Sequence record: PZ171032.1
Source of the DNA: a phage
DNA length: 64,000 nucleotides
Strand: one strand, 5' to 3'
Below, piece by piece: positions 1 to 64,000 of the stretch. Positions within the stretch are counted from its first letter, which is position 1; each line of letters starts with the position of its first letter. The notes beneath the pieces were generated by a model. It saw nothing but the letters and a program-made list of their open reading frames with translations. It did no database searches and had not been told where the DNA came from. The translations under genes and the position numbers were made by a program.

Positions 1-54
1 AAATAGGCTCCACACAACACCTTTGTGGTAGTGTTCTTTGTAGATAAATTTCAA
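1..54 (-). CDS. possible start of a gene continuing beyond the window edge (partial)
   Basis: AGGAGA (reverse complement of 62-67) lies 7 nt upstream of a TTG at 54 and the frame stays open to position 1; alternative start and very short, so weak. Confidence 0.2.
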   Translation of the reverse strand, partial: MKFIYKEHYHKGVVWSLF

Positions 55-77
55 TTTGCTGTCTCCTAATGCAAAAA

Positions 78-99
78 GCCCCACCCTTTCGGGCAGGGC
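78..99 (-). terminator. rho-independent terminator-like hairpin after the 106..588 gene
   Basis: GC-rich interrupted stem (gcccc a ccc / ggg c a gggc) with tttc loop, followed on the minus strand by TTTTTGC. Confidence 0.4.
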
Positions 100-105
100 C
101 TAGTG

Positions 106-588
106 TTAAACCCGGATACCTATTGTATACTCGGTGGATACCAATGTCAAATCTAAATTTAAAATTTCTTGCATCTCATAATATGCGTCCAGGGTGAGAT
201 ACATTTCCCCATCCTTTTCTACATACTTGTCCAAGTGCTTGAGGCATTTCGGATAACTATCGAGTGCAGCTTTCAGACACTCAAACTCTGTGCTGTTGAT
301 GAGTCCTTCCATCTTGGCTACCCGTTCTGGGGTAACGATAGCACTGTAGTGAGATTTAGCTTCCTGAATGCAATGGGTCCAAGCATCAACTTTCTCTTCG
401 AAAAGCCCGAAGAATTTCTTTTTGGTGAGCTTCAGATTCTTTAAGTGCTTAAGCACTCGGTTGCCGATCACAGCCACATCACGAAACTTAAGGATCACTT
501 TGTCGATATCCTCGCGGCCTATTTTCACAAAGCAAGCCTCACACATTTCAGGAGCTGCGTAACCTACTTTCCACATAAAATCTGACAT
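106..588 (-). CDS. hypothetical protein, N-terminal Cys motif
   Basis: 160-aa ORF; N-terminal WKxGYAAPxxCExC motif is shared with the 19144..19344 product; no recognisable family. Confidence 0.6.
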   Translation of the reverse strand: MSDFMWKVGYAAPEMCEACFVKIGREDIDKVILKFRDVAVIGNRVLKHLKNLKLTKKKFFGLFEEKVDAWTHCIQEAKSHYSAIVTPERVAKMEGLINSTEFECLKAALDSYPKCLKHLDKYVEKDGEMYLTLDAYYEMQEILNLDLTLVSTEYTIGIRV

Positions 589-600
589 AACACTATCTCC

Positions 601-999
601 TTATTCTTCCTGAAAAGCAACGATATCATATGAACTTGCAGACGATCCTGGTGAAGAATGACTCCAGTCTAGGTCATCAGAGTAGTCAGCGTACTGTGCA
701 CCACTACGTAGTTTATATTTTACCCACTTACCTGGTGCAGGGTTTTCACCACCTTCCCATACTTCCCAGCCTTCTGGCAGGCCGTCCTGGGAATAGTCAT
801 CCACCTCACTAATAATCTTAGGGTTTGGCACCAAGATCCCTGCAGGCTCTTCCTTCCGGATAAGTGTCCACACAACATAGGTGTCTGAGCAGGCGCATGA
901 TAGCAAAGTATATCCACTATTCAGAACTTCTGCAAGCTCTTTTTCAGCATCTTCCAATTTGGTTAAGTGGTATTGGAGAATCTTCACACCTGTAATCAT
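601..999 (-). CDS. hypothetical protein
   Basis: 132-aa ORF packed tightly in the co-oriented minus-strand gene run. Confidence 0.55.
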   Translation of the reverse strand: MITGVKILQYHLTKLEDAEKELAEVLNSGYTLLSCACSDTYVVWTLIRKEEPAGILVPNPKIISEVDDYSQDGLPEGWEVWEGGENPAPGKWVKYKLRSGAQYADYSDDLDWSHSSPGSSASSYDIVAFQEE

Positions 1000-1343
1000 C
1001 AGAAACCTCCCACTTCTTCGGCAAATGCAGCTGCTGTCGTCGCTGCATCCAGATAGGACTCTAGTTCACGGGCTGCACGTTTGTAAATTGAGTGGCGAAT
1101 ATCGTTTGGCAGTTGGTAGAAGTCCACCTCTTCACCGTTGTGGTAAACATGCACATCAGTGATCTGTCTAAATCCGTAATAGTCAACATCAGAATCACGG
1201 CACTCCGGGTCTGGCAACTGGACAACTGCCTGAGCTTCTACAGTGAACATATCGTCAAGTTCGAAATCGATTTCAAAAGTGTATGGTTTATAACGTTTCA
1301 TCATTTGATTGTACTCTTTATTGATCAGACTTATCTTTCGCAA
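999..1343 (-). CDS. hypothetical protein
   Basis: 114-aa ORF; its stop overlaps the start of the next gene. Confidence 0.55.
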   Translation of the reverse strand: MRKISLINKEYNQMMKRYKPYTFEIDFELDDMFTVEAQAVVQLPDPECRDSDVDYYGFRQITDVHVYHNGEEVDFYQLPNDIRHSIYKRAARELESYLDAATTAAAFAEEVGGF

Positions 1344-2643
1344 TTAAGGTCGGGGCAAGTTTGTAATAACGGAAGCCACCACCACCTTGCCAGTTTACAG
1401 ACTTAGAAATACCACCTTGATCTTCCCCATCGATCACTTTTTCCAAGCGCGGAATAATATGGGTATGGCAATGATCACCAATCTCGATGGAGATCCAACG
1501 TCTTTTCATCTTGTGAGCTACAGCGGCAGTAGTTCCCGAACCACCGAATGAATCCAATACCAAATCACCTTCTCGCGTACACATTTCGAAAATCCGCTTC
1601 AAAAGCGCTTCTGGTTTTTTCCCATTTTTGAAACTAACGCCGCCTTCATTTGCTATTCCATTCCAACTAATGTCTGTCCAAACATCAGTTATTAGTTCCG
1701 CAGGTTGCATATCACCGTCAATTTCCAAAAGCCTGTTGGAGTAAAAGACCATTTGCCTACCATTTGCGATATAAAATCCTTCAACATCCTCATTTGGATG
1801 TACATAAACCTTATCCCTATCTTTCTTTGACTTCTCTATAGTTTCTTTTCTCTTTATTTTAGCACCACCACCAATTGCAACAGATTGAAATACACGTTCT
1901 GCATTATCAATTGCAAATTGTGCTAATTCATCATCGAATGTGTCAGGCAGTTTTTTCTTGGCTTCTTTTGCATCTTTATAGCCATTGGCCTTTGCAAACG
2001 CATCGGCAATACCGCACCACGTCCAATTTTTATAATGATCATCCGGGTTTAATAGGTATTTGTTATATCCGGTATCATAACCTTTAGGTATATAGATTTT
2101 GTTAAGCGGTTTCTGGGTGCGATCTTTTGCATATACAAGCAAAAAGTTTGCTGTGGAGAAAACTGTGGCTCCTGTTGCCTTAAATCCCGAAGGGGAATTT
2201 GTGGTCATCGATATGGTATTTAACTGATTTGCACGACCAAAAATCTCGTCCATCAAAACTTTTAAATACGCCATTTCGCAATCATCTAAGTGAACGAATA
2301 TTACCCCGTCATCACTTAGAAGATTACGAATTATTTCTAACCTATCCCTCATTAAGCCCAGCCAAATGGAATGCTCCAGACTATCATCGTAGTGCTCAAA
2401 AGCCCTCCCGGTGTTGAATGGTGGGTCTATGTAAACACACTTCACTTTGCCTGCGTACTCTTGCTCTAGCGCCTTCAATGCTAATAAGTTATCTCCAAAA
2501 ATCAGCTTATTATCAAAAATATCGTTTTCGGTAACTCTCTGGCTGTGGTAAGACTTACTCGAATCTTCTAACAAAATGTGCGGCTCTAATTTTTTGCGCT
2601 CGTTTTTACCTATCCAGGTAAGTTCTAATTTGGTTTTGCTCAT
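1318..2643 (-). CDS. DNA methyltransferase, N6-adenine/N4-cytosine family, beta-class motif order
   Basis: Catalytic motif IV 'YIDPPFNTG' precedes AdoMet-binding motif I 'LDSFGGSGTTAAVA' near the C-terminus, with a long intervening putative target-recognition region; AAGGAGAG Shine-Dalgarno upstream. Confidence 0.85.
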   Translation of the reverse strand: MSKTKLELTWIGKNERKKLEPHILLEDSSKSYHSQRVTENDIFDNKLIFGDNLLALKALEQEYAGKVKCVYIDPPFNTGRAFEHYDDSLEHSIWLGLMRDRLEIIRNLLSDDGVIFVHLDDCEMAYLKVLMDEIFGRANQLNTISMTTNSPSGFKATGATVFSTANFLLVYAKDRTQKPLNKIYIPKGYDTGYNKYLLNPDDHYKNWTWCGIADAFAKANGYKDAKEAKKKLPDTFDDELAQFAIDNAERVFQSVAIGGGAKIKRKETIEKSKKDRDKVYVHPNEDVEGFYIANGRQMVFYSNRLLEIDGDMQPAELITDVWTDISWNGIANEGGVSFKNGKKPEALLKRIFEMCTREGDLVLDSFGGSGTTAAVAHKMKRRWISIEIGDHCHTHIIPRLEKVIDGEDQGGISKSVNWQGGGGFRYYKLAPTLIAKDKSDQ

Positions 2644-2670
2644 CGTTTGGTGCTCTCCTTAGTTTTTTGT

Positions 2671-2687
2671 GGGGAGGAGGCCTCCCC
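2671..2687. other. GC-rich stem-loop between the 2705..3046 gene and the methyltransferase gene
   Basis: ggggagg / cctcccc 7-bp inverted repeat; on the minus strand it is followed by an A-run, not a U-run, so it is not a canonical terminator. Confidence 0.3.
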
Positions 2688-2704
2688 TTTATACTCACAT
2701 CTTA

Positions 2705-3046
2705 CTACTCAAGGTCTTCAGAGTCAAGCTCAAAAAGAATCAAACTGTGCATGCCTGCAGAGAGATCAACACACCCTGCAACAATAAGGGTCTGATAGTA
2801 AGGTTCAGCACCCTCGATGTCTTCGTTAAAATCCACAACAAGGTAGTCACCTTTGTTAAAGGTGTATTTGTCCGATGTGAATGCAAAACCTGCCCAGTCC
2901 CCTACTGCAGGATCTTTATCAGTCACCTTTGTTAGCAGTAGATCTTTTTCACGAGATCTTTTAGTAAAATCGTGAATCACAACATCCTTCTCTTCAGGAG
3001 TTGGATTGCCACACACGTAGTTAACGATATTTCTCCACAAACTCAT
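2705..3046 (-). CDS. hypothetical protein
   Basis: 113-aa ORF; its start overlaps the helicase stop. Confidence 0.55.
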   Translation of the reverse strand: MSLWRNIVNYVCGNPTPEEKDVVIHDFTKRSREKDLLLTKVTDKDPAVGDWAGFAFTSDKYTFNKGDYLVVDFNEDIEGAEPYYQTLIVAGCVDLSAGMHSLILFELDSEDLE

Positions 3047-4413
3047 ACGTCCCCCTCTTCGGCTCTGGTTTCAAAATCTTTCCTGACAATTTTGTCTAAG
3101 TCAGGGAATGTTGTATTGTAAAACTCTACGACTCGCGGGTCAACAATAATGTCAACTTCTCTTAGTGGACGCAACAAGTTTATTCCTTGTATTGTCTTAA
3201 CTCTGCTCAAAGCGACATACGTCATCCCAGGAGAGAAAGCTCCGTTCTTTCCAAGGTCTAGGTTGTAACAATCTAGCGTAAGTCCTTGACTTTTATGAGA
3301 TGTTACGGCGTACCCAGATTTCAGAGGAAGTTGCTTGTATGACCCAATCACTACCCTCTCTATAAACTTCTCCATCTTCCTTTCTGCAATGTTGTATCTC
3401 TGAGATGGCTTATACTCGTTATTCTCCCACAACCTCTGCTCTATGTCAACCTGTGTTCCATCTTCAAGCTCTACCACCACCGCCTTGTTCTTAAATTTAA
3501 CAATTGTGGCACGTGTTCCGTTAACATAATAAGGTACTTTGTGCGTCGGGTCAACATCGTTGGCGGTTATCATAACTTTCATGCCAATTTTCAACTTCAT
3601 CTCCTGCTCAACTGGCAGGGTGGAGGGAAACTTACCCTTCATTTCCCCAGTGTATACCTTCTCCGGGGCGTTGATGGCATCATAGAACCTTCTGTTCACT
3701 TCCTCTGCTTGTTTGTTGGTGGCGCAAATTGTGAGAGCGTCTGTTGGTACACCGCCTTTGTAACAGCGAGCATTAAGTTCTGCTACAACCTCTTTTATGC
3801 GACGACCCTCACGAACACAGTTGAGCATTGTGGCAAATCGAATAGACTCCTGTCGGAACTGATCTATTAGGGCTATGTTGTGGAGGTCAAGCTCTTTCCA
3901 AGATTCGGTATAGCAACACAGGTCTGTATGGTAGAAGTTGAAGTAGGCTTCCTTCTCCATAGAAGAGACAACAGGAGGTGCCTGGTAAAAATCGCCAAAC
4001 AATATGACCTGTATGCCTCCGAAAGGTTTGTCATTTTTTCGAAGGAAGCGAAGTTTCCTATCCATCTCTATAAACTTATCAGCACGGATCATAGAGATTT
4101 CATCGATAATCAGGATGGTAAATGCCTTGCTTTTCAAAGGCTTTGCTGTTTTTGCCCTTATTGCGGTCCAGTCTGACTCCATGCTCACACCTGCTGCAAG
4201 ATCGAAGGTTCGGTGTGCTGTTGCTCCATTAACGTTTAAAGCGGCTACCCCTGTCGGGGCAACCGTTATGCAAGAGTCTCCATACATTGACTGGATCATG
4301 TTGATGAGGTACGTCTTCCCACAACCTGCGGGTCCTGAAACGAAGACATTCTCACCGCTCATGATTGCAACGAGGGCAGCATCTGTGCCTACATCATACT
4401 GCCCTTTTTCCAT
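3043..4413 (-). CDS. Dda/PIF1/RecD-like superfamily 1 DNA helicase
   Basis: Walker A 'VSGPAGCGKTY', Walker B 'ILIIDEISMI', and C-terminal 'SHKSQGLT' and 'YVALSRVKT' motifs typical of RecD/Pif1/Dda helicases. Confidence 0.88.
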   Translation of the reverse strand: MEKGQYDVGTDAALVAIMSGENVFVSGPAGCGKTYLINMIQSMYGDSCITVAPTGVAALNVNGATAHRTFDLAAGVSMESDWTAIRAKTAKPLKSKAFTILIIDEISMIRADKFIEMDRKLRFLRKNDKPFGGIQVILFGDFYQAPPVVSSMEKEAYFNFYHTDLCCYTESWKELDLHNIALIDQFRQESIRFATMLNCVREGRRIKEVVAELNARCYKGGVPTDALTICATNKQAEEVNRRFYDAINAPEKVYTGEMKGKFPSTLPVEQEMKLKIGMKVMITANDVDPTHKVPYYVNGTRATIVKFKNKAVVVELEDGTQVDIEQRLWENNEYKPSQRYNIAERKMEKFIERVVIGSYKQLPLKSGYAVTSHKSQGLTLDCYNLDLGKNGAFSPGMTYVALSRVKTIQGINLLRPLREVDIIVDPRVVEFYNTTFPDLDKIVRKDFETRAEEGDV

Positions 4414-4778
4414 TACGCCTCCTCGTAAAGAATGTCGATAGTGTTACCGTCTCGGTCAACCACGTATTCAATCGGGTCTCCGTCCTTGCGTGCTTCCGGA
4501 GCTACCACAATCTCATAGCGGCATGCACGGCACTTAGCGCTATTGTGTTGGTATGGCACACTAACCACATCTGCAGGGTCAACCATGACAGTCATTACAG
4601 TGCCGTAGCTCTTCGCATACTCTTTGCTGGCGCAGTGTAAGCCATAGGAGCACGCAGCTTCAGGATCATCCTCTACAAAGTTACGAGGCATGGATACAAA
4701 AGCACCTTGGTATTGTGGGACTTTACCACTGTGCCAATCCACCCACTTGCTACCGTTAAACTGAACCCTTTGTAGCAA
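4413..4778 (-). CDS. hypothetical protein; may be the frameshifted continuation of the 4673..5617 gene
   Basis: 121-aa ORF with TTG start, overlapping the 3' end of the upstream ORF by about 105 nt in the -1 frame. Confidence 0.4.
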   Translation of the reverse strand: MLQRVQFNGSKWVDWHSGKVPQYQGAFVSMPRNFVEDDPEAACSYGLHCASKEYAKSYGTVMTVMVDPADVVSVPYQHNSAKCRACRYEIVVAPEARKDGDPIEYVVDRDGNTIDILYEEA

Positions 4779-5617
4779 ATGATTCGACCATCTTCTGCAA
4801 TCTGAATATCATTGGCCTGCATAAAATCGTAGAGCATGTTTACAGATTTTGCAGAAGGATTGCGTAGCAGGCGAACGAGGAATTTCACATAGCGGTCATC
4901 CAGCGTTCCGTCTGCATAATCTTTCTCAATTTTCTTTGCAATGGTGGATCGCATCTCTACACCGTAGTAGTAGAGCTTACCATCTTTCATGATCAGGTTG
5001 TCTGCAAGTGTGGTGAACTCATTCTTGCGTTCCAGCCAGACAAGGATTTCACCAATTGCCTCGTCATATTCCTGAACAGAGATATGGTCGAAGACTTTCT
5101 GGTAAACTTCCTCACTTTCGCTGCGGCGAATTTCAAAAATGCCTTCGTTGCAGGTGATCTGGAGGAGTTCCCCACAAATAACTACCAAAGGCTCGATGCT
5201 TCGAGTTTGTTGCTGAGACACACTGCTCACCACCTCCAGCACCGGATCTTTGACTTCTACTAAAGGTTCTTCTGACTTGATTGCCACCCCAGTGAACCCC
5301 ACACCGTGAACAACACACAGTGGGTATACCACGCCCCAACGTTTAACGGAACCTTCGCCTAAGTCTAAGATCATGGCGTACTTACCATTATCTTCCAATC
5401 CATAGCGGAATAAACGGGCCTCTTCGCGGGTTTCAAAATCCTCACGGGTGTAGCAGACGCTGTCACGGTCAGGATCGAACAACTCTGGGGCACCCACTGC
5501 CAGTGTCCAGGTTGTGTCGCCTTTCTCAATGGCACATGTGAAACCCTTCTTCTCAAGTTCTGCACGGCGGTCTCGTGCTTCTTTACGGGTTTTGAAATGT
5601 TCGTAGATGAAAATCAT
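4673..5617 (-). CDS. hypothetical protein
   Basis: 314-aa ORF; no recognised motif; the last ~35 codons overlap the 4413..4778 ORF. Confidence 0.55.
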   Translation of the reverse strand: MIFIYEHFKTRKEARDRRAELEKKGFTCAIEKGDTTWTLAVGAPELFDPDRDSVCYTREDFETREEARLFRYGLEDNGKYAMILDLGEGSVKRWGVVYPLCVVHGVGFTGVAIKSEEPLVEVKDPVLEVVSSVSQQQTRSIEPLVVICGELLQITCNEGIFEIRRSESEEVYQKVFDHISVQEYDEAIGEILVWLERKNEFTTLADNLIMKDGKLYYYGVEMRSTIAKKIEKDYADGTLDDRYVKFLVRLLRNPSAKSVNMLYDFMQANDIQIAEDGRIICYKGFSLTVASGWIGTVVKSHNTKVLLYPCLVTL

Positions 5618-5627
5618 CTTGGTCTCC

Positions 5628-7610
5628 TTATTTGATGTTATTCTTTGTATCGATCAGTTCACGGTATTCAATCATAGCAGGAGTGTCCCAATATTTCAAG
5701 CCCACATGCTTCAAAAGTGGATATTTCTTTTCCAATCTTGCAATATAGGCCTTTCCGCACTTAACCCGGTTGGCGATTAAGATTTTGGCACGATGATTTA
5801 GCTCACTGTGCTTCCACGCGGTGTTACCTTCCCACTTGTGGAAATGTGGCCGATAATTTCCAAAATCCTGCATGGGGATAATTTTCCCTAATTGTCTATA
5901 CAGGCTGTCATATGAAGTTTCATTTGCTGCGCGAGTCAGTAAGAATTTCCAGGCGTCCTCTTTCAACAAATGTTCCACATTTTTCTCTGTAACATACTGG
6001 CAATCAGGATCAGTCCAAAGCAGACGGGATTCTGATACCAGGTACAGGTCTTCCCCTTCAGGAATCTGGAGTGCCGCACGCACACGGTCATAATTTTGCT
6101 GGTAGATGTTACTCAGCTGTCCCAGCCAACAACTTCCACGTTGGATATCGCCCTCATAAGGAATGCAGTGCTTAATCTTCTTGAACTCTGCCTTAGTAAT
6201 ACGTTCACGACGGAAGTAACCATCCTTCTCAAGCTTTTTAACCCAATAACCTGGCTCGTAATGAGTTTTTGTTTCACCTTTCTTCGCAGGTCGGCGAGGG
6301 AGCTCTGATAACAATTTGACCGTATCTGCAAAGAACGGGTGGTGTGCCGCTTCTTTAAACTCTTCCACCAAATCCGTGTTACGGCAATAGAAAACGTTGC
6401 GTCCGGTGATCTCGCTTAAGTAGTTACACTTATTTCGGTTATATTTGCCGTCTCCGTCGTTAAACACTAAGTAGACCCCTCGTAAGAACTCCGACTTTCC
6501 GTAGCAGGCGTAACCTATGCGGCCTTTATTTAAGCCGCCAGCGAAGATCTCACAATCTCCCAAACTTCCTAGTCCTGTCTCTTCCCATCGGTCCCACATA
6601 AAATTCTTACCGAAGATGTGCCCGAACACTCCACTGTTCTTCATCATCTCACGTGCTTCTGAGGATGTTTTTGCTGTCTCCAATTCCGCAACAACTTCTG
6701 CCCCACGAAGACGGATACCCTCTTTGACAAAAGCCTCCAACCGCTCTTGGAATCCACCATCGTCGTGCCCCTCTATGGTCCATTCGCGCCCAGGGTTAAT
6801 ATTGCAATCCCCAATAGGGATCTCTACACAGATTGCAGGGTAGTCTGTCAATGTTTCCAGAAACTTAGAGCGGTAAGGTTGGTGTCCCATCACCACACGG
6901 CTCTCATCAGAGCTGGTATAACCTTTCAGGATAGTCATTTTCCAACCATCTTTCTCGTAGCGATACTGCGCCTCAACCTTGTCACCTTCCAGCATCTTAC
7001 TGGTCATAGGGTCGGTAACGGTAAACGGAAACTTTGCATAGCGTAGGCATGACGCAATAGCAGTGCGATATTTCAGAATATGCTCTTTCTTAACATGGAA
7101 CTGAACTTTTACCCCGTTGTGCTCTTCAGTCTTTCGCTCGCGGATCTTGGTAACGTTTGGGATACCCTGATCCAAGAACAATAGATATGTGCTTTCAACA
7201 CCATTGTGTACACTGATCACATCGAAAGTGTCCACCATGCTGAACGGGGCCTTTGAACCAACACCTTTATTACCCACCAGAGCGTTGCTGTTGCGCTTGG
7301 TTGACTCTCCGAGGTTCATGAAAGTGTTGCGGACCATCTCTTCTGACATGCCTAATCCAACGTCCTGCACAAAGAAGTATGGTTCAAGGTCTGTAGGAGA
7401 GTGAATGATGATCGGTACATCGCCCCGTCCAGACTCAACATGAGAGTCCACAGCATTGAAGATTGGTTCACGGCAGCTTGCCAGCACCTTATCTTCGTAA
7501 ATCCCTTTAATGATTAGCCCAAAAGTCTCTTTGTTCAGAGAAATTGAGCCCCTGGTGACCTCCATATTTCCAGTTAGCACTGCTTTAGTTTCATTACTGT
7601 TTACAATCAT
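5628..7610 (-). CDS. GHKL-superfamily ATPase, Hsp90-like N-terminal domain, with a large uncharacterised C-terminal region
   Basis: N-box 'EPIFNAVDS', G1 box 'QDVGLGMS', Hsp90-like 'NLGESTKRNS' and G2 box 'GNKGVGSKAPF' within the first ~130 aa; the remaining ~500 aa match nothing I recognise. Confidence 0.6.
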   Translation of the reverse strand: MIVNSNETKAVLTGNMEVTRGSISLNKETFGLIIKGIYEDKVLASCREPIFNAVDSHVESGRGDVPIIIHSPTDLEPYFFVQDVGLGMSEEMVRNTFMNLGESTKRNSNALVGNKGVGSKAPFSMVDTFDVISVHNGVESTYLLFLDQGIPNVTKIRERKTEEHNGVKVQFHVKKEHILKYRTAIASCLRYAKFPFTVTDPMTSKMLEGDKVEAQYRYEKDGWKMTILKGYTSSDESRVVMGHQPYRSKFLETLTDYPAICVEIPIGDCNINPGREWTIEGHDDGGFQERLEAFVKEGIRLRGAEVVAELETAKTSSEAREMMKNSGVFGHIFGKNFMWDRWEETGLGSLGDCEIFAGGLNKGRIGYACYGKSEFLRGVYLVFNDGDGKYNRNKCNYLSEITGRNVFYCRNTDLVEEFKEAAHHPFFADTVKLLSELPRRPAKKGETKTHYEPGYWVKKLEKDGYFRRERITKAEFKKIKHCIPYEGDIQRGSCWLGQLSNIYQQNYDRVRAALQIPEGEDLYLVSESRLLWTDPDCQYVTEKNVEHLLKEDAWKFLLTRAANETSYDSLYRQLGKIIPMQDFGNYRPHFHKWEGNTAWKHSELNHRAKILIANRVKCGKAYIARLEKKYPLLKHVGLKYWDTPAMIEYRELIDTKNNIK

Positions 7611-8107
7611 TTATTGCGCTCCTTGTAGTAGATATGACTCCCGAATTGAGCTGTCCTCTGCATCTTTTTTGCCCATTTCGGTCGTACTTTGGTCGTATGG
7701 TAGTGTGTTGCTCCACCTGTTATATCCATAGCCATGTATGCAACATGGTTGTTATTATAGACCTTTAGAAGCATCTTTGCAAGACTTTTAGCGTGATCCC
7801 ATGAATCTTTTTCTGTCACCTTAAAAGTTTTGCCGTAGTTTGTCCACGAAAACTGATTAGGTTGGTAGACAATCTTTCTTATAGTGTCCGGGTATTTGGG
7901 ATGAGATTTCCTGTTTAGGGTGGCAAACCCAGATGCCAGCATACCCATCGTGCCATCCCCTCTAGCTTCCCTGTAGATATTGCATGCTAGAATGTTTTCC
8001 TTAGTATCTGATGGCTTGCAAGTATGGTATACTTTTTGTTTTGGTGCTGCAACAACAGGCAGCGATAAAAATGCGCTCAAAATAATAGCAAAGATCTTAA
8101 TTTTCAC
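7607..8107 (-). CDS. secreted cell-wall hydrolase, SleB-type (Hydrolase_2 family); candidate endolysin
   Basis: N-terminal signal peptide 'MKIKIFAIILSAFLSLPVVAAP'; 'NIYREARGD...LNRKSHPKYPDTIRKIVYQPNQFSW' matches the SleB consensus (IYxEARGE...LNR...P.FP.TI..V..Q..QF). Confidence 0.7.
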   Translation of the reverse strand: MKIKIFAIILSAFLSLPVVAAPKQKVYHTCKPSDTKENILACNIYREARGDGTMGMLASGFATLNRKSHPKYPDTIRKIVYQPNQFSWTNYGKTFKVTEKDSWDHAKSLAKMLLKVYNNNHVAYMAMDITGGATHYHTTKVRPKWAKKMQRTAQFGSHIYYKERNK

Positions 8108-8127
8108 AATGACTCCAAATAGAAAAT

Positions 8128-8143
8128 CCCCGCCGAAGCGGGG
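8128..8143 (-). terminator. rho-independent terminator after the 8157..8537 gene
   Basis: ccccgc-cgaa-gcgggg hairpin followed on the minus strand by ATTTTCTATTT; the same hairpin sequence recurs at 34562 and in near-identical form at 40373. Confidence 0.6.
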
Positions 8144-8156
8144 GAGGTCTTAGAAA

Positions 8157-8537
8157 TTAATCGTAGTGTGCCAAAATCTCTCCATCGTTGCAAGTTCCCT
8201 CTACAAAGTTATGAAGATTCATGCACTCATCTTGATAGAAGAATTTACCGCTTTTCAGCCGTAGGCCAAACAACTCCGCATCTCCACGATGGCAAGCCTC
8301 TACAAGTTCATAGATTTCATACGGCAACTCTCCGTCGTCATGGAAGAATCCAGCCTTATCGTTGACATAAATGAAGAAATAATCACTGCTATCGCAAGCG
8401 TCCAATATTTTAAACCAGATTTCATCTACATCTTTTTCTCGGATATCGATCACGCAAGTGGAGCTGCATTCGTACTCCTTCTCCGGCTCCTCGGTCAATA
8501 CCACCAGGTAGTTTCCCCGCTTACCTACTTTAGCCAT
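8157..8537 (-). CDS. hypothetical protein
   Basis: 126-aa ORF, acidic and Cys/His-containing; no family recognised. Confidence 0.55.
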   Translation of the reverse strand: MAKVGKRGNYLVVLTEEPEKEYECSSTCVIDIREKDVDEIWFKILDACDSSDYFFIYVNDKAGFFHDDGELPYEIYELVEACHRGDAELFGLRLKSGKFFYQDECMNLHNFVEGTCNDGEILAHYD

Positions 8538-8546
8538 ACAACCCCC

Positions 8547-9731
8547 TTAAGCTTTAGCCAAAATGGCGCTAAACTCTTCACCAAACTCTTTTACAATCTT
8601 CATCAGGTTTGGGTATGCTTTGATCAACTGAGCAACAATCTTGTCACGCCCTTTACCGATAAGCAAGGCATTTCCTAAGGCGTTAGGTTTCATCATCGCC
8701 ATAAAGACTGAGAATACAAAATCTCGGTTCTCGTCCTTGAAATTTTCCCAAAGGAAATCGAGGAAGTTTGCCACACAGCTAACAAGATCTTCGTCGGAGA
8801 TACTTGCATTTTCCATCATATTGCGAATAGCGATACAACCTTCAGATCCAAGAATCCACAAAATGTCTGGCTGCTTAGGACCTACGTATTCTTTGCAGCC
8901 ACCTGCCATAATCCGACCGATTTCCGGTAAATTACGTTTCTTGGTGTGGTAAGTCCAGATCTCTACCGCTGCAGTGTGACCAATAGCACCTTGTAGAAGA
9001 ACACGGGCCATAGCGTCAGAAATAATACCGCTGTCAAAATCGTGCAAGATGTCAGATGCAGCAACCCAAGATCGCGGTGTGGCAAAAGATGGACAATTAA
9101 TCTCAGCCATAGCCTCATAATTATCAATAGCTGAGGGAACTCTTTTCAAATATCCAATTACAGAGGAATGCACCCCATTAAGGAATGCGTAGTCCTCAAT
9201 AAACACCTCTGCATTGCTTGTAACCTCTACAATGATAAAACGGTTAGCCAGAGGGGCTTCGAGCGCCGAAAGAACCGCACCATCTGTAGAACGGTTACCC
9301 GCAGCCACAAAAACAGAACCCTTAGGGAATGCATAGGTGCCGCACTTGTGGTCAAGCATAATTTGCATTGCAACCTTTTGCAGGTAGTTATCTGCATGAG
9401 TGAGCTCATCCAGAAAGATAATTCCGCTCCAGTCAGGATCCGCAGGCCAAAATTCTGGAATTGCAAACACTGTACGTGTAGTTCCATCCGCTTCTACAGG
9501 GATAGGTAGCCCAGATAAGTCGGCAGGATCTTTATCTGACAGTCGCACGTCAACAAGGTTGTCATCTCGCTCACCGAACATATTATCAGCGATCTGCTTC
9601 ATCACCTGGCTTTTACCCACACCCATTGGTCCCAAAATTAGGACAGATCGGCTATGACGTTGGGCAAACTGAATAATAGCTGGCAACTCACGGACAGTGA
9701 TTTGACCACTTTCGAATACGTTTCTTGACAT
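8547..9731 (-). CDS. AAA+ ATPase, MoxR/CbbQ-like
   Basis: Walker A 'LGPMGVGKSQ', Walker B 'IIFLDELTHAD'; size and layout typical of MoxR-type ATPases that partner with VWA proteins. Confidence 0.78.
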   Translation of the reverse strand: MSRNVFESGQITVRELPAIIQFAQRHSRSVLILGPMGVGKSQVMKQIADNMFGERDDNLVDVRLSDKDPADLSGLPIPVEADGTTRTVFAIPEFWPADPDWSGIIFLDELTHADNYLQKVAMQIMLDHKCGTYAFPKGSVFVAAGNRSTDGAVLSALEAPLANRFIIVEVTSNAEVFIEDYAFLNGVHSSVIGYLKRVPSAIDNYEAMAEINCPSFATPRSWVAASDILHDFDSGIISDAMARVLLQGAIGHTAAVEIWTYHTKKRNLPEIGRIMAGGCKEYVGPKQPDILWILGSEGCIAIRNMMENASISDEDLVSCVANFLDFLWENFKDENRDFVFSVFMAMMKPNALGNALLIGKGRDKIVAQLIKAYPNLMKIVKEFGEEFSAILAKA

Positions 9732-10000
9732 TAGTAAAAGTCCTCTACTTGTGTGTAAGTGTTTTCAAAGTTTTCCAAAACAGATATCACATCGAATCTG
9801 TCAATATCATACGTGACTCTCCAGTTGTACGCAACCCTTTCTGCTGTTGCCTCTTCTGGCGCTAGTCGTCTGCTGGCATAAAAGAGTGTTGGAGTACACT
9901 TTCTTGCTTGCCCTCTAACTTTCCCATAATAATATCTGTGAATATCTTTGTCAAAATTTAACTCTTTTTCTGCACGAAGTTCATATTGCTGGTATAACAT
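9731..10000 (-). CDS. hypothetical protein
   Basis: 89-aa ORF; stop overlaps the MoxR start (translational coupling). Confidence 0.5.
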   Translation of the reverse strand: MLYQQYELRAEKELNFDKDIHRYYYGKVRGQARKCTPTLFYASRRLAPEEATAERVAYNWRVTYDIDRFDVISVLENFENTYTQVEDFY

Positions 10001-10044
10001 CTCTACTACTCCTTAAGCAGCATCCTTGCCGCCATTCCTGCCCA

Positions 10045-10425
10045 CTAAAATGCAGTCCGAATCCAGACAAGGTTCTTATCTGCCCAATCATAGAGGCAAG
10101 TCATTGCACTATTGAATTGCTCACACGGAGGATAATCTTCTTCCATCTGGCGCATAGCAGAGCCTTGTGGGTAAAGCTCCCGTGCTGCAAACCACGCGTC
10201 GTAGTCATCAACGGTGTCGAAGTAGTATACAACATCCTCTAACTCAGGATCGAACTTTGAACTATCAGGATCCAGTTGTTCAGGGAACTTGGAGCGTAAC
10301 TTGCCAGCTACAATACTTGCCAACTCGCTAACATGCTTATTGTCCCACTCCACTAGCTTCCCGTCTTCAGTGATGCGTCCTAACCACTGATCATGAAGGT
10401 CAACTGTTGTCTTCCACTGGGCCAT
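10045..10425 (-). CDS. hypothetical protein
   Basis: 126-aa ORF with AAGGAG Shine-Dalgarno downstream for the next gene. Confidence 0.55.
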   Translation of the reverse strand: MAQWKTTVDLHDQWLGRITEDGKLVEWDNKHVSELASIVAGKLRSKFPEQLDPDSSKFDPELEDVVYYFDTVDDYDAWFAARELYPQGSAMRQMEEDYPPCEQFNSAMTCLYDWADKNLVWIRTAF

Positions 10426-10427
10426 TA

Positions 10428-10685
10428 TCAGTCCACCTCTTCTTCTCGTTGTAGTTCAAGATACCCGTAGGTCTGGACATCTTCAAGGGTGTGGAACTCC
10501 CCATCTGCCGCTAATGCACGAACAACTTGGCACAAAACCTTATGAGGAACTTCATCCAGACCAAGATTCAGTGCAGGGAACACCTTATCTAAGTCAACAA
10601 AATAAATGAACTGTAGCTCACCAGCTTCAAAAGGTGTATCTTCAATAAACATCTTCTCGGCATTAGTCAAGATCTGCACTTTCAT
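10428..10685 (-). CDS. hypothetical protein
   Basis: 85-aa acidic ORF. Confidence 0.5.
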   Translation of the reverse strand: MKVQILTNAEKMFIEDTPFEAGELQFIYFVDLDKVFPALNLGLDEVPHKVLCQVVRALAADGEFHTLEDVQTYGYLELQREEEVD

Positions 10686-11041
10686 TATTCTACCTCCTCT
10701 TCTTTTTCTTCGGCATTAGTTTCATGGCTACCCCACTCCGGAGTTTCCACCTCGATAGTAAACTCACGCACTACACGGTAATTGCCCATGAAGCGCTCTA
10801 CTTCGTCAAGGCTTATGGAGAGGCCATTGGCAACCAGGTCTGCAGCACCCTCTTCTACCAGGTAGTCCAGATTGGCTTCCAGAGCCTCAGGTTCAAACCC
10901 TGTCAATGCAATCAGATAACCTTCCCCTTCATCAGGGAGGACAATACAGCCCAATTGATTTTCTTTAAAAAGGCAGTGACCATCATTATTGATTGGGTGT
11001 TCATTGCAGTAAATAGCTGCACGATAAGTAACTTTAGACAT
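10685..11041 (-). CDS. hypothetical protein; start re-assigned to the ATG of MSKVTYRA
   Basis: The ORF-track start at 11062 has no ribosome-binding site; the ATG at 11039-11041 is preceded by AAGGAGA at 8-nt spacing; the first 8 codons lie inside the 29-bp inverted repeat. Confidence 0.55.
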   Translation of the reverse strand: MSKVTYRAAIYCNEHPINNDGHCLFKENQLGCIVLPDEGEGYLIALTGFEPEALEANLDYLVEEGAADLVANGLSISLDEVERFMGNYRVVREFTIEVETPEWGSHETNAEEKEEEVE

Positions 11042-11046
11042 CGGTA
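11018..11046. repeat. 29-bp perfect inverted repeat, copy A
   Basis: tgcacgataagtaactttagacatcggta is the exact reverse complement of 12880..12908. Confidence 0.85.
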
Positions 11047-11054
11047 AGGTCTCC

Positions 11055-11333
11055 TTAGGCAATTGTCATTTTACATTCTTGAAATTTTAACACAAGACGG
11101 TGATTGTGTCTAGTGTCTAAAAAGATTTTTTCAACCATCAGGCACACGGTATAACCGTCCATCTTGTTGACAACAAAATCTCCAGGATGAGGGAGGATGT
11201 CTCCCGGATTGGGGAAACATAGTCCACTCAGAAAGGCATCGTCAGTGGTGGACTTAATAGATTTCCACACACTGTCTGCCTGAACATGTTCACCGACGTA
11301 ATATACATTACCACATGCCTTCATCATAGTCAA
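11055..11333 (-). CDS. hypothetical protein
   Basis: 92-aa ORF; start overlaps the upstream stop. Confidence 0.5.
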   Translation of the reverse strand: MTMMKACGNVYYVGEHVQADSVWKSIKSTTDDAFLSGLCFPNPGDILPHPGDFVVNKMDGYTVCLMVEKIFLDTRHNHRLVLKFQECKMTIA

Positions 11334-12229
11334 ACCCTCGCATAAATTAAACTTGTATCAGTATACTTCTTTAATGGGTAAATATCCTGTCCATAGATGC
11401 AATCATTAAACACCTCATCTACCCAAAGGCTACACTTATATCCCATCATTTCTAAAACACCCATCTCTTCTTCGGTAAACTTATCACCGCTCTTGCAAGA
11501 TGTCAATACCTCATTCTGAACTCTTGCTACCTCGAAGCGGTTATTGGCAATATCGCTATTGGCGATCAAATACTCACCTAGAGGGTGTGCGGCATTAAAG
11601 ATGCACAGTGGACGGCTGACGTAATAGTCTCCGGGTGTATAAAAATTGTTGAGGTCTTTCACTAGAACATTCTTATCAGTCACTTCATTTATAACATCAT
11701 GCATATCGCACATCTTTATATGTTTGAGGATTCCATCCCCCATCACAAAATAAAAACTTGCTGAGACACTTTCGGCATAGATCTTACTAGATCCGTTGTA
11801 GTTGTATTTTACTCGGATGCTAACGGGGGTTTTTCCTGTCGCGTTAGCCATCATCCAAAGAAATGGCAGCTCATACTTCTCCTCTGAGGAAACAAAAGGT
11901 GAGGTAGCCAGAGATCGAAAACCTCCAGAGAAGTTGAAAGTTACAGAACCGCTCCGGCGGTATGATACCGCGTATTCTACTTTTATATCGACATACCCAT
12001 TGGAATAGGTGTGTCCTTCATTATCTAAATATGTCCACTTATCAGACCCAGATACCAATCTACGCTCAATAACCTTCATCACTATAGGAATTAATGGGTT
12101 GGTACAAACCGCTTTTGAAGTAGCTTTATCATCTAAAGCCTCGTAAATTGCAGAAAGGATGTCCCCAGCTGAAAGATTGGTTGTTATGTCCTGTTTCCAC
12201 CGCGTACTAAAACTGTTAAGATTTGCCAT
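11330..12229 (-). CDS. hypothetical protein, first gene of the minus-strand early unit
   Basis: 299-aa ORF; AGGAG Shine-Dalgarno 9 nt upstream; sits directly downstream of a sigma70-like promoter. Confidence 0.6.
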   Translation of the reverse strand: MANLNSFSTRWKQDITTNLSAGDILSAIYEALDDKATSKAVCTNPLIPIVMKVIERRLVSGSDKWTYLDNEGHTYSNGYVDIKVEYAVSYRRSGSVTFNFSGGFRSLATSPFVSSEEKYELPFLWMMANATGKTPVSIRVKYNYNGSSKIYAESVSASFYFVMGDGILKHIKMCDMHDVINEVTDKNVLVKDLNNFYTPGDYYVSRPLCIFNAAHPLGEYLIANSDIANNRFEVARVQNEVLTSCKSGDKFTEEEMGVLEMMGYKCSLWVDEVFNDCIYGQDIYPLKKYTDTSLIYARV

Positions 12230-12269
12230 AAGTAAGTGCTCCTATGTTAGTTTTCTTTCGAATGGGTGC

Positions 12270-12298
12270 ACTATATTGTGGAGTTAGAGTAAAGTCAA
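12270..12298 (-). promoter_or_regulatory. sigma70-like promoter for the minus-strand early unit
   Basis: On the minus strand: -35 TTGACT (reverse complement of 12293-12298), 17-bp spacer, -10 TATAGT (reverse complement of 12270-12275). Confidence 0.55.
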
Positions 12299-12311
12299 CA
12301 CGTTTTTGATG

Positions 12312-12340
12312 TTGACATCTGTTGAGACAATTGATACGAT
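12312..12340 (+). promoter_or_regulatory. sigma70-like promoter for the plus-strand unit
   Basis: -35 TTGACA at 12312-12317, 17-bp spacer, -10 TACGAT at 12335-12340; its -35 box forms an inverted repeat with the -35 of the divergent promoter. Confidence 0.4.
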
Positions 12341-12371
12341 TTCTTCACTTACAGAGCACGAGAGACGACTC

Positions 12372-13349
12372 ATGAATCTTGAAAAATATTATACACCAGA
12401 AGAGTTAGAGCGCTTGCTCAAAAAATATAGACGCAAACAGAATAACGCACGGAAACGAGATATAGAGTTCGACCTGTCATGGGAAGAATACCTCCTATTT
12501 GGTAAAAAACTTTTAGGAGATGGAGTATGCGACTATACCCTTATACCTTTTGACATGCACACAGATGAAAACGGGCTGGGGAATCCTTTCTACCCATCTC
12601 TGGAGCGGATAGATGATGAAGGTCCTTATGCGGTTGATAACTGTTGTGTGGTGGGATTGAGATGCAACTCTCTAAAGGACTGTCTGGTAGATAAAAAGAC
12701 TGCAGTCTTGATTAAAGACGAAACTGATCGAAAAATTGTCCAGCAGATGATGCTCCACCTGAGCGAAGAGCGTATGGAGAAATTGAAAGGTGATTATACT
12801 TTTGAAGATTTCATCTTGCAATATGGAACGGAAGAGGATAAACTAGCACTCTTTGACGAAGAAGAGGAGGAAGATATGCTACCGATGTCTAAAGTTACTT
12901 ATCGTGCACCCAAGAAGCACATTTCCGACATTGTAAACGAGCCTATCACAGAAGAGATTGAAGAAATGACGCAACAGGTGCATGAAGAGGAAAAAGAGAC
13001 TCAGGAGGTCGAAGAGGAGATTACAGAAGAGGTTCCTGCACTACCTGATGATGTTGAGATTGCCAAAGCTTACACTTTCTATTGTCAAACGTTCTACGAT
13101 GTAGGTATGAAAGTTGATCTGTCGTTCAGCCAATTTAAGAGTTCGTATATTCGCAAATGCTGTGCTTTAACTGGTGAACGTCTTGGAGCTGGACTTAAAC
13201 CCCTGTTGGTGACCGACTGGAATAAAGGTTTCACTAAAGGAAACTTTATGGTAGTATCTCCAATTATGGAGAAAGCTATGACAGATCTTATGAAGACCAC
13301 CCGCATGACAATGACCGAGTTGGCAGGTATTTTCAAACACGTTAAATAA
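12372..13349 (+). CDS. hypothetical protein with acidic linker; possibly two fused modules
   Basis: The ORF-track TTG start at 12306 lies upstream of the promoter -35; the first ATG after the promoter is 12372 (MNLEKYY); an internal 'MSKVTYRA' at 12884 lies within the 29-bp inverted repeat and is preceded by GAGGAGG. Confidence 0.55.
   Translation: MNLEKYYTPEELERLLKKYRRKQNNARKRDIEFDLSWEEYLLFGKKLLGDGVCDYTLIPFDMHTDENGLGNPFYPSLERIDDEGPYAVDNCCVVGLRCNSLKDCLVDKKTAVLIKDETDRKIVQQMMLHLSEERMEKLKGDYTFEDFILQYGTEEDKLALFDEEEEEDMLPMSKVTYRAPKKHISDIVNEPITEEIEEMTQQVHEEEKETQEVEEEITEEVPALPDDVEIAKAYTFYCQTFYDVGMKVDLSFSQFKSSYIRKCCALTGERLGAGLKPLLVTDWNKGFTKGNFMVVSPIMEKAMTDLMKTTRMTMTELAGIFKHVK
12880..12908. repeat. 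29-bp perfect inverted repeat, copy B
   Basis: taccgatgtctaaagttacttatcgtgca is the exact reverse complement of 11018..11046. Confidence 0.85.
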
Positions 13350-13361
13350 TGACAGGGGCCA

Positions 13362-14843
13362 ATGGCCCCTTCTGGAGTTTTAATGGATAGCAGAAGTTCA
13401 GAAATCATTGCCTCGCAGAAAGATGATGCCCTGAGAATGTTGCAGGCTGCACGTATGTATCTCCTTGAAAAGCTGCCGTTTTATGGCACACTACTGTCAG
13501 GGTTGCAGTTCGTAGAAAACCACACATGGTGCTCCACCATGGCAACCGACCATAAACGCATCTATTACAGTCCTGAGTTCATTATGGGATTGGCTGATGA
13601 GCGCAAGGCTATTCTTAAGGCTTCTCTAACTGACGAGCAGTTTGAGATGGCTGAAGTTTTCTATTCCCCAAAATCTGTGAAAGAGGTGGCCTTCCTTCTG
13701 TCACATGAGGTGGGGCATATTATCTGTGATCATCTAGTCCGTGGTAAAAGCTTTGAGCCGGAACTGTTCAATATTGCTTGTGATCACGTTATCAACACAG
13801 GCCTTGTGGTTGACTTTAGCAAACCTCCTTGTGTTTTCTTCCCGAAGGGGAAAAGCACTACGTTCATGAAAGGTAAGCCTTTTGGCTTCTTAGCCAGCTG
13901 CTACTGTGACATGAGGTTTCATGGATGGATTGCTGAGAACGTTTATGCAGTTCTTGATAAGCAAAGAGATCAGAATAACGGTAAAAGTAAGAACGGTAAA
14001 GGTGAGAACTCTCAAAGTGATAAGCGACAAACCGATGATCACATGAGTGGGAACGGTGGCACCAGTGATAATCTTGGAAAGGCTATGGGGTATGATCAGC
14101 CACAACCTGTAATCAGCCAATCTGATAAAGATCAGGCCATGCAGGACTCTGGTGATATGCTGGAGGCAGCAATGCAAGCTTCCGGAGGTCGTTGCCCTGA
14201 GGCGGTGCGTGAGTTTGTCAAGAACAGGGGTAAGCCTGTAATCAACTATATAGACATCATTAAGCAACGCATGTTGTCTAAACGAAAGGCTGAACTGACC
14301 TACAGAAAACCTGGTCGCCGATCTGGGTCTTTGACCAGCACAATGCGAAAAGTTGGGGCTATAAACAAGAACCAGCACGTTATTGTTCCCGGTCGTAATC
14401 CGGAAAACACCATAGATATTGTTGTAGCTTTAGACGTTTCTGGCTCGATCTCTCAAAGAACTTTAAAGAAAATGTTCAATGAAATCACCGGATTGTGCAA
14501 TCTGTATAAAGAGTTTAAGGTTACAATGTTCTGTTGGTCAACTGAGGTTGGAGAGGTTAAAGTATACACTCGCGGTAACATAGATGAGATGATCAACTAT
14601 GAGGTCCACTCAACATGGGGCACAACAGCTGCTTGCGTGTTCGAGTATCTAGATGCCAACATACCAAATGCAAAAGATGTCATCGTATTGACCGACCTAT
14701 ACTTTGAGCATAACTTTGAACAAAAGGCTGTTGACAACAAGTGGAAAAAGTACGATACTTTATGGGTTCTCACCGAAGGGTATAATAAAAATTATATCCC
14801 TAGCTTTGGGAAAACTGTGGAATTAATCGAGTACGCTAAGTAA
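13362..14843 (+). CDS. metallopeptidase-like (HExxH) plus von Willebrand factor A domain protein (DUF2201-type layout)
   Basis: 'LLSHEVGHIICDH' zinc-binding-like motif in the N-terminal half; C-terminal VWA MIDAS motif 'VVALDVSGSIS'; this layout commonly partners with MoxR ATPases. Confidence 0.72.
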   Translation: MAPSGVLMDSRSSEIIASQKDDALRMLQAARMYLLEKLPFYGTLLSGLQFVENHTWCSTMATDHKRIYYSPEFIMGLADERKAILKASLTDEQFEMAEVFYSPKSVKEVAFLLSHEVGHIICDHLVRGKSFEPELFNIACDHVINTGLVVDFSKPPCVFFPKGKSTTFMKGKPFGFLASCYCDMRFHGWIAENVYAVLDKQRDQNNGKSKNGKGENSQSDKRQTDDHMSGNGGTSDNLGKAMGYDQPQPVISQSDKDQAMQDSGDMLEAAMQASGGRCPEAVREFVKNRGKPVINYIDIIKQRMLSKRKAELTYRKPGRRSGSLTSTMRKVGAINKNQHVIVPGRNPENTIDIVVALDVSGSISQRTLKKMFNEITGLCNLYKEFKVTMFCWSTEVGEVKVYTRGNIDEMINYEVHSTWGTTAACVFEYLDANIPNAKDVIVLTDLYFEHNFEQKAVDNKWKKYDTLWVLTEGYNKNYIPSFGKTVELIEYAK

Positions 14844-14858
14844 GAGAGGAGGTTATTT

Positions 14859-15122
14859 ATGGCAACAGAGTTAAAATTTGCATCAAACCGTAAAACTAAG
14901 AAGTATCTGTCCTCAGTAGCTCCAGGCACTGTGGTGATGTTTGTTGATGAACTTGGGGATGTGAATACAGCACTTGTTGTAAAATCACATCCTGCAAACA
15001 TATATGTTGGGGTATTTGACCTGTTCAGAAAGGTGTTTGTAGAACTGCCTCACAGTTTGGTTGTTACAGAAATGGATGCCTGCATAGAAATTCTTGGCGA
15101 AGTTATGGTGGAGGAACAATAA
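14859..15122 (+). CDS. small hypothetical protein, member 1 of a 4-gene tandem paralog array
   Basis: 87 aa; shares a G-T/E-VV...ELD.KI.ILGE pattern with the next three ORFs; GAGGAGG Shine-Dalgarno. Confidence 0.6.
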   Translation: MATELKFASNRKTKKYLSSVAPGTVVMFVDELGDVNTALVVKSHPANIYVGVFDLFRKVFVELPHSLVVTEMDACIEILGEVMVEEQ

Positions 15123-15385
15123 TGGCTACCAGCATTGTATTCAATTCTAAGGTGAAGAACAAAAAGCGTGCAGACAGTTTTCCGTGTGGGACCGTGGTAA
15201 GTTGCGACGGAGACGGCATTCAAAACATAGTTATGATTGTCAAAACAGGAGAACATTGTGTGTGGGGGTTCGATTTAGAAAATAATGAGTTGTACGATCT
15301 GCCGCCAAACATGAAAGTTACAGAGCTTGACACCAAAATTACCATCCTTGGAGAGACAAGCTATTCAAAAGAAGGAGGAGAATAA
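15122..15385 (+). CDS. small hypothetical protein, paralog 2
   Basis: 87 aa; start overlaps the preceding stop (TAATGG). Confidence 0.6.
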   Translation: MATSIVFNSKVKNKKRADSFPCGTVVSCDGDGIQNIVMIVKTGEHCVWGFDLENNELYDLPPNMKVTELDTKITILGETSYSKEGGE

Positions 15386-15648
15386 TGACCACAAAAATCA
15401 CTATCGCAGAACCGAAAGCTAACACTCAGCCTATCGAAAAGTTTAAGTGCGGTGAGGTGGTAACATTCACACCAGATAATGAAGATGCTAAGATTTTCGC
15501 AATGGTCACAGCTGAGTGGATGTGTGACAACACCACACAGGTTCTGCGTTTTGACACCTATCTTACCGATGAAATCAGGAACGACAAGATTGTGACTGGT
15601 GTGGATACTGAGATTGTTTTCTACAAGAGCTTTTTAGAGGGTTTCTGA
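15385..15648 (+). CDS. small hypothetical protein, paralog 3
   Basis: 87 aa; start overlaps the preceding stop (ATAATGA). Confidence 0.6.
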   Translation: MTTKITIAEPKANTQPIEKFKCGEVVTFTPDNEDAKIFAMVTAEWMCDNTTQVLRFDTYLTDEIRNDKIVTGVDTEIVFYKSFLEGF

Positions 15649-15649
15649 T

Positions 15650-15883
15650 ATGGCAAAAATTAGAAAATTATCTAGCAATCAGGTTGTGAAAGACTTCGAA
15701 TCTGGAGAGATTCTTTATGTTCGTGATGCAGATGACGAAGGTGAAGATCTCGTTATGTTGGTGGGGCACGCTGAGGACGGATGCATCCAAGCTGTTTTTC
15801 TTGAAACAGCTATGGTGCACTGGATAGAGCTGGACCTGAAAGCACGAAAACCTAAAGCAGAAATCCTGATTTACGAAGATTAA
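15650..15883 (+). CDS. small hypothetical protein, paralog 4 (more diverged)
   Basis: 77 aa; keeps the central Gly, acidic patch and hydrophobic C-terminal pattern. Confidence 0.55.
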   Translation: MAKIRKLSSNQVVKDFESGEILYVRDADDEGEDLVMLVGHAEDGCIQAVFLETAMVHWIELDLKARKPKAEILIYED

Positions 15884-15899
15884 CAAAAAGGAGATAGCC

Positions 15900-16349
15900 G
15901 TGTTGAGCAAACGTGAATGCGACAGCATTAGCCTGAATTCTTATAAGAAACAATGGTTTGGGGTGGAAGTTTGCCGACTGCGGCTAGGCTCCTACCTGAA
16001 CTTCGTTTATTATGAGAGTGACAGTCGTATCGTTTCTTATGAAGTGTTCTACACTAAGAACACATTCGAACTGCGCCGTAAAGTAGATGGCGGGAGAACT
16101 ACCCCCCAGAATAATTGGGAAACTATTCTGCCTCCAGATGTTATAGGAAGTCCCCTGAATGTATCTGAAGATGAAAATCTTATGGTTCATGCTATGATGG
16201 GACTTGACAGCTTAGAGCTGGCAATCTATGATATGTCCATCGAAGCAGTTAAGCTGGACTACATCGAAAACACTTTAGAGGAAGGTATCAAGAAGTTTCT
16301 CAGTGAGAAATTAAAAGACCACTTTCATAAGGAGCTATATCTGTTATGA
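15900..16349 (+). CDS. hypothetical protein
   Basis: 149-aa ORF with GTG start preceded by AAAGGAGA. Confidence 0.55.
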   Translation: MLSKRECDSISLNSYKKQWFGVEVCRLRLGSYLNFVYYESDSRIVSYEVFYTKNTFELRRKVDGGRTTPQNNWETILPPDVIGSPLNVSEDENLMVHAMMGLDSLELAIYDMSIEAVKLDYIENTLEEGIKKFLSEKLKDHFHKELYLL

Positions 16350-16591
16350 AGACCCGTAAAGAACGTAACAAAATTTTACCTGGAGCTCTCGAACACCTGA
16401 TGAAGTGCAGATCTATTTGGCACTCTGCCAAGGAAGGGCAGAAGGTGGTTGTGGTTAGTGACAATACCAACCCGTTTGGAGATTATACCACCATGATGGC
16501 CCCATATGTCCGTGATGGCGTTGTAGAAGTGGTCCCTTACAACGGTTTGCATGAACGGCACTTTGAAAGCACTTTGCTAGTGGAGCTATAG
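16346..16591 (+). CDS. hypothetical protein
   Basis: 81-aa ORF; start overlaps the upstream stop. Confidence 0.5.
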   Translation: MKTRKERNKILPGALEHLMKCRSIWHSAKEGQKVVVVSDNTNPFGDYTTMMAPYVRDGVVEVVPYNGLHERHFESTLLVEL

Positions 16592-16593
16592 TC

Positions 16594-17160
16594 ATGGCGG
16601 TCAATGTGGCTTACAACACAGGAAAGCTTGACAGAGACATTGGGTGTCTTGTCCTTTCAGATACAGAAGAGTATTGGGGTTATGGGTTGCTGTCAGACCC
16701 ACACCCGAGCAACCTTGTATCAACAGTGCTATACCGCTACGACCCTGTGCCAACGGTACACGACAAAGACATTCACGACCTTCGGATCAAGTGTCTGGAA
16801 GATCTGCTGAACAATGGTTGCAACGATCTGCGGGTAGCCAAGGAGAAGCTTACAAACATTCACAAAGAGGAAGTGATGAGTACCCTCAGTAAAAGATCAG
16901 TGCACAAAAAGATGATGCTGAACTTTGCAATGGGTATCTACATGGATGGGTATAAGGGAGGGGATCCGATCCTCAAGCTTCGCTGCCCGACACTGTGGGA
17001 AAGAGTGGTTGACAGTAAGGACGGTACTGCCCTGCTCGAACTCCACACTGCAGGTTGGATTTGGCGGTATGTAGACGGATACCCTCTGTGGGCATGTGGA
17101 CCTGGGGAATTTGTTGACAGACCTAGCGCGGTGGTGGACTTACTATTGCAGTTTGAATAA
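16594..17160 (+). CDS. hypothetical protein
   Basis: 188-aa ORF. Confidence 0.55.
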   Translation: MAVNVAYNTGKLDRDIGCLVLSDTEEYWGYGLLSDPHPSNLVSTVLYRYDPVPTVHDKDIHDLRIKCLEDLLNNGCNDLRVAKEKLTNIHKEEVMSTLSKRSVHKKMMLNFAMGIYMDGYKGGDPILKLRCPTLWERVVDSKDGTALLELHTAGWIWRYVDGYPLWACGPGEFVDRPSAVVDLLLQFE

Positions 17161-17217
17161 AAAGGTGAGTTATAAGGTATTCATACACCTACCAACAATA
17201 CAACAGGAGAGACTAAG

Positions 17218-17493
17218 ATGACGAAAGAAGAGGCCGACGTATTAGATTTTGCACTAGAGGCTACGCAGGAGGCTTTGGTGTTAGCTTGGAAAATGAACCA
17301 GCGTGCTGCAGAATGCAACCGCCGCATCAATGAGATCTTGGGCATGTCTATGTATGATTTCACCATGCATGCCGGAGAGATTCCTGAATTAACTGCCGAG
17401 ATGAATGATCTTGACGATAAAATTAATATCATTCTGAAGACAGCAGAAACAACTCACCAAACCGCCCGTAAATTTATCAACGAGAAGGTGTGA
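17218..17493 (+). CDS. hypothetical protein, predicted helical
   Basis: 91-aa ORF; AGGAGAG Shine-Dalgarno. Confidence 0.55.
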   Translation: MTKEEADVLDFALEATQEALVLAWKMNQRAAECNRRINEILGMSMYDFTMHAGEIPELTAEMNDLDDKINIILKTAETTHQTARKFINEKV

Positions 17494-17960
17494 ATATGGA
17501 CTACAGCTACTGCGGGGAAGAAGTCCCTTTTAATTACAGCAATCTTACCACGAGCAATCCATATGAGACTCGCCACGGCACGCACATCATTGCCATCGAC
17601 TTTGATGGAACGTTTAATGCGAGCCCTTTCATCTTCTCCCGCCTGATCAGGGATCTGAAGAAGGAGGGGTGGACAGTCTACCTTGTGACTTTCCGATTCA
17701 TTACTCAAGACAATGTAGACATTGAGTATTGGCGCAAGGAGCTCGATGTTGGTGTGTTCTACACAGGTGGTGTTCAGAAGGCAGCCTACCTGGCGCAGTT
17801 TGATATCTACCCAGATATCTGGATTGATGATTCTCCGGCATGTATTCCGGCTAAGAATCAGTTAGAGTTTGCAATGAAGGAGATTGAGTATAAGTCTGAG
17901 GCTAAGCGGAACGGATGGCCCTTTATTATTGAAGATTACCCAGATCCTGAACCGGAGTAA
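17490..17960 (+). CDS. HAD-superfamily phosphatase-like protein
   Basis: HAD motif I 'IIAIDFDGT' and motif IV-like 'IWIDDSP'. Confidence 0.55.
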   Translation: MNMDYSYCGEEVPFNYSNLTTSNPYETRHGTHIIAIDFDGTFNASPFIFSRLIRDLKKEGWTVYLVTFRFITQDNVDIEYWRKELDVGVFYTGGVQKAAYLAQFDIYPDIWIDDSPACIPAKNQLEFAMKEIEYKSEAKRNGWPFIIEDYPDPEPE

Positions 17961-17965
17961 GAGCC

Positions 17966-18136
17966 ATGAGGCGAAGATATCATTACCTGATGTGGAAGTT
18001 ATATCAAAATGCTGCCAAAGCCTATCATACCATGTTTGGCAATGACGATCACTACATCATGTTACATCTCACCGCTATTGAGCATCACAATGAGTGGATT
18101 CATGCAATCGTGGCAGGTGATAAAGACTTTAAGTAA
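17966..18136 (+). CDS. small hypothetical protein (not in the ORF track, below 60 aa)
   Basis: 56-codon ORF MRRRYHYLMWKLYQ... with GGAGTAAGAG Shine-Dalgarno; fills an otherwise empty 226-nt gap. Confidence 0.3.
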   Translation: MRRRYHYLMWKLYQNAAKAYHTMFGNDDHYIMLHLTAIEHHNEWIHAIVAGDKDFK

Positions 18137-18186
18137 AGTATACCTCAAAAACGTATAGTGCGGCTTTCTAGACGGAGACTGATTAA

Positions 18187-18567
18187 ATGTGCAAGTGTAA
18201 ATCCTATAATTGGAAAGTGAAAGGTGCCAATCATCCAAATGTTATCGTTGATGTGCCTAAAAATCTTCGTGACGGCAAAAAACGTGTGTGCCTTGATAAG
18301 TGTATGGCTAAGCCTATCATGAGTTTGTGGGCAGCAGGTTTGAAAACGCTAAACTGCTGCTGTGGTCATAACAAAGATATTCCAAGCATCATTATCCCAG
18401 AAGATGCAGATCCTAAAGCTTATGCCAAAATACTGACCCGCTATCCCAGCACCTTCCTGATCGGAAAATGGTGTCACGATGAACTCCAATGGTGGATAGC
18501 CTATGGTAGTATAGGCACTACTTTTGGCTTCCCAGCTTTGTCAGAGCGCTATGTCAAAGTGTCATAA
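18187..18567 (+). CDS. Cys-rich hypothetical protein
   Basis: 126-aa ORF with CKCK...C..KC...NCCCGH cysteine cluster; GGAGACTG Shine-Dalgarno. Confidence 0.55.
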   Translation: MCKCKSYNWKVKGANHPNVIVDVPKNLRDGKKRVCLDKCMAKPIMSLWAAGLKTLNCCCGHNKDIPSIIIPEDADPKAYAKILTRYPSTFLIGKWCHDELQWWIAYGSIGTTFGFPALSERYVKVS

Positions 18568-18576
18568 TAGAATTTA

Positions 18577-18594
18577 AGGCCTCAAACGAGGCCT
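18577..18594 (+). terminator. weak terminator-like hairpin
   Basis: aggcctc-aaac-gaggcct 7-bp stem; the downstream U-run is poor. Confidence 0.3.
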
Positions 18595-18671
18595 GTGCCT
18601 TCATAAATTTCCCCACCCTGTGCGATTGCCTTCCTGAATAAAATACCCTCTCAGATCTCTTAAAATTAAGC

Positions 18672-18700
18672 TTGACACCACCACCAGATCTATATATAAT
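18672..18700 (+). promoter_or_regulatory. consensus sigma70 promoter
   Basis: -35 TTGACA at 18672-18677, exactly 17-bp spacer, -10 TATAAT at 18695-18700; followed by GAGGAG Shine-Dalgarno and the ATG at 18733. Confidence 0.65.
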
Positions 18701-18732
18701 TCTCACCAACCAACCAAACAGAGGAGATCGTC

Positions 18733-19140
18733 ATGGATAATCTTGCAGATGTAAATGTCGAAATTGTTAAACTAAAGTTCTTGGGCTTTCGGGACCCTTA
18801 TTCTTTAACAGCCATACTAATGGATACTCACTTCACACCAGGTAAAGAGTACACTGCCTTCCGTTATATTTGCGGAGATCACGAATCAGCTTACAGTGTG
18901 AATACAAACCTCGGCGAGGGATATTTCATCAGAGATATCACAGATCACTTGTGGGGCATGTGGGAGTTGGTGGAGGAAGAGAATAAATCCCTTCCTAAAG
19001 AGATTTGGGTGCACACCTTCCACACAGGTAAGTTTGGAGGTACGGAACATAAGTCTATCCACTATGATGAAGAAAGTGCCATCAAACAACAAGCTGTGCT
19101 TGGTGGATCTATAGAAAAATTTGTTAAATGCGAGGACTGA
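18733..19140 (+). CDS. hypothetical protein
   Basis: 135-aa ORF directly downstream of the consensus promoter. Confidence 0.6.
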   Translation: MDNLADVNVEIVKLKFLGFRDPYSLTAILMDTHFTPGKEYTAFRYICGDHESAYSVNTNLGEGYFIRDITDHLWGMWELVEEENKSLPKEIWVHTFHTGKFGGTEHKSIHYDEESAIKQQAVLGGSIEKFVKCED

Positions 19141-19143
19141 GAA

Positions 19144-19344
19144 ATGGCTGATTTTTGTAAAGATTGCTCTGAAGAGTTGTTTGGCTTTGACTGCAAAGAT
19201 TTGGAAGGTCTGATCACTGAGGATCAGTGGAAGGAAGGCTATGCAGCACCTGTTATTTGTGAAGGTTGTGGCTATACCTATGTTGACCATAAAGGTAAGC
19301 GCGTCAAGCCGTCTGAAGATGGGGCATGTTGGGAGTATTACTAA
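19144..19344 (+). CDS. small zinc-ribbon-like protein
   Basis: 66 aa with two CxxC pairs (CKDC, CEGC); 'WKEGYAAPVICEGC' motif shared with the 106..588 product. Confidence 0.5.
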   Translation: MADFCKDCSEELFGFDCKDLEGLITEDQWKEGYAAPVICEGCGYTYVDHKGKRVKPSEDGACWEYY

Positions 19345-19357
19345 CTATAAAAAGAAA

Positions 19358-19373
19358 GGGGCCGTTTGGCCCC
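19358..19373. terminator. bidirectional rho-independent terminator at the convergence point
   Basis: ggggcc-gttt-ggcccc hairpin flanked by AAAGAAA upstream and TTTTTATTT downstream, so a U-run follows it on both strands. Confidence 0.65.
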
Positions 19374-19391
19374 TTTTTATTTACCCCCTTG

Positions 19392-22300
19392 TTAACGAGA
19401 AAAGGTTGCGTAGGCTTCTAGACGATACTGCTGGTCACCAGGGAACATAACACCTATAGAGGCTGTCCCTAGAATCCTGCCTTCCTTTCCAGACTCCATT
19501 CTGAACCCTACCCATCCTGAACTCCTTGCAGCCTCGATGTTGTCGCTATACCCGAAAGTGGCAAGATCGTCAACACCAGCCCCAAACAGCAACTGAAGCT
19601 GACTTCTCGGAAGCCCTATAATTTCAGGAATATACGCACCAAAGTACACCATCTGCCCTACCTTAGGACCGCTGCCGTACTCCATCGGTTTGCTTGTAGA
19701 GAAAGTCTTCATACCAGAAGTACCTGCCGGATTAGGGTATGCCCCGTTTGTTGCTGTACCTATCCACATTCTCCACTGTGGTGCCATCTGTTTGACAGTA
19801 AAAGATGTTGAAGACGTTTTGCGCCCTGCATCATCTGTAACTACAAACTTTATGGTGACATTCCCAGTAGCTTTAAATGTTACCAGTCCTGTGGTGGCAT
19901 CCACTGTTGCAATGTTGGTATTACTACTTTCCCAAGTCTTTCTAATCCCGGATACGTTGGAAGGGGTAATAGAAGGTTCCTGCATCTGCAGTTTACCGCC
20001 CACAATCCCTATGCCGTTGCCAGGATTATACAGTGCACCAACCTCGTCTATAATGTTCCCTGCTTTGAGACTATACTTCCTTGAGAAATTGTAGGTTCCG
20101 TTATAAGTGTGTGTCCCTGAGAAGGTGACATCTGCCTTCCCGTAAGAGATGCAAACCAACGCATACTTCCTGTCAGGCAACGTTTCTCCAGTCTCTGGGT
20201 GAGTTTTACCTACCTGGAACACACTCGGGTCAGTAGAGTCGTGACTATCACTAACGGAGCTTGGACCGCCCATCAACTGTGACAAACAATTCCTTACCCA
20301 TGTCCAGTTATTATCGCTGGAGAAGTCCACAGTCAAATCAAACACAACCCACTCATTTGGCTTCCACACAGGTGTTGTAATGGACTTGCCTACACCACCT
20401 CCTTGGAGTGTTGCCGACTGTTCAGTGATCAGGGCCGCATAGGCCAGAGTTCCTAAACTCAGAGTCTGGCTTGCTGTCCTCACTACCTTAGAATCAGCAT
20501 CTGTGAAGTTGTTGATGATTTGGAATGTGCCATAAGTGTTTTTACAGGTAATTCTGGCGTTCAGTGTGTCAATCTTCCTCACATCTGCCATAGCAGTGTT
20601 AGACACAGAGAAGTCAGAAGCTTTAGCTGAGTTTGCCGCAACAGCAGGATCAACGTTAAGAGTTGCGTTGAACTGACAAGCAGGAGTAACCAGTAGCTTG
20701 TTATCACCTATTTGCTTCCATGAAACACTTTGAACAGGGAGATTCCATTTAATACCTGAGAAAACCTTAGCAACCCTTGGCCCCAAAGCTCCAGTCCTGT
20801 TGTCTTTACAGCACATAGACATGGTGATCGTTGACGGAGTGGCCTGACCAAATAATTGCTGTGCTTTTGCAGAGGACATAGTGTAGAAATTGTCCTTAAC
20901 AAACTCATCAGCAGCTAAAGATCCATCAGCTCTCCACCACTGAACCTGATACCCTGTTTTGTCCCAACCACCGACCTGCTTCAAGTCCTCCCAGGAGATT
21001 TCCAGATCCCCGGTGGTAGGATTGATTGCAGCAGTTCCTGGTGTTCCAGATGACCATATTGGAATATCGAACCACGCTGGTTTAACCGACTGCACTGCGC
21101 TGGGACCTATTGCGGCAGCAAGTTGCTGGCCCATCAATACGCGAGCATCTTTCACCAGACCCCACTCAATCATAGACCCAGAGTAACCTTCTTTCTTGTA
21201 GGCTGAGGATCCGTTCAAATGGATGAGTCGGCTTGTGCCAAAGTTATGTGCTCCACCACCGTTGTCGTCTGCAAAATTGGTTATGATTCTGTCCCTGATA
21301 TTTTTCCATGCCCTGCCTCCAATCTCGTAGTCATGGTCATAACATCTTTGCAGTGTTGTCCAGCAAATGATCGCCATCCTTCTACCATTGCTGAAGCCAA
21401 AGGCCTGATCGTTAAGCTCTCTCCACAAGTAGCAGTTGGTGGTCCACATGGCCCTATGAATGTTAAACCAGTTTATAGATTTGGCTGAGTTGTTCCACTG
21501 AGTCCCAGGTAATTCAGGCCATACTGCATTAACCAGCATGTCTTCTGTTCCTGCATCAACCAGGAACCCTCTCACCTTCTTACCCATGCCTACCCTATCT
21601 TTTGCAATCCAACTGCCAAACAATCTCAGTTTTGGACCGTAGACAACATCTTCCGGATGCTCAAAAGAAATATATTTTAGGTATATTGTAGGGTCACCAT
21701 AGGTGCCATCACAAACAGCTTTGTGCATGTTCTCACCAAGGTCTAGACGAAGTCCTGTTACAACTCTAGACGTGTCGGTGAATTTGTCTGTTAAATCAAA
21801 CTCATACCACCACCAACCTGCACCCAACAATACTTTCTTACAACGCTGTGCATCTGTATCAGATATTCTCTTATCGCCTGCAAAAGGTGAGTCAGCAAAC
21901 TGATAGTGCAGAGCAACCTCAAAAGGATGTGTGGATGTCCCGTTTTCTGCAAGAACTTGTTTACCTATCAGGTCGCACTTAATGATCATCACAACACGTT
22001 TGTATCCGTTTGTTACCGGAATTTGCATGGACATGGATGTCCCATCCATGTTTGATCTCAGTGCAGTCATGATGATATAAGGGTCAACGGCATTGCCCAA
22101 AGTCTCAGGACCGGGGATTATCTTATACTTCTTGACCTGCCCCATGATGTAGTCACTTGCGTAAGTTGCCTCATTCAAGCAAGATCCTCCACCAGGTAAC
22201 TCACCAGGTCCCCAGAAAAATGCGCCGTAACAGTTGTAGAACCACTTGTTAGGATCGTATTTATTCTTGAAGGTCTGAACCTCGTTGGCCTGTTTTGTCA

Positions 22301-25028
22301 AGAAAACCTGCGTGTCTGTGAAGATTGCAGGGTTTACTCTCGCCTGTCTTGGAGGGTAACCTGTAGTTTGGTTAAACCACAAATTACAAGAGTAATCCCT
22401 CATATAGTCATAATCAGAGTATTTGTTTACATCTTCGTTCCAACACATGTTTAGGTTGGTACCGCCCATGCATACAATATATTCTGCGACATACTTATCA
22501 CTTCTGGTAGGAATACCTATGAACCATCTGTTAACAGGCTCATCCCAAGCTGTGCGCTCATCTTTAACGCAGATAGCAATCCAGTCATGTGTTCCTGTTT
22601 TCTTGCACACATCTCGCTTCATACCATAGTAGAACTCTTTAGTATTCGGCTCAGGTGCATTTATCAGGTAACTCCATGCCTGATTTGCATAAGTTCCATT
22701 GGTGCGTGGATCATGATCAAAGGCATACATGATGATCCTTTCCCCACCAAGATGTTCGCCAAGAGTAACTTTGACATTCACATCGCCGTAACCATTGCGA
22801 ACAACATCCATATTGTCAATAGAGATGCCTCTGGGAGTGTAGGCAATCTTCAGCGAGTTATCCTCACTAGTGCCACCAAGTGTAATCCCTATGTTGTTTG
22901 TTGTCCCGTCGGCATATCTTACTGTGGCTTCCCAGCGTATTCCGAAATATCCTGCATCATGGCTAACAATTTTCAGTGTACGAGCACCAGAGTTAGGTTT
23001 TCCAGGATCAGGCCAAGGATTTGGATGTTCATGGACAGTCAACGATGTCCCGTTTTGCTCGTTGACCTGCAACATTTTACCGCCTCTGCCGTTAGGGTTG
23101 AACTCCCACAAGGCTTGTGTTTTCACAATATTGTCATACGTGGTACGTCTCTGATCGTAGATCTCCTGAGTCACATCGTAGGTTACAGACCCGGCATCCA
23201 TTCTATGGAGTCGTACTATATACGATGTATCGCCTTCTACAGCAGGTTGAGCTGCGTTAAGCCCGAAGTATACAGTATCGTTGACATGGAACTGTTTGTT
23301 TCTACCGACAGTATGCCACTTGCCGTTGGACGGGTACGCTGGGACGATAGTGTTCCAGTTCAAAGTCCTTGTTGTGTGGGTTCTGCCTGTGCCATGTTTG
23401 TCATGATAGGTTATTTTTACAGAGTACAGTCCACGTCTGTTAACATTTCTGTTATATTGGGTAACAACAACTTCGTTGGCCCCGCCGTGGTTCCAGTTGG
23501 TGGAGAATTGGTAATTTGCATCTGTAACAACCGTGCCTGCAGCATTTACCAGTTCAATCTTGTCAATAATGAACGTAGCCCCCTCTGGCTGAGGCTTCAA
23601 TTTCATCTTGACCGTGTCACCAATGTAAATATTGCTAACGCTGCTAACACCGTTAACTTCGAAAATATAATCAACACCCCAACTGTCTACTGGGACATTT
23701 TTATACCAATTCTCAGGAACCTCTGTGAACCCCTGGCTATTAAGTCTGCCGCCAAACAGGTTGTTAGATCCTGCAAAACTTCCCCTTGGGATGCCTGACC
23801 ACCAAAGTTTACCATTAACAACAGTAAAGGTTCCTAAGAAACCTTCTCTGTGGATGCCTTGGAAATAAACACTCTCTGTCCAGCTAACTGGCAGGCGTTG
23901 CTCAACATATTTAGCTGTAGCAAGAGCTTGATAGTGGATAAAATTAGCCCTAGGGCTATTGTTTGCAGATTGTGCACCAATATCATTACACAAGTTGCGA
24001 GAGAATCCACGATACTGTTTAGTGCCATTATTGAAGAAAATGCCACTTGTGCCATATCCACGAGCCATTATCACCTCATGGGTGTAGGTGATATTTAAGG
24101 AACGCCATGTGTCATCTCCCCAGACGTCTTGCCCGTAGAATACGTTAACAAGCTGCTGGTCATTGGGTTTGTGCATCCTCTGTGTGGCAATTATTGCCCC
24201 GTTAGGGCCACACATAAACCCTTTCCACTCCTCATCTGCAGGAATGCCCCTCAAATCGTTACGAGTAATCTGCACAGGGGGCCAAACAAGGTCGTTTCTA
24301 CTGTTATTTCTCAGAAAGTCGTATCCAGCAATCCAGAAACCCCTAGGACCACCGAAAATAACAGAGTTGTCATGCACCTCACAGTTGATGCTTGGGTTTT
24401 TCCAAGGGCCTGTTTCAGGATTTTCCGATGTCTCACCAATCTTTACAGGGGTTGCATGCTGATTTTTATCTACATGCAAAGATCCGTAGGTGTTGTTACC
24501 AGATCCATACAGGTTAAGTATGCCAGTACCTTCTGCCTCTGCAATAACCCAGACAGTGTTGTTAATACCGCCCATCACCTCAATAAGGCGTTCTGGGTGG
24601 GTGTCAAGGTGCAATCCTTTAACAATCTGCTCTGGGAGTGGTGTCCACTCGTTTACGCAAACATCATTACCGCCTGCCGCAGTGGATCCGATAAGACCTG
24701 CAGTGCAGCCGATGTAGAAAAACTGGTTATCAAAAGTCCGGATCACAAACGCGCGGTCTGCTCTCCACACATGATCAACATTCCAGGCTGTTTCGCTCGG
24801 ATAGTTTATAGGGCTACGATCCCCAGTGCGGCACTCTCCGAACTTGTTATAGCCAGTAATATTAAGCTGACCATCATCAAAAAGTATAGCTAAGCTATTT
24901 ACATAGGATACTGTGTTGCTTGTACCATCACTGTTGTCTATTGGGTATGACAGAACAGCAAGTTCCTTAATTCCACCCCTCTTATCGAGGAAATGACGAC
25001 CAAGTTTTAGCAAAGGGATTGGAAGCAT
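19392..25028 (-). CDS. giant virion-associated protein (1878 aa), probable tail fiber/tailspike with RCC1-like N-terminal repeats
   Basis: Largest ORF in the window, at the distal end of the fiber cluster; N-terminus has RCC1-like repeat signatures ('ILFDDGQLNITGYNKFGE', 'VWVIAEAEGTGILNLYGSGNNTYG'); Trp/Tyr/Asn-rich. Confidence 0.6.
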   Translation of the reverse strand: MLPIPLLKLGRHFLDKRGGIKELAVLSYPIDNSDGTSNTVSYVNSLAILFDDGQLNITGYNKFGECRTGDRSPINYPSETAWNVDHVWRADRAFVIRTFDNQFFYIGCTAGLIGSTAAGGNDVCVNEWTPLPEQIVKGLHLDTHPERLIEVMGGINNTVWVIAEAEGTGILNLYGSGNNTYGSLHVDKNQHATPVKIGETSENPETGPWKNPSINCEVHDNSVIFGGPRGFWIAGYDFLRNNSRNDLVWPPVQITRNDLRGIPADEEWKGFMCGPNGAIIATQRMHKPNDQQLVNVFYGQDVWGDDTWRSLNITYTHEVIMARGYGTSGIFFNNGTKQYRGFSRNLCNDIGAQSANNSPRANFIHYQALATAKYVEQRLPVSWTESVYFQGIHREGFLGTFTVVNGKLWWSGIPRGSFAGSNNLFGGRLNSQGFTEVPENWYKNVPVDSWGVDYIFEVNGVSSVSNIYIGDTVKMKLKPQPEGATFIIDKIELVNAAGTVVTDANYQFSTNWNHGGANEVVVTQYNRNVNRRGLYSVKITYHDKHGTGRTHTTRTLNWNTIVPAYPSNGKWHTVGRNKQFHVNDTVYFGLNAAQPAVEGDTSYIVRLHRMDAGSVTYDVTQEIYDQRRTTYDNIVKTQALWEFNPNGRGGKMLQVNEQNGTSLTVHEHPNPWPDPGKPNSGARTLKIVSHDAGYFGIRWEATVRYADGTTNNIGITLGGTSEDNSLKIAYTPRGISIDNMDVVRNGYGDVNVKVTLGEHLGGERIIMYAFDHDPRTNGTYANQAWSYLINAPEPNTKEFYYGMKRDVCKKTGTHDWIAICVKDERTAWDEPVNRWFIGIPTRSDKYVAEYIVCMGGTNLNMCWNEDVNKYSDYDYMRDYSCNLWFNQTTGYPPRQARVNPAIFTDTQVFLTKQANEVQTFKNKYDPNKWFYNCYGAFFWGPGELPGGGSCLNEATYASDYIMGQVKKYKIIPGPETLGNAVDPYIIMTALRSNMDGTSMSMQIPVTNGYKRVVMIIKCDLIGKQVLAENGTSTHPFEVALHYQFADSPFAGDKRISDTDAQRCKKVLLGAGWWWYEFDLTDKFTDTSRVVTGLRLDLGENMHKAVCDGTYGDPTIYLKYISFEHPEDVVYGPKLRLFGSWIAKDRVGMGKKVRGFLVDAGTEDMLVNAVWPELPGTQWNNSAKSINWFNIHRAMWTTNCYLWRELNDQAFGFSNGRRMAIICWTTLQRCYDHDYEIGGRAWKNIRDRIITNFADDNGGGAHNFGTSRLIHLNGSSAYKKEGYSGSMIEWGLVKDARVLMGQQLAAAIGPSAVQSVKPAWFDIPIWSSGTPGTAAINPTTGDLEISWEDLKQVGGWDKTGYQVQWWRADGSLAADEFVKDNFYTMSSAKAQQLFGQATPSTITMSMCCKDNRTGALGPRVAKVFSGIKWNLPVQSVSWKQIGDNKLLVTPACQFNATLNVDPAVAANSAKASDFSVSNTAMADVRKIDTLNARITCKNTYGTFQIINNFTDADSKVVRTASQTLSLGTLAYAALITEQSATLQGGGVGKSITTPVWKPNEWVVFDLTVDFSSDNNWTWVRNCLSQLMGGPSSVSDSHDSTDPSVFQVGKTHPETGETLPDRKYALVCISYGKADVTFSGTHTYNGTYNFSRKYSLKAGNIIDEVGALYNPGNGIGIVGGKLQMQEPSITPSNVSGIRKTWESSNTNIATVDATTGLVTFKATGNVTIKFVVTDDAGRKTSSTSFTVKQMAPQWRMWIGTATNGAYPNPAGTSGMKTFSTSKPMEYGSGPKVGQMVYFGAYIPEIIGLPRSQLQLLFGAGVDDLATFGYSDNIEAARSSGWVGFRMESGKEGRILGTASIGVMFPGDQQYRLEAYATFSR

Positions 25029-25047
25029 TGTGTTCTCCAGATAAGAA

Positions 25048-25069
25048 AACCGCCCCGTCAGGAGCGGTT
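25048..25069 (-). terminator. weak terminator-like hairpin
   Basis: aaccgc / gcggtt stem with a 10-nt loop; U-rich tract follows on the minus strand. Confidence 0.25.
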
Positions 25070-25076
25070 AGATATA

Positions 25077-26822
25077 TTAACGTTGTGCAATTACTACGTC
25101 TACAATATCACCAACACCACAATATGTTAATTGCAGCAGGGTAACACTGTTAGCCTTGTTGTTAATAACAGGTGTTGCCGACAGGATAGCATACTTATCG
25201 TGCAAAGTCACGTTGTGACCTACAGCATCCTGAATGACATAGATAACTGCAGTGAATGGATAAGGTTTATCTTCCGCTGATGTCCCAGGCCACTGCCCTA
25301 TTGTAAAATCCCCTTTAGCGTGGACAACATACATACTGGCCTGCCCGTTAGGTGTCCATGTCCCACTAGATGCGTCAACCTCCTCTAAGTCAAAGTCTAC
25401 TTTTCCTGCATGGAAAGAAGGGGCGGTGATAGTTTTACCTGCCTCGATCTCTTGTGAGGTGGTTATCTTGCCACTAGAGTTGATACCATTACAGACAAAG
25501 TTAACATTAGAGAAATCTGGCAACCACCCTGTCACTGTGCCAGAAATCTCAAGGTTATGCAGGCGTGTTGTTCCTGTGCCGTTGTCATTTAAGCTAACAT
25601 CACCATTTACCTGCAAGTTTCTGGTAACGTTGCAGTTTTCAGAGTTTGCAGTTGTTGCAGTTAAAGTGGTTGTTGTCAGCTCGGTAATTATGCCTTTGTT
25701 GGCTGTAAGACCTTCCCCTTCAAAAGTTGCACGCTCATTGACTCTCAGGGTATTCAGAGCTATGTTTTGGATAGAGGCTGTACCTCGAATAACTACAGAC
25801 CCGCCAACCTCTAAATCGCCATTTACCAATGCATCGCCCGTGCTTTCAATGTAGCTAGGGTAGATCATGGTGCCATCGACAGAGTAGGTTATCCCTGTAA
25901 CGGTGCCTGTCACCTCAAGGTTCTTAACCCTAGCGGTCCCATCGACCTGCAATGTCGGTTCGGTTGCTGCCTTCATGGCATTGCCACGAATGTACACGTA
26001 GTCAAAAAAGTTATTACCCAGACCATCAAAATGCACATCGTTATTATTAGCCACTGGTTTCCCAGAAGTTATAGTGTCAGCTATAATCCTGTGGGTGGAC
26101 ACTTCATGAGGTTGCAGCTCTGTGCTTCTCCAGTCTGCATGCTTAGGATCGCTCCACGCAAAAGTAAGTGTAGAAGTATTTGCCGTGAGGATCAGGTTCC
26201 TGAAGCGTGCATTGGAATCTGCTCCATTAACAGGCCCATGTAAGGTAAGTGTGCCCCCAACTATGGTGTTGGCAAGTTCTGTAAGACCTTTTACCACCAA
26301 AGACCCTACAGTAACTTTCATCCCCTCCATGGCTTTAAATATACTATCTACATAGTCAACAACAAACTCTGTGTTTGCTATAGACTCAGACTTATCGTCC
26401 ATTGGAGGAGTAGGTACTCGCGGGTCACCTTCGAACCTTGGGCTGTTAAGTTTTGCGTAGTATTTTGCCATTACTGCAGAGTCGGTGTATAATCTCCAGT
26501 TTGGAGATTGTGAAGGATCTGCTGGCATTCTAACCGGGTTAGATTTTGATGCTGCGGGAGCGTACCACCACTGAGGGCCTGTGTCCCCTTTAAACTCATA
26601 CAACTGGTTAAAAACTGTTGTGGATGCACCATACGCCCAAGGGATTGGTGGCGTTTTAAAATAAAGGGTGTCAAGCATGGCTTTTCGTACCGTAGGGATA
26701 GTGGTCCCATCCTCTACGACAACTTCATCCACAGCGTTACCGTTGACAATCAAGTGCAAACGTTCAGAATCAACAATTACTTGATCTACCGCCTGCTCGA
26801 AGCTTGTCATGTCTTGCGCCAT
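25077..26822 (-). CDS. tail fiber/tailspike-like protein
   Basis: 581 aa, Thr/Asn/Gly/Val-rich repetitive beta-strand-like sequence ('NLEVTGTVTGITYS', 'LEISGTVTGW'); located in the fiber cluster. Confidence 0.5.
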   Translation of the reverse strand: MAQDMTSFEQAVDQVIVDSERLHLIVNGNAVDEVVVEDGTTIPTVRKAMLDTLYFKTPPIPWAYGASTTVFNQLYEFKGDTGPQWWYAPAASKSNPVRMPADPSQSPNWRLYTDSAVMAKYYAKLNSPRFEGDPRVPTPPMDDKSESIANTEFVVDYVDSIFKAMEGMKVTVGSLVVKGLTELANTIVGGTLTLHGPVNGADSNARFRNLILTANTSTLTFAWSDPKHADWRSTELQPHEVSTHRIIADTITSGKPVANNNDVHFDGLGNNFFDYVYIRGNAMKAATEPTLQVDGTARVKNLEVTGTVTGITYSVDGTMIYPSYIESTGDALVNGDLEVGGSVVIRGTASIQNIALNTLRVNERATFEGEGLTANKGIITELTTTTLTATTANSENCNVTRNLQVNGDVSLNDNGTGTTRLHNLEISGTVTGWLPDFSNVNFVCNGINSSGKITTSQEIEAGKTITAPSFHAGKVDFDLEEVDASSGTWTPNGQASMYVVHAKGDFTIGQWPGTSAEDKPYPFTAVIYVIQDAVGHNVTLHDKYAILSATPVINNKANSVTLLQLTYCGVGDIVDVVIAQR

Positions 26823-26831
26823 GATTTCTCC

Positions 26832-27098
26832 TTAAGCTTTTTGCTCTTCGTTTTTAACGTGGTCAGGGTGCTGGCAACCCCACCGGAGCGAGATGAATTT
26901 GCTAATAAGCTGGGGGCAGGCTACTGAAGGTGCATATATCCACGCATACCATTCAGGAAGCGTATCATTATACCCCATATGAATAAACACCCCAGTCATC
27001 ACCGCCATGCCTATGTTCGACCATAGCTTAGATTGGGATACTTTCGTAGGGTCATCAGATGCCGCAACCAGTCCCCATAAAAACTGAGTTAGTTTCAT
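26832..27098 (-). CDS. small membrane protein (holin-like topology)
   Basis: 88 aa with 2-3 hydrophobic segments ('FLWGLVAA', 'IGMAVMTGVFIHMGY', 'WYAWIYAPSVA') and a charged C-terminus; directly downstream of a fiber gene. Confidence 0.45.
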   Translation of the reverse strand: MKLTQFLWGLVAASDDPTKVSQSKLWSNIGMAVMTGVFIHMGYNDTLPEWYAWIYAPSVACPQLISKFISLRWGCQHPDHVKNEEQKA

Positions 27099-27109
27099 TT
27101 ACCCTCTTT

Positions 27110-28156
27110 TTAAGCATAAGATATAGTGATCCATTGACCGTTTACAAGTTTTTGGATAGCACCTGTCCAGTAATCACCTTGATAAGGGTGTTTATAAGCG
27201 TAGTTACCAGAGCACATCACATGTCCAGGGTAGACTCTTGACTCTCTGTAGGTGGTTTTGAAACGGTTCGCTATCCTTACATCGTCAACCCCTCTACTGG
27301 GCATAGGGACAGTAAGGTTACCACTACCGTCTGCGCTGTTACCGTTTACCCTGCGGACCACGTTTCTTCCACCAACGGTTGCATATTGGCCTCTAACGGT
27401 TTCATCGTTACAATCAACTCTTCCACCTATTTGAGCGCTTCCGCAGGATTGTTGTCCGTTAACAGTGGCTCTTGGTATCGTGACCGCATTGGCATTTGCA
27501 GAGGAACTTTTTGCATCGTTGCATTCAAGATTTCCTTGGATAGCCAGTCTTGCACGGTTGGCAGTTATAGCATTGAGCTTCATAGCCGAAAACACAGTCT
27601 GCCCACCAGAAGGTTGAAATCTCCAACGGAACCCGTCTATTTGGTGAGAAGGATCATCAAGGTCTGTGCCGTCAGCACCACCGATGTTGTCCATAATCCA
27701 GAAGTCCATCGTCGTCTTGTCTGGAGTTATGGTGGTATATATTGCCGCATTGTCTGTTGACGCAGATGCAAACTCGATTCTTTGAAGGCCTAAAGTTTGA
27801 GTCTGAGTCATTATGTCTCCAGACTTGTCAACATACAGATCGTCCATTTCTTCAGGCGAGTATACATTGAGAACTTGACGTGCAGCAGCTTTGTCTGGAA
27901 CGTCTGCTAGATTATTAGTGACCCTTAAGAATCTATTATCCCATCCTGGGACAACATCTTCTGTTAAATGCTTTAACCACGCAGAAAGCATGTGAAGTTC
28001 AAAGTTAACAACTTCACATGCCACTCTTTGTGTCATATCCCAACCTTTCAATCTCTCTTCTTTTTTTGGTTGAGACTTATTCAACTCTCCCGTATTTTCA
28101 AGCACAACATCCTGATTGGCCCAAATATCAAGAGGGATAACTGGTTTAGTCATCAC
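27110..28156 (-). CDS. tail fiber protein with P2 gpH-like C-terminal tip (paralog 2)
   Basis: 348 aa; C-terminus '...AIQKLVNGQWITISYA' resembles the conserved P2 H / Mu S tip ending; paralogous to 29168..30208. Confidence 0.7.
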   Translation of the reverse strand: MMTKPVIPLDIWANQDVVLENTGELNKSQPKKEERLKGWDMTQRVACEVVNFELHMLSAWLKHLTEDVVPGWDNRFLRVTNNLADVPDKAAARQVLNVYSPEEMDDLYVDKSGDIMTQTQTLGLQRIEFASASTDNAAIYTTITPDKTTMDFWIMDNIGGADGTDLDDPSHQIDGFRWRFQPSGGQTVFSAMKLNAITANRARLAIQGNLECNDAKSSSANANAVTIPRATVNGQQSCGSAQIGGRVDCNDETVRGQYATVGGRNVVRRVNGNSADGSGNLTVPMPSRGVDDVRIANRFKTTYRESRVYPGHVMCSGNYAYKHPYQGDYWTGAIQKLVNGQWITISYA

Positions 28157-28183
28157 GTTCTCCTGAGAAAATTCCTTAGGACT

Positions 28184-28212
28184 ATTTTAACACTTTAGGG
28201 AACAAAATGCAA
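28184..28212 (-). promoter_or_regulatory. sigma70-like promoter with extended -10 (TGnTAAAAT)
   Basis: On the minus strand: -35 TTGCAT, 17-bp spacer, TGT-TAAAAT; sits right after the 28212..28233 terminator and before the fiber gene. Confidence 0.4.
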
Positions 28213-28233
28213 GAACGGAGTCCTTTCCGTTCT
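28212..28233 (-). terminator. rho-independent terminator-like hairpin
   Basis: agaacgga-gtcctt-tccgttct 8-bp stem followed on the minus strand by TGCATTTTGTT. Confidence 0.45.
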
Positions 28234-28242
28234 GACCTTTGT

Positions 28243-28557
28243 TTACCTTTTACTATGCTCTACGAGCATGTGCAAAATCTTTTGTACATCGGCTCTGATG
28301 CCGGAGACATCTGTCCTGACATCCTGCTTAAGGTCGTTAATATCGGCCTCTAGCTTGCTTAACCGGGTCTCTATAACGGAATCAAGTTTATCTTTTGTAA
28401 CCATACTGTTTTTCACTAAGATGAGGTCTTTCTCCAGCTCATCCAACCTCTTGGAAATGCCTTTCCATTTGGTGTGCCACTGGTTGAAAGCCCATACACA
28501 GATCGGGACAACGGTACCCATGCAGATACCGTACAATGCCGCCAAATCCAACTCCAC
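28243..28557 (-). CDS. membrane-anchored coiled-coil protein
   Basis: 104 aa; N-terminal hydrophobic segment 'LAALYGICMGTVVPICVWAF' followed by a charged helical region. Confidence 0.5.
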   Translation of the reverse strand: MELDLAALYGICMGTVVPICVWAFNQWHTKWKGISKRLDELEKDLILVKNSMVTKDKLDSVIETRLSKLEADINDLKQDVRTDVSGIRADVQKILHMLVEHSKR

Positions 28558-28568
28558 AACACCTCCTC

Positions 28569-29153
28569 TTAGAGGGTAGGTCGCTCCGGGAAGAAAATGT
28601 CAGGGGCTTTAGATGTATCTATTTCAAGAAGTTTTACCCTGTACATTTTCAAATCTCTGATGTTACGTTTCTGGTCATCAGTAAGATCATATTCAAGGTC
28701 AATCATGTCTTGATAGGCACCAATTCTAGCAGTAGCCCAAGCAAGTTCTGTCTCTATGACACCCTCTGCCTGTTGAACAAAGAATTCATTATCTGTGACA
28801 AATTCATCACCAACTAAACGCAAAGCGTCGTGGTGAAGCATAATGTTTTCTGGTACCTCTTCTTTTTTGGCGATAACCACACGAAGACCTGGAGCAGGCC
28901 ATAAGGCATCAGGTTCTTCTGTAGATGTCTTAAGAATTCCCTTCTCGTCAACAAGTAGGAAGATACAACCCGGATTTTCTTGTCGCAATGTTCGTGACTG
29001 CACATACCAATCGCCATCATCATTACGTAAAAAATACCCAGTGTATGCGGTGTAATCCTCAACCTCTTGAGGGGTCAGCTCCTTGGTTTCCTTGTTGGCG
29101 TGGTATTCGCCAGATCCCGGTTGGTAAAGTTTAAACTCTTTAAGTATTTTCAT
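28569..29153 (-). CDS. tail fiber assembly protein (Tfa chaperone family)
   Basis: C-terminal 'LTDDQKRNIRDLKMYRVKLLEIDTSKAPDIFFPERP' matches the Tfa signature as recalled (a conserved Y-R, a D-x-S and an A-P-D-I ... P tail); immediately downstream of a gpH-like fiber. Confidence 0.75.
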   Translation of the reverse strand: MKILKEFKLYQPGSGEYHANKETKELTPQEVEDYTAYTGYFLRNDDGDWYVQSRTLRQENPGCIFLLVDEKGILKTSTEEPDALWPAPGLRVVIAKKEEVPENIMLHHDALRLVGDEFVTDNEFFVQQAEGVIETELAWATARIGAYQDMIDLEYDLTDDQKRNIRDLKMYRVKLLEIDTSKAPDIFFPERPTL

Positions 29154-29167
29154 GCTAGTCCTCCGAT

Positions 29168-30208
29168 CTATGCATAATTAACAGTGATCCATTGACCATT
29201 TACAAGTTTTTGTAAAGGTCCTGCCCAGTAAGTTGAACCACGCATCTCTTTTTTGTCACCGAAATGCCAGCCTGTGACAACGTAGCCGTTGCGGATTGGA
29301 GATTCAGAAACGCCGTCCACAAGTCTTGCACCGATTCTGATGTCTTGCACACCCGTCTGCGGGATAGTGATCGTTACATCACCGTTACCGTTAGCCGTCA
29401 CTCCGTTCACAGAGCGAACCACATTTCTGTTACCTACAACACAGTGCTGGCTTCTTACAACCATACTGTCACAACTTGCACCACCATTAACATATACTGA
29501 CCCAGCCGTCAACTGACTAGCCACATTACAGTTGGTGAATGTTGCGGTATTGCTGATAGTAAGGTTATTGCACCTCATGTTATCGACAACTTCAACATTG
29601 CCTACCACTTTCAACAGCGCACGGTTAGCCGTGATCGCGTTAAGGTACATCAAAGTGAACTCTGGATTAATATCCGGCTGAGTTGGCTGGAATCTCCAAC
29701 GAAACGCATCTATTGTAGATGTGCCACCATCATCAAACGACCCAAAATTATCACTTAACCCAAAGTCGAGAGTTGTCTTATCTGGGCCAATAGTTGTCTC
29801 TATCCAAGCCTTATCTGTCTCGGCAGCTTTAAAGTTGATACGTTGCAAACCCAATGGGCCTGTCATTGTATCACCTGTAACTTTTACATACCTAGCGTCT
29901 GCCTCTTCCTTAGTAATAATCCCAAGGTTTCTACGGGCAACAGGAATGTTCAAAAGATCACTCAAGTTATTATCACGTACCAGATAACGGCCTTCTTGAG
30001 CGGGGATCTGCTCGTCAGCAATGTATTTTGCCCAAGTCCCGAGCATATTGAAAATATAGTTAAGCTCTTCGCATGAGGGCTTTTGACCAAGATCCCAACC
30101 TTTTCTCCACAAATCATCAATCGGGCGTAGCCTGTTCTGTCTGTGGGTGTTAGGCAGAACCTGATCCTCCTCTGCCCAAATCTCTAATGGAAAACTAGGT
30201 TTTGACAT
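29168..30208 (-). CDS. tail fiber protein with P2 gpH-like C-terminal tip (paralog 1)
   Basis: 346 aa; C-terminus '...GPLQKLVNGQWITVNYA'; N-terminal and central regions align with 27110..28156. Confidence 0.7.
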   Translation of the reverse strand: MSKPSFPLEIWAEEDQVLPNTHRQNRLRPIDDLWRKGWDLGQKPSCEELNYIFNMLGTWAKYIADEQIPAQEGRYLVRDNNLSDLLNIPVARRNLGIITKEEADARYVKVTGDTMTGPLGLQRINFKAAETDKAWIETTIGPDKTTLDFGLSDNFGSFDDGGTSTIDAFRWRFQPTQPDINPEFTLMYLNAITANRALLKVVGNVEVVDNMRCNNLTISNTATFTNCNVASQLTAGSVYVNGGASCDSMVVRSQHCVVGNRNVVRSVNGVTANGNGDVTITIPQTGVQDIRIGARLVDGVSESPIRNGYVVTGWHFGDKKEMRGSTYWAGPLQKLVNGQWITVNYA

Positions 30209-30220
30209 TTTATCTCCTGA

Positions 30221-32293
30221 TTATGAGAAGTCTGGCGGGACAACATCTTCTACATACCCTTTCAGAGCAACCTGCCCCATATGAAGCACGGTAGAATCTC
30301 TAGCGGTAACAGTGATGCTGTCAGACATTACTTGCGGGTATGCCCACACATACTGTTTTACCTCAGGGTATCTATACTCTATAGTTGCCATGTTTCCGCA
30401 AATACATCTCCATAAAAATTCTTGGTAATTCCTAGTTGGGTCGTAGCCATATACCGGAGCAAGCTCTTTACTAGGAACGAACCCTGCAAGGTATTGTATT
30501 TCAGACGGTTGCCAACCTAACTTAACGATAGGTATGTTTACAGACTCTTTTGCCTTTTCAATACCTCCCTGCATCACCCAATCGTAGCACTCAGTGCAGA
30601 AGAAATCAAGAGCACCTGCTTCCTTTTTATATTGGTCAGCAAGGTTCAGCTTTTGCGTAAGCTCGGTTTCCATAATGGTTGGGAAAAACAGCAAAGCTGT
30701 CATCTGAGCTGATGCAGCGTGTGCTTTTATTGCCTTTGAAATAGCCGCAATACGAGCGCCAAGCTTACCACGACAAAATGCTACATACTTGTCGTAAACA
30801 CCGCCAGTTTTAGGATCGTCAATAGTCCCAATATCTAATGCATACTCGCCTGTCTCATCATAAAACGCCTGTTTTGTAGGGTAATCATAAATACAAGGTC
30901 TACGAGTATCGGTATTGTACCACCACCACGGTTCACCAACCTGCATAATCACTGGCAGGTTGTTTCTCATAGCGGCTGATGCAAAATTCTTAAATACTGC
31001 AGTAAGGAAATTCATACCCTCTTCAATGGTTGGAGACAGGAGGTAGCTACAAGGTGTATACCCTGTTTTAGCGTAGTTATCGTTCCAGTCTCTTTGGGTC
31101 CATTCCAACGGGCAGGCGTCGCTGAAAAGCTCAAAACTTACAGATTGCATAACGTCGAAGTTATGTCGTTTGGCATTGTACATAAAATCATCATGCCATT
31201 TATAAGCTGCAGCGTTTAGCGCTCCTGTTCTGTTTATAGACCATTGGGTTCCTGACCATGTGTAGTCATAATAATGACTCATACCAACATAATGGTTTAT
31301 GGTTCCGGTATAGCCCAGACGCTTGATATTGTTCAACACCCTTAAAGGAGACACGTTCCACATATCGTCATATGCGGTGCAGATCCCAACATCGTGCTCT
31401 TTAACCTGAATATTGTTAAGTTGCATCATTTTCCAGCCTGTGTCTGGCTGGAGCAGATCTAGGCGCAACTCACACTCTACATTTTCCGTTCTCGGGTCTG
31501 TGCTATTACTTACCCAGTCTTTAGGCATGAGCGGTATTAAAATCCTTCTCACCTGCCGAGGATCAACACCCATCATGTTGTTGTTCTGGTCCATCCCGAC
31601 GCAGTCCTCAAAATCAATATGAATTTCTGCAACATTCTTATCCTCTGAGATGCTGACAGCATATTGAGCTAAAGGAACATAGATGATTGTGCCATCAACA
31701 AGGTCTACAGTCATAATCATCTTTTCAGGAGTGGAGAAGTTGCTGGCGTTGGTTATTGACATTCTGAACCAAAGCTTGGTGTTTCTCATCTCATAGTGAT
31801 CATCAAACCCAATACCGAAATGGTCATACTTGTCAACTGTTTCCCAAATGCACCCAGCCATACCCCCATATGTTCTTGACACTAAACGGTTAATACAACA
31901 GTTGTTATCTGCAACAATACAGGTACTTTCAGTCTGCTGAGTAGTTGTAACCCAATACCTTGGGTGAAACATTCTCTCCTCAACAGTATCCCAAGATATC
32001 CTGTCAAGATTCTCATCTGAAACTATTGTACATTTCGCCCTTTGTGTTCCAATCATCACCCCTTGAGATTTTGATGAAAACTCCATAAAGAAGCTTCTTG
32101 GCAACCTGTTGGGTAATTTGTCAACAATTTCCACAGGGATCTCAATACTGGTTGCCCCAATTGGGATAGTTACATCGCCCTCAACATGATTATAATCCCT
32201 ACCAGGAACGGCAGTATCCTGAACTGTTCGGTAATGAAACTGTGCAGCCATTGTAGAGTAATCACGGTAAGGTTTAAAAACAGCTGTTGCCAT
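30221..32293 (-). CDS. baseplate/tail fiber-associated protein with possible glycoside-hydrolase-like C-terminal domain
   Basis: 690 aa; aromatic-rich C-terminal half ('GEPWWWYNTD', 'FFCTECYDW') reminiscent of carbohydrate-active enzymes; position between baseplate and fiber genes. Confidence 0.45.
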   Translation of the reverse strand: MATAVFKPYRDYSTMAAQFHYRTVQDTAVPGRDYNHVEGDVTIPIGATSIEIPVEIVDKLPNRLPRSFFMEFSSKSQGVMIGTQRAKCTIVSDENLDRISWDTVEERMFHPRYWVTTTQQTESTCIVADNNCCINRLVSRTYGGMAGCIWETVDKYDHFGIGFDDHYEMRNTKLWFRMSITNASNFSTPEKMIMTVDLVDGTIIYVPLAQYAVSISEDKNVAEIHIDFEDCVGMDQNNNMMGVDPRQVRRILIPLMPKDWVSNSTDPRTENVECELRLDLLQPDTGWKMMQLNNIQVKEHDVGICTAYDDMWNVSPLRVLNNIKRLGYTGTINHYVGMSHYYDYTWSGTQWSINRTGALNAAAYKWHDDFMYNAKRHNFDVMQSVSFELFSDACPLEWTQRDWNDNYAKTGYTPCSYLLSPTIEEGMNFLTAVFKNFASAAMRNNLPVIMQVGEPWWWYNTDTRRPCIYDYPTKQAFYDETGEYALDIGTIDDPKTGGVYDKYVAFCRGKLGARIAAISKAIKAHAASAQMTALLFFPTIMETELTQKLNLADQYKKEAGALDFFCTECYDWVMQGGIEKAKESVNIPIVKLGWQPSEIQYLAGFVPSKELAPVYGYDPTRNYQEFLWRCICGNMATIEYRYPEVKQYVWAYPQVMSDSITVTARDSTVLHMGQVALKGYVEDVVPPDFS

Positions 32294-32979
32294 TAACCCT
32301 CCTGTCTAGTTGCGTTTACTGTAATACTTTCACAATAAATGGTTGTGGTGTCCCAATCAGGTCTTACGTCAGGAACATATAGCAAAGTAGCCAGCCCACC
32401 AACTCCGAATTGGTTTTCTTCCCACACTGATCCGAAGCCAAGAGCTGTGGAGTCCCCTTCAAAACCAAAAGCTTGCCCTTGCGATTCTGTAAGACGCAAA
32501 TGACAAGGCAATGGTAGCATATCTAAGATCTGGTCGATAGACTGCAGTATGTCAAAGCAGGTTTTTCTAATGTTTATGTCAAACCTGAAGTTGTCTCCTT
32601 TCCACGTATCGAAATTGTCTCTTCCGAACAATTGTCGCAAGGTAGAGATGACATCTTCGCGAGTCCCGCCCCTTGATGCTGCGGCCTGCTGAATAATTAG
32701 TGTGGCACGAAAATCAGCATCTGAAAGTCCATTTCTAAGAATACCAAGTTGATTACCAACTTCGTCAAGGTATCTTCCGCTGGCATTGTTAAGCAATCTT
32801 CCTTCAGCCAAACCTACCAGCATCTTATCAACATCCTCCAACCTTTTAAGGTACACGGTTAAGAATGTGACTAAATTAACCTTCTCAGCCAGAAAATCTC
32901 CAGGCAGGTAGTCAAGACCTCCCTGAACAAAATCTGGCAGAGTGTGGATGTGGTTAACATCCGACTTAATCTCTGCCAT
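32293..32979 (-). CDS. putative baseplate wedge/tail-fiber attachment protein
   Basis: 228 aa directly downstream of the baseplate-J-like gene with overlapping stop and start; assignment is by position. Confidence 0.35.
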   Translation of the reverse strand: MAEIKSDVNHIHTLPDFVQGGLDYLPGDFLAEKVNLVTFLTVYLKRLEDVDKMLVGLAEGRLLNNASGRYLDEVGNQLGILRNGLSDADFRATLIIQQAAASRGGTREDVISTLRQLFGRDNFDTWKGDNFRFDINIRKTCFDILQSIDQILDMLPLPCHLRLTESQGQAFGFEGDSTALGFGSVWEENQFGVGGLATLLYVPDVRPDWDTTTIYCESITVNATRQEG

Positions 32980-32990
32980 ATCTCGCCGCC

Positions 32991-34481
32991 TTAAATAGTT
33001 TGTTGGAAAGTTATATTACTTTCGTCGAGGTCAAACACCTCGGTCATGTTCGCAACAATATCGTTTGTAGTGTAAGCTTCATCAGAAGCTCCTACTGGTT
33101 TAACTTGAATTACCAGTCTATTAAATCTGCCTATTGACACAGCAGCAGATGCAGCACCGACCAATTGGATATTATACAACGTATCTGCAACATCCAGTCC
33201 GTTAACAACCTGCAAAAGAGCCTCTACAATGGCATCTTTTTCGGTTGTGGAAAGCGCAGCACCGGAGTAGGTAATTCTTACATCCAGTCGGTAGGTATTT
33301 GCCTTGGAATAATAAATTCTTTCAGTTTGACCGTCAGATGTAGTGACATCGTAGAAAATATTACCATAAGTCCTGTTCGTACAGGCGATAGTTTGGTAAA
33401 GCGCTTGGCAAATGTCCTCCGTTGCACCACCAAACACAACCACTTGGAACTTGTAAGGAGGTATACCTTTAGCATCAGTTTTATCGGTGTTGTTGGAGAA
33501 CACTCTCACTTTCTCAACACCTTTCACCTCGCTTACAGCGCTAAGGATTGCAGGACGAGTGGCCTTAGATGTTAACTGTTTTGTGCTGGAAGCTCTTAAG
33601 CGATACTCGGAGTCTTTCTCAACATCCCTGCCCTCATTGAATCTTTCTCGGTTGGTAAGTTTGATAAATCCACTGGGCGTAGGCGACATTGTTGTTACGG
33701 TTTCTGCCTCTCTTGACAGCTCACCAGCCTCGTTGGCGATAACATCCAGGGTGATAGTTCTTTCCCCTACAATCGGGGATACTCTGAAATCTACTCTACT
33801 ATTAAGTCCAACTTGATCAAGATTCGAATTGTACCCTATCCACAACGTCCCTGTCAACATATCGATCTGAATCAAATCGTCGTTCAACAGGGTTGTATTA
33901 TCGACAATGAATTGCTTAATCTCTCCGTAAAAGCTTGGCAAATCAGAAGAGTCCAGAGACTTATCTGTTAAAACCAGGCTTTTTGTTTTGATACTTCCAT
34001 CTGTCTGGTTGGTAATTTGGAAGTTGTATTTCCCAATCCTTAGGTCTGGAGCATTTATTCTGTGAGCAATAAGATTCCCTGCTACTTGCACATCGTTGCT
34101 AAGAACAAAGTTGCCACTGTCCAGCGTATAAGTTTTGGAATCATAAATCATATTGTACGGCACAGTTGTGTTGATTGTCAACTGGCAGGTACCTGATGAT
34201 TTAGAACGGCCTCTTCGGTAAATACCCTGTCTTCCAAGAAGCTCATCTAGGTAAATACCTTCTGCCCCATACAGCGTCTGTGATGCGTATACAGATGCTG
34301 CCATAAGAATAAGTTGATACTCTCTCTCGTTGAAGATAGTGGTCAGCTTATCTGCAACGGAGTTACTCTGTACGTTGAAGTTTTCGCCAAAAGCACGGAT
34401 CAGGCTTTGCTTAGTTTCAACGATTAGGTCATTTAGGGTTGGTATAACGAAACCAGCCTCTGTCAATCCATACTTAGCCAC
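32991..34481 (-). CDS. baseplate J-like protein
   Basis: 496 aa; N-terminal pattern 'YGLTEAGFVIPTLNDLI...L..AFGENF' typical of the baseplate J family; preceded by its own promoter. Confidence 0.5.
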   Translation of the reverse strand: MAKYGLTEAGFVIPTLNDLIVETKQSLIRAFGENFNVQSNSVADKLTTIFNEREYQLILMAASVYASQTLYGAEGIYLDELLGRQGIYRRGRSKSSGTCQLTINTTVPYNMIYDSKTYTLDSGNFVLSNDVQVAGNLIAHRINAPDLRIGKYNFQITNQTDGSIKTKSLVLTDKSLDSSDLPSFYGEIKQFIVDNTTLLNDDLIQIDMLTGTLWIGYNSNLDQVGLNSRVDFRVSPIVGERTITLDVIANEAGELSREAETVTTMSPTPSGFIKLTNRERFNEGRDVEKDSEYRLRASSTKQLTSKATRPAILSAVSEVKGVEKVRVFSNNTDKTDAKGIPPYKFQVVVFGGATEDICQALYQTIACTNRTYGNIFYDVTTSDGQTERIYYSKANTYRLDVRITYSGAALSTTEKDAIVEALLQVVNGLDVADTLYNIQLVGAASAAVSIGRFNRLVIQVKPVGASDEAYTTNDIVANMTEVFDLDESNITFQQTI

Positions 34482-34514
34482 GTCACTCCTCCGGTATGAA
34501 AATCTCTACAAGGT

Positions 34515-34543
34515 ATTTTACCAAATTTTGTAACAATAGTCAA
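34515..34543 (-). promoter_or_regulatory. sigma70-like promoter with extended -10
   Basis: On the minus strand: -35 TTGACT (reverse complement of 34538-34543), 17-bp spacer, TGG-TAAAAT (reverse complement of 34515-34523). Confidence 0.55.
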
Positions 34544-34561
34544 TCTGAGCATAAAAATAAA

Positions 34562-34577
34562 CCCCGCCGAAGCGGGG
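34562..34577 (-). terminator. rho-independent terminator
   Basis: ccccgc-cgaa-gcgggg hairpin followed on the minus strand by TTTATTTTTAT. Confidence 0.65.
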
Positions 34578-34586
34578 CTTTAAAGG

Positions 34587-37500
34587 TTAGTCGTGAGACT
34601 CGTTCCAAGGTCCCTGGAAGCTTGAGTTAGAACGGCTTACTACAACAGTAGGACAGGATATTGCGACCCCTGTTACAGAAGACGTTGACCATGGTGTGTA
34701 GATTTCAACAACAATATCTATGGTTTGTTCACCAAGACCTGTTATCCCTACCGCACACATGCCGTTGTTGTCGTTTCCGTACTTCTTACCTGCAAGGATT
34801 TGATGTCCGGCTATCCAAACGTTGAGCTGGGAGCTGGCAAGAGTACCATTCAGTTTAAAGAAGAATGTTACGTTCTTACCCTGACCTGAAACGTTATCTA
34901 CGTATCTCCACCTCCAACGGCAAACCCTTTGCTGGGAGTTATATACTGGAGCACAATCCCCATAAGTCCTGTGTGCAACAATTGCACCTTCGAACTGGTT
35001 AGCGCGGATAACAGAAGCTTCTACACGACCACGGAAGGTACCTCCGGTTGCGTCTATGGTGCCTCTAAAGCTACCATTATTGGCATAAACATCCCCACGG
35101 AAGGTACCACTAGTGGCGTTAACTGCCCCTGTGAAGTTACCAGAACTGGCGTTGATGTTGCCTTTCACCCACACATCCATAAATTGGGCGTGCCCGTTCT
35201 TGTTAATATACCAACCGTATTTATGGTACCCGTTGCCATCGTAGTTGTTTGACGAAATTTCTTGTGCGATCTTGGCAGAGGAGATCGTGCCATTCTCTAT
35301 AAAAGCGTCTTTCAAGAATGCTTGGTTGTTCTTGATTGCGAAAGCAAGGGTTGCTGTTCCATTGCCTGGGTTGTATACCGCAAAATTGTTTGCACTAACC
35401 ATGAAGTAGGATTGAACTTGGCCCCCAGACCCTTCCATCCCCAACTGGATACCTGCAACATATTTATTCCCTGCGGAGTCTACCTGTATTTTTGTGCCCC
35501 ACTGAGCATTTACTTTACCCTCTAAGTCGGTTACAGCCTTAGATGTTGTAGCTACTGCAGCCCTGATCTCGGACACATCCCCAACACCATCAATGATCTC
35601 CTGCTTAGCAACGGCAAGTTCTTGACGAATAGCTGACGCTGTGCCGTTAATCAGATCAACAGTGGCGTTATTAGTTTCAGAAATATTCGCAGACAAGTCT
35701 TTCTTCGTCTGAGTCAGCTTATTGTCCAACCCAGTAATATTATTGGTGTTGGTTGTAATCTGCCCTTTAGCAGTGGTTAACTGCTCAGTCAAAGCTGCCG
35801 TTTTCTGATTCAACAGGTCAGTTGTGGCCTTGTTGGTGGTAGAAATCAACGTATTAAGATCAGACTTGGCGGTGTTTATCTTACCATCAAGCGTGGTGTA
35901 GTTTTTGGACACTGTGGCGTTGGTCTGGCTAATCTTCTGGTCAAGAGTCTCAGAAGTTCTGTTCAGCAAGTCCACAGTGGCCTGGTTAGTGCTCAGAATG
36001 CTCGCATCCAACTCAGATCTTTGAGTATTCAACTTGCCCTCTAGGCTCTTATCACCAGCCAGATAGCCTTTTTCAACATCTCCGATCTGCTCAGTCAACT
36101 CGCCCTGTGCAGCAACCAGTTTTTCATCCAACGCCTCTGTTTTCTTATTAAGAAGATCAGTGGTGGATTTGTTGGTTGACTCAATCAAGGATGATAGTTT
36201 AGCACTCTCATTCTGCAGGTTGTTGGTCAACTCACCTTTCGTTGCTGTCAGCTTGCTGTCTAAAGCCTCGGTTTTCCGATTAAGGAGATCTGTAGTCGTT
36301 TTATTGGTTGATACAATCAGAGAGTTCAGCTCAGAGCTTTCCTGTGCTAAAGCATCTTCCAATTCACCCCTTGTTGAAACAATCTTCTCGTCCAAAGCTT
36401 CAGTTTTCTGATTTAACAGATCGGTTGTAGCTTTGTTAGTGGTCTGGATTAGAGAAGTCAACTTGCCACTTTCTTTAGAAAGATCATTTGCAAACTTATT
36501 CTGAGTGGCTACCAGTTTCTGGTCTAGAGTGGTAAGCGTTCCATTAACGTCCTGGAAGTTGTCGTGGGTTTCTTGGATGAATATTCCAACCCTATCCCCC
36601 AACTGAGCATACAGCTTGTCTACTCTAGAGAACTCACCTTCCATGTGGTCAAAAGCCTCGTCAACTCTACCATCCATGTACCTGTTAAGTTCTGTGACAC
36701 GATTTTCAACCTCTTCAATAGAGGAATCCAAAGTGCTCATCAACTCTTTATAAGTTTCTGTCTTTTTGAATTCAGCATCTATCTGAGGCATCAAATCCTC
36801 GATAGAGGTGTAGCAGCGTGCAGCGCATTCTACAAACTGAGAGCTACCAAAAGCGTTTGTGGTTCTAATATACCAATAATAAACCTTATCGTTCTGCAGG
36901 CCTTCAGATGTCCAAGTTGAACCAACACCCATACGGGTGGCGTTTGAAGTAACGGTTGCATCACTGGTGTCGGGCAACCTTGTCATACCAGATGTCCAAA
37001 AGTCATACTGGGTGCTTACACTTGCTAAATCCCTGCTGTGTGGAATCAAGGTGATAGCAAAGTATCCCTGCTTAACCTCTACAGAAACAGGAGCTTCAGG
37101 TGCCTGAATGTTAAACTCGCAGTACGCTTCTGGAGATACACCACCTTTATAAGATGTTGCAACCACGGTTGCTGTGTATGATCCTTTGGTCAAGCCTTCT
37201 ACTCGGACAAACTGCTCAACTGTCTGTGCTGTCCAAACAATCTCTCCGTTCTTTCTTACCTGTACAATATTTTGAGCGTAAGTTCCAACGTTGTCCCAAG
37301 CCAAAACACCGTGAGTTACTTCTCCGGCTTGGAGAACGGAATATCTGAAGTTTTGCGGTTGAGCTACACCAGATGGAGATATCGGAATATCTACATTGCC
37401 AGAATCCGGAAGTTGCCCTGTGGCATCATTCCACTCTTTAGCATCTTGACGAAGTTTTACCTTGACACCACCCTTTTTGGTAAACTCCCATTCAAGAACC

Positions 37501-38732
37501 CTCATTTCTTGGCCCACTATACCAATACTTGGAAGGTTCATTGTAACGTAACGACCAGGTTTAAATTTAAAACCTCGCATATTGCAGGTGACTTCAATAA
37601 TCCTGCCAGCTCTAGCGCGTCTTAAGAAGATTGCAGAAACACGCTGAGCTTGATAAGGACTGGTAACAAAGCGATAGTCTATATCGATTATCTTTCTTTC
37701 TCCATCCTTCTCTATCCACTCTGGGACAAACACTGATGGAAAATCTGTTTCAGAATACCCTTTGGTCGGACTAGTGAATCTGCCAGTTATTGTGTTGGAT
37801 CTTTTGTCAAATGAGGCTTCCGGATAGATCTTGACCTCACCACAGACACAATCCTCACTCAGCGTCATTGTTGCCGGGCCATAGTATGCACCAACCAGCA
37901 AACCATACTTACCAGCTACATAGCTGAGATCTGCGCCACAAGCTTTCAGCATTTCTGCCATAATGCTTGCCGGAGCCTCGTCCATGTCAAACTCGCCATT
38001 AATGGTGTATCGGCGCTCACTGGTTCCGTCTGCGTTTTTTACCGCCTCGTCGCATATGTTAGCAGCCTCCTTGAAGGACTCCCAGTTGATGGTTTCGTCA
38101 GGACATTTAAGGTACGTTCTTAAATAGTCTAGAATCACCAAGGACGCGTTATTGGTATACACCTCTTTACTGATGCGAGGATCATAGCATTTTTTACCAA
38201 CCTTGACGAGTGTAACGTTTGGCAACCCAAAAGGAAACTTGTTAGGGTCGAACTTGAAGCTGGCACGTAGCCAACTGATCCCTCTACCTATCATGTCTGG
38301 TGACCACGATGGGCAGTGTGTCCCCATGAAAGGATCAGCCGTTTTTCTGTCGTTATGTAACTCCCACGATACCAAATCTCCATACGAGGAAATAGGATTA
38401 CCATCGACAAGTATATCTTCTATACCTTCCAGAGGGTGATTGGCAAGAACAATAGCACAATGGAGGGTTTTGTCTCTATCCTGCTCCAAAAACGCAAGCA
38501 ATCCAGATGTGCGTGTCTTTCCATACACTACAGAGCAAGGTGCAGCAGAAGATCTGAGAAGCTTTTGTCTATCTTGCTGACTTCTGTAAGATTTGTTGCC
38601 CTCAAAAATCTTATCCAGAGTTCTGGTGGTAACAGTGTTCAGGCTGTCAGCCAGAGCTGCCTTGGATGCGTTCCAGTCATAACTTGAAGATCTTGCAGAA
38701 GCAACGATGTTATCAATCATTGCAATTGGCAT
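34587..38732 (-). CDS. large tail fiber protein (1381 aa) with central coiled-coil repeat shaft
   Basis: Central ~300 aa of ~44-aa tandem repeats ('LIxSTNKxTTDLLNxKTEALDxKL...GEL'); C-terminal Gly/Asn/Thr-rich region; large structural ORF in the fiber cluster. Confidence 0.7.
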   Translation of the reverse strand: MPIAMIDNIVASARSSSYDWNASKAALADSLNTVTTRTLDKIFEGNKSYRSQQDRQKLLRSSAAPCSVVYGKTRTSGLLAFLEQDRDKTLHCAIVLANHPLEGIEDILVDGNPISSYGDLVSWELHNDRKTADPFMGTHCPSWSPDMIGRGISWLRASFKFDPNKFPFGLPNVTLVKVGKKCYDPRISKEVYTNNASLVILDYLRTYLKCPDETINWESFKEAANICDEAVKNADGTSERRYTINGEFDMDEAPASIMAEMLKACGADLSYVAGKYGLLVGAYYGPATMTLSEDCVCGEVKIYPEASFDKRSNTITGRFTSPTKGYSETDFPSVFVPEWIEKDGERKIIDIDYRFVTSPYQAQRVSAIFLRRARAGRIIEVTCNMRGFKFKPGRYVTMNLPSIGIVGQEMRVLEWEFTKKGGVKVKLRQDAKEWNDATGQLPDSGNVDIPISPSGVAQPQNFRYSVLQAGEVTHGVLAWDNVGTYAQNIVQVRKNGEIVWTAQTVEQFVRVEGLTKGSYTATVVATSYKGGVSPEAYCEFNIQAPEAPVSVEVKQGYFAITLIPHSRDLASVSTQYDFWTSGMTRLPDTSDATVTSNATRMGVGSTWTSEGLQNDKVYYWYIRTTNAFGSSQFVECAARCYTSIEDLMPQIDAEFKKTETYKELMSTLDSSIEEVENRVTELNRYMDGRVDEAFDHMEGEFSRVDKLYAQLGDRVGIFIQETHDNFQDVNGTLTTLDQKLVATQNKFANDLSKESGKLTSLIQTTNKATTDLLNQKTEALDEKIVSTRGELEDALAQESSELNSLIVSTNKTTTDLLNRKTEALDSKLTATKGELTNNLQNESAKLSSLIESTNKSTTDLLNKKTEALDEKLVAAQGELTEQIGDVEKGYLAGDKSLEGKLNTQRSELDASILSTNQATVDLLNRTSETLDQKISQTNATVSKNYTTLDGKINTAKSDLNTLISTTNKATTDLLNQKTAALTEQLTTAKGQITTNTNNITGLDNKLTQTKKDLSANISETNNATVDLINGTASAIRQELAVAKQEIIDGVGDVSEIRAAVATTSKAVTDLEGKVNAQWGTKIQVDSAGNKYVAGIQLGMEGSGGQVQSYFMVSANNFAVYNPGNGTATLAFAIKNNQAFLKDAFIENGTISSAKIAQEISSNNYDGNGYHKYGWYINKNGHAQFMDVWVKGNINASSGNFTGAVNATSGTFRGDVYANNGSFRGTIDATGGTFRGRVEASVIRANQFEGAIVAHRTYGDCAPVYNSQQRVCRWRWRYVDNVSGQGKNVTFFFKLNGTLASSQLNVWIAGHQILAGKKYGNDNNGMCAVGITGLGEQTIDIVVEIYTPWSTSSVTGVAISCPTVVVSRSNSSFQGPWNESHD
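35590..36490. repeat. imperfect tandem repeats (~132-nt period) encoding the coiled-coil shaft
   Basis: About six degenerate copies of the motif gttttctgatt-aacagatc-gttgt-gc-ttgttgg visible in the nucleotide sequence; boundaries approximate. Confidence 0.6.
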
Positions 38733-39169
38733 TAATACCTCCAGACATCAACAACGATAGAATCTTTCATATCGAACATAAAGACCCCTTTATCACCTTT
38801 CGCCCAAATCTGGTTGTTCCAGAACACACCAGCGGTGAGCCCGTTCAGACCCTCGAAGATAACAATATCGCCACGCTGAACCTGTTTAGGAGTATCTAGT
38901 CGAGTCATAAAGAGATCAAAAATAGTAGGCAGGTGTGTGGTTTTGAAACGGAGCATGCACCATCTTTTGCTTTCCAACTCTGTTTTATACGTTCCTTCGA
39001 AGTTAGAAAGAAAATCTGTTCCGTATTGGGCATCAACACACTTAGCTGCAAAGGTGCAGCAATCGTGGAATCCCCATTCAAAAGGTATGGTGGCCTCTTC
39101 GTCAAACACTTTCCACAATCTTTCTTGCCAATCCACTAAACGAGGGTGTGTGCTCATTAAACCTCCCAA
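38732..39169 (-). CDS. hypothetical tail-associated protein
   Basis: 145 aa; 'WGFHDCCTFAAK' looks superficially like a Cys-peptidase motif but no matching catalytic His was found; stop overlaps the fiber start. Confidence 0.45.
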   Translation of the reverse strand: MGGLMSTHPRLVDWQERLWKVFDEEATIPFEWGFHDCCTFAAKCVDAQYGTDFLSNFEGTYKTELESKRWCMLRFKTTHLPTIFDLFMTRLDTPKQVQRGDIVIFEGLNGLTAGVFWNNQIWAKGDKGVFMFDMKDSIVVDVWRY

Positions 39170-39723
39170 ATGATCGGGCGGCTCGCCACCTGATCCACAT
39201 ATTTAAAAAATCTGTCATTATCGTTTCTTGAGCTGTGGCTTTCCTCCGTGTACCGATAAGGAAAACCTCTTAACCAGCTGTTGAAGATGGAAGAGATGGA
39301 TATGGACAAAGCACTATTCTCACCTGTCTGAATAGCCATATCTGTTATAAGTCCGTCAAACAAGCCATTAGTTGTAACAGGTAGACCATTCTCCATAGCG
39401 GTAATGTACAACGTGGCACGACAACCAGAATACTCCGTCTTCAGCAGATCACCCACATACTTAGGATCAAACCCGTTTAATGTTGCTACCACAGATCCGA
39501 AGTTGGTGGCATCTTTCTCAGACACAGCAGTTAATGTTGCTGATCCCCCTATCCCTATAAAATGTTGCCCCTCAATTACTACAACACCAGTGCCTGAGCA
39601 CACTCTGACAGTTCCTGTCGGTAGCTCCAGCTTTGCAGCAATTAAGATCTCAACACCATCAAGCTCCAGCTTTTCAAGAAATAAATTATCTAATGGCGCT
39701 CTGATCATCTTAGAAATCCTCAA
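39157..39723 (-). CDS. hypothetical tail-associated protein
   Basis: 188-aa ORF co-transcribed with the fiber genes. Confidence 0.5.
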   Translation of the reverse strand: MRISKMIRAPLDNLFLEKLELDGVEILIAAKLELPTGTVRVCSGTGVVVIEGQHFIGIGGSATLTAVSEKDATNFGSVVATLNGFDPKYVGDLLKTEYSGCRATLYITAMENGLPVTTNGLFDGLITDMAIQTGENSALSISISSIFNSWLRGFPYRYTEESHSSRNDNDRFFKYVDQVASRPIIWEV

Positions 39724-40300
39724 AGAAGTTGATAACTATATTATCACCTTTTTGCATAGCATCGACTTTTTGCTTAATTTTATAAATATCTCTGATATGA
39801 AACCTACCCTTCGGGGATTGAGTTATTATCTTCATAGTGTCCCCTGCGGCAATAGGTTTTCTAAGTCTTGGAGATATGCTTATAACAGCAGACCCAACAC
39901 CATCGCTACGCACTGGAGCTGTTACCACTTTCAATTCATCATTGACAGATATTTTATCCCCAGCTCTGGCTATGTCTCTGTTTGGCTCCCACCCAACCGT
40001 CTTCAAAAAATCGTCGTTACCAGTAGGCCCAAGGGCGATTGGCTCATTAGCTGTTACCGAGTGACCGTAAGTTTTAATAAGAAAGATGTTCCCATCTTTA
40101 TACACCTGATCAACAAAGCTCTTAAGCTCTAGCAACTGTGACTCGCTGATATTGGAAACCGTCAAAGTGCCTTTCCAGTTGGGTGTGGCATAGGTTACTT
40201 TTTGCGTTTTACCTGTAAACGGACTTTTAAACGTAACAATATCTGCCAGCAGCTCCAATCTAATATCTGGAAGGTATCTAGGCCTTTCCCATAAAAACAT
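39710..40300 (-). CDS. hypothetical tail-associated protein
   Basis: 196-aa ORF, first gene after the 40373 terminator and promoter. Confidence 0.5.
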   Translation of the reverse strand: MFLWERPRYLPDIRLELLADIVTFKSPFTGKTQKVTYATPNWKGTLTVSNISESQLLELKSFVDQVYKDGNIFLIKTYGHSVTANEPIALGPTGNDDFLKTVGWEPNRDIARAGDKISVNDELKVVTAPVRSDGVGSAVISISPRLRKPIAAGDTMKIITQSPKGRFHIRDIYKIKQKVDAMQKGDNIVINFFEDF

Positions 40301-40331
40301 TGTGCCTCCAGGTTAAACAATCATGATAATT

Positions 40332-40360
40332 ATTTTACCAGATTTTGAGTTAATACGCAA
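40332..40360 (-). promoter_or_regulatory. sigma70-like promoter with extended -10
   Basis: On the minus strand: -35 TTGCGT, 17-bp spacer, TGG-TAAAAT (reverse complement of 40332-40340). Confidence 0.4.
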
Positions 40361-40372
40361 TACAAACAAAAA

Positions 40373-40392
40373 GCCCCCGCCGAAGCGAGGGC
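40373..40392 (-). terminator. rho-independent terminator
   Basis: gcccccgc-cgaa-gcgagggc hairpin (one mismatch) followed on the minus strand by TTTTTGTTTG. Confidence 0.5.
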
Positions 40393-40399
40393 AAAACAG

Positions 40400-43300
40400 T
40401 TACTTCAGTTTCTCTTGCAACCCAGCAACAACCTCTGTCAATTTTTTAACCTGCTCCTCAAGGGCAGTTATTTTATCGTCCTGTTCCCTGCAAACCTGGA
40501 CAAGCAAGCCTGTTACAGCTGCGTAATCCACGCTGTAGAATCTTTCCTCTGTTATTAAAGGAGTTCCATCCTGATCAGGGTTTGGGATTTCCTTGCTTTG
40601 CACGAAAGAGCTAACTGCTTCCGGCAGCGCTTCAAGCACTTCTTGTGCTATAACACCTGCATAAGGCATACCATTCTCTTTTAAAGTGTAGGTATAGCCC
40701 TTCATCTTCCTGATAGCTTCTAACGCGTTAGGAATAACCTCTATGTTATCCTTCAGGTCGCGGTCAGAGTTTTGGTTCACAGATACACAGTTCACTGCAC
40801 CGTTTACAGAAAGGTATCTTGATTTATCTGGCAAGGTACCACAATGCCATACCCAATTTGATTGAGAATCGTCAAGAACCTTAAACTCCAACACGTTTGG
40901 ACGATTTCCTGTACTGCCGTTGCCCCAATAGTGCATATGAGCGCTATTCGCAGGCATGTTGCCACCGTTATTAGTAACATGGCTTCCAGAAATATATACC
41001 TTTAACTCTGAGGTCGGTATTTCCCCTTCGGGAGTTGTTCCTCCATATCTGAAGCTAACACCATTGCCACCTGTTTGGGTCCACGGGCCCCAAGTGAAGG
41101 TTTGTCTCACCATATTACCATAACGTATAAATCTATCGCCGTGATAGGTAATATACTCTTGAACACACCCATTACCGTTATTGGCGTTATTCTGCAACAC
41201 AATAAGTGTTCCAGCTTCATTTACCGGATAATGACGATCATATGTTGCATCATTATTTGCCGATTGATGGTAAATGCCTTCCCACAACCCATTATAGGTG
41301 TCAAGGTCTGAGGTACCGAGACCCTGACCCCTGTGCTGCATAGCTTTATTCCAGGGGTGGTGATTACCGCCTTCTATAGACCTGGTGTATAAGTTACTTT
41401 GTCTGCCAGCAATCTGGAAAGCGTAGTTTCCCGAGAATCCTACAGATAAACCTCCTACAACCATGGTGTCTTGTGGACCGTTAACATTACCAGCCATTAT
41501 TTTTGACGGGTTATTAGGCCCGAACTGGTTGTTCCAGTCTCCACCAGTATGACATACAAAACCACCTGGGGCTGAAAAAGTACCATCCTTATTGAAGTTG
41601 TAGAATCTATGAGCTGTGCCCACAACATCTCGAACAATAACTTGACCAGCCTCTGGAGTAGACCTGAACTCTGCTTGACCTTTAAGGCCAGCACCATTAC
41701 CGCATTTAGAGGTAAACGTGCCGTTAGTTAGATCCTCTGTTCCATCTGATGCACACTGGAATCCTGCGTTAGAGAATAGCGCCTTTCTAGGACCACTGTA
41801 GCACAAATAGTCAAAACCGTCAGCCCATAGCTCTACTTTAGGCATGTTCATTTTGCTCATTATCGCATAGCGTTCAGCAGTGCCTATATAGTGCCACTGT
41901 GTGCCGCCGCCAGTGTAGAACCCTGAAGTCCCTTTGAAGTCAACAATAGGTCTAGTGTTGGTATTGTTATCTCCAAGAACAGCCAGATTTAAATCTGCTG
42001 ACTGGAGAGGTGCAACGAACTTAACACCGTCCTGATTGTTTGTTACAGAGCCGACTTGATAATCTTGCTCTCTGGTAAACACTTCGACAACATTTCTACT
42101 TGCGTATATGCTGACAGGGAAAGCACGAGCCTCTGCATAGAAAGCAACATACTCTTGTTTACCCCTTGTTGGAGCAACCATCCCAAGAAGTGCTTTTTCA
42201 TTTTGATAGAAATTCACTACCCCGTAGAAAGAGTCCCCTCTATCTGTCCAACCACCAGTTCTATAGTGACACTGTAAGGTGGCGCAGTTCATAGGGTCAC
42301 CGCCGGATGACGATCTGGTGACTAGGGTAATATCAGTGCCAGTTGCTGGAGCATAATACGGATCTGTTCTAACGATGATTGGGTAGTATTTCCCATCTTC
42401 CATCCCTGCAGTTCTTGGCAGTGTTAAGAAATCTTTGACACCCGCAGCTATAGGAACTTTGAACAGATTCTGAGCATCTGCCAGGGTTGTAGCCCCTGTA
42501 CCACCTGCTGCATGAGGTAAAGGTTCCCACTTAGCCTTCCGGTTGTTATAAACACCCCACTCCAGACTTCCGTTACCGGATTCGTCCATCCCACCATCCC
42601 AGATAACCATCTTGGCGGCTTTCTTGGACCCCCAGAAGCCTCTTTCTGCTCCTGAACTACGGATCCACTCTCCAAGTCCCCAGTTTGTCAGCTGACCAGT
42701 AAGATCCCCAACCTGCATGTATTTAGGGCAGTCTAATACACCGTCTTCGCGGAAACCTAGATATCTATGAGTTTCAGATCCTTTTGCACCTTTGTGCAGG
42801 TGGATTGTCAACCAAGCTTTATTGTCGTTTCTTACCTCAGAGTAGATCCTATATCCATGCTCAAGGACACCGTCAGCGCTATATTTGTCCCCGTTAACAA
42901 TACCGGATGCTGACTTAACATCAGCAGAACTTTGAGACAGGTAAAGGTGCCCGAAGGTAGGGGAGTTTCTAGACCCGAGACCGATGTGCGATCTAAAGGT
43001 ATCATCGTTACGAGGTCTGACCATCGGCTGCCATGAAGTCCACTGGTTTGTGTTGGCCTGATAGGTTCTCAAATACCAAACATCTACGTTAGAGAATGGA
43101 TAGTATTCCTGACGACAGCCTGTACCGCCGTTAGCATTGTTCTGCCAAACAATCAAGTGACCAGCACCAGAACCTGCAGGGTAACCATTTGCCTCGGTTG
43201 CATAAGCAGTCATCGGCTGATAGTATACACCATCCTGATTACCAGTCAAGTTATTGATATTGAAATTTGGCTCAAGGGCTGCACGTTGCTTATAGAAAGC

Positions 43301-44212
43301 CCCTAAGTTAATGCGTGCACCTGCGGCATCTCTGGCCCCAGTACCGCCTTGCTCTATAGCAAGAGGTTGCCACGAAGCTGTTTGTTGGTTCCACATGCCC
43401 CAACGGCCTGTTGCATCAAGCTGCAAGTACCCTGCTGTGTTTAAATCATCTCCAGCACGGATAACTGTTCTTGTTGGGTTGTTTGCCTCTAGGCGTTTAA
43501 ATTCATCACGAAGTGCTATTCTTTTTGTTGTTGCTACACCGTTGGTTACTGCAATGGTATACATGGCTCCGGTGGTAGCGCCACGGAAAATACCATCAAC
43601 AGTTGTAGTATCACGACGAGATACCACACCATTCAGAAATTTTTCACCAGCTGCTACAGAAGGGTAGTTGGTAGTTCTTCCCTCTTCAATAACTGCAGGA
43701 CCAACAAAGTTATCAAGGTGAATAACATCACCTACAGTGTGCACTGTACCAAAATCTACACGCTGTGCAAGTGCTTTAGCATCGTTAGCTGTCTGAACAG
43801 TAACATCCATTACATCCTGGACAGACTGCCCTTCGGCTGTCATAATCATAGATGCACCAATGGTAGATTCCAGCTCCTCCCTTAGGGACGGGTCAGTATA
43901 TACCATCCATGCAGCGTCAGTAATCCCACCATCTGAGTACGGTGAAGACAATGCAGGAACAGTGTGTGGAAATTCGCCTTTCCAACGCAGGTAGAGGTCT
44001 TCCTCTTCGAAGTAGGCAAAATCCATTGGGCCGTTTAACTTACCACCTTCCTTAAAGGAGATTACATGAGAAACAGTCCCATCAACATGGACAACATCGC
44101 CAATTTTTACACGACGGGTCAGGTCTGGTTGTTGAACAACCAGGTAATCATCCTCTGTCACTGCGGTAGTGGCAGGAAGAGATTCAATTCTGACAACTTT
44201 AATATCAGCCAT
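40400..44212 (-). CDS. tail fiber/tailspike (1270 aa) with C-terminal intramolecular chaperone domain (peptidase S74-type)
   Basis: C-terminal 'NQNSDRDLKDNIEVIPNALEAIRKMKGYTYTLKENG...AGVIAQEVLEALPEAV' matches the autoproteolytic chaperone signature (SDxRxK ... GxIAQEVxxxLPEAV); N-terminal ~100 aa homologous to the 46847..47515 product. Confidence 0.85.
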   Translation of the reverse strand: MADIKVVRIESLPATTAVTEDDYLVVQQPDLTRRVKIGDVVHVDGTVSHVISFKEGGKLNGPMDFAYFEEEDLYLRWKGEFPHTVPALSSPYSDGGITDAAWMVYTDPSLREELESTIGASMIMTAEGQSVQDVMDVTVQTANDAKALAQRVDFGTVHTVGDVIHLDNFVGPAVIEEGRTTNYPSVAAGEKFLNGVVSRRDTTTVDGIFRGATTGAMYTIAVTNGVATTKRIALRDEFKRLEANNPTRTVIRAGDDLNTAGYLQLDATGRWGMWNQQTASWQPLAIEQGGTGARDAAGARINLGAFYKQRAALEPNFNINNLTGNQDGVYYQPMTAYATEANGYPAGSGAGHLIVWQNNANGGTGCRQEYYPFSNVDVWYLRTYQANTNQWTSWQPMVRPRNDDTFRSHIGLGSRNSPTFGHLYLSQSSADVKSASGIVNGDKYSADGVLEHGYRIYSEVRNDNKAWLTIHLHKGAKGSETHRYLGFREDGVLDCPKYMQVGDLTGQLTNWGLGEWIRSSGAERGFWGSKKAAKMVIWDGGMDESGNGSLEWGVYNNRKAKWEPLPHAAGGTGATTLADAQNLFKVPIAAGVKDFLTLPRTAGMEDGKYYPIIVRTDPYYAPATGTDITLVTRSSSGGDPMNCATLQCHYRTGGWTDRGDSFYGVVNFYQNEKALLGMVAPTRGKQEYVAFYAEARAFPVSIYASRNVVEVFTREQDYQVGSVTNNQDGVKFVAPLQSADLNLAVLGDNNTNTRPIVDFKGTSGFYTGGGTQWHYIGTAERYAIMSKMNMPKVELWADGFDYLCYSGPRKALFSNAGFQCASDGTEDLTNGTFTSKCGNGAGLKGQAEFRSTPEAGQVIVRDVVGTAHRFYNFNKDGTFSAPGGFVCHTGGDWNNQFGPNNPSKIMAGNVNGPQDTMVVGGLSVGFSGNYAFQIAGRQSNLYTRSIEGGNHHPWNKAMQHRGQGLGTSDLDTYNGLWEGIYHQSANNDATYDRHYPVNEAGTLIVLQNNANNGNGCVQEYITYHGDRFIRYGNMVRQTFTWGPWTQTGGNGVSFRYGGTTPEGEIPTSELKVYISGSHVTNNGGNMPANSAHMHYWGNGSTGNRPNVLEFKVLDDSQSNWVWHCGTLPDKSRYLSVNGAVNCVSVNQNSDRDLKDNIEVIPNALEAIRKMKGYTYTLKENGMPYAGVIAQEVLEALPEAVSSFVQSKEIPNPDQDGTPLITEERFYSVDYAAVTGLLVQVCREQDDKITALEEQVKKLTEVVAGLQEKLK

Positions 44213-44226
44213 TCTTTCTCCTGAAA

Positions 44227-44243
44227 GGGGGCAAACAGCCCCC
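44227..44243 (-). terminator. intercistronic hairpin (attenuator/terminator-like)
   Basis: gggggc-aaaca-gccccc hairpin immediately after the upstream stop codon; followed on the minus strand by TTTCAGGAGAAAGAATG (Shine-Dalgarno and start of next gene). Confidence 0.4.
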
Positions 44244-44247
44244 TATG

Positions 44248-46845
44248 TTAAAGGTACAATCCACGGTATTGAGCATAGAGGCCCAGACCGCGAAGGATTT
44301 CGCCAGAGTGATAGCCTACCGGATCAGAAACTGCCCAGCAGCCGTTTAAAACATTATCCCCATTAATGAAGTGGTGCTTTTGCAGTAGCTTCACACAGGC
44401 TTCTACAACAATGTCTATTTGAGGTATTGTCTCTGAATACCCGCACAGACCTAGCCAGCAGCAACCTGCAAGCCATTCACCTACCACCCACATCCTGTCT
44501 CCTCTGTCTTGATAAGAATATCCCCCAGAGGTGTTAAAGTCTGTAGGCAGATTTCCTGAATGAGATGACTGGAATCTGTTGAGGAACCATGCCCATTTCT
44601 GGCAGAACAGGAATAGTCTTTCATCAACAGGTTCTTTATGTTTCTTGAGCTCATATATTGTGCGGCACGCAGCAACAAAAGATCTTGACTGGAGCTTAGA
44701 GTTATCTACCATCTCCCACCAACCAGCCAACCCTTCATTACCTCTTTGCCATACATAACGTGAGGCAACTGGACCCTCTGTCTTAAATGTATTGTTATAC
44801 CAGACTTGAGCGTCATACAGAAAGCCTATTGTATTTGACAATCTATGGCGATCTATGTTTTCTGCACCCATGCAGTAGACTGCTGGGTATTGCATGCCAG
44901 GATAGGGCCAATTTGGCCTTTCCTCTAAAAGATAGTTTTCCTTATCTATTACCTTTCCGGCAGGGAACACACCTGGTGTGTGCCTGTATGCACCTTGCTT
45001 GTAGTTTCTGACATAGCAATCGCCAACCTTAGCGGTTGATTCTGTCTTGCTTGCCATCCACACGCTAAACCAGATTAGATAAGCATCTCTATCTGCAATA
45101 TAGAATTGCGGCAGCGTGTTGACGCAATACAGATCAAACAAGCCATTACCTATCTGCCTGTCGCTTAGGCTGAAATCTACAGAGGTGAGCCCCTTAGGAT
45201 TAGCAAAGAAAGGTTTAATCTCTTCTTCGGTGTGATGAGGTTGTGTCGGATCTAGTTTGAAATCTCCTAGAGTAAGAGTTTCTGTTATCCATTGTCCATT
45301 AGTGGCATATAGATCAGCATACCATAACCACCTGTCTTTGTCAAGAAATTTGACCCTTACCATCTCATCATCTGATCGATAAGTTACTGAGTTTAAAGAA
45401 ATCTCTCTCCCAAAATTGAAAGTTACTTTACCTCTTGCTATATTACAACGGGTGAAGTTGTCAGAGTGGTTGTAAATGTCTGTATCATACTGCATACTAA
45501 CACTAGCGCCACCGCTTACGGCAATGTTTTCCTCTTTAGGTAAGAGATACGGATTACCGTCTTTACCAACTACCTCTACGAAATCAGTAACCTTGGCAAC
45601 TATTTCTGTTACCTCTGCCCCTCCAAAAGGAACCCCTATCCTGTACTGTTTTTTGTTATTGTTGCCATCATTAAGGATGAAATGTGGCTGGAACAGAACC
45701 CCTTCTCCTCCGAAATTCATAACAATTTCAGCATCTCTGCCTATTTTGTATGTAGTCCCTTTTTGAATTATTTCGCAAGGCTGGCGTGCGTTCATTCTAA
45801 AATTGATATACCCGTCACTGTCCCTGCTCATGACAGGAACTGTTCCTGCAACAAGACAAGCACCATCTGTAAACGGTGCCTTAACCAACGTGGTCTTTCT
45901 AAACAGTTTGTCGTAGGCGTTTATGTCACTGAAATTAAGCAACTTGTTGTAAGACTGTTTAAACGCGGTGTAATACTTTTCCTCACCTGTCAAGGTGTAG
46001 AGTTGATAACAAGCGTCACACCACATTTCTTCCCCGTCCAACTCTGGGGCCTGATTATCTGCAACCACGTTTATAGGATTTACAATTACAGGGGATCCTG
46101 CAGGTATCACCGATCCACCCTGCTCTTGAGGTAATCTCACACAATAGGTTACCTTGTGGCTGCCTGTAACACCCTTATCTTGTAATTGGATTGTGCCGAA
46201 CTCTACAGACGTATGACCACTATCGGCTATGCTACCGTTAGCCCAATAGCGGTTACCATCCCATGCTATATACCACTCAACCCACCAACTTAATCCGGAT
46301 GTTGTCCAATCCGGGTTAGCATCTGTGCCGCCGTAAACATCAGAGTCTACAGTGTTTCTTCCTAACACACCGTTATACGCTTGGAATGCCTTGTCCAGGT
46401 ATTCCCCCCATGTCGGAGATCCAGCTGGGATTTTTCCTCTACCATTGGTAAAAGACACCACCACATCTTTAAACCCACCATGTGATGGAACCCCATCTGT
46501 GGATAGAGGGTAGTGGGACAATCTTTGCATTTTACTTTCTACTGCATATGCACCCAGAAGATGGCTATTGTAAGCTTCCCAAGCATCTTTTGCCCTATCC
46601 AAGTAGAAATCGCTTTTCGATGCCCTGTATGCTTCAATGTACCCCAGAATCAACACAGCTTGGGACTCATGCATTGCCCAATCATTATTTATCTTATTAC
46701 CTGACCACCCTGCAGCTATAAGACCATCAGGGTTTACTAGCTTATTTTGTGTAGGGGTGTTGGTAATACCTGTGTTGTTATCGAGGCACTTCCTGTGCCC
46801 CTCAATCATCTGAAATACGTTATCAATGTTGTGTTGAATACGCAT
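44248..46845 (-). CDS. tailspike-like protein with probable enzymatic (glycosidase/depolymerase-like) domain
   Basis: 865 aa, Trp/Tyr-rich ('SWWVEWYIAWDGNRYW', 'VGEWLAGCCWLG'); lacks its own N-terminal anchor; its start (ATG at 46843-46845) abuts the upstream adapter stop codon (46847-46849). Confidence 0.55.
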   Translation of the reverse strand: MRIQHNIDNVFQMIEGHRKCLDNNTGITNTPTQNKLVNPDGLIAAGWSGNKINNDWAMHESQAVLILGYIEAYRASKSDFYLDRAKDAWEAYNSHLLGAYAVESKMQRLSHYPLSTDGVPSHGGFKDVVVSFTNGRGKIPAGSPTWGEYLDKAFQAYNGVLGRNTVDSDVYGGTDANPDWTTSGLSWWVEWYIAWDGNRYWANGSIADSGHTSVEFGTIQLQDKGVTGSHKVTYCVRLPQEQGGSVIPAGSPVIVNPINVVADNQAPELDGEEMWCDACYQLYTLTGEEKYYTAFKQSYNKLLNFSDINAYDKLFRKTTLVKAPFTDGACLVAGTVPVMSRDSDGYINFRMNARQPCEIIQKGTTYKIGRDAEIVMNFGGEGVLFQPHFILNDGNNNKKQYRIGVPFGGAEVTEIVAKVTDFVEVVGKDGNPYLLPKEENIAVSGGASVSMQYDTDIYNHSDNFTRCNIARGKVTFNFGREISLNSVTYRSDDEMVRVKFLDKDRWLWYADLYATNGQWITETLTLGDFKLDPTQPHHTEEEIKPFFANPKGLTSVDFSLSDRQIGNGLFDLYCVNTLPQFYIADRDAYLIWFSVWMASKTESTAKVGDCYVRNYKQGAYRHTPGVFPAGKVIDKENYLLEERPNWPYPGMQYPAVYCMGAENIDRHRLSNTIGFLYDAQVWYNNTFKTEGPVASRYVWQRGNEGLAGWWEMVDNSKLQSRSFVAACRTIYELKKHKEPVDERLFLFCQKWAWFLNRFQSSHSGNLPTDFNTSGGYSYQDRGDRMWVVGEWLAGCCWLGLCGYSETIPQIDIVVEACVKLLQKHHFINGDNVLNGCWAVSDPVGYHSGEILRGLGLYAQYRGLYL

Positions 46846-46846
46846 C

Positions 46847-47515
46847 TTAGATAGCTCCTGCGATAATCAGTGCCCCGTACCAAGTTAACCCGTTGTCGTA
46901 GGTTTCCAACTTGAAAATATCTGTTGCACCAGCTGTAAATGTTAGGATAGGATCTCTTCCGTAGGACCATTTAACATTACCAGGCCAATAGACTTTGTTG
47001 CCGCCAGAGGTCTGAGTAATGCATACGGTTATAGTTCTCGCCACTCCTTCAAGACCTTCTGTTTGATTTTCAAAAGAGATTGTGGTATTTGAAGTTAGTC
47101 GAACCTTAAAGGTATCCGCAACTTCAAGATCCATATCAAGCTGACCACCGATAGATCCGTAATCAACTATTCTGCCAGAAGAAGTTGCAGCAAGCTCACC
47201 AAAAACAGACCAGGCATTTGCAGACACACCCCCAGCACCCTCTACAGTGGAGTCTGGGAGGATTATTTTAGGATAATCCCCGTTCCACGTGTAGTAGCGC
47301 TTAGTTTCTGGGTCATAAGCAAAGTCCTTCTTGCTCTTAAGATAACCACCCTCTGTGAAATAGACTATCTTAGTAATGCTAAGATCGTTGACAACATCGT
47401 CAATCTTAGCCTTTCTTGTCCCATCAGTCTGGTTGACAACCAAGAAGTCATCACTCAGGACTGTTTCTGCATCTTCAAGATCTGGAATTGGTATTGTAGG
47501 ATAAGCTACAGCCAT
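46847..47515 (-). CDS. tailspike adapter/anchor protein
   Basis: 222 aa; N-terminus 'DDFLVVNQTDGTRKAKIDDVV...FTEGGYLKSKKDFAY' is homologous to the N-terminus of the 40400..44212 fiber. Confidence 0.55.
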   Translation of the reverse strand: MAVAYPTIPIPDLEDAETVLSDDFLVVNQTDGTRKAKIDDVVNDLSITKIVYFTEGGYLKSKKDFAYDPETKRYYTWNGDYPKIILPDSTVEGAGGVSANAWSVFGELAATSSGRIVDYGSIGGQLDMDLEVADTFKVRLTSNTTISFENQTEGLEGVARTITVCITQTSGGNKVYWPGNVKWSYGRDPILTFTAGATDIFKLETYDNGLTWYGALIIAGAI

Positions 47516-47524
47516 GATTTCTCC

Positions 47525-48241
47525 TTAGTTAACATCAATAGCACGACCAGACTGGTTGGCAATAGCCTCATCATTGGAGGTAGCAATAACACCAGAGTAT
47601 TCGCGCTCATCTGGAGCAAGCGTCCAGGTATTGCGGTTAATGGTTTGTTCTGCCTCAGTCATCAGCAGATCTTTATCCTGAGTCAACAGAGAGCCTACAG
47701 GGATCGGGTTTTCCATCTCAGGACCAGCATACTGGTTCCACCATGTGGCATCTCCGGTTCTAGGTAATCTGAAGTTGATCAGGTAGTACAGTTTATTAGC
47801 CCACTTAATCCAACCCTCATCATCACAGAGAGAGGTTGTCCCAGAATCAGGTTGTGGGTAGGTGAACTGATCAAGACCTACGAAAGCCAGCCTTACAATC
47901 TCGTTCTCTTTGGTAACAACCTCGAAGAACGCTTGGTATGTTCTCGATCTTCGGTCCATGGTAGACTGGAAGTTTATGATGTTTAGCACATCCGGCTCTT
48001 GTCTTGCCACTTCCATGATCTTGTTATCAAGAACAGTCTTCATGACCTTCTTGCTGAGAAAGTCCATATAAGGGAAGCCAAACAGCTCGTCAAAGTACCA
48101 GCTCCCCTTCCACGTATTAAACCTCATCCACAAGCGCTGGCGCAGACTTACCTGGTTTGAATCTATCAACTCAAGACCTTTGTCTATCGCCAAATCGCCT
48201 GTCTGCGGGTCCATCAATATATCACTATAAAGCGTAGCCAT
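47525..48241 (-). CDS. baseplate wedge protein, gp25/gpW-like
   Basis: 238 aa; N-terminal 'DPQTGDLAIDKGLELIDSNQVSLRQRLWMRFNTWKGSWYFDELFGFPYMDF' matches the GPW/gp25 pattern. Confidence 0.5.
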   Translation of the reverse strand: MATLYSDILMDPQTGDLAIDKGLELIDSNQVSLRQRLWMRFNTWKGSWYFDELFGFPYMDFLSKKVMKTVLDNKIMEVARQEPDVLNIINFQSTMDRRSRTYQAFFEVVTKENEIVRLAFVGLDQFTYPQPDSGTTSLCDDEGWIKWANKLYYLINFRLPRTGDATWWNQYAGPEMENPIPVGSLLTQDKDLLMTEAEQTINRNTWTLAPDEREYSGVIATSNDEAIANQSGRAIDVN

Positions 48242-48253
48242 GAAAGCCCTCTA

Positions 48254-48931
48254 TTAGTGCGGTCCACTTGTCTCGCCATCAGGGCAAGAGTGGGTATGAC
48301 CTTTATATTCTGCATAGAATGAATCCAAATCCACACCTGCAGCAGTTATAATTCTACCAGATGGGTCTATTGTAGCACCATTCATTCTGATATTCCCATC
48401 CACAGCAGCTCGCAAATTGGCAGCCCCGTTAGTGAAAGAAAACTCCCCGCTGCTGTCGCACCGTAATGTCCCACCAGGTGTTTGAAGCTCAAAATCGCCA
48501 GAAGGTGTCAGTTTAAAATAAACTCTATCATTCCATAACTCTACGTTATCAGGATCGATCTGTAAGGCGTTTGAGTCTGAATGAACAGAGGTGATTGCCC
48601 ACCCTGGAAACAGGCCGTGAGTTTGTTGATCGTCATTATTGTTTTCATTCCTCTCTGAAAACTGCAATCCTACAACATCTCCAGCCTTAATAGGAAGTGT
48701 TAACCTTGCCTTTCCGCTGTTTGCAGACATCACCTGAATTGGAACGTCATAGATAAGAGGGTATCTCTCCACATCTCCGTCATCAAACGTGGTTTCAGCT
48801 ATTGGCTGCACGGCTGCAGAAGGTATACTGTAGTCAACACTGACAACTCTGGCCCTGATACTTGTGTGGTAATCCCTCATTATTTTTTCTATGAAGGATC
48901 TTACAGCAGCATCTTTCCTATTTATTGCCAT
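48254..48931 (-). CDS. baseplate central spike, gpV-like
   Basis: 225 aa; C-terminal 'YKGHTHSCPDGETSGPH' is an apex-type His-containing motif; sits between the baseplate hub and wedge genes. Confidence 0.55.
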   Translation of the reverse strand: MAINRKDAAVRSFIEKIMRDYHTSIRARVVSVDYSIPSAAVQPIAETTFDDGDVERYPLIYDVPIQVMSANSGKARLTLPIKAGDVVGLQFSERNENNNDDQQTHGLFPGWAITSVHSDSNALQIDPDNVELWNDRVYFKLTPSGDFELQTPGGTLRCDSSGEFSFTNGAANLRAAVDGNIRMNGATIDPSGRIITAAGVDLDSFYAEYKGHTHSCPDGETSGPH

Positions 48932-49935
48932 TATACCTCCTCAGTTTTGTCAACAACTCCACCCACTGTTTCCCCAAGGCCAAGCTCTGTAGTGTAATCA
49001 CCTCCTTCTATGGTGCCCTTATGATGCACCGTGATCACCTTATAGAATCCTGTATATTGCTTGCTTTTAAGATAAATAGTGGACTCTGGGAGGATAGCTC
49101 CGTTAAGGCATGTGGTTACAGTAAGGCCAACATCCTCTCTCGGGTTTTTCTTTTTCTTTTTAGATGTCGAACCACCTTTGGCAGCAGCTTTAGCTTTTCG
49201 TTTTTTAGCAGGTTCTGGGTTTTTAGGGGTAGGCGATCCGTGCATCCCAGACTCTGCACTTATTTCAAACACAGAGTCTTTGAACCTTTTTCCAACCTTG
49301 GTCCAATACAAAGCTCCATCCTGAACGCTAAACGTGGAGTTGGTCAGCCTTGCAAACCTGCGTAGGTTCTCTGCAGTGTTTCCAGAGAAAGCCATAGAGT
49401 ATTGCAAAGTCTGGTTTCCAAAACCAACAACCCTACCTTTTGGCAAGTTCATATCCTTCAGCAGGTCATTAAGCACAGAATTCAGAGGTGTTCCTTTCTG
49501 ATAAGATCTTGTGCTTTGGCACTTAATGATGTTCTCAGTACCATCCCCAAAGATGAACTTAGTTTTTCTGGTCGGACCTTCCCACCTGTCTTCAACAAAC
49601 TCTACAGTTCCGGAGAATATCAACTGGTTCTCATCATCATAGCCAGCCTCAAACATGACTGCAAGGGCATCAGCCTGATGCATATCCAGATAGTTAACTG
49701 TATCGTCAGACAGGTTGTAAACTGTCACATAACCTTTGTTTGGCTCTTTGGTATTGTCCTTTTGTATGTCAAACTCTATATTGGCAGCACCAGTGTCTGA
49801 GCTAACTTCATAAACTCCGGAATCACTATCCCCTTTCTTTTCAACAGATTTTGGGATATTGGTTTTTGATTTACCGCCATGTTCTACCGGACGACCAAAC
49901 AATAATCGCCATGTTCTACGTCTGTACTCTGCCAT
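48931..49935 (-). CDS. baseplate hub/tail protein with Lys-rich low-complexity insert
   Basis: 334 aa; contains 'PAKKRKAKAAAKGGSTSKKKKKNPRE'; assignment by position after the tape measure gene. Confidence 0.45.
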   Translation of the reverse strand: MAEYRRRTWRLLFGRPVEHGGKSKTNIPKSVEKKGDSDSGVYEVSSDTGAANIEFDIQKDNTKEPNKGYVTVYNLSDDTVNYLDMHQADALAVMFEAGYDDENQLIFSGTVEFVEDRWEGPTRKTKFIFGDGTENIIKCQSTRSYQKGTPLNSVLNDLLKDMNLPKGRVVGFGNQTLQYSMAFSGNTAENLRRFARLTNSTFSVQDGALYWTKVGKRFKDSVFEISAESGMHGSPTPKNPEPAKKRKAKAAAKGGSTSKKKKKNPREDVGLTVTTCLNGAILPESTIYLKSKQYTGFYKVITVHHKGTIEGGDYTTELGLGETVGGVVDKTEEV

Positions 49936-50315
49936 TATTCTAACCCTTGCTGTTCCTTGTAAAGATCAACCGGAGTGCCGTATACAAGTTGTAGCTCAGA
50001 TCTCGCCCCAAGGTTATATCTTCCAACCCTACCCCAATATTGATCGTCTTTAAACGACAGCACCATCAGTCTACCTTTCGGTAAATCATCTCTGTAATGC
50101 AGTCCGTCTAAAATATCTTGACAAGCTGTTACTTTTCTGGTTACTAAAGGGCTGTCACCTACTGGACCAAGAGATAACCACCAGGACTCATCCCTCTCAT
50201 TCCATTGCATACGCATTTCATACGTTTCGTTGTCTAAAACAACACGCATGGTTTGATCAGGAAAGCCGTCAATGTCCCACACAAAGGTGATTATGCACCA
50301 ATCTTTAAGCTCCAT
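49935..50315 (-). CDS. hypothetical tail/baseplate protein
   Basis: 126-aa ORF, translationally coupled to its neighbours. Confidence 0.5.
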   Translation of the reverse strand: MELKDWCIITFVWDIDGFPDQTMRVVLDNETYEMRMQWNERDESWWLSLGPVGDSPLVTRKVTACQDILDGLHYRDDLPKGRLMVLSFKDDQYWGRVGRYNLGARSELQLVYGTPVDLYKEQQGLE

Positions 50316-50327
50316 TATACGCTCCCC

Positions 50328-51212
50328 TTATTTCCCGTTAACTCTGTTGTAGTTTCCCTGCTCAGATGGGACTATGGTAGAGGGTCTTCCATATTCCTGA
50401 TAATACCAATCAGCAGCTGATTGGGTAACACCGTTTTCATCTGTCCACATCATGGATTTATATGGCTGCCACTCCTCTGCAGCATTTGTGGATGCAGTGT
50501 CTGCAAATGCCCCTGTGTCCCTCTTGTTACCTACGTTACTACCATTCTTACAGTCGTTGACAGCACCTTTTTGTTGGGTCTTGCCTACTTTCTTGGGATT
50601 GCTGTATACAGTTGCATTAACAACCTTGTTCAAGTAGAATGTGCGGAACTCTGTAAGTTCTACATCAAAAACCATTGCAGCACCTTCGCCAACAGACTTG
50701 CTGGCAGAAAGACTGGTTATGATATAGTTCTCAAGAAGTCTCTCCTCGGTAACCAAAGAAACCAACTGTCGCTTATTAATGATCTCAGTCAAAGCCTCCA
50801 GTGCAGCACTTGGTCGCATAGATGCTGCGGGGTTTTTAGAGTCAGTATTCCTATCGATGTAGTTTTGCTCATAGATTATATGTGGAGATGTATTTACCCT
50901 ACCAGTAAAAGAAAATACACCATCTTTAATTACAGCGTGGTCTGACAGGGTAGATTTATCTTCCACCGCAAACCCAGTCTTATCAACAGAATGTTTGAAA
51001 GAGTAATTCTCAACCTGATCGAAGATAATGGCAAGATCGTTAGTAAAGTTTTTACCCTTCATCTCTATGTTGCGACCGCCATAGTTAAGACCGCTGACAA
51101 ACATGGTGTACTTTACATCGCTTTCGGTTTGCTGCTCTGCCTTTTCAGCCTTTGGAGATTTAACCTCTCGAGGCTTGTACAGGTCTTTTTCATCAACTAT
51201 ATTACTTTGCAT
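50328..51212 (-). CDS. tail/baseplate protein (post-tape-measure gene)
   Basis: Start re-assigned to the ATG of MQSNIV (preceded by GGAGAGG); the ORF-track start at 51239 lies inside the promoter region. Confidence 0.5.
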   Translation of the reverse strand: MQSNIVDEKDLYKPREVKSPKAEKAEQQTESDVKYTMFVSGLNYGGRNIEMKGKNFTNDLAIIFDQVENYSFKHSVDKTGFAVEDKSTLSDHAVIKDGVFSFTGRVNTSPHIIYEQNYIDRNTDSKNPAASMRPSAALEALTEIINKRQLVSLVTEERLLENYIITSLSASKSVGEGAAMVFDVELTEFRTFYLNKVVNATVYSNPKKVGKTQQKGAVNDCKNGSNVGNKRDTGAFADTASTNAAEEWQPYKSMMWTDENGVTQSAADWYYQEYGRPSTIVPSEQGNYNRVNGK

Positions 51213-51245
51213 AACCTCTCCAGGACACTCCGATACCATCTAAAT

Positions 51246-51274
51246 ATTGTATCATAAAATAGCCGTTTTTACAA
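51246..51274 (-). promoter_or_regulatory. sigma70-like promoter
   Basis: On the minus strand: -35 TTGTAA, 17-bp spacer, -10 TACAAT, between the 51290 terminator and the gene start. Confidence 0.35.
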
Positions 51275-51289
51275 CACTGATAGAATAAA

Positions 51290-51305
51290 GGGGGCCAGAG
51301 CCCCC
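51290..51305 (-). terminator. rho-independent terminator after the tape measure gene
   Basis: gggggc-caga-gccccc hairpin followed on the minus strand by TTTATTCTAT. Confidence 0.6.
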
Positions 51306-51316
51306 TGCACAGTTTA

Positions 51317-53653
51317 TTACCAAAGGTCGGTAGACATGAAGTTGATATCTTTATTGTTCTCCCACTCCAGTTTTGCATCAAATATTTTGTTAAACTCACC
51401 CTCATCTATTGAAATCGTGATTTTCCCATCACTGATTTCTAAAGGTAACATTTCCATAGTTCTTAATTGAGAAGCAAAACCAGGGCCACCTGGTAACGGA
51501 AGAGTCCCGCCCGGCAAGGTGTCCAAAGGATTAACAAACCCGTTACCTCCTGATATGATATCTTTGCGAATCATATCGCTGATAGTATCCAGCTGCTGAT
51601 TTCTTTCACTCAACGGGTTGTAACGGTCATTAAACAATTCCCCGGCGCTTAGTATTGTACCGATAATGCCTAACTTACCGAGCAGACCAACTTTGCCACC
51701 AGGTGTCTTGAGGCCACCTCCCCCCTTTCCTGCCGGAGCGCCACCACCAGATCCTTCTGTAGTAGCGGCACCCGCTGCTCCAGCTGCACCCCTTAGAGAG
51801 TTAAGGAATTTAAAGGTTTTTACAAGCATGGATGCCATGACAAAACCTTTTGTAAGGGCGTTCACTACCAGCATGATGGCAGCAGCAAACCCTGCCCATT
51901 TAGCATAGCTAAAGGTGTCATGAAGCTCTTCAGAATATTCCTTCGTCTTGGCTGTTATGAATCCCCATTTAATCCCCCATTCAAGGAAAAACATGCGGAT
52001 CTTGACTATAGTGTTGTTTAGTTCACCAACTACCCAGTTAAGGCCTCTCACAAATCCACTAACAAAATCACCAGAGGCATCCCACACAAATTGCAGAGTC
52101 TCGCCAGTGCGGATTAGTGTATAATAGAACTCTGTCAGTTCGTCAGACCAACGGGTGAACAGTTTCTGACGAGTCAGTTCGATGAAGGTTTTCAGTCTGT
52201 TTTCTGCCAGCACGTTAGACTTCTGCATTCTTTCATAGCCAGCTGCAGATGCCTCGTTCATGTACTTAGCCACATACTTCATGATCTTGGCTGTTTTAAC
52301 CTCACCTTTCTTCATCATGTCCATGAACTGATCCATGGATAGTTCAGAAAGACCAAAAGCCTCTTTAGTGGCCTTGATAAAAGGTTCGTATGCACCCGGC
52401 AATGCTTCAGCAAGTTGTTGCTTCAGTTCTTCGGACATTACTTGTCCTTTCCCAAGCATCTGTTGGATTGCCATAATACCGCGCTGGTATTTTACCTCAT
52501 CAGCACCATAAGCAGCAGCATACTGGGAGTATGCAGAAAACAGCTCATGCACTTCCTGATTTGTCATCTGGTTTTTGGCGTTTACCGACATCTGGGCGTA
52601 ACCTTGAAGACCAGATTTGAGATCAAAACCAAGACGCATAGCCTCTTGCTGGACAAACGCAACCTCACTGTTGGCTTTGTTTGGATCTCCAGTAACAGCA
52701 GTAAGAGCAGCACTTGCGCCCTCCATCATGTGACCGGATCTGTTAACCGCAGCAAATCCAGAAAAAGCTGTATACGCAGCTGTTGCATTAATAACAGATC
52801 TACGTAAGTCTCTCATGGCATCGCCTAGTGTAAGCGTTTGGCTGGTGGCACTTTTAAATCCAGACTGCAGCGCTGACAGGTGGGCGTTAAAGGTTGACTT
52901 TTTCATTTCCCCGCGAGCAAACCTGGACTCTAACTCTGAGTATCCTGGCAAGCTTCCACGGAATCCTGCCCCATACTTGGCAGAGAGTCTTATCGCAGAG
53001 TTGTAGAGGTGGGTTCTTCTTGCCTCACGATCCGACATAAGCCTATTATCCATACCAGCTTTACTGTCTCTTCTTAGCTGTCTATGATAACGATTCATAG
53101 CGGCTGTCTGGGCTTTCACAAGATTAGGATCTGAAGCCACCCCACCCATGTTCGGGTTGCCTGGAATATATCTGAAAGACTTGGCGTTAGCAAGAACTCT
53201 TGCCTTAGGTGCCTTATAACCCCCATAGGATACTGGTGCAGATTTGGCAGCTTTTTTAGCCTCTTTAGCTTGCTGCTGGTAGAACTTACGCATCCTAGCC
53301 ATCTCTGGGTTTTTGGCGGTAAGATTGCCTACAGCTTGCCTACGTCTTGCATTCTCCCTACGCTCTATTGCAGCCTTTACTGCAGCCTCTTTCTTGGCCT
53401 GAGCAACGCTCTCCCTGTGCAGTTTAGCATTTGCCTGAGATTGCTGTCTGGCAACCCTCTGCATTGTCTGCTGGGTTTTAACAGCTACCGCCTGCCATCT
53501 ACTCATGGGGTTGGCTGAGTTAAAATCCTCGCCCAGTTTCCTGAACTCCCTCCCAATACTGCGAATTTTCTCTACAGCTTTTTTGTAGGAGGAGTTCTCT
53601 ATCTCAAAGCCAATCTTGTTGACTGTTGTGGCAACTATTTTGTTTGTAGCCAT
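51317..53653 (-). CDS. tail tape measure protein
   Basis: 778 aa, Ala/Gln/Lys-rich helical N-terminal half, Gly-rich C-terminal region; position after the frameshifted chaperone pair. Confidence 0.8.
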   Translation of the reverse strand: MATNKIVATTVNKIGFEIENSSYKKAVEKIRSIGREFRKLGEDFNSANPMSRWQAVAVKTQQTMQRVARQQSQANAKLHRESVAQAKKEAAVKAAIERRENARRRQAVGNLTAKNPEMARMRKFYQQQAKEAKKAAKSAPVSYGGYKAPKARVLANAKSFRYIPGNPNMGGVASDPNLVKAQTAAMNRYHRQLRRDSKAGMDNRLMSDREARRTHLYNSAIRLSAKYGAGFRGSLPGYSELESRFARGEMKKSTFNAHLSALQSGFKSATSQTLTLGDAMRDLRRSVINATAAYTAFSGFAAVNRSGHMMEGASAALTAVTGDPNKANSEVAFVQQEAMRLGFDLKSGLQGYAQMSVNAKNQMTNQEVHELFSAYSQYAAAYGADEVKYQRGIMAIQQMLGKGQVMSEELKQQLAEALPGAYEPFIKATKEAFGLSELSMDQFMDMMKKGEVKTAKIMKYVAKYMNEASAAGYERMQKSNVLAENRLKTFIELTRQKLFTRWSDELTEFYYTLIRTGETLQFVWDASGDFVSGFVRGLNWVVGELNNTIVKIRMFFLEWGIKWGFITAKTKEYSEELHDTFSYAKWAGFAAAIMLVVNALTKGFVMASMLVKTFKFLNSLRGAAGAAGAATTEGSGGGAPAGKGGGGLKTPGGKVGLLGKLGIIGTILSAGELFNDRYNPLSERNQQLDTISDMIRKDIISGGNGFVNPLDTLPGGTLPLPGGPGFASQLRTMEMLPLEISDGKITISIDEGEFNKIFDAKLEWENNKDINFMSTDLW

Positions 53654-53707
53654 GGTTTCCTCATAATAAAAAGGGCCAGATCCCAGAAAAGGAATCCGGC
53701 CCTTAGA

Positions 53708-53956
53708 TTATCCTCTCCTGCGCTTAGCTTTCGCAGCAGCTGCGGCAGCCTTCTGCTCCCGCTCCATTTCCCTGTTTTGGACGGTATCTAGGAATTCTTC
53801 GATATCAAGATACTCACAGAGCTTCAGGAAATACGCCATATCTGCAAGATTTAGCGATTCAAAATTTTCCCCTTTGAAATTCTTGAGCACCCTGCACCAA
53901 AGAAAGTCGAACCAGTTGAGTGAACTATTCTTAGCTGCCCACTCACTGGCCCTCAC
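53708..53956 (-). CDS. tail assembly chaperone, frameshift extension segment (T-like part)
   Basis: 82-aa ORF with GTG start, in the -1 frame relative to 53968..54441; that frame is open upstream back to the slippery site. Confidence 0.55.
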   Translation of the reverse strand: MRASEWAAKNSSLNWFDFLWCRVLKNFKGENFESLNLADMAYFLKLCEYLDIEEFLDTVQNREMEREQKAAAAAAKAKRRRG

Positions 53957-53967
53957 AACAACCTTGC

Positions 53968-54441
53968 TTATTCCTGCTCTTCCGGAGTCTGATCCAGGTT
54001 GTTCACCTGCTGAATCATACCCATCTGCTGTAACATCTCCAGAAGGCTTCCTAAACCGTCTTGTGTGAAAAAACAGCCGTAGTTAACCTCCAGAACCTTA
54101 CCTGCCAGCTTAATCATCTCCAGCAGATGCCCTGCAAACACAACATCAGGGTTAAGCTTATCCACACCATCTACGGTAATATCTTCGAACAAGATTTTAA
54201 ATAACTCTTCAATAGAGCTATCATCGAGTTCTTGGAACAGGTAAGCCAGAGCAGTAGGAAGGACCTCTGCCATATTCTGACCACCAGAGATAATAGATCC
54301 ACCGATAGCACCTAGCGGGACAGCCACAATCTTACCGATTTTAGGCATGTTTTTCATTGCTTTCATCGGTCCCCAGTGGGTGATCACGAAGTTGTGCCCT
54401 GCTAAATCAATCTCTGTTGTAGGTCTAAAGTTTATAGCCAT
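53968..54441 (-). CDS. tail assembly chaperone (G-like part)
   Basis: 157 aa, between the tube and tape measure genes; contains an in-frame U UUU UUC slippery heptamer. Confidence 0.65.
   Translation of the reverse strand: MAINFRPTTEIDLAGHNFVITHWGPMKAMKNMPKIGKIVAVPLGAIGGSIISGGQNMAEVLPTALAYLFQELDDSSIEELFKILFEDITVDGVDKLNPDVVFAGHLLEMIKLAGKVLEVNYGCFFTQDGLGSLLEMLQQMGMIQQVNNLDQTPEEQE
54067..54073 (-). other. candidate programmed -1 ribosomal frameshift site
   Basis: Minus-strand heptamer T TTT TTC, phased X XXY YYZ with the 53968..54441 reading frame; the -1 frame is open from here through the 53708..53956 ORF. Confidence 0.5.
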
Positions 54442-54484
54442 TTTATAGCATCCTTATTAGTCATGTTGTGCACCATATTTGTGT

Positions 54485-54513
54485 ATTTTACCATGATTAT
54501 GGTGCATTGTCAA
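54485..54513 (-). promoter_or_regulatory. sigma70-like promoter with extended -10 and overlapping inverted repeat
   Basis: On the minus strand: -35 TTGACA (reverse complement of 54508-54513), 17-bp spacer, TGG-TAAAAT; a 9-bp inverted repeat TGCACCATA / TATGGTGCA (54469-54477 and 54498-54506) straddles the -10 element. Confidence 0.55.
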
Positions 54514-54565
54514 TTTAACCTTTCAAGCAATTCAAGAACGTGTGTCAAAACCATAAAAGCAAAAA

Positions 54566-54585
54566 GCCCCACCCGAAGGTGAGGC
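54566..54585 (-). terminator. rho-independent terminator after the tube gene
   Basis: Minus-strand GCCTCACC-TTCG-GGTGGGGC hairpin (one G-U pair) followed by TTTTTGCTTTTAT. Confidence 0.65.
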
Positions 54586-54603
54586 TTATGCTAAAGTGTG
54601 CCC

Positions 54604-55077
54604 TTAGATAATACCTGCAAGACCTGCGAGGCCAGTAAGAGCACCAGTGATGTTATCACGGTTGAGCCATGCATCCAGAATACCGATATCCCAGTCCAGT
54701 TGGCCTACTTCGGTTCCGTAAGTCAGGTCAGGCTGTTTCTGGATCCAACCGATTGTGGAAATACCAGGACCCTGGCTACCTTCCAGCAGAACCGGGAAGA
54801 ATACCAGACCAGTAATCGATGCCTGTTTCTGCCAGTCAGAAAGGTAAGCGTTCCATACAGAAGTGTTCTGCAAAGACACGGTCATAACACCAGATTGGTT
54901 ACGGGACAGAGCTGCAGACATTTCACCATCCACACCAACGTGAGGATAAATGTTGTCTTCGTTTCTTGAAACAACAATCTTGGTGTCAGCAGCGAAGCCA
55001 GTGACACGCTGCTGCATCAGATACAGTTTGACCTTTTTAGGGTCATACGCATAAGGAGTTAAAATTTGAGTTTCCAT
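54604..55077 (-). CDS. tail tube protein
   Basis: 157-aa ORF directly downstream of the sheath-sized gene and upstream of the chaperone/tape-measure unit; followed by a strong terminator. Confidence 0.55.
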   Translation of the reverse strand: METQILTPYAYDPKKVKLYLMQQRVTGFAADTKIVVSRNEDNIYPHVGVDGEMSAALSRNQSGVMTVSLQNTSVWNAYLSDWQKQASITGLVFFPVLLEGSQGPGISTIGWIQKQPDLTYGTEVGQLDWDIGILDAWLNRDNITGALTGLAGLAGII

Positions 55078-55087
55078 CTAGGCTTCC

Positions 55088-56464
55088 TTATTCAGTCATT
55101 GCAACAGCATTGGTGGATTTAGAACCAACTTTGTCCAGAAGGACGTTGATCCGGATACGAACGAAGTGCAGGGCGTTGTTATACACCAGTTCTACTTTCA
55201 CACCTTCCAGAACACGAGCAGCCAACTGATTGGTTGGGATTTCTGCACGTTTAGGAACTGTGATGATCGGGTCGTAGAATACATTATTGTCTTCGTCGAA
55301 ACCCGTCAGGATCGCACCATTCTTAATGCCAGTGTTGATTGGGTTGTTCATCAAGACAGATTTGATAACCGGAAGATCATCATCAGACATCTTCATGCTT
55401 AAACCCATATTGGAGCGACGATGCATGTACCCAAACATGGATTCTTCAGATCTGAACTTGATCCAGTGTGCAAAACGAATAGCGTCTGCATACTGACCTG
55501 AAGCACACTTGCCTTCCCAGAAAGCACCAACACCATTAATCATTCTGTAGAAGTTAACGTGGTTTTCCCAAATCGCCATACGCTGAGTTAAAGTCAGAGA
55601 TGGGGCAATCACACCCGGCATCTGTTTTAAGTGCAAGCTGTCACCGTAAGACGGATCGTTGGATGCCATAGCGCCTACGATACCACCCTCTGGAAAATCT
55701 TTATCAGCACGAGGATCGTACATGCCAACACTGTCATACTGTGCAGCCATTAGCTTGGTGGCGATGTTATTATCTTTACCAGTCACATCTTCTGCAGTAG
55801 AGTAGACATGCAGCTTGTAGTTAGCCTGAGCCCACTTAGCACATGCTTCAATGTCGGTGTGGTCTTCATGGCACAGGAAGTACCAATTGTCACGCTCAGC
55901 ATTGATCTTATCAACTACTGTCGAAGGTTTTTCAGCATTGGCGATATTTTTGATTGTATAGTTACCGGTATGATAACCAACAGTGCAGTCACCAGTGATG
56001 GTGAGAACACCTTCATCAGCCTCTACAGTGATATCGTTCAAGCTATCATCTGCTTCAATTTTAGTCTTCATTGACTCTGCAATCTGAGTTGCACCTGTTC
56101 CACCAGAGATAGGCACTATCAAAGAAGTATTGTAGCTACCTTTTGCAATAGTCATTACGACATCGGTATCAGCTGCGGCAGCAATACCTTTAAAATCTAC
56201 AGTGGTCTTTTCTTTGGCCTGTCTGCCGATCATAACATATTGTGGAGGGAATACACCACCAAAAGCTTTTGCTGCAAACTCATACGCTGCAGAGCCTTGT
56301 GCGAAACCATCTTCCACCATCTGGTCCAGCTCAGCATATACGCGAGCTCGCTCAGTAAAGTTATTGTGGATAGCGATGAACAGGGGAGTTTCGAAACCTA
56401 CAGTGTCAATAGGCTGGGTTCCGAGGTTAACTGTAACATCTACCACTTTATCTAAATATGGCAT
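55088..56464 (-). CDS. tail sheath protein
   Basis: 458-aa ORF immediately upstream of the tube gene (conserved sheath-tube-chaperone-tape-measure order); assignment by synteny and size. Confidence 0.55.
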   Translation of the reverse strand: MPYLDKVVDVTVNLGTQPIDTVGFETPLFIAIHNNFTERARVYAELDQMVEDGFAQGSAAYEFAAKAFGGVFPPQYVMIGRQAKEKTTVDFKGIAAAADTDVVMTIAKGSYNTSLIVPISGGTGATQIAESMKTKIEADDSLNDITVEADEGVLTITGDCTVGYHTGNYTIKNIANAEKPSTVVDKINAERDNWYFLCHEDHTDIEACAKWAQANYKLHVYSTAEDVTGKDNNIATKLMAAQYDSVGMYDPRADKDFPEGGIVGAMASNDPSYGDSLHLKQMPGVIAPSLTLTQRMAIWENHVNFYRMINGVGAFWEGKCASGQYADAIRFAHWIKFRSEESMFGYMHRRSNMGLSMKMSDDDLPVIKSVLMNNPINTGIKNGAILTGFDEDNNVFYDPIITVPKRAEIPTNQLAARVLEGVKVELVYNNALHFVRIRINVLLDKVGSKSTNAVAMTE

Positions 56465-56503
56465 TTGTTTCCTCTTAATATCTGTGCACGGATATCAAAC
56501 ACG

Positions 56504-56520
56504 CAGTGTAATCATTACAC
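56504..56520. promoter_or_regulatory. perfect 17-bp palindrome upstream of the sheath gene
   Basis: AGTGTAAT-C-ATTACACT lies between a TATAAT hexamer (reverse complement of 56526-56531) and the sheath Shine-Dalgarno. Confidence 0.4.
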
Positions 56521-56536
56521 TACACAATTATAACGA

Positions 56537-57088
56537 TTACTGACCGCTGTCTGTAACCGCTTGACCAGCATCGGGTGAAGGGAAATGTGTGGTTACTTCA
56601 GCCTTGATTCCCTGGAGATCTTCAAAAGCCCCAATGTCTGTCTCAACAAACCTTACGTTAAATGTCAGCATTACTGTGGCTCTATTTTCATACGTCTGCT
56701 TATTCAACGGCACCCTTTGAGGTGAGATTGTTGAATTGTTGGAGTAGGCAAAGCACGACCCCAGAGGGAAATACTTGTCATAAAACATTGGAAGATTTAT
56801 TGCTTGCAATACTCTACTCAGTGCAGCATATGCCCTGCCACGATAAGCTGTTAACAGATAAGTAACAGTGTAACTGTGGGTGACGTAAGCATTACCCTCC
56901 GCATCTTGAAACTCATTGTCTTCCCAAGTGGTGGGGTTGATCGCCAAAGTTTGTAAAAGTACAAACTCACCTTCCGGCTTCGGTATAGTAGAACTTTCTG
57001 CCAGAACCACAGTTCTTCCTGTAGCAACCTTGACGAGTTTAGCAATAGTGGTTTCAAGATCAGAAAAAACTTTTTCGAAAGCTTCCAT
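56537..57088 (-). CDS. virion neck/tail completion protein (by position)
   Basis: 183-aa ORF in the head-tail joining block. Confidence 0.5.
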   Translation of the reverse strand: MEAFEKVFSDLETTIAKLVKVATGRTVVLAESSTIPKPEGEFVLLQTLAINPTTWEDNEFQDAEGNAYVTHSYTVTYLLTAYRGRAYAALSRVLQAINLPMFYDKYFPLGSCFAYSNNSTISPQRVPLNKQTYENRATVMLTFNVRFVETDIGAFEDLQGIKAEVTTHFPSPDAGQAVTDSGQ

Positions 57089-57513
57089 TAGTTTTCTCCT
57101 TCAGGCTCTTCTACCACAAAAAATCTATATCTCCCCCCGCCAGACGTGACATATGCATCACACTTTAAAACGGTAAACCATTTCAAGTCACCACGGATGT
57201 CAGGCAGTTGAATTTGATCAGCCATTGCATACGTTCCTTCATCTGGACTATACAACTTGGTTGATGAGTAAACTGTAAAAGCCTCATACTGTCTGTCACC
57301 TTCAGGGTTTATTTGAGAGGAGTAATCTTTAGCTGCCCTTCCTGTCAACGGCTGCACAACACACTCTAAGACATCAAACTCTTCATACTCAAGTTCTAAC
57401 CCCTCGTTGACAAAAGGCCCACCAGTTGTTTTGTTATACACTCTGTGGCGACCTTTGAATGTTTTACGAGGTATTAGCCTGTTCTTTCCTATCAGCCTAT
57501 AACCTGCTGCCAC
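57088..57513 (-). CDS. virion neck/head-tail joining protein (by position)
   Basis: 141-aa ORF, translationally coupled. Confidence 0.5.
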   Translation of the reverse strand: MAAGYRLIGKNRLIPRKTFKGRHRVYNKTTGGPFVNEGLELEYEEFDVLECVVQPLTGRAAKDYSSQINPEGDRQYEAFTVYSSTKLYSPDEGTYAMADQIQLPDIRGDLKWFTVLKCDAYVTSGGGRYRFFVVEEPEGEN

Positions 57514-57522
57514 TCAACCCCC

Positions 57523-57987
57523 TTATTTTTGCTGTCCGATTTTAAAGGTTGCAGATTCAAGCAGCACATCGTAATGCCGCATAGCTTCGTTGAAGCCCTT
57601 CTCTTGTGCCCACTGCTCACTAACCGTAGGATTACTAAACTGCCCAGCCTCAATAACAAACTGGATAGCTTTGGCCCCTGTATCCCCCATCTGCCTGAGA
57701 ATGGCCTCTGCACTTGACCCTCTAGCCATAGCTCTCAACAATTTTTCTGTTAAGGTCTGCAGTTGAGTGCTGTGAAATGCAAAGGCTGTCTCCATAAAAT
57801 TGCGAACAGGCAGCCCGTTCCAACCGAAGTTGTGAATAGCTGCCAATGTCGCCATATTTAAGCCCGAAGGGTGAGGTTCGTCATAAAAGCCGTAGGTTAT
57901 TGTTTTGCTCTCAAGTTTCACAAGTTCTTTGTAAAAGCGATCTAAACGCTTTAGGTTGAACCTTGTTTGACATTTAACCTTTAGCAT
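57523..57987 (-). CDS. virion neck/head completion protein (by position)
   Basis: 154-aa ORF downstream of an extended -10 promoter. Confidence 0.5.
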   Translation of the reverse strand: MLKVKCQTRFNLKRLDRFYKELVKLESKTITYGFYDEPHPSGLNMATLAAIHNFGWNGLPVRNFMETAFAFHSTQLQTLTEKLLRAMARGSSAEAILRQMGDTGAKAIQFVIEAGQFSNPTVSEQWAQEKGFNEAMRHYDVLLESATFKIGQQK

Positions 57988-58006
57988 TATTATTCCTCAC
58001 TAATGT

Positions 58007-58035
58007 ATTTTACCACAAAGATGAATCAAAAGCAA
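58007..58035 (-). promoter_or_regulatory. sigma70-like promoter with extended -10
   Basis: On the minus strand: -35 TTGCTT, 17-bp spacer, TGG-TAAAAT (reverse complement of 58007-58015). Confidence 0.4.
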
Positions 58036-58041
58036 CAATTT

Positions 58042-58662
58042 TTAAAAGCTGCGTTTGCGTCTCGGGTGGCGAGGAGGTTGGTTATTTAGACCACTGATAG
58101 GTGTAATCCCCTGGACATCGAACGGTCCGTTGCTGTTTTCATTAAATTTAACCCGAATTCCTTCATCTACACGAACACCACCAATGATAATCATTCTGCT
58201 GTAAGCATCTAGCTCAGAGTCTACATAGTCTGGGTGTGCCAGCAGCCAATCAAGGAAATCTTTCCATTGGGCGTAGGAAGATCCACCACGAATCTCTATG
58301 GTCTCATCCCCTATTTTTTCCAGACGGGAAGTTATACTTGCATTACCGCTGGACACTTCCTGCATCATCAGCCACCGCACAAGCTGCACAAGCACATTGT
58401 ACTTAAGCAGAGGTAGCTTATCAGGATCTGCCGGATAATTTAGTTTCAGCTTCTCCATGTCAAGGAATGTTTTAATTACCTCGTCAGAGAGGGTTTCCTC
58501 ATCAACATTGCCAAGCAACAACCTAATAATATTAATAAGAGGTTGGTCTGGATCAGGTTCCGGAGGTACAGGATCTTCTTTTGGTGGTTCTTCTGGGGTA
58601 TCAACTACACCATCATGGTTAGGCGGGGACGGGATAATCTCTTCATCTTCATACCATGCCAT
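58042..58662 (-). CDS. hypothetical virion protein (head-tail connector region)
   Basis: Start re-assigned to the ATG of MAWYEDEE (GAGG Shine-Dalgarno 9 nt upstream); the ORF-track N-terminal extension to 58719 covers the terminator hairpin. Confidence 0.5.
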   Translation of the reverse strand: MAWYEDEEIIPSPPNHDGVVDTPEEPPKEDPVPPEPDPDQPLINIIRLLLGNVDEETLSDEVIKTFLDMEKLKLNYPADPDKLPLLKYNVLVQLVRWLMMQEVSSGNASITSRLEKIGDETIEIRGGSSYAQWKDFLDWLLAHPDYVDSELDAYSRMIIIGGVRVDEGIRVKFNENSNGPFDVQGITPISGLNNQPPRHPRRKRSF

Positions 58663-58686
58663 TTGAAAATACCTCGTAAAAATAAA

Positions 58687-58711
58687 GCCCCATTCCTGAT
58701 TTGGAAGGGGC
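58687..58711 (-). terminator. terminator-like hairpin
   Basis: gcccc ... ggggc stem with inner ttcc/ggaa pairing, followed on the minus strand by TTTATTTTTAC. Confidence 0.4.
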
Positions 58712-58721
58712 CTTAACAAAA

Positions 58722-59567
58722 TTATGCCAGTGCAGCCTCAAAATCTTTCATCATATTTTGGAAAGTTTTTGCCTTACTTAAGGTAACACCGTACTCTTTG
58801 GCGAAGGTTTGGAGTGCATCTTTTGAACCACTTTTGTCATCTTCGTTGTTAAGAGCTGCTGCCTGCTGTAGTATGGCATCAACATCACTACGAGAAGATC
58901 TTGATTCTTGTGCCTGTTCAGGATCCTGCTCAGTGCCTTCCTCAGGTACAGTCGGGCCTTGGGATTCTTCACCACCACCAGGTTCAGTAGGACCTACAGG
59001 CGGCTCCGGCTCTGGTTCAGGCGGTGGAGCTATCGTAGAGACCAGTCCAAGATTTACAACCTGAGAACGTTTCTTAGGCCACTCAATGGTGAAAGTTTGG
59101 GTATCTTCTTCATAAACAATGTTGCATTCCTCATCGTTTATGGTCACTTTTTTAGGCATCCCTACAGGGTCCCATAGATGGCCCTCTGCCACGGAAACTT
59201 GGAAAGCCGCATCTACCTCTTTAAACACTGACGGGGTGAGTGTGATATTGACATCCCCGCTTTGCAGTGTTAAAGTGCTTTCATCAAGGTTCTCTGTGAA
59301 GAACAGAAGAATAACACCCATACGGATAGTTGAAATACCAGTATCAATTGGCAGGCCTGTGTGTTTTGCAATCTTCTCGAAGAAGTCTACAATCGTTCTA
59401 CATGGATAGTGAACACTGCCGATAACGAATTCTGTTGGTGGCAGCAGGGCTGATAAACCAACATTGATTTCTGGGTTATATTGTGCTAAAAATTGATAAA
59501 AACTTAACTGATTGTTGAAAACTCTTAATAGAGGATCATACTCAACTGGATATACGGCTCTCTTCAC
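58722..59567 (-). CDS. hypothetical virion protein with Pro/Glu-rich linker
   Basis: 281 aa with GTG start and AGGAG Shine-Dalgarno; contains 'PPPEPEPEPPVGPTEPGGGEE'. Confidence 0.55.
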   Translation of the reverse strand: MKRAVYPVEYDPLLRVFNNQLSFYQFLAQYNPEINVGLSALLPPTEFVIGSVHYPCRTIVDFFEKIAKHTGLPIDTGISTIRMGVILLFFTENLDESTLTLQSGDVNITLTPSVFKEVDAAFQVSVAEGHLWDPVGMPKKVTINDEECNIVYEEDTQTFTIEWPKKRSQVVNLGLVSTIAPPPEPEPEPPVGPTEPGGGEESQGPTVPEEGTEQDPEQAQESRSSRSDVDAILQQAAALNNEDDKSGSKDALQTFAKEYGVTLSKAKTFQNMMKDFEAALA

Positions 59568-59600
59568 GGGACACTCCTGTTAAACCCTAATAAATAAAAA

Positions 59601-59623
59601 GGGGAGGGGAGAACCCCCTCCCC
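59601..59623 (-). terminator. strong rho-independent terminator after the major capsid gene
   Basis: 9-bp GC stem ggggagggg / cccctcccc with agaac loop, followed on the minus strand by TTTTTATTTATT. Confidence 0.7.
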
Positions 59624-59647
59624 ATATGGGATGAATCACCTTAGTGA

Positions 59648-60658
59648 TTAGCCACCGTTTTTCAGAGTTACTTTAACAACCAGCTCTGGGCGGGTGTTAA
59701 CTGCCAGCATAGAAGTTTCAGATTCAATCTTCTCTTCACGCAGGTATGCAGAGTGTTTGTACCACATGTACAGTTCCTGTGCTGGAGTGTTTGCTTCGTT
59801 AACATCGTCTGCCGGAGCAAAGTGCAGCTGGAACATCTGATCAATACCCATCGGCAGGATGCGAGCCTCTTTCTTAGGAATATTGCCAGAGATATCTTCG
59901 ATAAAGGTGATACCTTTATGCTCAAACACACGGTATACGCTGTCTTGACCGCCAGCACCCAGACGGCGACGCAGAGGTTCCTGAGCAGAGCCGTAATAGG
60001 TGTATGCCAGTTCTACCAGAGGATGATGGGTAATAGCACTGAAGAACTCTGGTGAGCACAGGGCTACAATACGATAGCCAGCTGCGTTATCGCCAGCTTG
60101 CAGCGCGATGTGCAGACGAGCTTCTTCCAGAACCTCCATCGGATCCTGATCTGCTTTTGCAGGGTCAATCTCAACAGACTTCTGAGAAACACCCCACAGA
60201 GTGTAGTAGTCATACTGACAGGTTGTGTCGCCAGGTGCATAGGATTTACCCAGAATAGCCTGGAACAGCGCCTTCTCACGCAGTGCTTCATGAGAAACAC
60301 GGATACGGCGAACAACGCGGGTTACTACATCCTGAACAGTTTTCGGAGCATCAGGGGTGAAGTAACGACGGAAGTTCTGAACATCTGCTGCGGTGATGCC
60401 TTTGTCCAGAGGGAAGAACGGGATGTTCAGGTTTTTAACCTGAGCACGTTCACTACCAACGTAGTTACGCTCACCGCCACGACGGCGTGCCGGAATGTCG
60501 GTTACAACTTCATCAACACGCTCAATCTGGGCAATTGTTGAGGTGCCGAGACGGGTTTCGAACAGATCCATACCAGTAATCAGGCGGAATTGACGCGGAA
60601 CAAGGTCCAGAGTAGCACCTAAATCAACAATGCCAAATTCATCTTTACGAGTAATCAT
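59648..60658 (-). CDS. major capsid protein (lambda gpE-like family)
   Basis: 336 aa; follows the scaffold and decoration-like genes as in lambda-type head modules and is followed by the strongest terminator in the window; the family assignment is from recalled resemblance to lambda gpE (~341 aa) and is not verified. Confidence 0.65.
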   Translation of the reverse strand: MITRKDEFGIVDLGATLDLVPRQFRLITGMDLFETRLGTSTIAQIERVDEVVTDIPARRRGGERNYVGSERAQVKNLNIPFFPLDKGITAADVQNFRRYFTPDAPKTVQDVVTRVVRRIRVSHEALREKALFQAILGKSYAPGDTTCQYDYYTLWGVSQKSVEIDPAKADQDPMEVLEEARLHIALQAGDNAAGYRIVALCSPEFFSAITHHPLVELAYTYYGSAQEPLRRRLGAGGQDSVYRVFEHKGITFIEDISGNIPKKEARILPMGIDQMFQLHFAPADDVNEANTPAQELYMWYKHSAYLREEKIESETSMLAVNTRPELVVKVTLKNGG

Positions 60659-60706
60659 TTATTTCTCCAAAGTAAAACTTAAATATTTTCCCGAACAATT
60701 TAGGGC

Positions 60707-61096
60707 TTACTCTTCACCAAGAGTCTGGACGTGAACTTTGTTACCCAGAGCTTCCAGCTTTTCAAGAACAGCCTGCTTAGCTGCTTCACCGTTAGACCCC
60801 AGCAGCTTATCTTTTGCAAAGGTAACACCGTGAACTGCAACAACCAGTTTATATTTCTGACCTGTTTGCAGAGGCTCAGCGAGATGAACTTTTCCTGCAT
60901 CTTTTACCAGAGCTCGGTCTACGAGAACGCCATAAACGTCTGAGCCATCATCGTTAGCGATAGTGCCAGTTTTTGTTACAACAGTACCAGCATGATGGTG
61001 CTCTGTCAGTGTAATTTCCATCTCTTTAAAATTGTAGCCAGCATCGCTAGAATCAACTTTGCCGAGCACGATATCAGAATATTGAGCGGTAATCAT
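60707..61096 (-). CDS. head decoration-like small capsid protein
   Basis: 129-aa ORF between scaffold and major capsid genes, the position of gpD in lambda-like head modules. Confidence 0.45.
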   Translation of the reverse strand: MITAQYSDIVLGKVDSSDAGYNFKEMEITLTEHHHAGTVVTKTGTIANDDGSDVYGVLVDRALVKDAGKVHLAEPLQTGQKYKLVVAVHGVTFAKDKLLGSNGEAAKQAVLEKLEALGNKVHVQTLGEE

Positions 61097-61116
61097 TTAT
61101 TTCCCCCGTTAATGTC

Positions 61117-62094
61117 TTATTTGTTAGATTCTGCACGTGCACGAGCAAGTGCTTTTGCAACGTTTTCAGCAAGAATTTCTTCTGCGGATTTTGCAATATC
61201 ATCCACAACAGGTTCGCCATCATTACCATGTTCAGTGGTGGCAAACTCTTCTTTGGTTTTATGCACCTCTGCTTCCAGCTCTTCAATTTTTGCTTGAGCT
61301 TTCTCCAGCATAGCTACGATAGGTTCGTTAGCTTTTTCCAGCATGAAGTCAACCAGGGTTGCATGATCTTCTTCACCAACAAAGCTTAAAGCTTGAGCCT
61401 TAGTCAGCATTTTAGCTTTTTCAACTTCAACCTGGGCCTTGATGATTTCTTCAGCTTTACTCTGGGTTGCTTTCAGCTCTTCTACTTGCTTCAGCAGATC
61501 CAGATACTCTTTAGTTTTGGTTACGTCCACCGGATTCTCCTCGGTATTTGCGGATTTTGCAACATCATCCACCTCGGTAGTTTTATCCACCTCAGCAGGT
61601 TCCTGTACCGCCTTGATCAGGTTCCCTTCTTTATCGAAGAGATCAGCGGTTACTTGTTCAAAAATCTGTTGTGTTTTTAACAGGCTGTACTGATCTACCA
61701 CACTAAGCTGCTTGCCTTCTTTTGCAGCCTTATGAATGGTCACGTTATCACAACGCTCTTCCAGCCATGCAATACAAGACTCTGCGTCAGCTTGCGCCCA
61801 TTCCCAATCAGGATGCTCTTTAGCCCAAGCCTCCTCTTCAATCTCAAAACCAAGCATGTGTGCAAGTGCTTTAGCATCATCATACCACATATCGAAGAAA
61901 CGACGCAGGTATTCTTCAAAACTAAGCTCCACAGTAACTTGGCGAAGTGCCTTAACAATATCGTCTGTTAACTGCTCAGGCTTAAGATCACTCTTCATCA
62001 AAAGAGATACAGGTCTGTTGTTAGCGCTATAGCCTTGCGCCTTATGGCACAGGGCAATCCCCTTCTCTTTAATAGTAATCGTTTTTTCAGACAT
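61117..62094 (-). CDS. capsid scaffolding protein
   Basis: 325 aa, acidic and Ala/Glu/Lys-rich with coiled-coil character ('KIEELEAEVHKTKEE'); directly upstream of the capsid genes. Confidence 0.6.
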   Translation of the reverse strand: MSEKTITIKEKGIALCHKAQGYSANNRPVSLLMKSDLKPEQLTDDIVKALRQVTVELSFEEYLRRFFDMWYDDAKALAHMLGFEIEEEAWAKEHPDWEWAQADAESCIAWLEERCDNVTIHKAAKEGKQLSVVDQYSLLKTQQIFEQVTADLFDKEGNLIKAVQEPAEVDKTTEVDDVAKSANTEENPVDVTKTKEYLDLLKQVEELKATQSKAEEIIKAQVEVEKAKMLTKAQALSFVGEEDHATLVDFMLEKANEPIVAMLEKAQAKIEELEAEVHKTKEEFATTEHGNDGEPVVDDIAKSAEEILAENVAKALARARAESNK

Positions 62095-62525
62095 TATTCA
62101 TTGCCCTCTTCTACAACACTGATCCCGAAGTTTACGTTGGTAATTTCACCAGTTTCTTCATCAACATTACCTGTTGCCTGAATGCTTAGGCCACCAACAA
62201 TGCCAGCCTTCTTAGCTTCCCATAATTCAGGATTATTGTATTTAACTTTAGCAACCCAAGAGCCAGCCTTGATGACCTGCTCAGTGCCAATTACTACAAC
62301 ATCAAACTCTTCTTGAATCCACGTCTTTTCAATAGTGAAAGCATCTGTAGAGGTCAAGTGAAAAAGGTTTTCAGAAACTAGGCCTGCGGCGTATGCTGCG
62401 TCCCAGTTATCTTTAGCCTTTTTGATGGTGTCTTTACTCATCCACTCACCGTGAGCATCTTTAGTGTCAGGCTCGTAGATGATTTCGTAGGAAATCATTT
62501 CTTCCTGTGGCATCTTATTCCCCAT
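62094..62525 (-). CDS. putative prohead protease/head maturation protein
   Basis: Located between portal and scaffold; the ORF-track N-terminus overlaps the portal gene by ~90 nt, so the start is set to the internal Met (MGNKMPQEEM); no catalytic motif verified. Confidence 0.35.
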   Translation of the reverse strand: MGNKMPQEEMISYEIIYEPDTKDAHGEWMSKDTIKKAKDNWDAAYAAGLVSENLFHLTSTDAFTIEKTWIQEEFDVVVIGTEQVIKAGSWVAKVKYNNPELWEAKKAGIVGGLSIQATGNVDEETGEITNVNFGISVVEEGNE

Positions 62526-62580
62526 GTGGATTATTTTATCACGCCAAAGGAGGTTTTGCAACCCCCTGTGTTGATAATTT

Positions 62581-63993
62581 TTAATTTTCCATGTTGGATA
62601 TGGAATTATCTCTGGTTGATGACATCTTAGAAGTGCCGTTGCCAGTGGATCCTGCAGCCATTCCATCACCAGCCCTACTGATGTCCTGGCCCAAGAGCTT
62701 CATCAGCTCTTCCTGATCCATGTCCTCGTCAAATCTTTCATCAAACCCGCCTACTTCAAGAATCTTATTAATTACTGCAGGAGTTTTTGGCAAGTAACCT
62801 ACAGCACCGATCCTCTGGACAAACTTGGAGAAGCTCTCCATATCCACTTCTTCAATCAGACCAGGTTTCAGTTTAGGCATATCATCATCTTCAAGGATGA
62901 TACCATTCAATGCCAGAAGCTGCGGAATAAGATCTTTATTGAAGGCCTCAGTGATAATATCTATATCACGCTGAACAAAATGACCATGGATAGACTGTTT
63001 TGACTCAGACAGAGAGAAGGACCCAACGTTATCGTTACCGAGGTTAATAAAGCCAGCACCGAAACGGTCAAGAATCGCCTTCTTACGGGCATCAATCAAA
63101 TCTTTAGTGGAATACTGCTTACCCATACCGTCAACCCCCTTCAGGGTCATGGAGTAAAGCTCTTTACCAGACTTATCTCTATCAGACGGAAGTATAAAGA
63201 AACTTTGCTCACCACTATGGGCGTTTGCTGCGTCAAGCATAAGGTCTGCAACCATTCTCCCTTCCATTGAATTCGGGTCAATGCTGGCCTTGTTCAAAAT
63301 ATTGGAAGGAATTTTCAGCTCAAGCACACCACCAAGGTCTTTGGAACAGCCAACAACCTCAAGGTTTTCAATCAGAACTTTCTCACGGAAAGATCTGTAG
63401 CAACCTATCATCGGTGACACACCTGCAGGGTTAGATTCTGTTCCTGACAGGGTCATGAGCATAAGCTTTTTAGCAGGGATGAAAATTTCAGGCTCATTAA
63501 AGCCTTTTGAAGGCATTGCAGCAAGAGGTCCAGCCCAGCGTGCATTCTGAGTGTTTAGAAATGCATTAGGTGATTGATAAATACCTGTCAGTGTTCTACT
63601 ATTCTTGTCAAAGACAAACGGCTCTGATCTGGACAAACTGGCCTGAGGTCGGAATGCAATTTTATCAATAAGAAGCATCCCGGCATATTTACCTTCTTTC
63701 TCTCTGCGGTATACTTTCTCAAACAGTGAAAAACCATACTCGTTAAAGGTAGCTGCACTTCTTGCAATATCTCGAAGAGTTTGTTGGTTTGCCAAATTAC
63801 GCAAAGAATACTCTATAAGCTCGGCAGCTTTCTTAGAGTCTTCACTTTTAACATTATAAAGGATCTTAAAATCATTAAATGCTTTCGTGATGAAAACATA
63901 TTTTGTATCTAAGGCAGTAGCAACTGTGGAATCACATTTCATAGTCTCCACTGTAGCAATCAGCTGAGGCCAACGCAATTCCTCAACCATCAT
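62581..63993 (-). CDS. portal protein (5' end probably beyond the window)
   Basis: 470+ aa, first gene of the head module with an acidic Gly/Ser-rich C-terminus; the frame upstream of the first ATG stays open to the window edge. Confidence 0.5.
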   Translation of the reverse strand: MMVEELRWPQLIATVETMKCDSTVATALDTKYVFITKAFNDFKILYNVKSEDSKKAAELIEYSLRNLANQQTLRDIARSAATFNEYGFSLFEKVYRREKEGKYAGMLLIDKIAFRPQASLSRSEPFVFDKNSRTLTGIYQSPNAFLNTQNARWAGPLAAMPSKGFNEPEIFIPAKKLMLMTLSGTESNPAGVSPMIGCYRSFREKVLIENLEVVGCSKDLGGVLELKIPSNILNKASIDPNSMEGRMVADLMLDAANAHSGEQSFFILPSDRDKSGKELYSMTLKGVDGMGKQYSTKDLIDARKKAILDRFGAGFINLGNDNVGSFSLSESKQSIHGHFVQRDIDIITEAFNKDLIPQLLALNGIILEDDDMPKLKPGLIEEVDMESFSKFVQRIGAVGYLPKTPAVINKILEVGGFDERFDEDMDQEELMKLLGQDISRAGDGMAAGSTGNGTSKMSSTRDNSISNMEN

Positions 63994-64000
63994 AGATTGC

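Follow-up and report, generated by a model that had tools for sequence, protein, structure and literature searches.

Gene order and local features

The analysed stretch of phage DNA (PZ171032.1; 64,000 nucleotides, hereafter the window) contains the gene order cell-wall hydrolase, rIIA, rIIB and helicase, which is also found in a relative with 40% identity (L004). The features of the locus are summarized in Table 1. The initial annotation had placed the gene at positions 5628-7610; this open reading frame is real and encodes a protein of 660 amino acids, but it is located on the minus strand, and the plus strand yields only stops. It starts with an ATG, has an AAGGAG ribosome-binding site, and its start overlaps the stop codon of the hydrolase gene as ATGA. 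The rIIB gene follows directly downstream, with a GGAG site and an ATG 10 nt past the rIIA stop. A rIIB gene after rIIA is also present in the relatives L004 and L005 (40% and 21% identity), where it carries the assignment Phage_T4_rIIB (PF26926); this assignment stems from the precomputed annotations of the relatives only, and the Pfam and NCBIfam copies that were searched contain no model named rIIA or rIIB.

Table 1. Positions of genes, domains and motifs at the rIIA locus (numbering of the window)
Feature	Position	Strand	Basis or remark
Dda/PIF1-like helicase, directly after rIIB	3043..4413	-	Pfam PIF1 E=1.1e-32; phrog_325
rIIB, split by frameshift into ORFs 4673-5617 and 4413-4778	4413..5617	-	RIIB PHROG matches on both pieces
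1-nt deletion site in rIIB, codon ~284	4766..4768	-	GGG, one G fewer than in relatives (GGGG); alignment with isim and WM
rIIA coding sequence, 660 aa including ATG	5628..7610	-	TAA stop at 5628-5630; ORF list and translation
Lineage-variable C-terminal region, aa 286-660	5631..6755	-	helical segment, alpha/beta domain, helical end with LSELPRRP and KYPLL
Second (transducer / Hsp90-M-like) domain, aa ~196-285	6756..7025	-
R275-E276 codons, Arg-Glu of the IGDCxxxPGRE loop	6783..6788	-	conservation and hhalign
GHKL (Bergerat-fold) ATPase domain, aa 1-~195	7026..7610	-
ATP-lid segment, NLGESTK (aa 99-105) to motif III GNKGVGSK (aa 113-120)	7251..7316	-
Motif II, D83-V-G85-L-G87 (adenine-binding Asp)	7350..7364	-	sequence and conservation
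Motif I, E48-x3-N52-x2-D55 (catalytic Glu, Mg-binding Asn)	7446..7469	-	sequence and conservation
SleB/CwlJ-like cell-wall hydrolase	7607..8107	-	Pfam Hydrolase_2 E=4e-19; first gene of the rIIA block
Terminator-like hairpin between the MoxR-like block and the hydrolase-rIIA-rIIB block	8128..8143	-	CCCCGCTTCGGCGGGG then ATTTTCT

While rIIB is one uninterrupted reading frame for 401 amino acids in the phages isim, WM and EdH4, it is disrupted by a 1-nt deletion in the window. The 81-nt stretch of rIIB without the extra base was matched by none of 114 related phage records. Programmed frameshifting at this site was considered and rejected, because AAA-GGG does not fit the register of a canonical slippery heptamer and the frame is unshifted in each of the 114 relatives. 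As rIIB is frameshifted, the rIIA-rIIB system may be inactive in this isolate, or the sequence may be wrong. The split gene is thus a practical flag, either for a sequence error or for a naturally occurring rII mutant, in which sensitivity to Rex would be expected. The RIIB of the rV5 type is longer than that of T4 and has an additional N-terminal part with weak SPOR-like repeats.

The gene had been described as lying next to a MoxR ATPase, and co-occurrence with MoxR and VWA genes had been suggested as a check. Its direct neighbors are, however, the SleB-like hydrolase gene upstream and rIIB downstream. The AAA+ gene annotated as MoxR (8547-9731) is two genes upstream of rIIA, past the terminator-like hairpin, which is a consensus match only; a putative terminator is annotated at the same place in EdH4. 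In Vequintavirus genomes rIIA, the gene for the MoxR-like ATPase and the VWA/metallopeptidase gene are found together in a region of about 9 kb, and it could be imagined that they form one joint system. This is extremely improbable, because the hairpin stands between the MoxR-like block and the block of hydrolase and rIIA, the VWA-like gene (13362-14843) is encoded on the other strand, and the relatives with 40% and 21% identity keep rIIB beside rIIA and have neither a MoxR nor a VWA gene within 6 kb of it. A common operon and a conserved co-occurrence of rIIA with these two genes were therefore not found.

Assignment to the RIIA family

The protein matched the PHROG family phrog_612 ("RIIA") nearly end to end (E=4.6e-125, aa 1-658, profile positions 1-724 of 725), and T4 rIIA matches the same family with E=9e-250. 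A BLASTP comparison with T4 rIIA revealed 28% identity over the N-terminal ~198 amino acids (E=3e-21; aa 1-190 aligned with T4 aa 1-196), and PF13589 matches both proteins, which differ in length (660 aa versus 725 aa in T4). Dozens of Vequintavirus (rV5-like) genomes with 90-98% identity, e.g., isim, WM, BP9 and Murica, carry the gene under the annotation rIIA. The RIIA protein of Escherichia phage EdH4 (Vequintavirus murica; EdH4_00063) shares 650 of 660 residues with the window protein (98%), and its gene has the same flanking genes. Relatives were present in 2643 phage records, and nearly all of those among the matches listed are annotated as rIIA. When T4 rIIA was used as the query, the matches listed comprised only near-identical sequences of T-even phages. 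RIIA and RIIB are both covered by phrog_609, and natural RIIA-RIIB fusions exist in RB43 (1049 aa) and phiR1-RT.

A Foldseek search had been proposed as a check. In the comparison with the BFVD viral models the best 50 matches were almost all RIIA or RIIA-like, many alignments spanned more than 700 columns, and the full-length alignments with RIIA models reached E values down to 4e-31 and TM scores of 0.4-0.54. The view that the C-terminal ~500 amino acids match nothing can thus not be upheld, in the light of the phrog_612 match, the full-length structural matches and the transducer domain at aa ~196-285 that is discussed below. Taken together, the gene is very probably the Vequintavirus (rV5-type) orthologue of T4 rIIA and opens the counter-defence pair rIIA-rIIB. 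The idea of an unusual protein outside known families is refuted, because the PHROG match, the annotations of the relatives and the rIIB partner place the protein in a well-characterised family. The rIIA identity of the gene is already known from public genomes, and the finding as such is ordinary; the locus itself is of little import, since such rIIA genes are annotated routinely, the phage genus is well sampled, and the conditional role against RexAB has been shown for a 98%-identical copy.

An enrichment of Cys, His and Trp had also been pointed out. It exists but is modest, with 2.2, 2.8 and 2.4% compared to 1.35, 1.65 and 1.77% in the long ORFs of the window. A Cys/His metal site in the C-terminal region was rejected, as no CxxC or HxxH pattern is present and C269 alone is kept in the close group.

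A conserved ATPase core and a variable C-terminus

As judged from its motifs, the N-terminus of RIIA is a genuine GHKL/Bergerat ATPase domain. The complete motif set including NLGxxxK that the initial annotation had recognized is present, and invariant or nearly so in 23 homologues. Invariant in all 23 are R47, E48, N52, A53 and D55 in motif I, D83, G85 and G87 in motif II, and S103, T104, K105, G113, G116, G118, S119 and K120 in the lid. The lid motif is of the Hsp90 type found in HtpG, TRAP1 and GRP94, and the segment aligns with the lid of Hsp90/TRAP1; in the predicted RIIA model aa 101-109 have a pLDDT below 50, as is expected of a mobile lid. A search of the PDB sequences with a RIIA family profile yielded matches to Hsp90-family proteins and, together with the motifs, bears out the proposed Hsp90-like GHKL fold. 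The family profile was needed for this result, since phmmer with the single protein gave only marginal matches (E~0.1) to the PDB sequences. A phmmer match of aa 397-450 to topoisomerase 3-beta in the PDB was judged to be a chance match. No RIIA structure has been solved, and T4 rIIA gives only marginal matches to Hsp90. To our knowledge, neither ATP hydrolysis nor dimerisation nor RIIB binding has been demonstrated biochemically for any RIIA.

The ATPase domain is followed by a second domain with a ribosomal S5 domain 2-like fold (aa ~196-285), which is a transducer domain as in Hsp90, MutL, GyrB and MORC ATPases. It carries a loop with two residues, R275 and E276, that are invariant in the 23 homologues and likewise in a diverse set of 26 rIIA homologues, T4 among them (MGSLDIAPSRE; PGRE in the window versus PSRE in T4). 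GyrB and MutL have a Lys at the position that matches this Arg, which makes R275 a candidate for the basic residue that contacts the gamma-phosphate in GHL-type ATPases. With hhalign R275-E276 were set on R336-E337 in the M domain of E. coli HtpG, the catalytic Arg loop (LPLNVSRE), but the similarity is weak (P=0.008; 1 of 300 shuffles scored as high). A HMMER search of the PDB with a profile of the middle region did not retrieve Hsp90 and gave chance matches only (prefoldin). In the open-access literature text no mention of the second domain or of its Arg was found, and a combination of rIIA with Hsp90 or MORC turned up only unrelated Fc-receptor papers.

In contrast to the core, the C-terminal region (aa 286-660) is variable between lineages. 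It is confidently folded in the prediction and resembles other RIIA models, but had no match among solved structures. Past about aa 300 no similarity to T4 rIIA was detected by BLAST, HMMER or hhalign. With an rV5-type C-terminal profile HMMER retrieved no T4-type proteins from 1.84 billion representatives, and this type of C-terminal region is limited to about 20 sequence clusters. The hhalign comparison of this profile with the C-terminal part of T4 rIIA gave only a weak match near the Arg loop (E=0.012), and the short motifs PRRPAKK and KYPLL are collinear with PRPKAA and KYPEL of T4. As the C-terminal regions have no detectable sequence similarity, the specificity of T4 RIIA could differ from that of the rV5 type. 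The hhalign score of aa 286-660 with the C-terminal half of HtpG was no better than that of shuffled sequences, and an Hsp90 C-terminal dimerisation domain was not recognized in RIIA.

Counter-defence and a candidate mechanism

Three roles had initially been offered, a chaperone for virion assembly, a nucleic acid-manipulating enzyme, and an anti-defence effector, and only the last one is supported. In T4, where RIIA is named a protector from prophage-induced early lysis, rIIA and rIIB allow the phage to escape the suicide defence mediated by RexAB of phage lambda. Knock-down of RIIA or RIIB of EdH4 by CRISPRi-ART had no effect in the absence of Rex, but lowered the efficiency of plating on RexAB-positive E. 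coli (PMC11879866). Transposon data for T4 are in agreement with this result, as T4 rIIA is non-essential without RexAB. These data on the EdH4 orthologue, with its 98% identity, support an anti-defence role of RIIA, and as Rex-free hosts can be infected without it, a chaperone for virion assembly is contradicted. That RIIA is an Hsp90-like chaperone for the folding or assembly of virion proteins was suggested by the Hsp90-family proteins among its best sequence and structure matches, and some relatives are indeed automatically annotated as "Molecular chaperone, HSP90 family". The unimpaired infection of Rex-free E. coli after the knock-down in EdH4, the non-essential nature of T4 rIIA without RexAB, the location of rIIA amid early replication and modification genes instead of structural genes, and the lack of sequence similarity of its C-terminal region to the C-terminal half of Hsp90 have already largely refuted this explanation, which has next to no chance of being true.

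RIIA has also been regarded as a protein that acts directly on the timing of lysis. The PHROG category is "lysis", product names include "RIIA lysis inhibitor" and "membrane integrity protector", T4 rII mutants lyse some strains rapidly, and a gene for a cell-wall hydrolase is located upstream and translationally coupled to rIIA. However, the T4 record ascribes the rapid-lysis phenotype to specific prophages, the conditional need for RIIA is linked to RexAB, and RIIA has no predicted membrane segment (maximum 19-residue hydropathy 0.83). A direct function in lysis is therefore very unlikely.

In the mechanism favored here, RIIA would be a dimeric, ATP-gated clamp like Hsp90, MutL and the MORC ATPases. 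Binding of ATP would shut the lid and join the N-domains, R275 of the second domain would complete the active site, and hydrolysis would reset the clamp. The variable C-terminal region would keep the dimer joined and bind RIIB and/or the target, and such a target-facing role would explain its fast evolution in comparison to the conserved ATPase core. The RIIA-RIIB complex would thereby prevent a Rex-type abortive-infection system from being set off, and could do so by hiding its trigger or through an action on its components at the membrane. The role in counter-defence sets RIIA apart from the general chaperones of the Hsp90 family. A more far-reaching reading, which is less likely than not, is that the RIIA proteins as a family are highly derived phage Hsp90s. 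Their N-domain would be of the Hsp90 type, the second domain would be of the M type and contribute the catalytic Arg of the "SRE" loop (R275 in the window, PSRE in T4), and a remodelled M2/C-terminal part would perhaps serve for dimerisation. They would act as ATP-driven clamps on a client, which could be RIIB or else the trigger or a component of a Rex-type defence. This reading is hinted at by the alignment of the Arg loop with HtpG.

Alternatively, RIIA might be a DNA-manipulating clamp of the GHL/MORC type on phage DNA or on intermediates of replication and recombination, and the protection against Rex would be indirect, via a hidden DNA-protein trigger. This would be in accordance with the replication genes around rIIA (Dda/PIF1 helicase, methylases, primase-helicase), with the annotation of one relative as "putative DNA-binding rIIA protein", with the net charge of +9 of the C-terminal part, and with the view of Iyer et al. 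that RIIB is a transcription factor. However, a Toprim, nuclease or recognizable DNA-binding domain was not found in RIIA, and T4 rII proteins are called membrane-associated in the T4 record and in other annotations. In addition, the best structural and sequence matches are of the Hsp90 type and not of the topoisomerase type. RIIA also differs from GyrB/ParE, the ATPase of phage T6 topoisomerase II, MutL, MORC2/3 and SMCHD1 in that Toprim, endonuclease, CW and hinge domains are absent, and in that the basic residue it conserves is, like that of Hsp90, the Arg of an "RE" pair. A clamp on DNA is thus rather doubtful, and it would be a variant of the favored mechanism with another target, not a true alternative.

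Of broader interest is the gene family. Few genes have as long a history in molecular genetics as rIIA and rIIB, and nevertheless their mechanism is still termed unclear in the literature. If true, the reading as derived Hsp90s would provide the old rII problem with a defined catalytic mechanism that can be tested by mutation, and the combination of a conserved core with a fast-evolving C-terminus suggests where the target specificity of RIIA may reside.

The rIIA gene and its family

The initial annotation described an Hsp90-like GHKL ATPase gene at 5628-7610. As proposed, this region is one long ORF, and its strand is minus. An AAGGAG site is located 8 nt 5' of the ATG, which overlaps the stop codon of the upstream gene as ATGA. 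The N-terminal motifs are all present, i.e., E48-x3-N52-x2-D55, D83-x-G85-x-G87, 'NLGESTK' (aa 99-105), and 'GNKGVGSK' (aa 113-120), and the GHKL fold had been recognized correctly.

The protein matches PHROG 612 ('RIIA lysis inhibitor') with residues 1-658 (E=4.6e-125), and T4 rIIA (from AF158101) matches the same profile end to end (E=9e-250). Direct alignment of T4 rIIA with the window protein yields 28% identity within the first ~198 residues (E=3e-21). The phage is a Vequintavirus, an rV5-like E. coli myovirus, and the region is 98.2% identical to phage isim. The gene is present in 120 records at 90-98% nucleotide identity, annotated as rIIA in most of them. Using tblastn, a relative of the protein was found in 2643 of 50,697 phage records; almost all among the matches listed are annotated as rIIA. 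By the criterion for refutation named at the outset, the protein, which had been regarded as an unusual orphan, belongs to a known family. The gene is rIIA, already known and annotated, and the interest of the locus is therefore low.

The C-terminal region had seemed to match nothing recognizable. With Foldseek, the whole protein model aligns to RIIA models of widely differing phages, namely, KVP40, 44RR2.8t, pf16, and Streptomyces and Rhodococcus phages, and short motifs are collinear with T4 rIIA ('PRRPAKK' versus 'PRPKAA', 'KYPLL' versus 'KYPEL'). These likenesses fit the description of rIIA as an 'N-terminal GHKL plus highly variable C-terminal domain' (Iyer et al.).

Sixteen unannotated records within MG065635-MG065690 ('Campylobacter phage' A147, A142, C7, C12, and others), which give Campylobacter jejuni as host, share 95-96% identity with E. 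coli Vequintavirus in this region. Such a host would not be expected for rV5-like coliphages; mislabelling or contamination may be the cause.

Gene neighbourhood and the rIIB frameshift

Features of the window around and beyond rIIA
Feature	Position	Strand	Remarks
N6/N4 DNA methyltransferase gene	1318-2643	minus	Pfam N6_N4_Mtase, E=1.6e-42; just downstream of the rII-helicase block
Dda/PIF1-like helicase	downstream of rIIB		
rIIB	4413-5617	minus	ATG at 5617, 10 nt past the rIIA stop; overlapping ORFs 4673-5617 and 4413-4778, both matching RIIB PHROGs
rIIA	5628-7610	minus	one long ORF, 660 aa
SleB/CwlJ-like hydrolase	upstream of rIIA		Pfam Hydrolase_2
Terminator-like hairpin	8128-8143		between the MoxR-annotated gene and the hydrolase
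MoxR-annotated AAA+ ATPase	8547-9731	minus	named 'MoxR ATPase' in relatives; two genes upstream of rIIA; phrog_1297, Pfam AAA matches weak only
89-aa ORF	9731-10000	minus	follows the MoxR-annotated gene; also named 'ATPase' in relatives
DUF2201_N metallopeptidase-like plus VWA-like (DUF2201) gene	13362-14843	plus	~3.6 kb away; strand opposite to rIIA
Very long ORF	19392-25028	minus	1878 aa; Ig-like domain protein in EdH4
Tail-fibre and baseplate cluster	25077-53653	minus	multi-gene, after the 1878-aa ORF; characteristic of Vequintavirinae

The direct downstream neighbour of rIIA is rIIB, not the MoxR gene, which had been thought to adjoin it. The order rIIA-rIIB is retained in two more distant relatives at 40% (L004) and 21% (L005) identity, where the partner carries PF26926 (Phage_T4_rIIB), and the four-gene order hydrolase-rIIA-rIIB-helicase recurs in L004. 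RB43 (BFVD Q56C47, 1049 aa) and phiR1-RT (HE956709.1 g007) naturally encode RIIA and RIIB as one fused protein. Such fusions argue for a physical partnership of RIIA and RIIB. The profile PHROG 609 (1055 positions), labelled 'RIIB', matches RIIA sequences with its N-terminus and RIIB with its C-terminus, and because it covers both, its label can mislead the annotation of GHKL domains.

A terminator is annotated in EdH4 at the position of the hairpin that separates the MoxR-annotated gene from the hydrolase gene. Neither MoxR nor VWA genes were found near rIIA in L004 or L005; the co-occurrence considered initially is not seen there, and we find no grounds to connect these genes with rIIA in function. 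The MoxR-annotated and the VWA-like genes resemble a phage pair of the MoxR/VWA type; the tests made show no relation to rIIA. In phage isim, the methyltransferase gene is followed by another methylase gene and one for a primase-helicase, which places the rII pair within a replication/modification gene region. The 1878-aa ORF and the tail cluster were used only to register the window on the EdH4 genome (offset ~25.77 kb).

Compared to the single 401-aa rIIB gene of isim, WM, and EdH4, rIIB of the window has 1205 instead of 1206 nt, with a GGGG run reduced to GGG at 4766-4768 (minus). The reading frame is thereby shifted at codon ~284, within the conserved RIIB core, which splits the gene. The deletion occurs in none of 114 related records, all of which retain the extra G and the single ORF. 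Either the sequencing or assembly is at fault here, or the frameshift mutation is real; a natural mutant should be RexAB-sensitive. For T4 rIIA, a recent description treats reversible frameshifts in homopolymers as contingency loci, but these involve runs of at least 6 bases.

The rV5-type RIIB has an N-terminal extension, in contrast to T4 RIIB (312 aa). The extension (5500-5617; aa 8-42 and ~60-97; also L001:6014-7219, a related locus) has sub-threshold SPOR-domain matches (E~1e-3, 19-20 bits, cut-off 21), and RIIB of the relative ECML-10 is annotated as 'SPOR domain-containing protein'. Around aa 95, the protein is moderately hydrophobic (19-residue hydropathy 1.69).

Role against RexAB

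The orthologue EdH4_00063 of phage EdH4, a member of Vequintavirus murica, is identical to the window protein at 650 of 660 positions. RIIA or RIIB has been knocked down in T4, MM02, EdH4, SUSP1, and N4 (Adler et al., Nat Microbiol 2025; PMC11879866); this left the infection of E. coli without Rex unchanged but lowered the EOP on hosts that express lambda RexAB. T4 transposon data agree with this conditional requirement. Because the phenotype appears only with RexAB, an essential virion-assembly chaperone, one of the roles initially considered, is ruled out, and another, an anti-defence effector, is supported. A CARD/gasdermin defence is likewise known to be triggered by RIIB.

Second domain and proposed mechanism

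Comparison with other ATPases gives values of 18.0 for TRAP1, 16.8 for ParE 43K, 16.2 for T6 topoisomerase II ATPase, 16.2 for MORC2, 15.5 for the MutL N-terminal domain, and 15.4 for SMCHD1; residues ~196-285 therefore are a transducer domain typical of GHL/MORC ATPases. Its loop 'IPIGDCNINPGRE' is closed by R275-E276, a pair that is invariant in 23 homologues and then in 26 diverse ones, T4 included ('MGSLDIAPSRE'). In the tblastn comparison, many of the alignments with distant RIIA proteins stop exactly at residue 276. When the profile of this region was aligned to the middle domain of E. coli HtpG, R275-E276 fell on R336-E337 of 'LPLNVSRE' (P=0.008), a score reached by 1 of 300 shuffled targets. 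The HtpG loop is the one that carries the Hsp90 catalytic Arg (R380 in yeast Hsp82). HMMER found no Hsp90 in the PDB with the same second-domain region. The alignment is suggestive, not proof, that the R275 loop is the counterpart of the catalytic Arg loop.

Most likely, RIIA would act as a dimer and form an ATP-gated clamp like those of Hsp90, MutL, and MORC. Residues ~99-120, disordered in the model, might form the lid, and R275 of the second domain would complete the active site. Model confidence is also low for the N-terminal ~25 residues; in related ATPases this segment is a strap that contributes to dimerisation. The variable C-terminal region may provide dimerisation and binding of RIIB and/or the target, and the complex would stop Rex-type abortive infection. 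The clamp could have RIIB as a client or act at the membrane; the main rival variant is a clamp on the DNA-protein intermediates that trigger RexA. The residual value lies at the level of the family, whose ATPase has two domains and an invariant Arg, testable by mutation.

Follow-up and report, generated by a model that had tools for sequence, protein, structure and literature searches.

A predicted Sec-exported SleB-type cell wall hydrolase encoded upstream of rIIA in an rV5-like phage, probably accessory to the principal endolysin

Among large virulent phages that infect Gram-negative bacteria, many carry a second, apparently Sec-exported murein hydrolase beside a conventional endolysin; the groups concerned are the rV5-like, PVP-SE1-like, Certrevirus, phi92-like and T5-like phages. 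In the rV5-like E. coli phages, this gene is already known as rV5 gp2, and its label "cell wall hydrolase" dates from 2013. LL12 gp002, the "cell wall hydrolase SleB" of A6-1 and the "putative cell wall hydrolase" of the BASEL phages are the same gene (166 aa, 98–99% identical). All these Vequintavirus orthologues occupy the same place upstream of rIIA and have the same terminator, t003, upstream.

The homologues of Certrevirus (CB7_83 and CR3_087) and Seunavirus (PVP-SE1 gp243) are 45–53% identical to the hydrolase described here and share its signal peptide, its catalytic Glu and the cysteine pair of H-x-C ... L-A-C-N-I-Y. A terminator hairpin precedes their ribosome-binding site, as here. 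In these sister genera, the next gene downstream encodes a small holin-like membrane protein, whereas the present gene directly overlaps rIIA. CB7_83 has been described as a protein with a signal peptide, conserved across the Vequintavirinae; its toxicity when expressed in E. coli was given as "data not shown", and CB7 was reported to be without rIIA and rIIB (PMC7344957). A more remote homologue is T5.083 of phage T5 (about 40% identity in the catalytic domain), whose signal peptide, MKAALLLVAALTFSFSSQA/SH, is of the classic kind. Its neighbours are early or metabolic genes, and the holin–endolysin pair of T5 (T5.041/T5.040) is located elsewhere; its cysteine positions differ from those of the hydrolase, and it has no rII neighbourhood.

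Outside the phages, the catalytic fold and the E-x-R-G motif are shared with the SleB/CwlJ spore-cortex lytic enzymes of Bacillus (PDB 4F55 and 4FET). Bacillus SleB has a PG_binding_1 domain and a YpeB partner, neither of which is found with the phage hydrolase. True SleB requires the muramic-δ-lactam of the spore cortex, whereas the phage enzyme must have vegetative Gram-negative murein as its substrate and is presumed here to act on normal E. coli murein. Holin-independent Sec export of a muralytic enzyme is known from Lys44 of phage fOg44, P1 Lyz and phage 21 R. These are the sole endolysins of their phages, their folds are unrelated to the hydrolase, and they can be likened to it by mechanism only. 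Unlike them, the hydrolase coexists, in the relatives, with a separate cytoplasmic endolysin, and its signal looks cleavable and not SAR-like.

The DNA analysed here, referred to as the window, is a 64,000-nt (64-kb) stretch of phage record PZ171032.1; the features of the locus are listed in Table 1. The genome is that of an rV5-like Vequintavirus, LL12 being about 97% identical to the window; in rV5, the orthologous gene is gp2. It is a real gene under strong conservation. Copies at least 95% identical are encoded in 116 phage records, the gene is found in essentially all Vequintavirus records, and its GTG start is kept among orthologues. The protein does not differ in substance from these orthologues; compared with A6-1 and LL12, there is one Y/H exchange at residue 91. 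More distant homologues were gathered by an exhaustive representative search and an IMG/VR scan; a word-indexed search gave just 10 proteins. If the gene were a decaying or non-functional remnant, the loss of the partner small membrane-protein gene in Vequintavirus and the "Not Fit" score of the T5 homologue T5.083 would be accounted for. Nevertheless, a dN/dS of 0.03–0.04 (five orthologues), the preservation of the catalytic Glu along with 16 positions that do not vary, and a reading frame intact across the 116 records effectively refute this reading, whose likelihood is negligible. The gene is thus under strong purifying selection. The 166-aa protein matches PHROG 938, "endolysin" (E = 3.6e-27). 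This label, also used in many GenBank records, probably misleads both the mining for enzybiotics and the automated annotation of lysis cassettes.

Table 1. Features of the hydrolase locus in the 64-kb window
Feature	Coordinates	Strand	Remarks
Cell wall hydrolase CDS	7607..8107	-	166 aa, GTG start; rV5 gp2 orthologue, SleB/CwlJ-type Hydrolase_2
Signal peptide, aa 1-20 (predicted)	8048..8107	-	n-region MKIK, h-region IFAIILSAFLSL, c-region PVVA; predicted SPase I cut VVA/APKQ
Glu47 codon, putative catalytic acid	7967..7969	-	YREARGD aligned with SleB YGESRGE
Hydrolase_2 catalytic domain	7625..7957	-	Pfam envelope aa 51-161; fold and PDB match from about aa 38
Shine-Dalgarno GGAG	8113..8116	-	Read from the sequence, 5 nt ahead of GTG; ribosome-binding site annotated in LL12
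Intrinsic-terminator-like hairpin CCCCGC-TTCG-GCGGGG + ATTTTCTATT	8118..8143	-	Directly 5' of the ribosome-binding site; = rV5 t003
ATGA overlap	7607..7610	-	Hydrolase stop TGA overlaps rIIA start ATG
rIIA	5628..7610	-	Immediately downstream; PHROG 612, E = 4.6e-125
Nearest upstream leftward sigma70-like promoter TTGACT-17-TATAGT	12270..12298	-	= rV5 P010

A sequence-only reading of this DNA had assigned the protein to the SleB type, and the Pfam, PDB, AlphaFold2 and active-site evidence all agree with that assignment. The Pfam family PF07486 (Hydrolase_2) is matched over profile positions 2–100 of 100 with E = 4e-19 and 69.5 bits, the cut-off being 27. The SleB catalytic domains 4F55 and 4FET were matched by sequence (E = 4e-6), and the AlphaFold2 model (pLDDT 87.9) matches the same two structures only (E about 1e-5, target-normalised TM 0.74–0.79). 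Glu47 is invariant in both homologue alignments; the SleB residue aligned with it is the catalytic one of that enzyme. With the SleB equivalog TIGR02869 (NCBIfam), the protein scores 47 bits, far below the cut-off (236.5), and aligns at profile positions 83–201 only. An N-terminal peptidoglycan-binding domain is absent: there is no second Pfam domain, and the mature protein has just 17 residues ahead of the catalytic region. A literature search for biochemistry on Hydrolase_2 lysins encoded by phages that infect Gram-negative bacteria found no paper.

The Sec signal, cleavable-looking according to the same reading, was borne out as a signal sequence with a predicted cleavage site by heuristics (hydrophobicity and the -3/-1 rule) and by conservation in homologues. 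The sole hydrophobic segment comprises aa 5–21 (mean Kyte–Doolittle 2.6 over 15 aa), Pro is at -5, and the -3/-1 rule is satisfied at one site only, between VVA20 and A21; cleavage between A21 and P22 was ruled out by Pro at +1. An 81%-identical homologue has PSFA/AT at the same position. The confidence of the AlphaFold2 model is low for aa 1–20. Homologues keep a hydrophobic N-terminus despite differing sequence. Since a hydrophobic or lipobox N-terminus is present in nearly all of the 78 readable IMG/VR phage homologues and in 138 of the 150 closest representatives, export appears to be a trait of the family. For the hydrolase itself, a lipoprotein was rejected, there being no Cys before residue 30. 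According to this heuristic prediction, the n-h-c architecture with the conserved VVA/A site fits a cleavable type I signal of the Lys44 kind. The suggestion that the protein could leave the cytoplasm without a canonical holin was right about the domain and the Sec-type signal; holin-independent export itself is plausible.

The N-terminus might instead stay uncleaved, making the protein a membrane-tethered signal-anchor or SAR-type lysin that is released on depolarisation. SAR domains, such as those of P1 Lyz and phage 21 R, are characteristically Gly/Ala-rich and weakly hydrophobic. In other branches of the same family, as in L044 (MSGLAAVAVTLTMM), L034 and PaP1 gp029 (METLEALVLSILLAFIGMFLD), the N-termini are rich in G/A/T/M and lack an obvious site for cleavage, and cleavage of the present signal is a prediction. 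However, its h-region is strongly hydrophobic (I/L/F/V 10/15, A/S 4/15, no Gly), unlike a weakly hydrophobic, Gly/Ala/Ser-rich transmembrane domain, as judged by heuristics and not by a trained predictor. The basic n-region and the Pro and -3/-1 site described above, conserved in close homologues, also argue against this alternative, which we regard as very improbable.

The conventional lysis genes are known from relatives, and the equivalents of the endolysin, spanin and holin-candidate genes fall just past the end of the window. The lambda-R-type endolysin of near-identical relatives is rV5 gp89, LL12 gp90 or LysECP26. LL12 gp90 is a lambda-R-type lytic transglycosylase (PDB 1AM7, E = 3e-56), and its equivalent position is about 77.2 kb. 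The Rz/Rz1-like spanins gp66/gp65 adjoin TerL in LL12 (equivalent of about 66.5 kb). A holin candidate is rV5 gp129 (78 aa, two transmembrane domains); beside the lambda-R-type enzyme, no holin has been positively identified. LysECP26, which is such an enzyme from an rV5-like phage, proved muralytic after purification (PMC9728275). The type of the canonical endolysin differs across the subfamily and T5 (lambda-R type, GH19 and M15), and the SleB-like gene is constant. The location of the hydrolase among non-structural genes is uninformative, since the canonical endolysin gene itself has DNA-metabolism genes as neighbours.

A principal endolysin would be a cytoplasmic enzyme with no export signal and a dedicated lysis hydrolase linked to a holin or spanins. 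The hydrolase has an N-terminal signal sequence, and the relatives carry a lambda-R-type endolysin and spanins elsewhere; the window itself contains no holin or spanin. The hypothesis of a signal-dependent endolysin is supported in part, by the Sec-type signal and the domain, and weakened by the lambda-R-type endolysin, spanins and holin candidate of the relatives. Judging from the sequence, the protein is probably a Sec-exported accessory lytic transglycosylase that weakens the wall or assists lysis, and not the principal endolysin.

The gene belongs to a leftward unit that includes replication genes and those for a MoxR ATPase, rIIA, rIIB and a helicase; about 11 kb separates it from the late tail-fibre unit, which begins at 19392. 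Its description as an early-region gene remote from the structural genes agrees with this arrangement, "early" being deduced from position only. It is also correct for the 64-kb window that no holin or spanin is adjacent: among about 70 likely genes, there is no small protein with two or three transmembrane domains. Between the SleB-like gene and rIIA, the Seunavirus-like and Certrevirus loci that were inspected contain a small ORF with one or two transmembrane domains and a basic tail; locus L015 has none. A phmmer search (E ≤ 10) found no homologue of this small membrane protein in any ORF of LL12 or of the window.

The position of the terminator is kept in the sister genera with different stem sequences and compensatory stem changes. 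Transcripts from the nearest upstream leftward promoter must read through this hairpin to reach the hydrolase gene; between the terminator and the hydrolase start, no promoter was found in the sequence, and Table S4 of the rV5 paper also lists none after t003. The gene would be transcribed with the leftward non-structural unit, and its output is probably low, given the GTG start and the need for terminator read-through. Translational coupling of the hydrolase to rIIA through the ATGA overlap is possible. A transcriptomic study of a Vequintavirus was not found in the literature.

The small holin-like gene beside the SleB-like gene in the sister genera argues for a lysis-related role, as does the reported toxicity of CB7_83 in E. 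coli. The holin-like gene could even indicate that the hydrolase is a true Sec-dependent endolysin or co-endolysin and part of the lysis module, like Lys44 of the Oenococcus phage fOg44. The enzyme would be exported all through the infection, stay inactive for as long as the membrane is energised and be freed when the holin collapses the proton-motive force. Its signal peptide and muralytic domain, the "endolysin" label of homologues in many records and the lack of a positively identified holin next to the lambda-R-type enzyme are in line with this, as is the direct downstream position of the holin-like gene in the sister genera, CB7_82/CB7_83 included (PMC7344957). On the other hand, Vequintavirus has no such adjacent gene, nor a homologue of it in LL12 or the window, and the relatives have the full conventional set of a cytoplasmic endolysin, spanins and a holin candidate with two transmembrane domains. 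The gene stands behind a terminator and begins with GTG, and no latency mechanism is evident in a 146-aa single-domain protein. We therefore consider a (co-)endolysin rather unlikely.

The order SleB-like gene – (small membrane-protein ORF) – rIIA – rIIB is conserved. Together with the ATGA overlap and the location in a non-structural unit with a sigma70-like promoter, it could point to a periplasmic factor for early murein remodelling, unrelated to terminal lysis. It might serve to exclude superinfecting phages, to protect the cell from lysis from without, or to partner rIIA/rIIB at the envelope in counter-defence. In favour of such a factor, the rII genes of Vequintavirus EdH4 are needed conditionally, on RexAB+ hosts only (PMC11879866). 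Yet SleB-like homologues occur without rII genes in T5, Justusliebigvirus alia and PaP1, nothing ties the hydrolase to Rex, and neighbouring positions prove little when genes are packed as densely as in phage genomes. We know of no precedent for exclusion mediated by a muralytic enzyme, which also counts against this role, and we hold it to be improbable. Nor is the protein likely to be a periplasmic factor acting at infection, as had been suggested, since with a cleavable-looking signal it cannot act before its own expression. A virion-associated lysin is also unsupported: the main text of the rV5 paper does not name gp2 as a virion protein, and a text search of its supplementary files returned no "gp2".

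A further and quite unlikely arrangement is an envelope module formed by the deliberately throttled hydrolase, then no spare lysin, and rIIA/rIIB, serving lysis timing, holin-independent fail-safe lysis or counter-defence against exclusion systems that depolarise the membrane, such as RexAB. Terminator read-through and the GTG start would be the throttle, murein remodelling would take place in the periplasm, and the sister genera would add the holin-like protein. Of these variants, fail-safe lysis and lysis timing alone would suit the homologues without rII genes (T5-like, phi92-like and PaP1-like).

As for the accessory enzyme that we favour, Sec would export the small basic pre-protein, and signal peptidase I would cut it after Ala20 to release a soluble periplasmic enzyme of the SleB/CwlJ (Hydrolase_2) fold, with a predicted mass of about 16.9 kDa and pI of 9.9. 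With export and signal cleavage, it would reach the wall without a holin. By homology, the mature protein may be a lytic transglycosylase that cleaves MurNAc–GlcNAc bonds via Glu47. Principal lysis in rV5-like phages would be carried out by the cytoplasmic lambda-R-type enzyme with holin and spanins. If the hydrolase is soluble, active and made before the late genes, the cell would have to tolerate it. In a CRISPRi-ART screen, T5.083 knockdown scored "Not Fit", with no effect on fitness, but T5 lys and many known essential T5 genes scored likewise; the score fits an accessory role, though the screen is insensitive.

Finally, an antisense ORF (7510..7731, + strand, 73 aa) with two hydrophobic stretches was considered as a hidden holin and rejected. 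Between this DNA and LL12, 5 of its 73 residues differ, whereas the hydrolase on the sense strand differs at 1 of 166. With such divergence where the hydrolase barely changes, the ORF has little of the look of a conserved coding frame.

The rV5 gp2 orthologue in the window encodes a SleB-type hydrolase with an export-type N-terminus, as the sequence-only reading had claimed. Its product matches the Pfam family Hydrolase_2 (PF07486, 'Cell Wall Hydrolase') over aa 51–161 (E = 4e-19, 69.5 bits, cut-off 27 bits), PHROG 938 'endolysin', and the catalytic domains of Bacillus SleB (PDB 4F55 and 4FET, E = 4e-6), whose YGESRGE motif aligns with YREARGD of the phage protein. The AlphaFold2 model (mean pLDDT 87.9) is poorly defined at aa 1–20 only, and its PDB matches are 4F55 and 4FET only, with target-normalised TM-scores of 0.74–0.79. 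The SleB-type catalytic fold and the catalytic Glu are retained in a conserved gene product; Glu47 is invariant in both homologue alignments made. In the orthologue comparison, dN/dS is 0.03–0.04, with pairs having dS up to 0.72, and the gene is clearly functional. The enzyme would act as a lytic transglycosylase on E. coli murein. The protein is not an equivalog of SleB proper: its TIGR02869 score is 47 bits, the cut-off being 236.5, and it has no peptidoglycan-binding domain.

The sole hydrophobic stretch of the hydrolase covers aa 5–21, with MKIK before it and PVVA|APKQ after it. Heuristically, the -3/-1 rule fits only one position, after Ala20; cleavage after Ala21 is ruled out because of Pro22. 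A homologue with 81% identity has PSFA|AT at the same place. There is no lipobox cysteine in the N-terminus. Given its strong hydrophobicity and the lack of Gly/Ala enrichment, the segment is more probably a cleavable type I signal than a SAR (signal-arrest-release) domain. We infer Sec export with cleavage at residue 20/21. An N-terminal hydrophobic segment is encoded in nearly all of the 78 readable homologous IMG/VR phage loci and is present in 138 of the 150 closest cluster representatives; its sequence is not conserved, so what has been kept is the export function. The Vequintavirinae-type branch keeps Cys30 and Cys42 (motif H-x-C ... L-A-C-N-I-Y), a pair that would fit a periplasmic disulfide. 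Within the window, no other likely gene product has a strong N-terminal hydrophobic segment. Across the Hydrolase_2 phage family, the N-termini are, depending on the branch, classic signal peptides, lipoboxes (IIGC, LTAC, IAGC), or SAR-like or anchor-like segments without a cleavage site (non-classic types in loci L044, L034, L066, L025, L028, and L087, the last being PaP1 gp029). Thus, one catalytic domain is joined to three kinds of Sec-dependent targeting.

The sequence-only reading had also proposed a signal-dependent endolysin. The domain and the signal agree with this, but a role as the main endolysin is less likely, since near-identical relatives carry a separate conventional lysis set consisting of a lambda-R-type enzyme, spanins, and a holin candidate. 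The gene layout of LL12 is the same as in the window (LL12 coordinates plus about 5.6 kb give window coordinates), and its annotated endolysin has no hydrophobic segment. As for spanins, which the same reading had suggested seeking elsewhere in the genome, LL12 has an Rz-like pair; it is located beyond the equivalent of base 64,000, outside the DNA available to that reading. No small protein with several transmembrane domains (TMDs) was found among the likely gene products within the window. In another rV5-like phage, the lambda-R-type enzyme is LysECP26, which in purified form lyses Gram-negative cells with a permeabilised outer membrane (PMC9728275). The type of canonical endolysin differs among related groups (lambda-R in Vequintavirus, GH19 in the Vequintavirinae member KPP-1, M15 peptidases in CB7, Septuagintavirus, and T5), while the SleB-like gene is constant, a pattern that argues for a distinct, conserved role of its product and against its being the main lysin. 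This role would be an accessory one in wall weakening or lysis. The position of the gene among non-structural genes says little because the canonical endolysin is also located among DNA-metabolism genes.

Coordinates of features in the window and in related phages
Feature	Sequence	Coordinates	Strand	Remarks
Hydrolase CDS	window	7607..8107	-	166-codon ORF, GTG start
Shine-Dalgarno GGAG	window	5 nt before hydrolase GTG	-	read from sequence
Terminator hairpin	window	8118-8143	-	rV5 t003, deltaG -16; abuts hydrolase ribosome-binding site
P010, nearest upstream leftward promoter	window	about 12270-12298	-	rV5 promoter list
rIIB, two ORFs	window	4673..5617, 4413..4778	-	region 4413-5617
Three tandem ORFs	window	14859-15122, 15122-15385, 15385-15648	+	head-to-tail, exactly 87 aa each; rightward early unit
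104-aa product	window	28243-28557	-	weak N-terminal TMD, then charged region; inside tail-fibre gene cluster
Annotated endolysin gp90	LL12	71587-72057		close homologue of lambda R lysozyme, PDB 1AM7, E=3e-56
i-spanin gp66, o-spanin gp65	LL12	60847-61529		adjoin large terminase gene; both match Rz-like spanin PHROGs
Holin candidate, 78 aa	LL12	94058-94294		two strong TMDs, basic tail; counterpart of rV5 putative holin gp129
Small 1-2-TMD holin-like ORF	homologous loci	L010:6536-6691, L013:6482-6709, L012:6511-6744, L017:6528-6725, L089:3536-3700

The T5 homologue, T5.083, has a textbook signal peptide; its gene neighbours are early or metabolic genes, and the holin–endolysin pair of T5 is distant. 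A genome-wide CRISPRi-ART screen scored T5.083 as 'Not Fit', together with T5 lys and several known essential T5 genes (PMC11879866 supplements), and for this reason the score of T5.083 is weak evidence. The T5 holin was scored 'Fit' (T5 record AY543070; holin–endolysin pair T5.041/T5.040). Redundancy of lys and T5.083 would lead one to expect such scores, but essential genes already known are likewise missed by the screen.

The hydrolase gene belongs to the leftward transcription unit defined by the rV5 authors as genes 10-1-238-164. Its upstream neighbours are phrog_12338 and several small proteins, all without assigned function, a MoxR-like AAA ATPase, and a 126-aa acidic protein; on the downstream side are rIIA, rIIB, and a Dda-like helicase, followed in relatives by primase/helicase and DNA polymerase genes. 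In the related EdH4, knockdown of rIIA or rIIB matters on RexAB+ hosts only (PMC11879866). A terminator lies directly upstream of the hydrolase gene, and the stop codon of the latter overlaps the rIIA start codon (ATGA). The terminator consists of a hairpin with a perfect GC stem (CCCCGC-TTCG-GCGGGG) and a T-run (ATTTTCTATT); it ends 1 nt before the Shine–Dalgarno sequence. The rV5 promoter/terminator listing contains no promoter between t003 and the gene; therefore, transcripts must read through the terminator. The GTG start, found in all five orthologues compared, together with the overlap and the hairpin, suggests that expression may be low or controlled; it would be low-level and pre-late. 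A hairpin with a T-run occupies the equivalent place in Seunavirus-like and Certrevirus loci (L010, L012, L015, L016, and L017), with different stems and the same arrangement. The terminator position is kept across Vequintavirinae genera, and the stem changes are compensatory.

The order SleB-like gene–rIIA–rIIB is kept in loci L006–L012, L014, and L015. Seunavirus-like loci L008–L014 have a 51–77-aa ORF between the SleB-like gene and rIIA; in Certrevirus loci L016 and L017, it directly follows the SleB-like gene, and L015 showed no small TMD ORF of this kind. The small ORF encodes one strong TMD and a second one, which several loci have in a weaker or Gly/Ala-rich form; some copies also end in a basic C-terminus. 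The protein resembles a holin or pinholin, a partner that would tie the module to lysis. It is absent from Vequintavirus according to a homologue search among all ORFs of LL12 and the window. Conservation is seen in the hydrophobic frame; the annotation of PVP-SE1 gp244 follows an extra T and uses another frame, which is non-hydrophobic.

The hydrolase is already known and annotated, and its family is very large: 11,111 clusters built at 50% identity give a match at E ≤ 1e-3. A protein at least 95% identical to it is encoded in 116 phage records. Its names in GenBank records are 'cell wall hydrolase', 'SleB', 'CwlJ', and 'hypothetical protein'. In 2013, rV5 gene 2 was listed as 'cell wall hydrolase' (PF07486, 166 aa, pI 10.0; PMC3606486 Table S3). 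The Certrevirus homologue CB7_83 was described with a signal peptide and with homologues in all Vequintavirinae genera; its expression in E. coli was toxic ('data not shown'), and the overlapping CB7_82 is a candidate class II holin gene (PMC7344957). The annotation is repeated in papers on P7_Pc and on Septuagintavirus. Thus, neither the observation nor the proposal of Sec export is new to the literature.

Across 5 kb around the gene, the window shares 96.5–98% identity with the best-matching rV5-like Escherichia phages (genus Vequintavirus), including isim, MaxTheCat, A6-1, and EdH4. This region is also matched by 16 records named 'Campylobacter phage' (host: Campylobacter jejuni), two of which, MG065635 (C12) and MG065655 (C2), are 96.6–97.3% identical over all 5 kb. 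These labels probably reflect contamination or mis-assignment.

In the window, rIIB is split into two ORFs because of a 1-nt deletion in a G run at about position 4768 (AAAGGGGTTC in relatives vs. AAAGGGTTC in the window); in A6-1 and LL12, rIIB is a single 1206-nt ORF. The split reflects a sequencing error in the homopolymer, or else the phage is a true rIIB frameshift mutant. The three tandem 87-aa ORFs, annotated in relatives as hypothetical proteins, look like paralogues. The 104-aa product has a spanin-like or holin-like topology, for which the tail-fibre cluster is an odd location; its charged region may, at a guess, form a coiled coil.

Follow-up and report, generated by a model that had tools for sequence, protein, structure and literature searches.

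The locus considered here raises the question of whether two proteins whose genes lie on opposite strands, and are read away from a common promoter region, can be the two halves of one machine. The window analysed, 64,000 nucleotides of sequence record PZ171032.1, comes from an rV5-like Vequintavirus with ~99% identity to Murica and rV5_ev146 and a genome of 137 kb. A sequence-only reading of this DNA had described an open reading frame at 8547..9731 on the minus strand (394 aa) as a MoxR-type AAA+ ATPase, and another at 13362..14843 on the plus strand (493 aa) as its probable partner, carrying a HExxH motif and a VWA domain. Both frames are present as described, and both identities are borne out by homologues, a profile search, a fold model of the ATPase and the Pfam domains of the partner.

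The minus-strand gene (rV5 gp4) encodes a MoxR-class AAA+ ATPase in which all of the ATPase motifs are intact. These comprise Walker A, GPMGVGKS (residues 34-41; G34-x4-G39-K40-S41), Walker B, IIFLDE (104-109; D108-E109), sensor 1 (N146), the arginine finger (R164) and sensor 2 (R220), and each is kept in 92-93 of 93 family open reading frames, down to ~22-25% identity. The protein is 100% identical to that in the phage V5 record. In the Pfam check that the sequence-only reading had proposed, the two partner profiles scored above their cut-offs, but the ATPase gave sub-threshold AAA matches only, with AAA_5 at 16.7 bits against a cut-off of 22 and AAA_3 not listed. Its assignment to MoxR therefore depended on homologues, a profile search and a modelled structure. 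Membership by sequence is transitive, passing through homologues (E about 1e-44) that carry Pfam AAA_3, AAA_5 and bpMoxR; among 29 that were aligned, AAA_5 was found in 10 (best 2.4e-9), AAA_3 in 10 (best 1.2e-8) and bpMoxR in 5. A single-sequence search of the PDB matched the protein through the P-loop alone, and the best PDB match in a profile search was the Midasin AAA domain (6e-11). The top 15 Foldseek PDB matches of an AF2 model (pLDDT 86.6) are all NorQ or CbbQ (AfCbbQ2), with E about 2e-8 and TM scores, normalised to the target, of 0.59-0.66; cso-CbbQ and the CHU_0153 ATPase are also among the matches. Two features of AAA+ clade 7, a helix-2 insert and a pre-sensor-1 beta-hairpin, were sought in the model, and a reading of its secondary structure by eye, without superposition, suggested one beta-hairpin (75-90) that follows beta2 and precedes Walker B, as well as short strands (129-134) ahead of beta4. 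The C-terminus forms an additional helical domain of about 120 residues (roughly 270-394).

The plus-strand gene (rV5 gp12) probably starts at the ATG at 13383, giving 13383..14843 and a protein of 486 aa, rather than at 13362. The shorter form is preferred because a ribosome-binding site, GGAG, lies at 13374-13377, because the longer frame begins within a GC-rich hairpin (13354-13370), and because the start equivalent to 13383 is used in all deposited annotations. The product matches DUF2201_N (PF13203; E=9e-28, 98.1 bits against a cut-off of 23.2) and the VWA-like DUF2201 (PF09967; E=3.4e-11, 43.8 bits against 26.4). Many records mislabel it as an 'HNH endonuclease'. In its N-terminal domain, H108-E109-x-x-H112 is invariant in 75 of 75 open reading frames, as are H117 and D134, and D116, R120, N130 and N138 are further residues of this domain; the catalytic-type residues are kept in at least 74 of the 75, down to ~22-25% identity. 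The model places H108, H112 and H117 on one continuous helix, so that a third metal ligand does not stand out. The domain may be zincin-like, the label 'peptidase' coming from the Pfam family and the HExxH motif. A disordered linker (about 200-229) follows, and the C-terminal VWA domain (about 344-486) has a complete MIDAS, D351-x-S353-x-S355, T414 and D438. The closest solved structures to the VWA fold are the VWA domains of NorD and BchD. Two fold searches with the partner model returned lists filled by VWA matches, with no solved peptidase among the matches listed, and a single-sequence PDB search gave no match.

The two genes are separated by 3651 bp, counted from the start at 13383. Between them lies a strand-switch region of 142 bp (12230..12371) with back-to-back sigma70-like promoters, P010 (TTGACT-17-TATAGT, 12298..12270, minus strand) and P011 (TTGACA-17-TACGAT with an upstream TG, 12312..12340, plus strand), both of which appear in Table S4 of the rV5 paper (PMC3606486). 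Six genes separate the ATPase from this region. A single one separates it from the DUF2201 gene, namely the first gene of the plus-strand unit (12372..13349; PHROG 3118, 4592 and 1400), which is similar to the Srd anti-sigma decoy and whose rV5 counterpart, gp11, is named an Srd homologue (PMC3606486). Homologues occupy the equivalent position in four relatives in which the pair is likewise split (L088, L009, L105 and L108); though kept beside the DUF2201 gene in such genomes, the Srd-like gene is not part of the MoxR/VWA module. The hairpin between it and the DUF2201 gene, GGGGCC-AAT-GGCCCC (13354..13370, plus strand), is annotated in Murica as a terminator; its role may be in attenuation or in RNA stability. 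On the minus strand, the ATPase-gp3 segment is closed by an intrinsic terminator at 8128..8143, annotated in Murica and Gotham and found as t003 in rV5 Table S4 (PMC3606486).

Control of both genes from the common promoter region, as had been proposed, is plausible, the bidirectional promoters being predicted from their motifs. A stronger promoter-like site close upstream of the ATPase, however, leaves such control unproven. This candidate, TTGACA-17-TATTAT (9954..9926, minus strand; 11/12 consensus match), is situated inside the gp5 frame, 195 nt upstream of the ATPase start, and scores highest in a sigma70-like scan of 7500-15500. Promoter-like sites directly upstream of the ATPase are also seen in relatives (L010, 11/12; A73, 10/12; SSE121, 9/12), and SSE121 and a BIS47-like contig have, on the DUF2201 side, a strong promoter equivalent to that of the strand-switch region, TTGACA-17-GATAAT (11/12).

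The relationship between the two proteins is most apparent from related viruses. Of 70 viral loci that have both genes, 68 carry the DUF2201 gene immediately after the ATPase gene on the same strand, with gaps of about -58 to 548 bp between the frame-open stretches. The adjacent order recurs in A73, N4-like Pa2, jumbo phage 121Q, Atu_ph07 and Aeromonas phage 4L372XY, as well as in one 578-kb contig and one genome-assembly contig (L111). The two proteins also diverge in step, with a Pearson coefficient of 0.96 over 990 pairs from 45 non-redundant loci. This near-universal adjacency and shared orientation, together with the co-divergence and the conserved catalytic-type residues, support the view that the two are genuine functional partners; the pairing put forward in the sequence-only reading, and its co-occurrence across relatives, stand accordingly on firmer ground, the normal arrangement being an adjacent one. 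The pair is widespread: tblastn at E<=1e-10 against 50,697 phage records found the ATPase in 748 and the partner in 462, including rV5-like and N4-like phages. A scan of genome contigs with the ATPase alignment, made with a narrow pattern, found 10 loci, all in metagenome-assembled genomes, which does not imply absence from cells; the rV5 gene table gives cellular best matches (PMC3606486), and L111 comes from a genome assembly.

It might be argued that the genes have become functionally independent here, either having found a new partner or role after their separation, so that the pairing is merely historical. They do lie in different transcription units 3.65 kb apart, and one locus with 59% identity (L104) has no DUF2201 gene within 8 kb of its ATPase. 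The co-divergence trend, however, is common to split and adjacent genomes (identities of the two proteins in split genomes 98/97, 52/46 and 50/47%). Each split genome that was examined has kept the two genes with every motif intact, and the surroundings of the ATPase showed no other VWA gene. Independence is thus highly improbable.

The split layout, which the sequence-only reading had not recognised as an exception, is derived and, among the genomes compared, confined to Vequintavirus, Seunavirus and Mydovirus-like relatives. A single inversion of the ATPase block would account for it, as judged from two flank markers, SleB and a PIF1-like helicase, and from strand logic. The DUF2201 gene is on the opposite strand to these markers in every genome. 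The ATPase is also opposite to them in unsplit genomes (L010, L106), whereas in split genomes (the window, L105, L108, L009 and L088) it shares their strand. Likewise, the neighbour of SleB is the strand switch where the pair is unsplit, but the ATPase block where it is split. The small flanking genes of split genomes are not detectably homologous to those of unsplit genomes, and so the inversion breakpoints are not mappable with them. A perfect 29-bp inverted repeat surrounds the promoter. As a relic of the inversion it was rejected, since it is missing in relatives at <=72% identity; activity as a switch was not detectable, a recombinant junction being present in 0 of 119 genomes. The split genomes are in effect a natural experiment, which indicates that a common mRNA is not required for the translation of the two genes.

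A search for a conserved third component across 47 non-redundant loci found none; the ATPase and DUF2201 genes alone are common to all of them. The GHKL ATPase that had been put forward as a possible third member is rIIA (5628..7610; PHROG 612, E=4.6e-125) and falls outside this shared set. PADLOC returned no meaningful defence-system match.

What the pair acts upon is suggested in part by the time at which it would be made. Sigma70-type promoters flank the region, and the late-promoter motif has exact matches at 34-58 kb and nowhere else; the late genes of rV5 are 27-66 (PMC3606486). From promoter motifs and gene position, both genes are predicted to be pre-late, and a client among host proteins or the non-structural proteins of the phage is therefore more likely than one that is part of the virion. 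This bears on the proposal of Iyer et al. (PMC7824862) that homologous jumbo-phage proteins act in virion assembly, the pair folding, assembling or processing structural proteins, which was argued from a MoxR/VWA pair of Acidianus two-tailed virus that is required in tail development. In 121Q the pair directly follows three virion structural genes, and in L104 tail genes lie upstream of the ATPase. In the window, by contrast, the genes belong to sigma70-type promoter units beside rIIA/B and the Srd-like gene, far from the late block and with no late-promoter motif near either; N4-like Pa2 and the freshwater phage contigs have the pair in the company of genes for replication or nucleotide metabolism. 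Across the 47 loci, no structural gene varies together with it, and the rV5 gene table, reporting virion mass spectrometry, sets no 'MS evidence' flag against gp4 or gp12 (PMC3606486). An assembly role is, on balance, unlikely.

A further alternative is that a metalloenzyme of phage or host, for instance ribonucleotide reductase, depends on the pair for its maturation, with the HExxH site binding or delivering the metal. The pair would then resemble NorQD, which supplies iron to nitric oxide reductase, the Rubisco activase CbbQO, or CobST. MoxR/VWA pairs typically insert metals or remodel enzymes (PMC13036017, PMC9976466), and the closest solved folds are NorQ and CbbQ for the ATPase and the NorD and BchD VWA domains for the partner. 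The pair is also often near nucleotide-metabolism genes: thymidylate synthase (L004-L006 and 121Q), thymidylate kinase (SSE121) and glutaredoxin (Atu_ph07). Yet no specific metalloenzyme gene is conserved beside it in the 47 loci, the N-terminal domain of the partner is unlike the corresponding regions of NorD and CbbO in the searches run, and an invariant HExxH with its conserved Glu is what characterises a hydrolytic zincin, not a metallochaperone. Such a function is quite unlikely.

The explanation that we favour, at a probability of roughly 0.7, is a two-subunit MoxR AAA+/VWA module, ancestrally one operon and later split by inversion, that acts as a motor with a HExxH partner. Found mainly in phage genomes, it would consist of a MoxR-class AAA+ subunit and a VWA subunit with an N-terminal, zincin-like HExxH domain, originally encoded side by side in the order ATPase then partner. 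In a common ancestor of the Vequintavirus, Seunavirus and Mydovirus-like phages, the block from the strand-switch point through the end of the ATPase gene would have been inverted, so that, of the two units read outwards from a bidirectional, host-type (sigma70) promoter region, the leftward one has the ATPase and the rightward one the partner. If the module resembles NorQ/NorD and CbbQ/CbbO in its working, a hexamer of the ATPase would grip the VWA domain of the partner, as in the NorQD structures, where a VWA finger lies within the AAA+ pore (PMC13036017). The MIDAS might then capture an acidic residue of the client, ATP hydrolysis would remodel partner or client, and the HExxH domain would cut the client or handle a metal for it. 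One megaphage-like contig, in which the pair lies among HSP20, ClpS and ClpP genes, fits this mechanistic analogy. The physical interaction, hexamer formation, peptidase activity, time of expression and client of this module are inferred. A more specific form of the same idea, possible if tentative, is a pre-late, ATP-driven device for capture and cutting: once the MIDAS had captured a particular host protein, the MoxR hexamer would unfold it or make it accessible, and cleavage by the fused zincin domain would follow. The target would be, for example, a defence or proteostasis factor, and the module would not be an assembly chaperone. If that were so, it would represent a widespread tool for host takeover or counter-defence, carried by at least 748 sequenced phage records, among them rV5-like, N4-like and jumbo phages.

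Neither the annotation nor the type of pair is new, a point that the sequence-only reading had missed, and the discovery is a modest one. Gene 4 of rV5 was named MoxR in 2013, in a paper that also described bidirectional promoters (Kropinski et al. 2013, PMC3606486), and a MoxR-metallopeptidase-vWA pair has been described in jumbo phages, group 2.2 (Iyer et al. 2021, Viruses 13:63, PMC7824862). rV5 gp4 ('MoxR-ATPase') and gp12 ('DUF2201_N') are the orthologues of the window genes, and P010/P011 and t003 are shared; gp12, intact in the window, is split in the rV5 record into frames of 441 aa and 81 aa. In the passages and tables consulted of the rV5 paper (PMC3606486), no statement was found that ties gp4 and gp12 together as partners. 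Keyword searches of the literature found nothing on MoxR with DUF2201, COG3864, rV5 with MoxR, or N4-like with von Willebrand. The CRISPRi-ART paper holds no data on the ATPase and partner genes in EdH4, and the 'proteomics' of the O177 phage paper is computational only. Split genomes, with their E. coli K-12 hosts, offer an easy system for single-gene knockouts.

The pair may be compared with known cellular and viral systems. Like NorQ/NorD of Paracoccus denitrificans and Jhaorihella thermophila, and like CbbQ/CbbO, it combines a motor with a VWA adaptor bearing a MIDAS, at a sequence identity of 16-24%. Unlike NorQ and CbbQ, the phage ATPase has the extra C-terminal helical domain, and the HExxH N-terminal domain of the phage partner is not reported in descriptions of NorD and CbbO. 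Acidianus two-tailed virus, compared by description, likewise has a viral MoxR and VWA pair, but it is an archaeal virus and its pair is without a peptidase domain (PMC7824862). The jumbo pair of Atu_ph07 (ASV44729.1, ASV44728.2) belongs to the same two families and has the same domain architecture; the window proteins match its CDS coordinates by tblastn at 1e-27 and 1e-25, and its genes are adjacent. The window genome is not a jumbo one, its genes are split by a bidirectional promoter and lie among pre-late genes, and its context does not favour the published role in virion assembly. Set against the adjacent jumbo pair, the divergent genes of the window represent a derived gene order and not another system.

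A partner gene accompanies the ATPase gene (gp4 in rV5 numbering) in most of the viral contigs examined. Eighty viral contigs encoding a relative of the ATPase were searched with a profile of the partner (gp12), a protein combining a DUF2201_N domain, with its HExxH motif, and a VWA domain. The partner gene was detected in 70 of them, and in 68 of these 70 it lies directly downstream of the ATPase on the same strand. In both exceptions, the closest relatives (98% and 53% identity), the genes are divergent as in the window. Nine of the ten contigs lacking a match stop just past the ATPase, and one is unresolved. ATPase and partner adjoin in A73, the jumbo phages 121Q and Atu_ph07 and Aeromonas phage 4L372XY, as well as in a 578-kb contig and one genome-assembly contig, whilst a single small gene separates them in the N4-like phage Pa2. 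Across 45 non-redundant loci the identities of the two proteins correlate (r=0.96), with genomes of split layout lying on the common trend. The MoxR-VWA pairing proposed in the sequence-only reading is thus borne out by synteny in relatives.

When every ORF within 5 kb of the pair was clustered at 47 non-redundant loci, the ATPase and partner were the only families common to all 47, and so, on gene neighbourhood, the module comprises these two genes. The GHKL ATPase, suggested earlier as a possible further member, does not belong to it, since that gene is rIIA. In one contig of a relative (L104, 1-17194; ATPase 59% identical) tail genes lie directly upstream of the ATPase on the same strand and a genuine HNH gene lies downstream, with no DUF2201 gene within 8 kb. 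This arrangement may represent a further rearrangement, loss or a chimeric assembly.

The assignment of 8547..9731 to the MoxR class missed the Pfam cut-off, all AAA matches being sub-threshold (AAA_5 scored 16.7 bits, the cut-off being 22), but it is upheld by homologues, profile, structural model and motifs. Homologues (E about 1e-44, 33-36% identity across roughly 80-85% of the query) match AAA_3 and AAA_5, and some also bpMoxR. The top solved-structure match of a 29-sequence ATPase profile is to the AAA domains of Midasin (6e-11). The AlphaFold model is of good confidence (pLDDT 86.6) and, in a Foldseek comparison with the PDB, its top 15 hits are all NorQ or CbbQ; several of the matched NorQ chains come from complexes with the VWA domain of NorD. 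Each of the motifs Walker A, Walker B, sensor 1, arginine finger and sensor 2 is found in the protein and kept in 92-93 of 93 family members. The product is taken to be a divergent ATPase of the MoxR class carrying an additional C-terminal helical domain.

The rV5 paper of 2013 (PMC3606486) already gave gene 4 the name MoxR and described gene 12 as a DUF2201_N protein; GenBank labels include 'MoxR ATPase' and 'metallopeptidase, contains von Willebrand factor domain', and this type of pair was described in 2021 by Iyer et al. (PMC7824862). What is added here is evidence of partnership in many phage groups, a derived inversion, doubt on the shared promoter control that had been proposed for the two genes, and recognition of an 'HNH endonuclease' mislabel. 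The last is attached to the DUF2201/VWA partner in PHROG 1314 and many RefSeq records (e.g. loci L088 and L090-L092), several of the phages named above also bear it in their records, and PHROG 3118 likewise names the Srd-like protein (gp11, 12372-13349) an 'HNH endonuclease'. The Pfam scan gave an HNH family match for neither protein, and the 'HNH'-labelled DUF2201 genes match the DUF2201 profile and carry HExxH and DxSxS.

Over a 7-kb stretch around the pair, the window is ~99% identical to the Escherichia phages rV5_ev146, Murica and CM1 and to about 120 further rV5-like Vequintavirus phages; adding 5626 to a Murica or rV5 coordinate gives the window coordinate. Sixteen records titled 'Campylobacter phage', with Campylobacter jejuni as host (among them MG065635.1, MG065666.1 and MG065677.1), are ~99% identical to rV5-like coliphages, which suggests a mislabelled host or contamination.

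Both ORFs are present on opposite strands as first described, 3651 bp apart. The ATPase ORF (8547..9731, minus strand) encodes 394 aa. The partner ORF (plus strand, ending at 14843) is open from 13362 as claimed, but translation is likely to begin at the ATG at 13383, giving 486 aa: GGAG lies six bases 5' of this ATG, an ORF opening at 13362 would begin within a GC-rich hairpin (13354-13370), and the position corresponding to 13383 is the start given in deposited annotations. Situated between the Srd-like and partner genes, the hairpin is called a terminator in Murica and could attenuate read-through into the partner. The interval between ATPase and partner contains six minus-strand genes and, beyond a strand-switch region of 142 bp, the plus-strand Srd-like gene. 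In the original rV5 annotation (DQ832317) two ORFs, gp12 (441 aa) and gp13 (81 aa), stand in place of the partner; as the gene is unbroken in the window and most relatives, a frameshift error in that earlier sequence is the probable cause. Directly 3' of the partner, four tandem small genes (14859-15883; 87, 87, 87 and 77 aa) look like paralogues, the first two being 39% identical (E=1e-12).

The split layout, with the two genes on opposite strands around the promoter region, is found in the window, SSE121, 4MG and the related loci L008, L108 (72% identity), L107 (61%), L009 (53%), L105 (49%) and L109. A co-directional layout is found in L106 (42%), where four small genes sit inside the pair, in L003, L007, A73 and L010, and in all more distant groups. 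Because outgroups carry it, the adjacent layout is judged to be ancestral. A SleB-like hydrolase and a PIF1-like helicase serve as markers common to split and unsplit genomes. The partner is opposite in strand to these markers in every genome compared, whereas the ATPase shares the strand of the markers in split genomes only, being opposite to them in unsplit ones; SleB adjoins the strand switch where the pair is unsplit and the ATPase block where it is split. A single inversion running from the strand switch through the end of the ATPase gene would explain both these strand relations and the position of SleB. Its breakpoints are unmappable, as the small flanking genes have no detectable homology between split and unsplit genomes. 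Among the split loci, L105 has an IS605 OrfB/TnpB-like gene (6081-7178) between strand switch and ATPase, and in L107 (1-1557) the PIF1-like helicase contains an intein bearing a LAGLIDADG domain.

A perfect 29-bp inverted repeat (11018-11046 and 12880-12908), for which the chance expectation is zero copies, flanks the divergent promoters. Both arms encode MSKVTYRA in frame: in gp8 the peptide opens the protein, and in the Srd-like product it follows an acidic linker midway along the chain. Recombination between the arms would yield in-frame chimeras; the recombinant junction was found in none of 119 rV5-like records. Murica and Gotham share the repeat, which relatives with identities of 72% or lower lack.

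The strand-switch region contains two predicted sigma70-like promoters, back to back, with the sequences of P010 and P011, from which the rV5 paper proposed bidirectional transcription on the basis of prediction (PMC3606486). The strongest sigma70-like match (11/12) of an 8-kb scan lies outside this region, at 9954..9926 on the minus strand, within the gp5 ORF and 195 nt 5' of the ATPase; a weak terminator-like hairpin (10055-10068, minus strand) stands just ahead of it. In L010, A73 and SSE121, too, promoter-like sites immediately precede the ATPase, which may therefore be served by a promoter of its own. Exact matches to the rV5 late motif all fall at 34-58 kb of the window, the rV5 paper places the late genes at 27-66, and its gene table gives the structural flag 'MS evidence' to neither ATPase nor partner (PMC3606486). 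Both genes therefore look pre-late by these indications. This context, shared with N4-like phages, argues against a role in virion assembly, as proposed by Iyer et al. for a homologous jumbo-phage pair (PMC7824862), which is consequently ranked second.

In NorQD, the VWA domain inserts a finger into the pore of the hexameric ATPase, and this adaptor is remodelled by ATP hydrolysis, enabling it to act on a client (PMC13036017). By analogy, the phage ATPase would serve as the motor, a client would be captured by the MIDAS site of the partner, and the fused HExxH domain, a putative peptidase, would act on that client. Insertion of a metal, ranked third, would be in line with the habits of the MoxR/VWA family and with the nucleotide-metabolism genes near the pair, but no particular enzyme travels with it. 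In a 578-kb megaphage-like contig (L110, 592-7591) the pair is surrounded by HSP20, ClpS and ClpP genes, a setting suggestive of proteolysis or protein quality control. For the motor-and-adaptor arrangement envisaged here, MoxR/VWA pairs such as NorQD are the closest studied systems.
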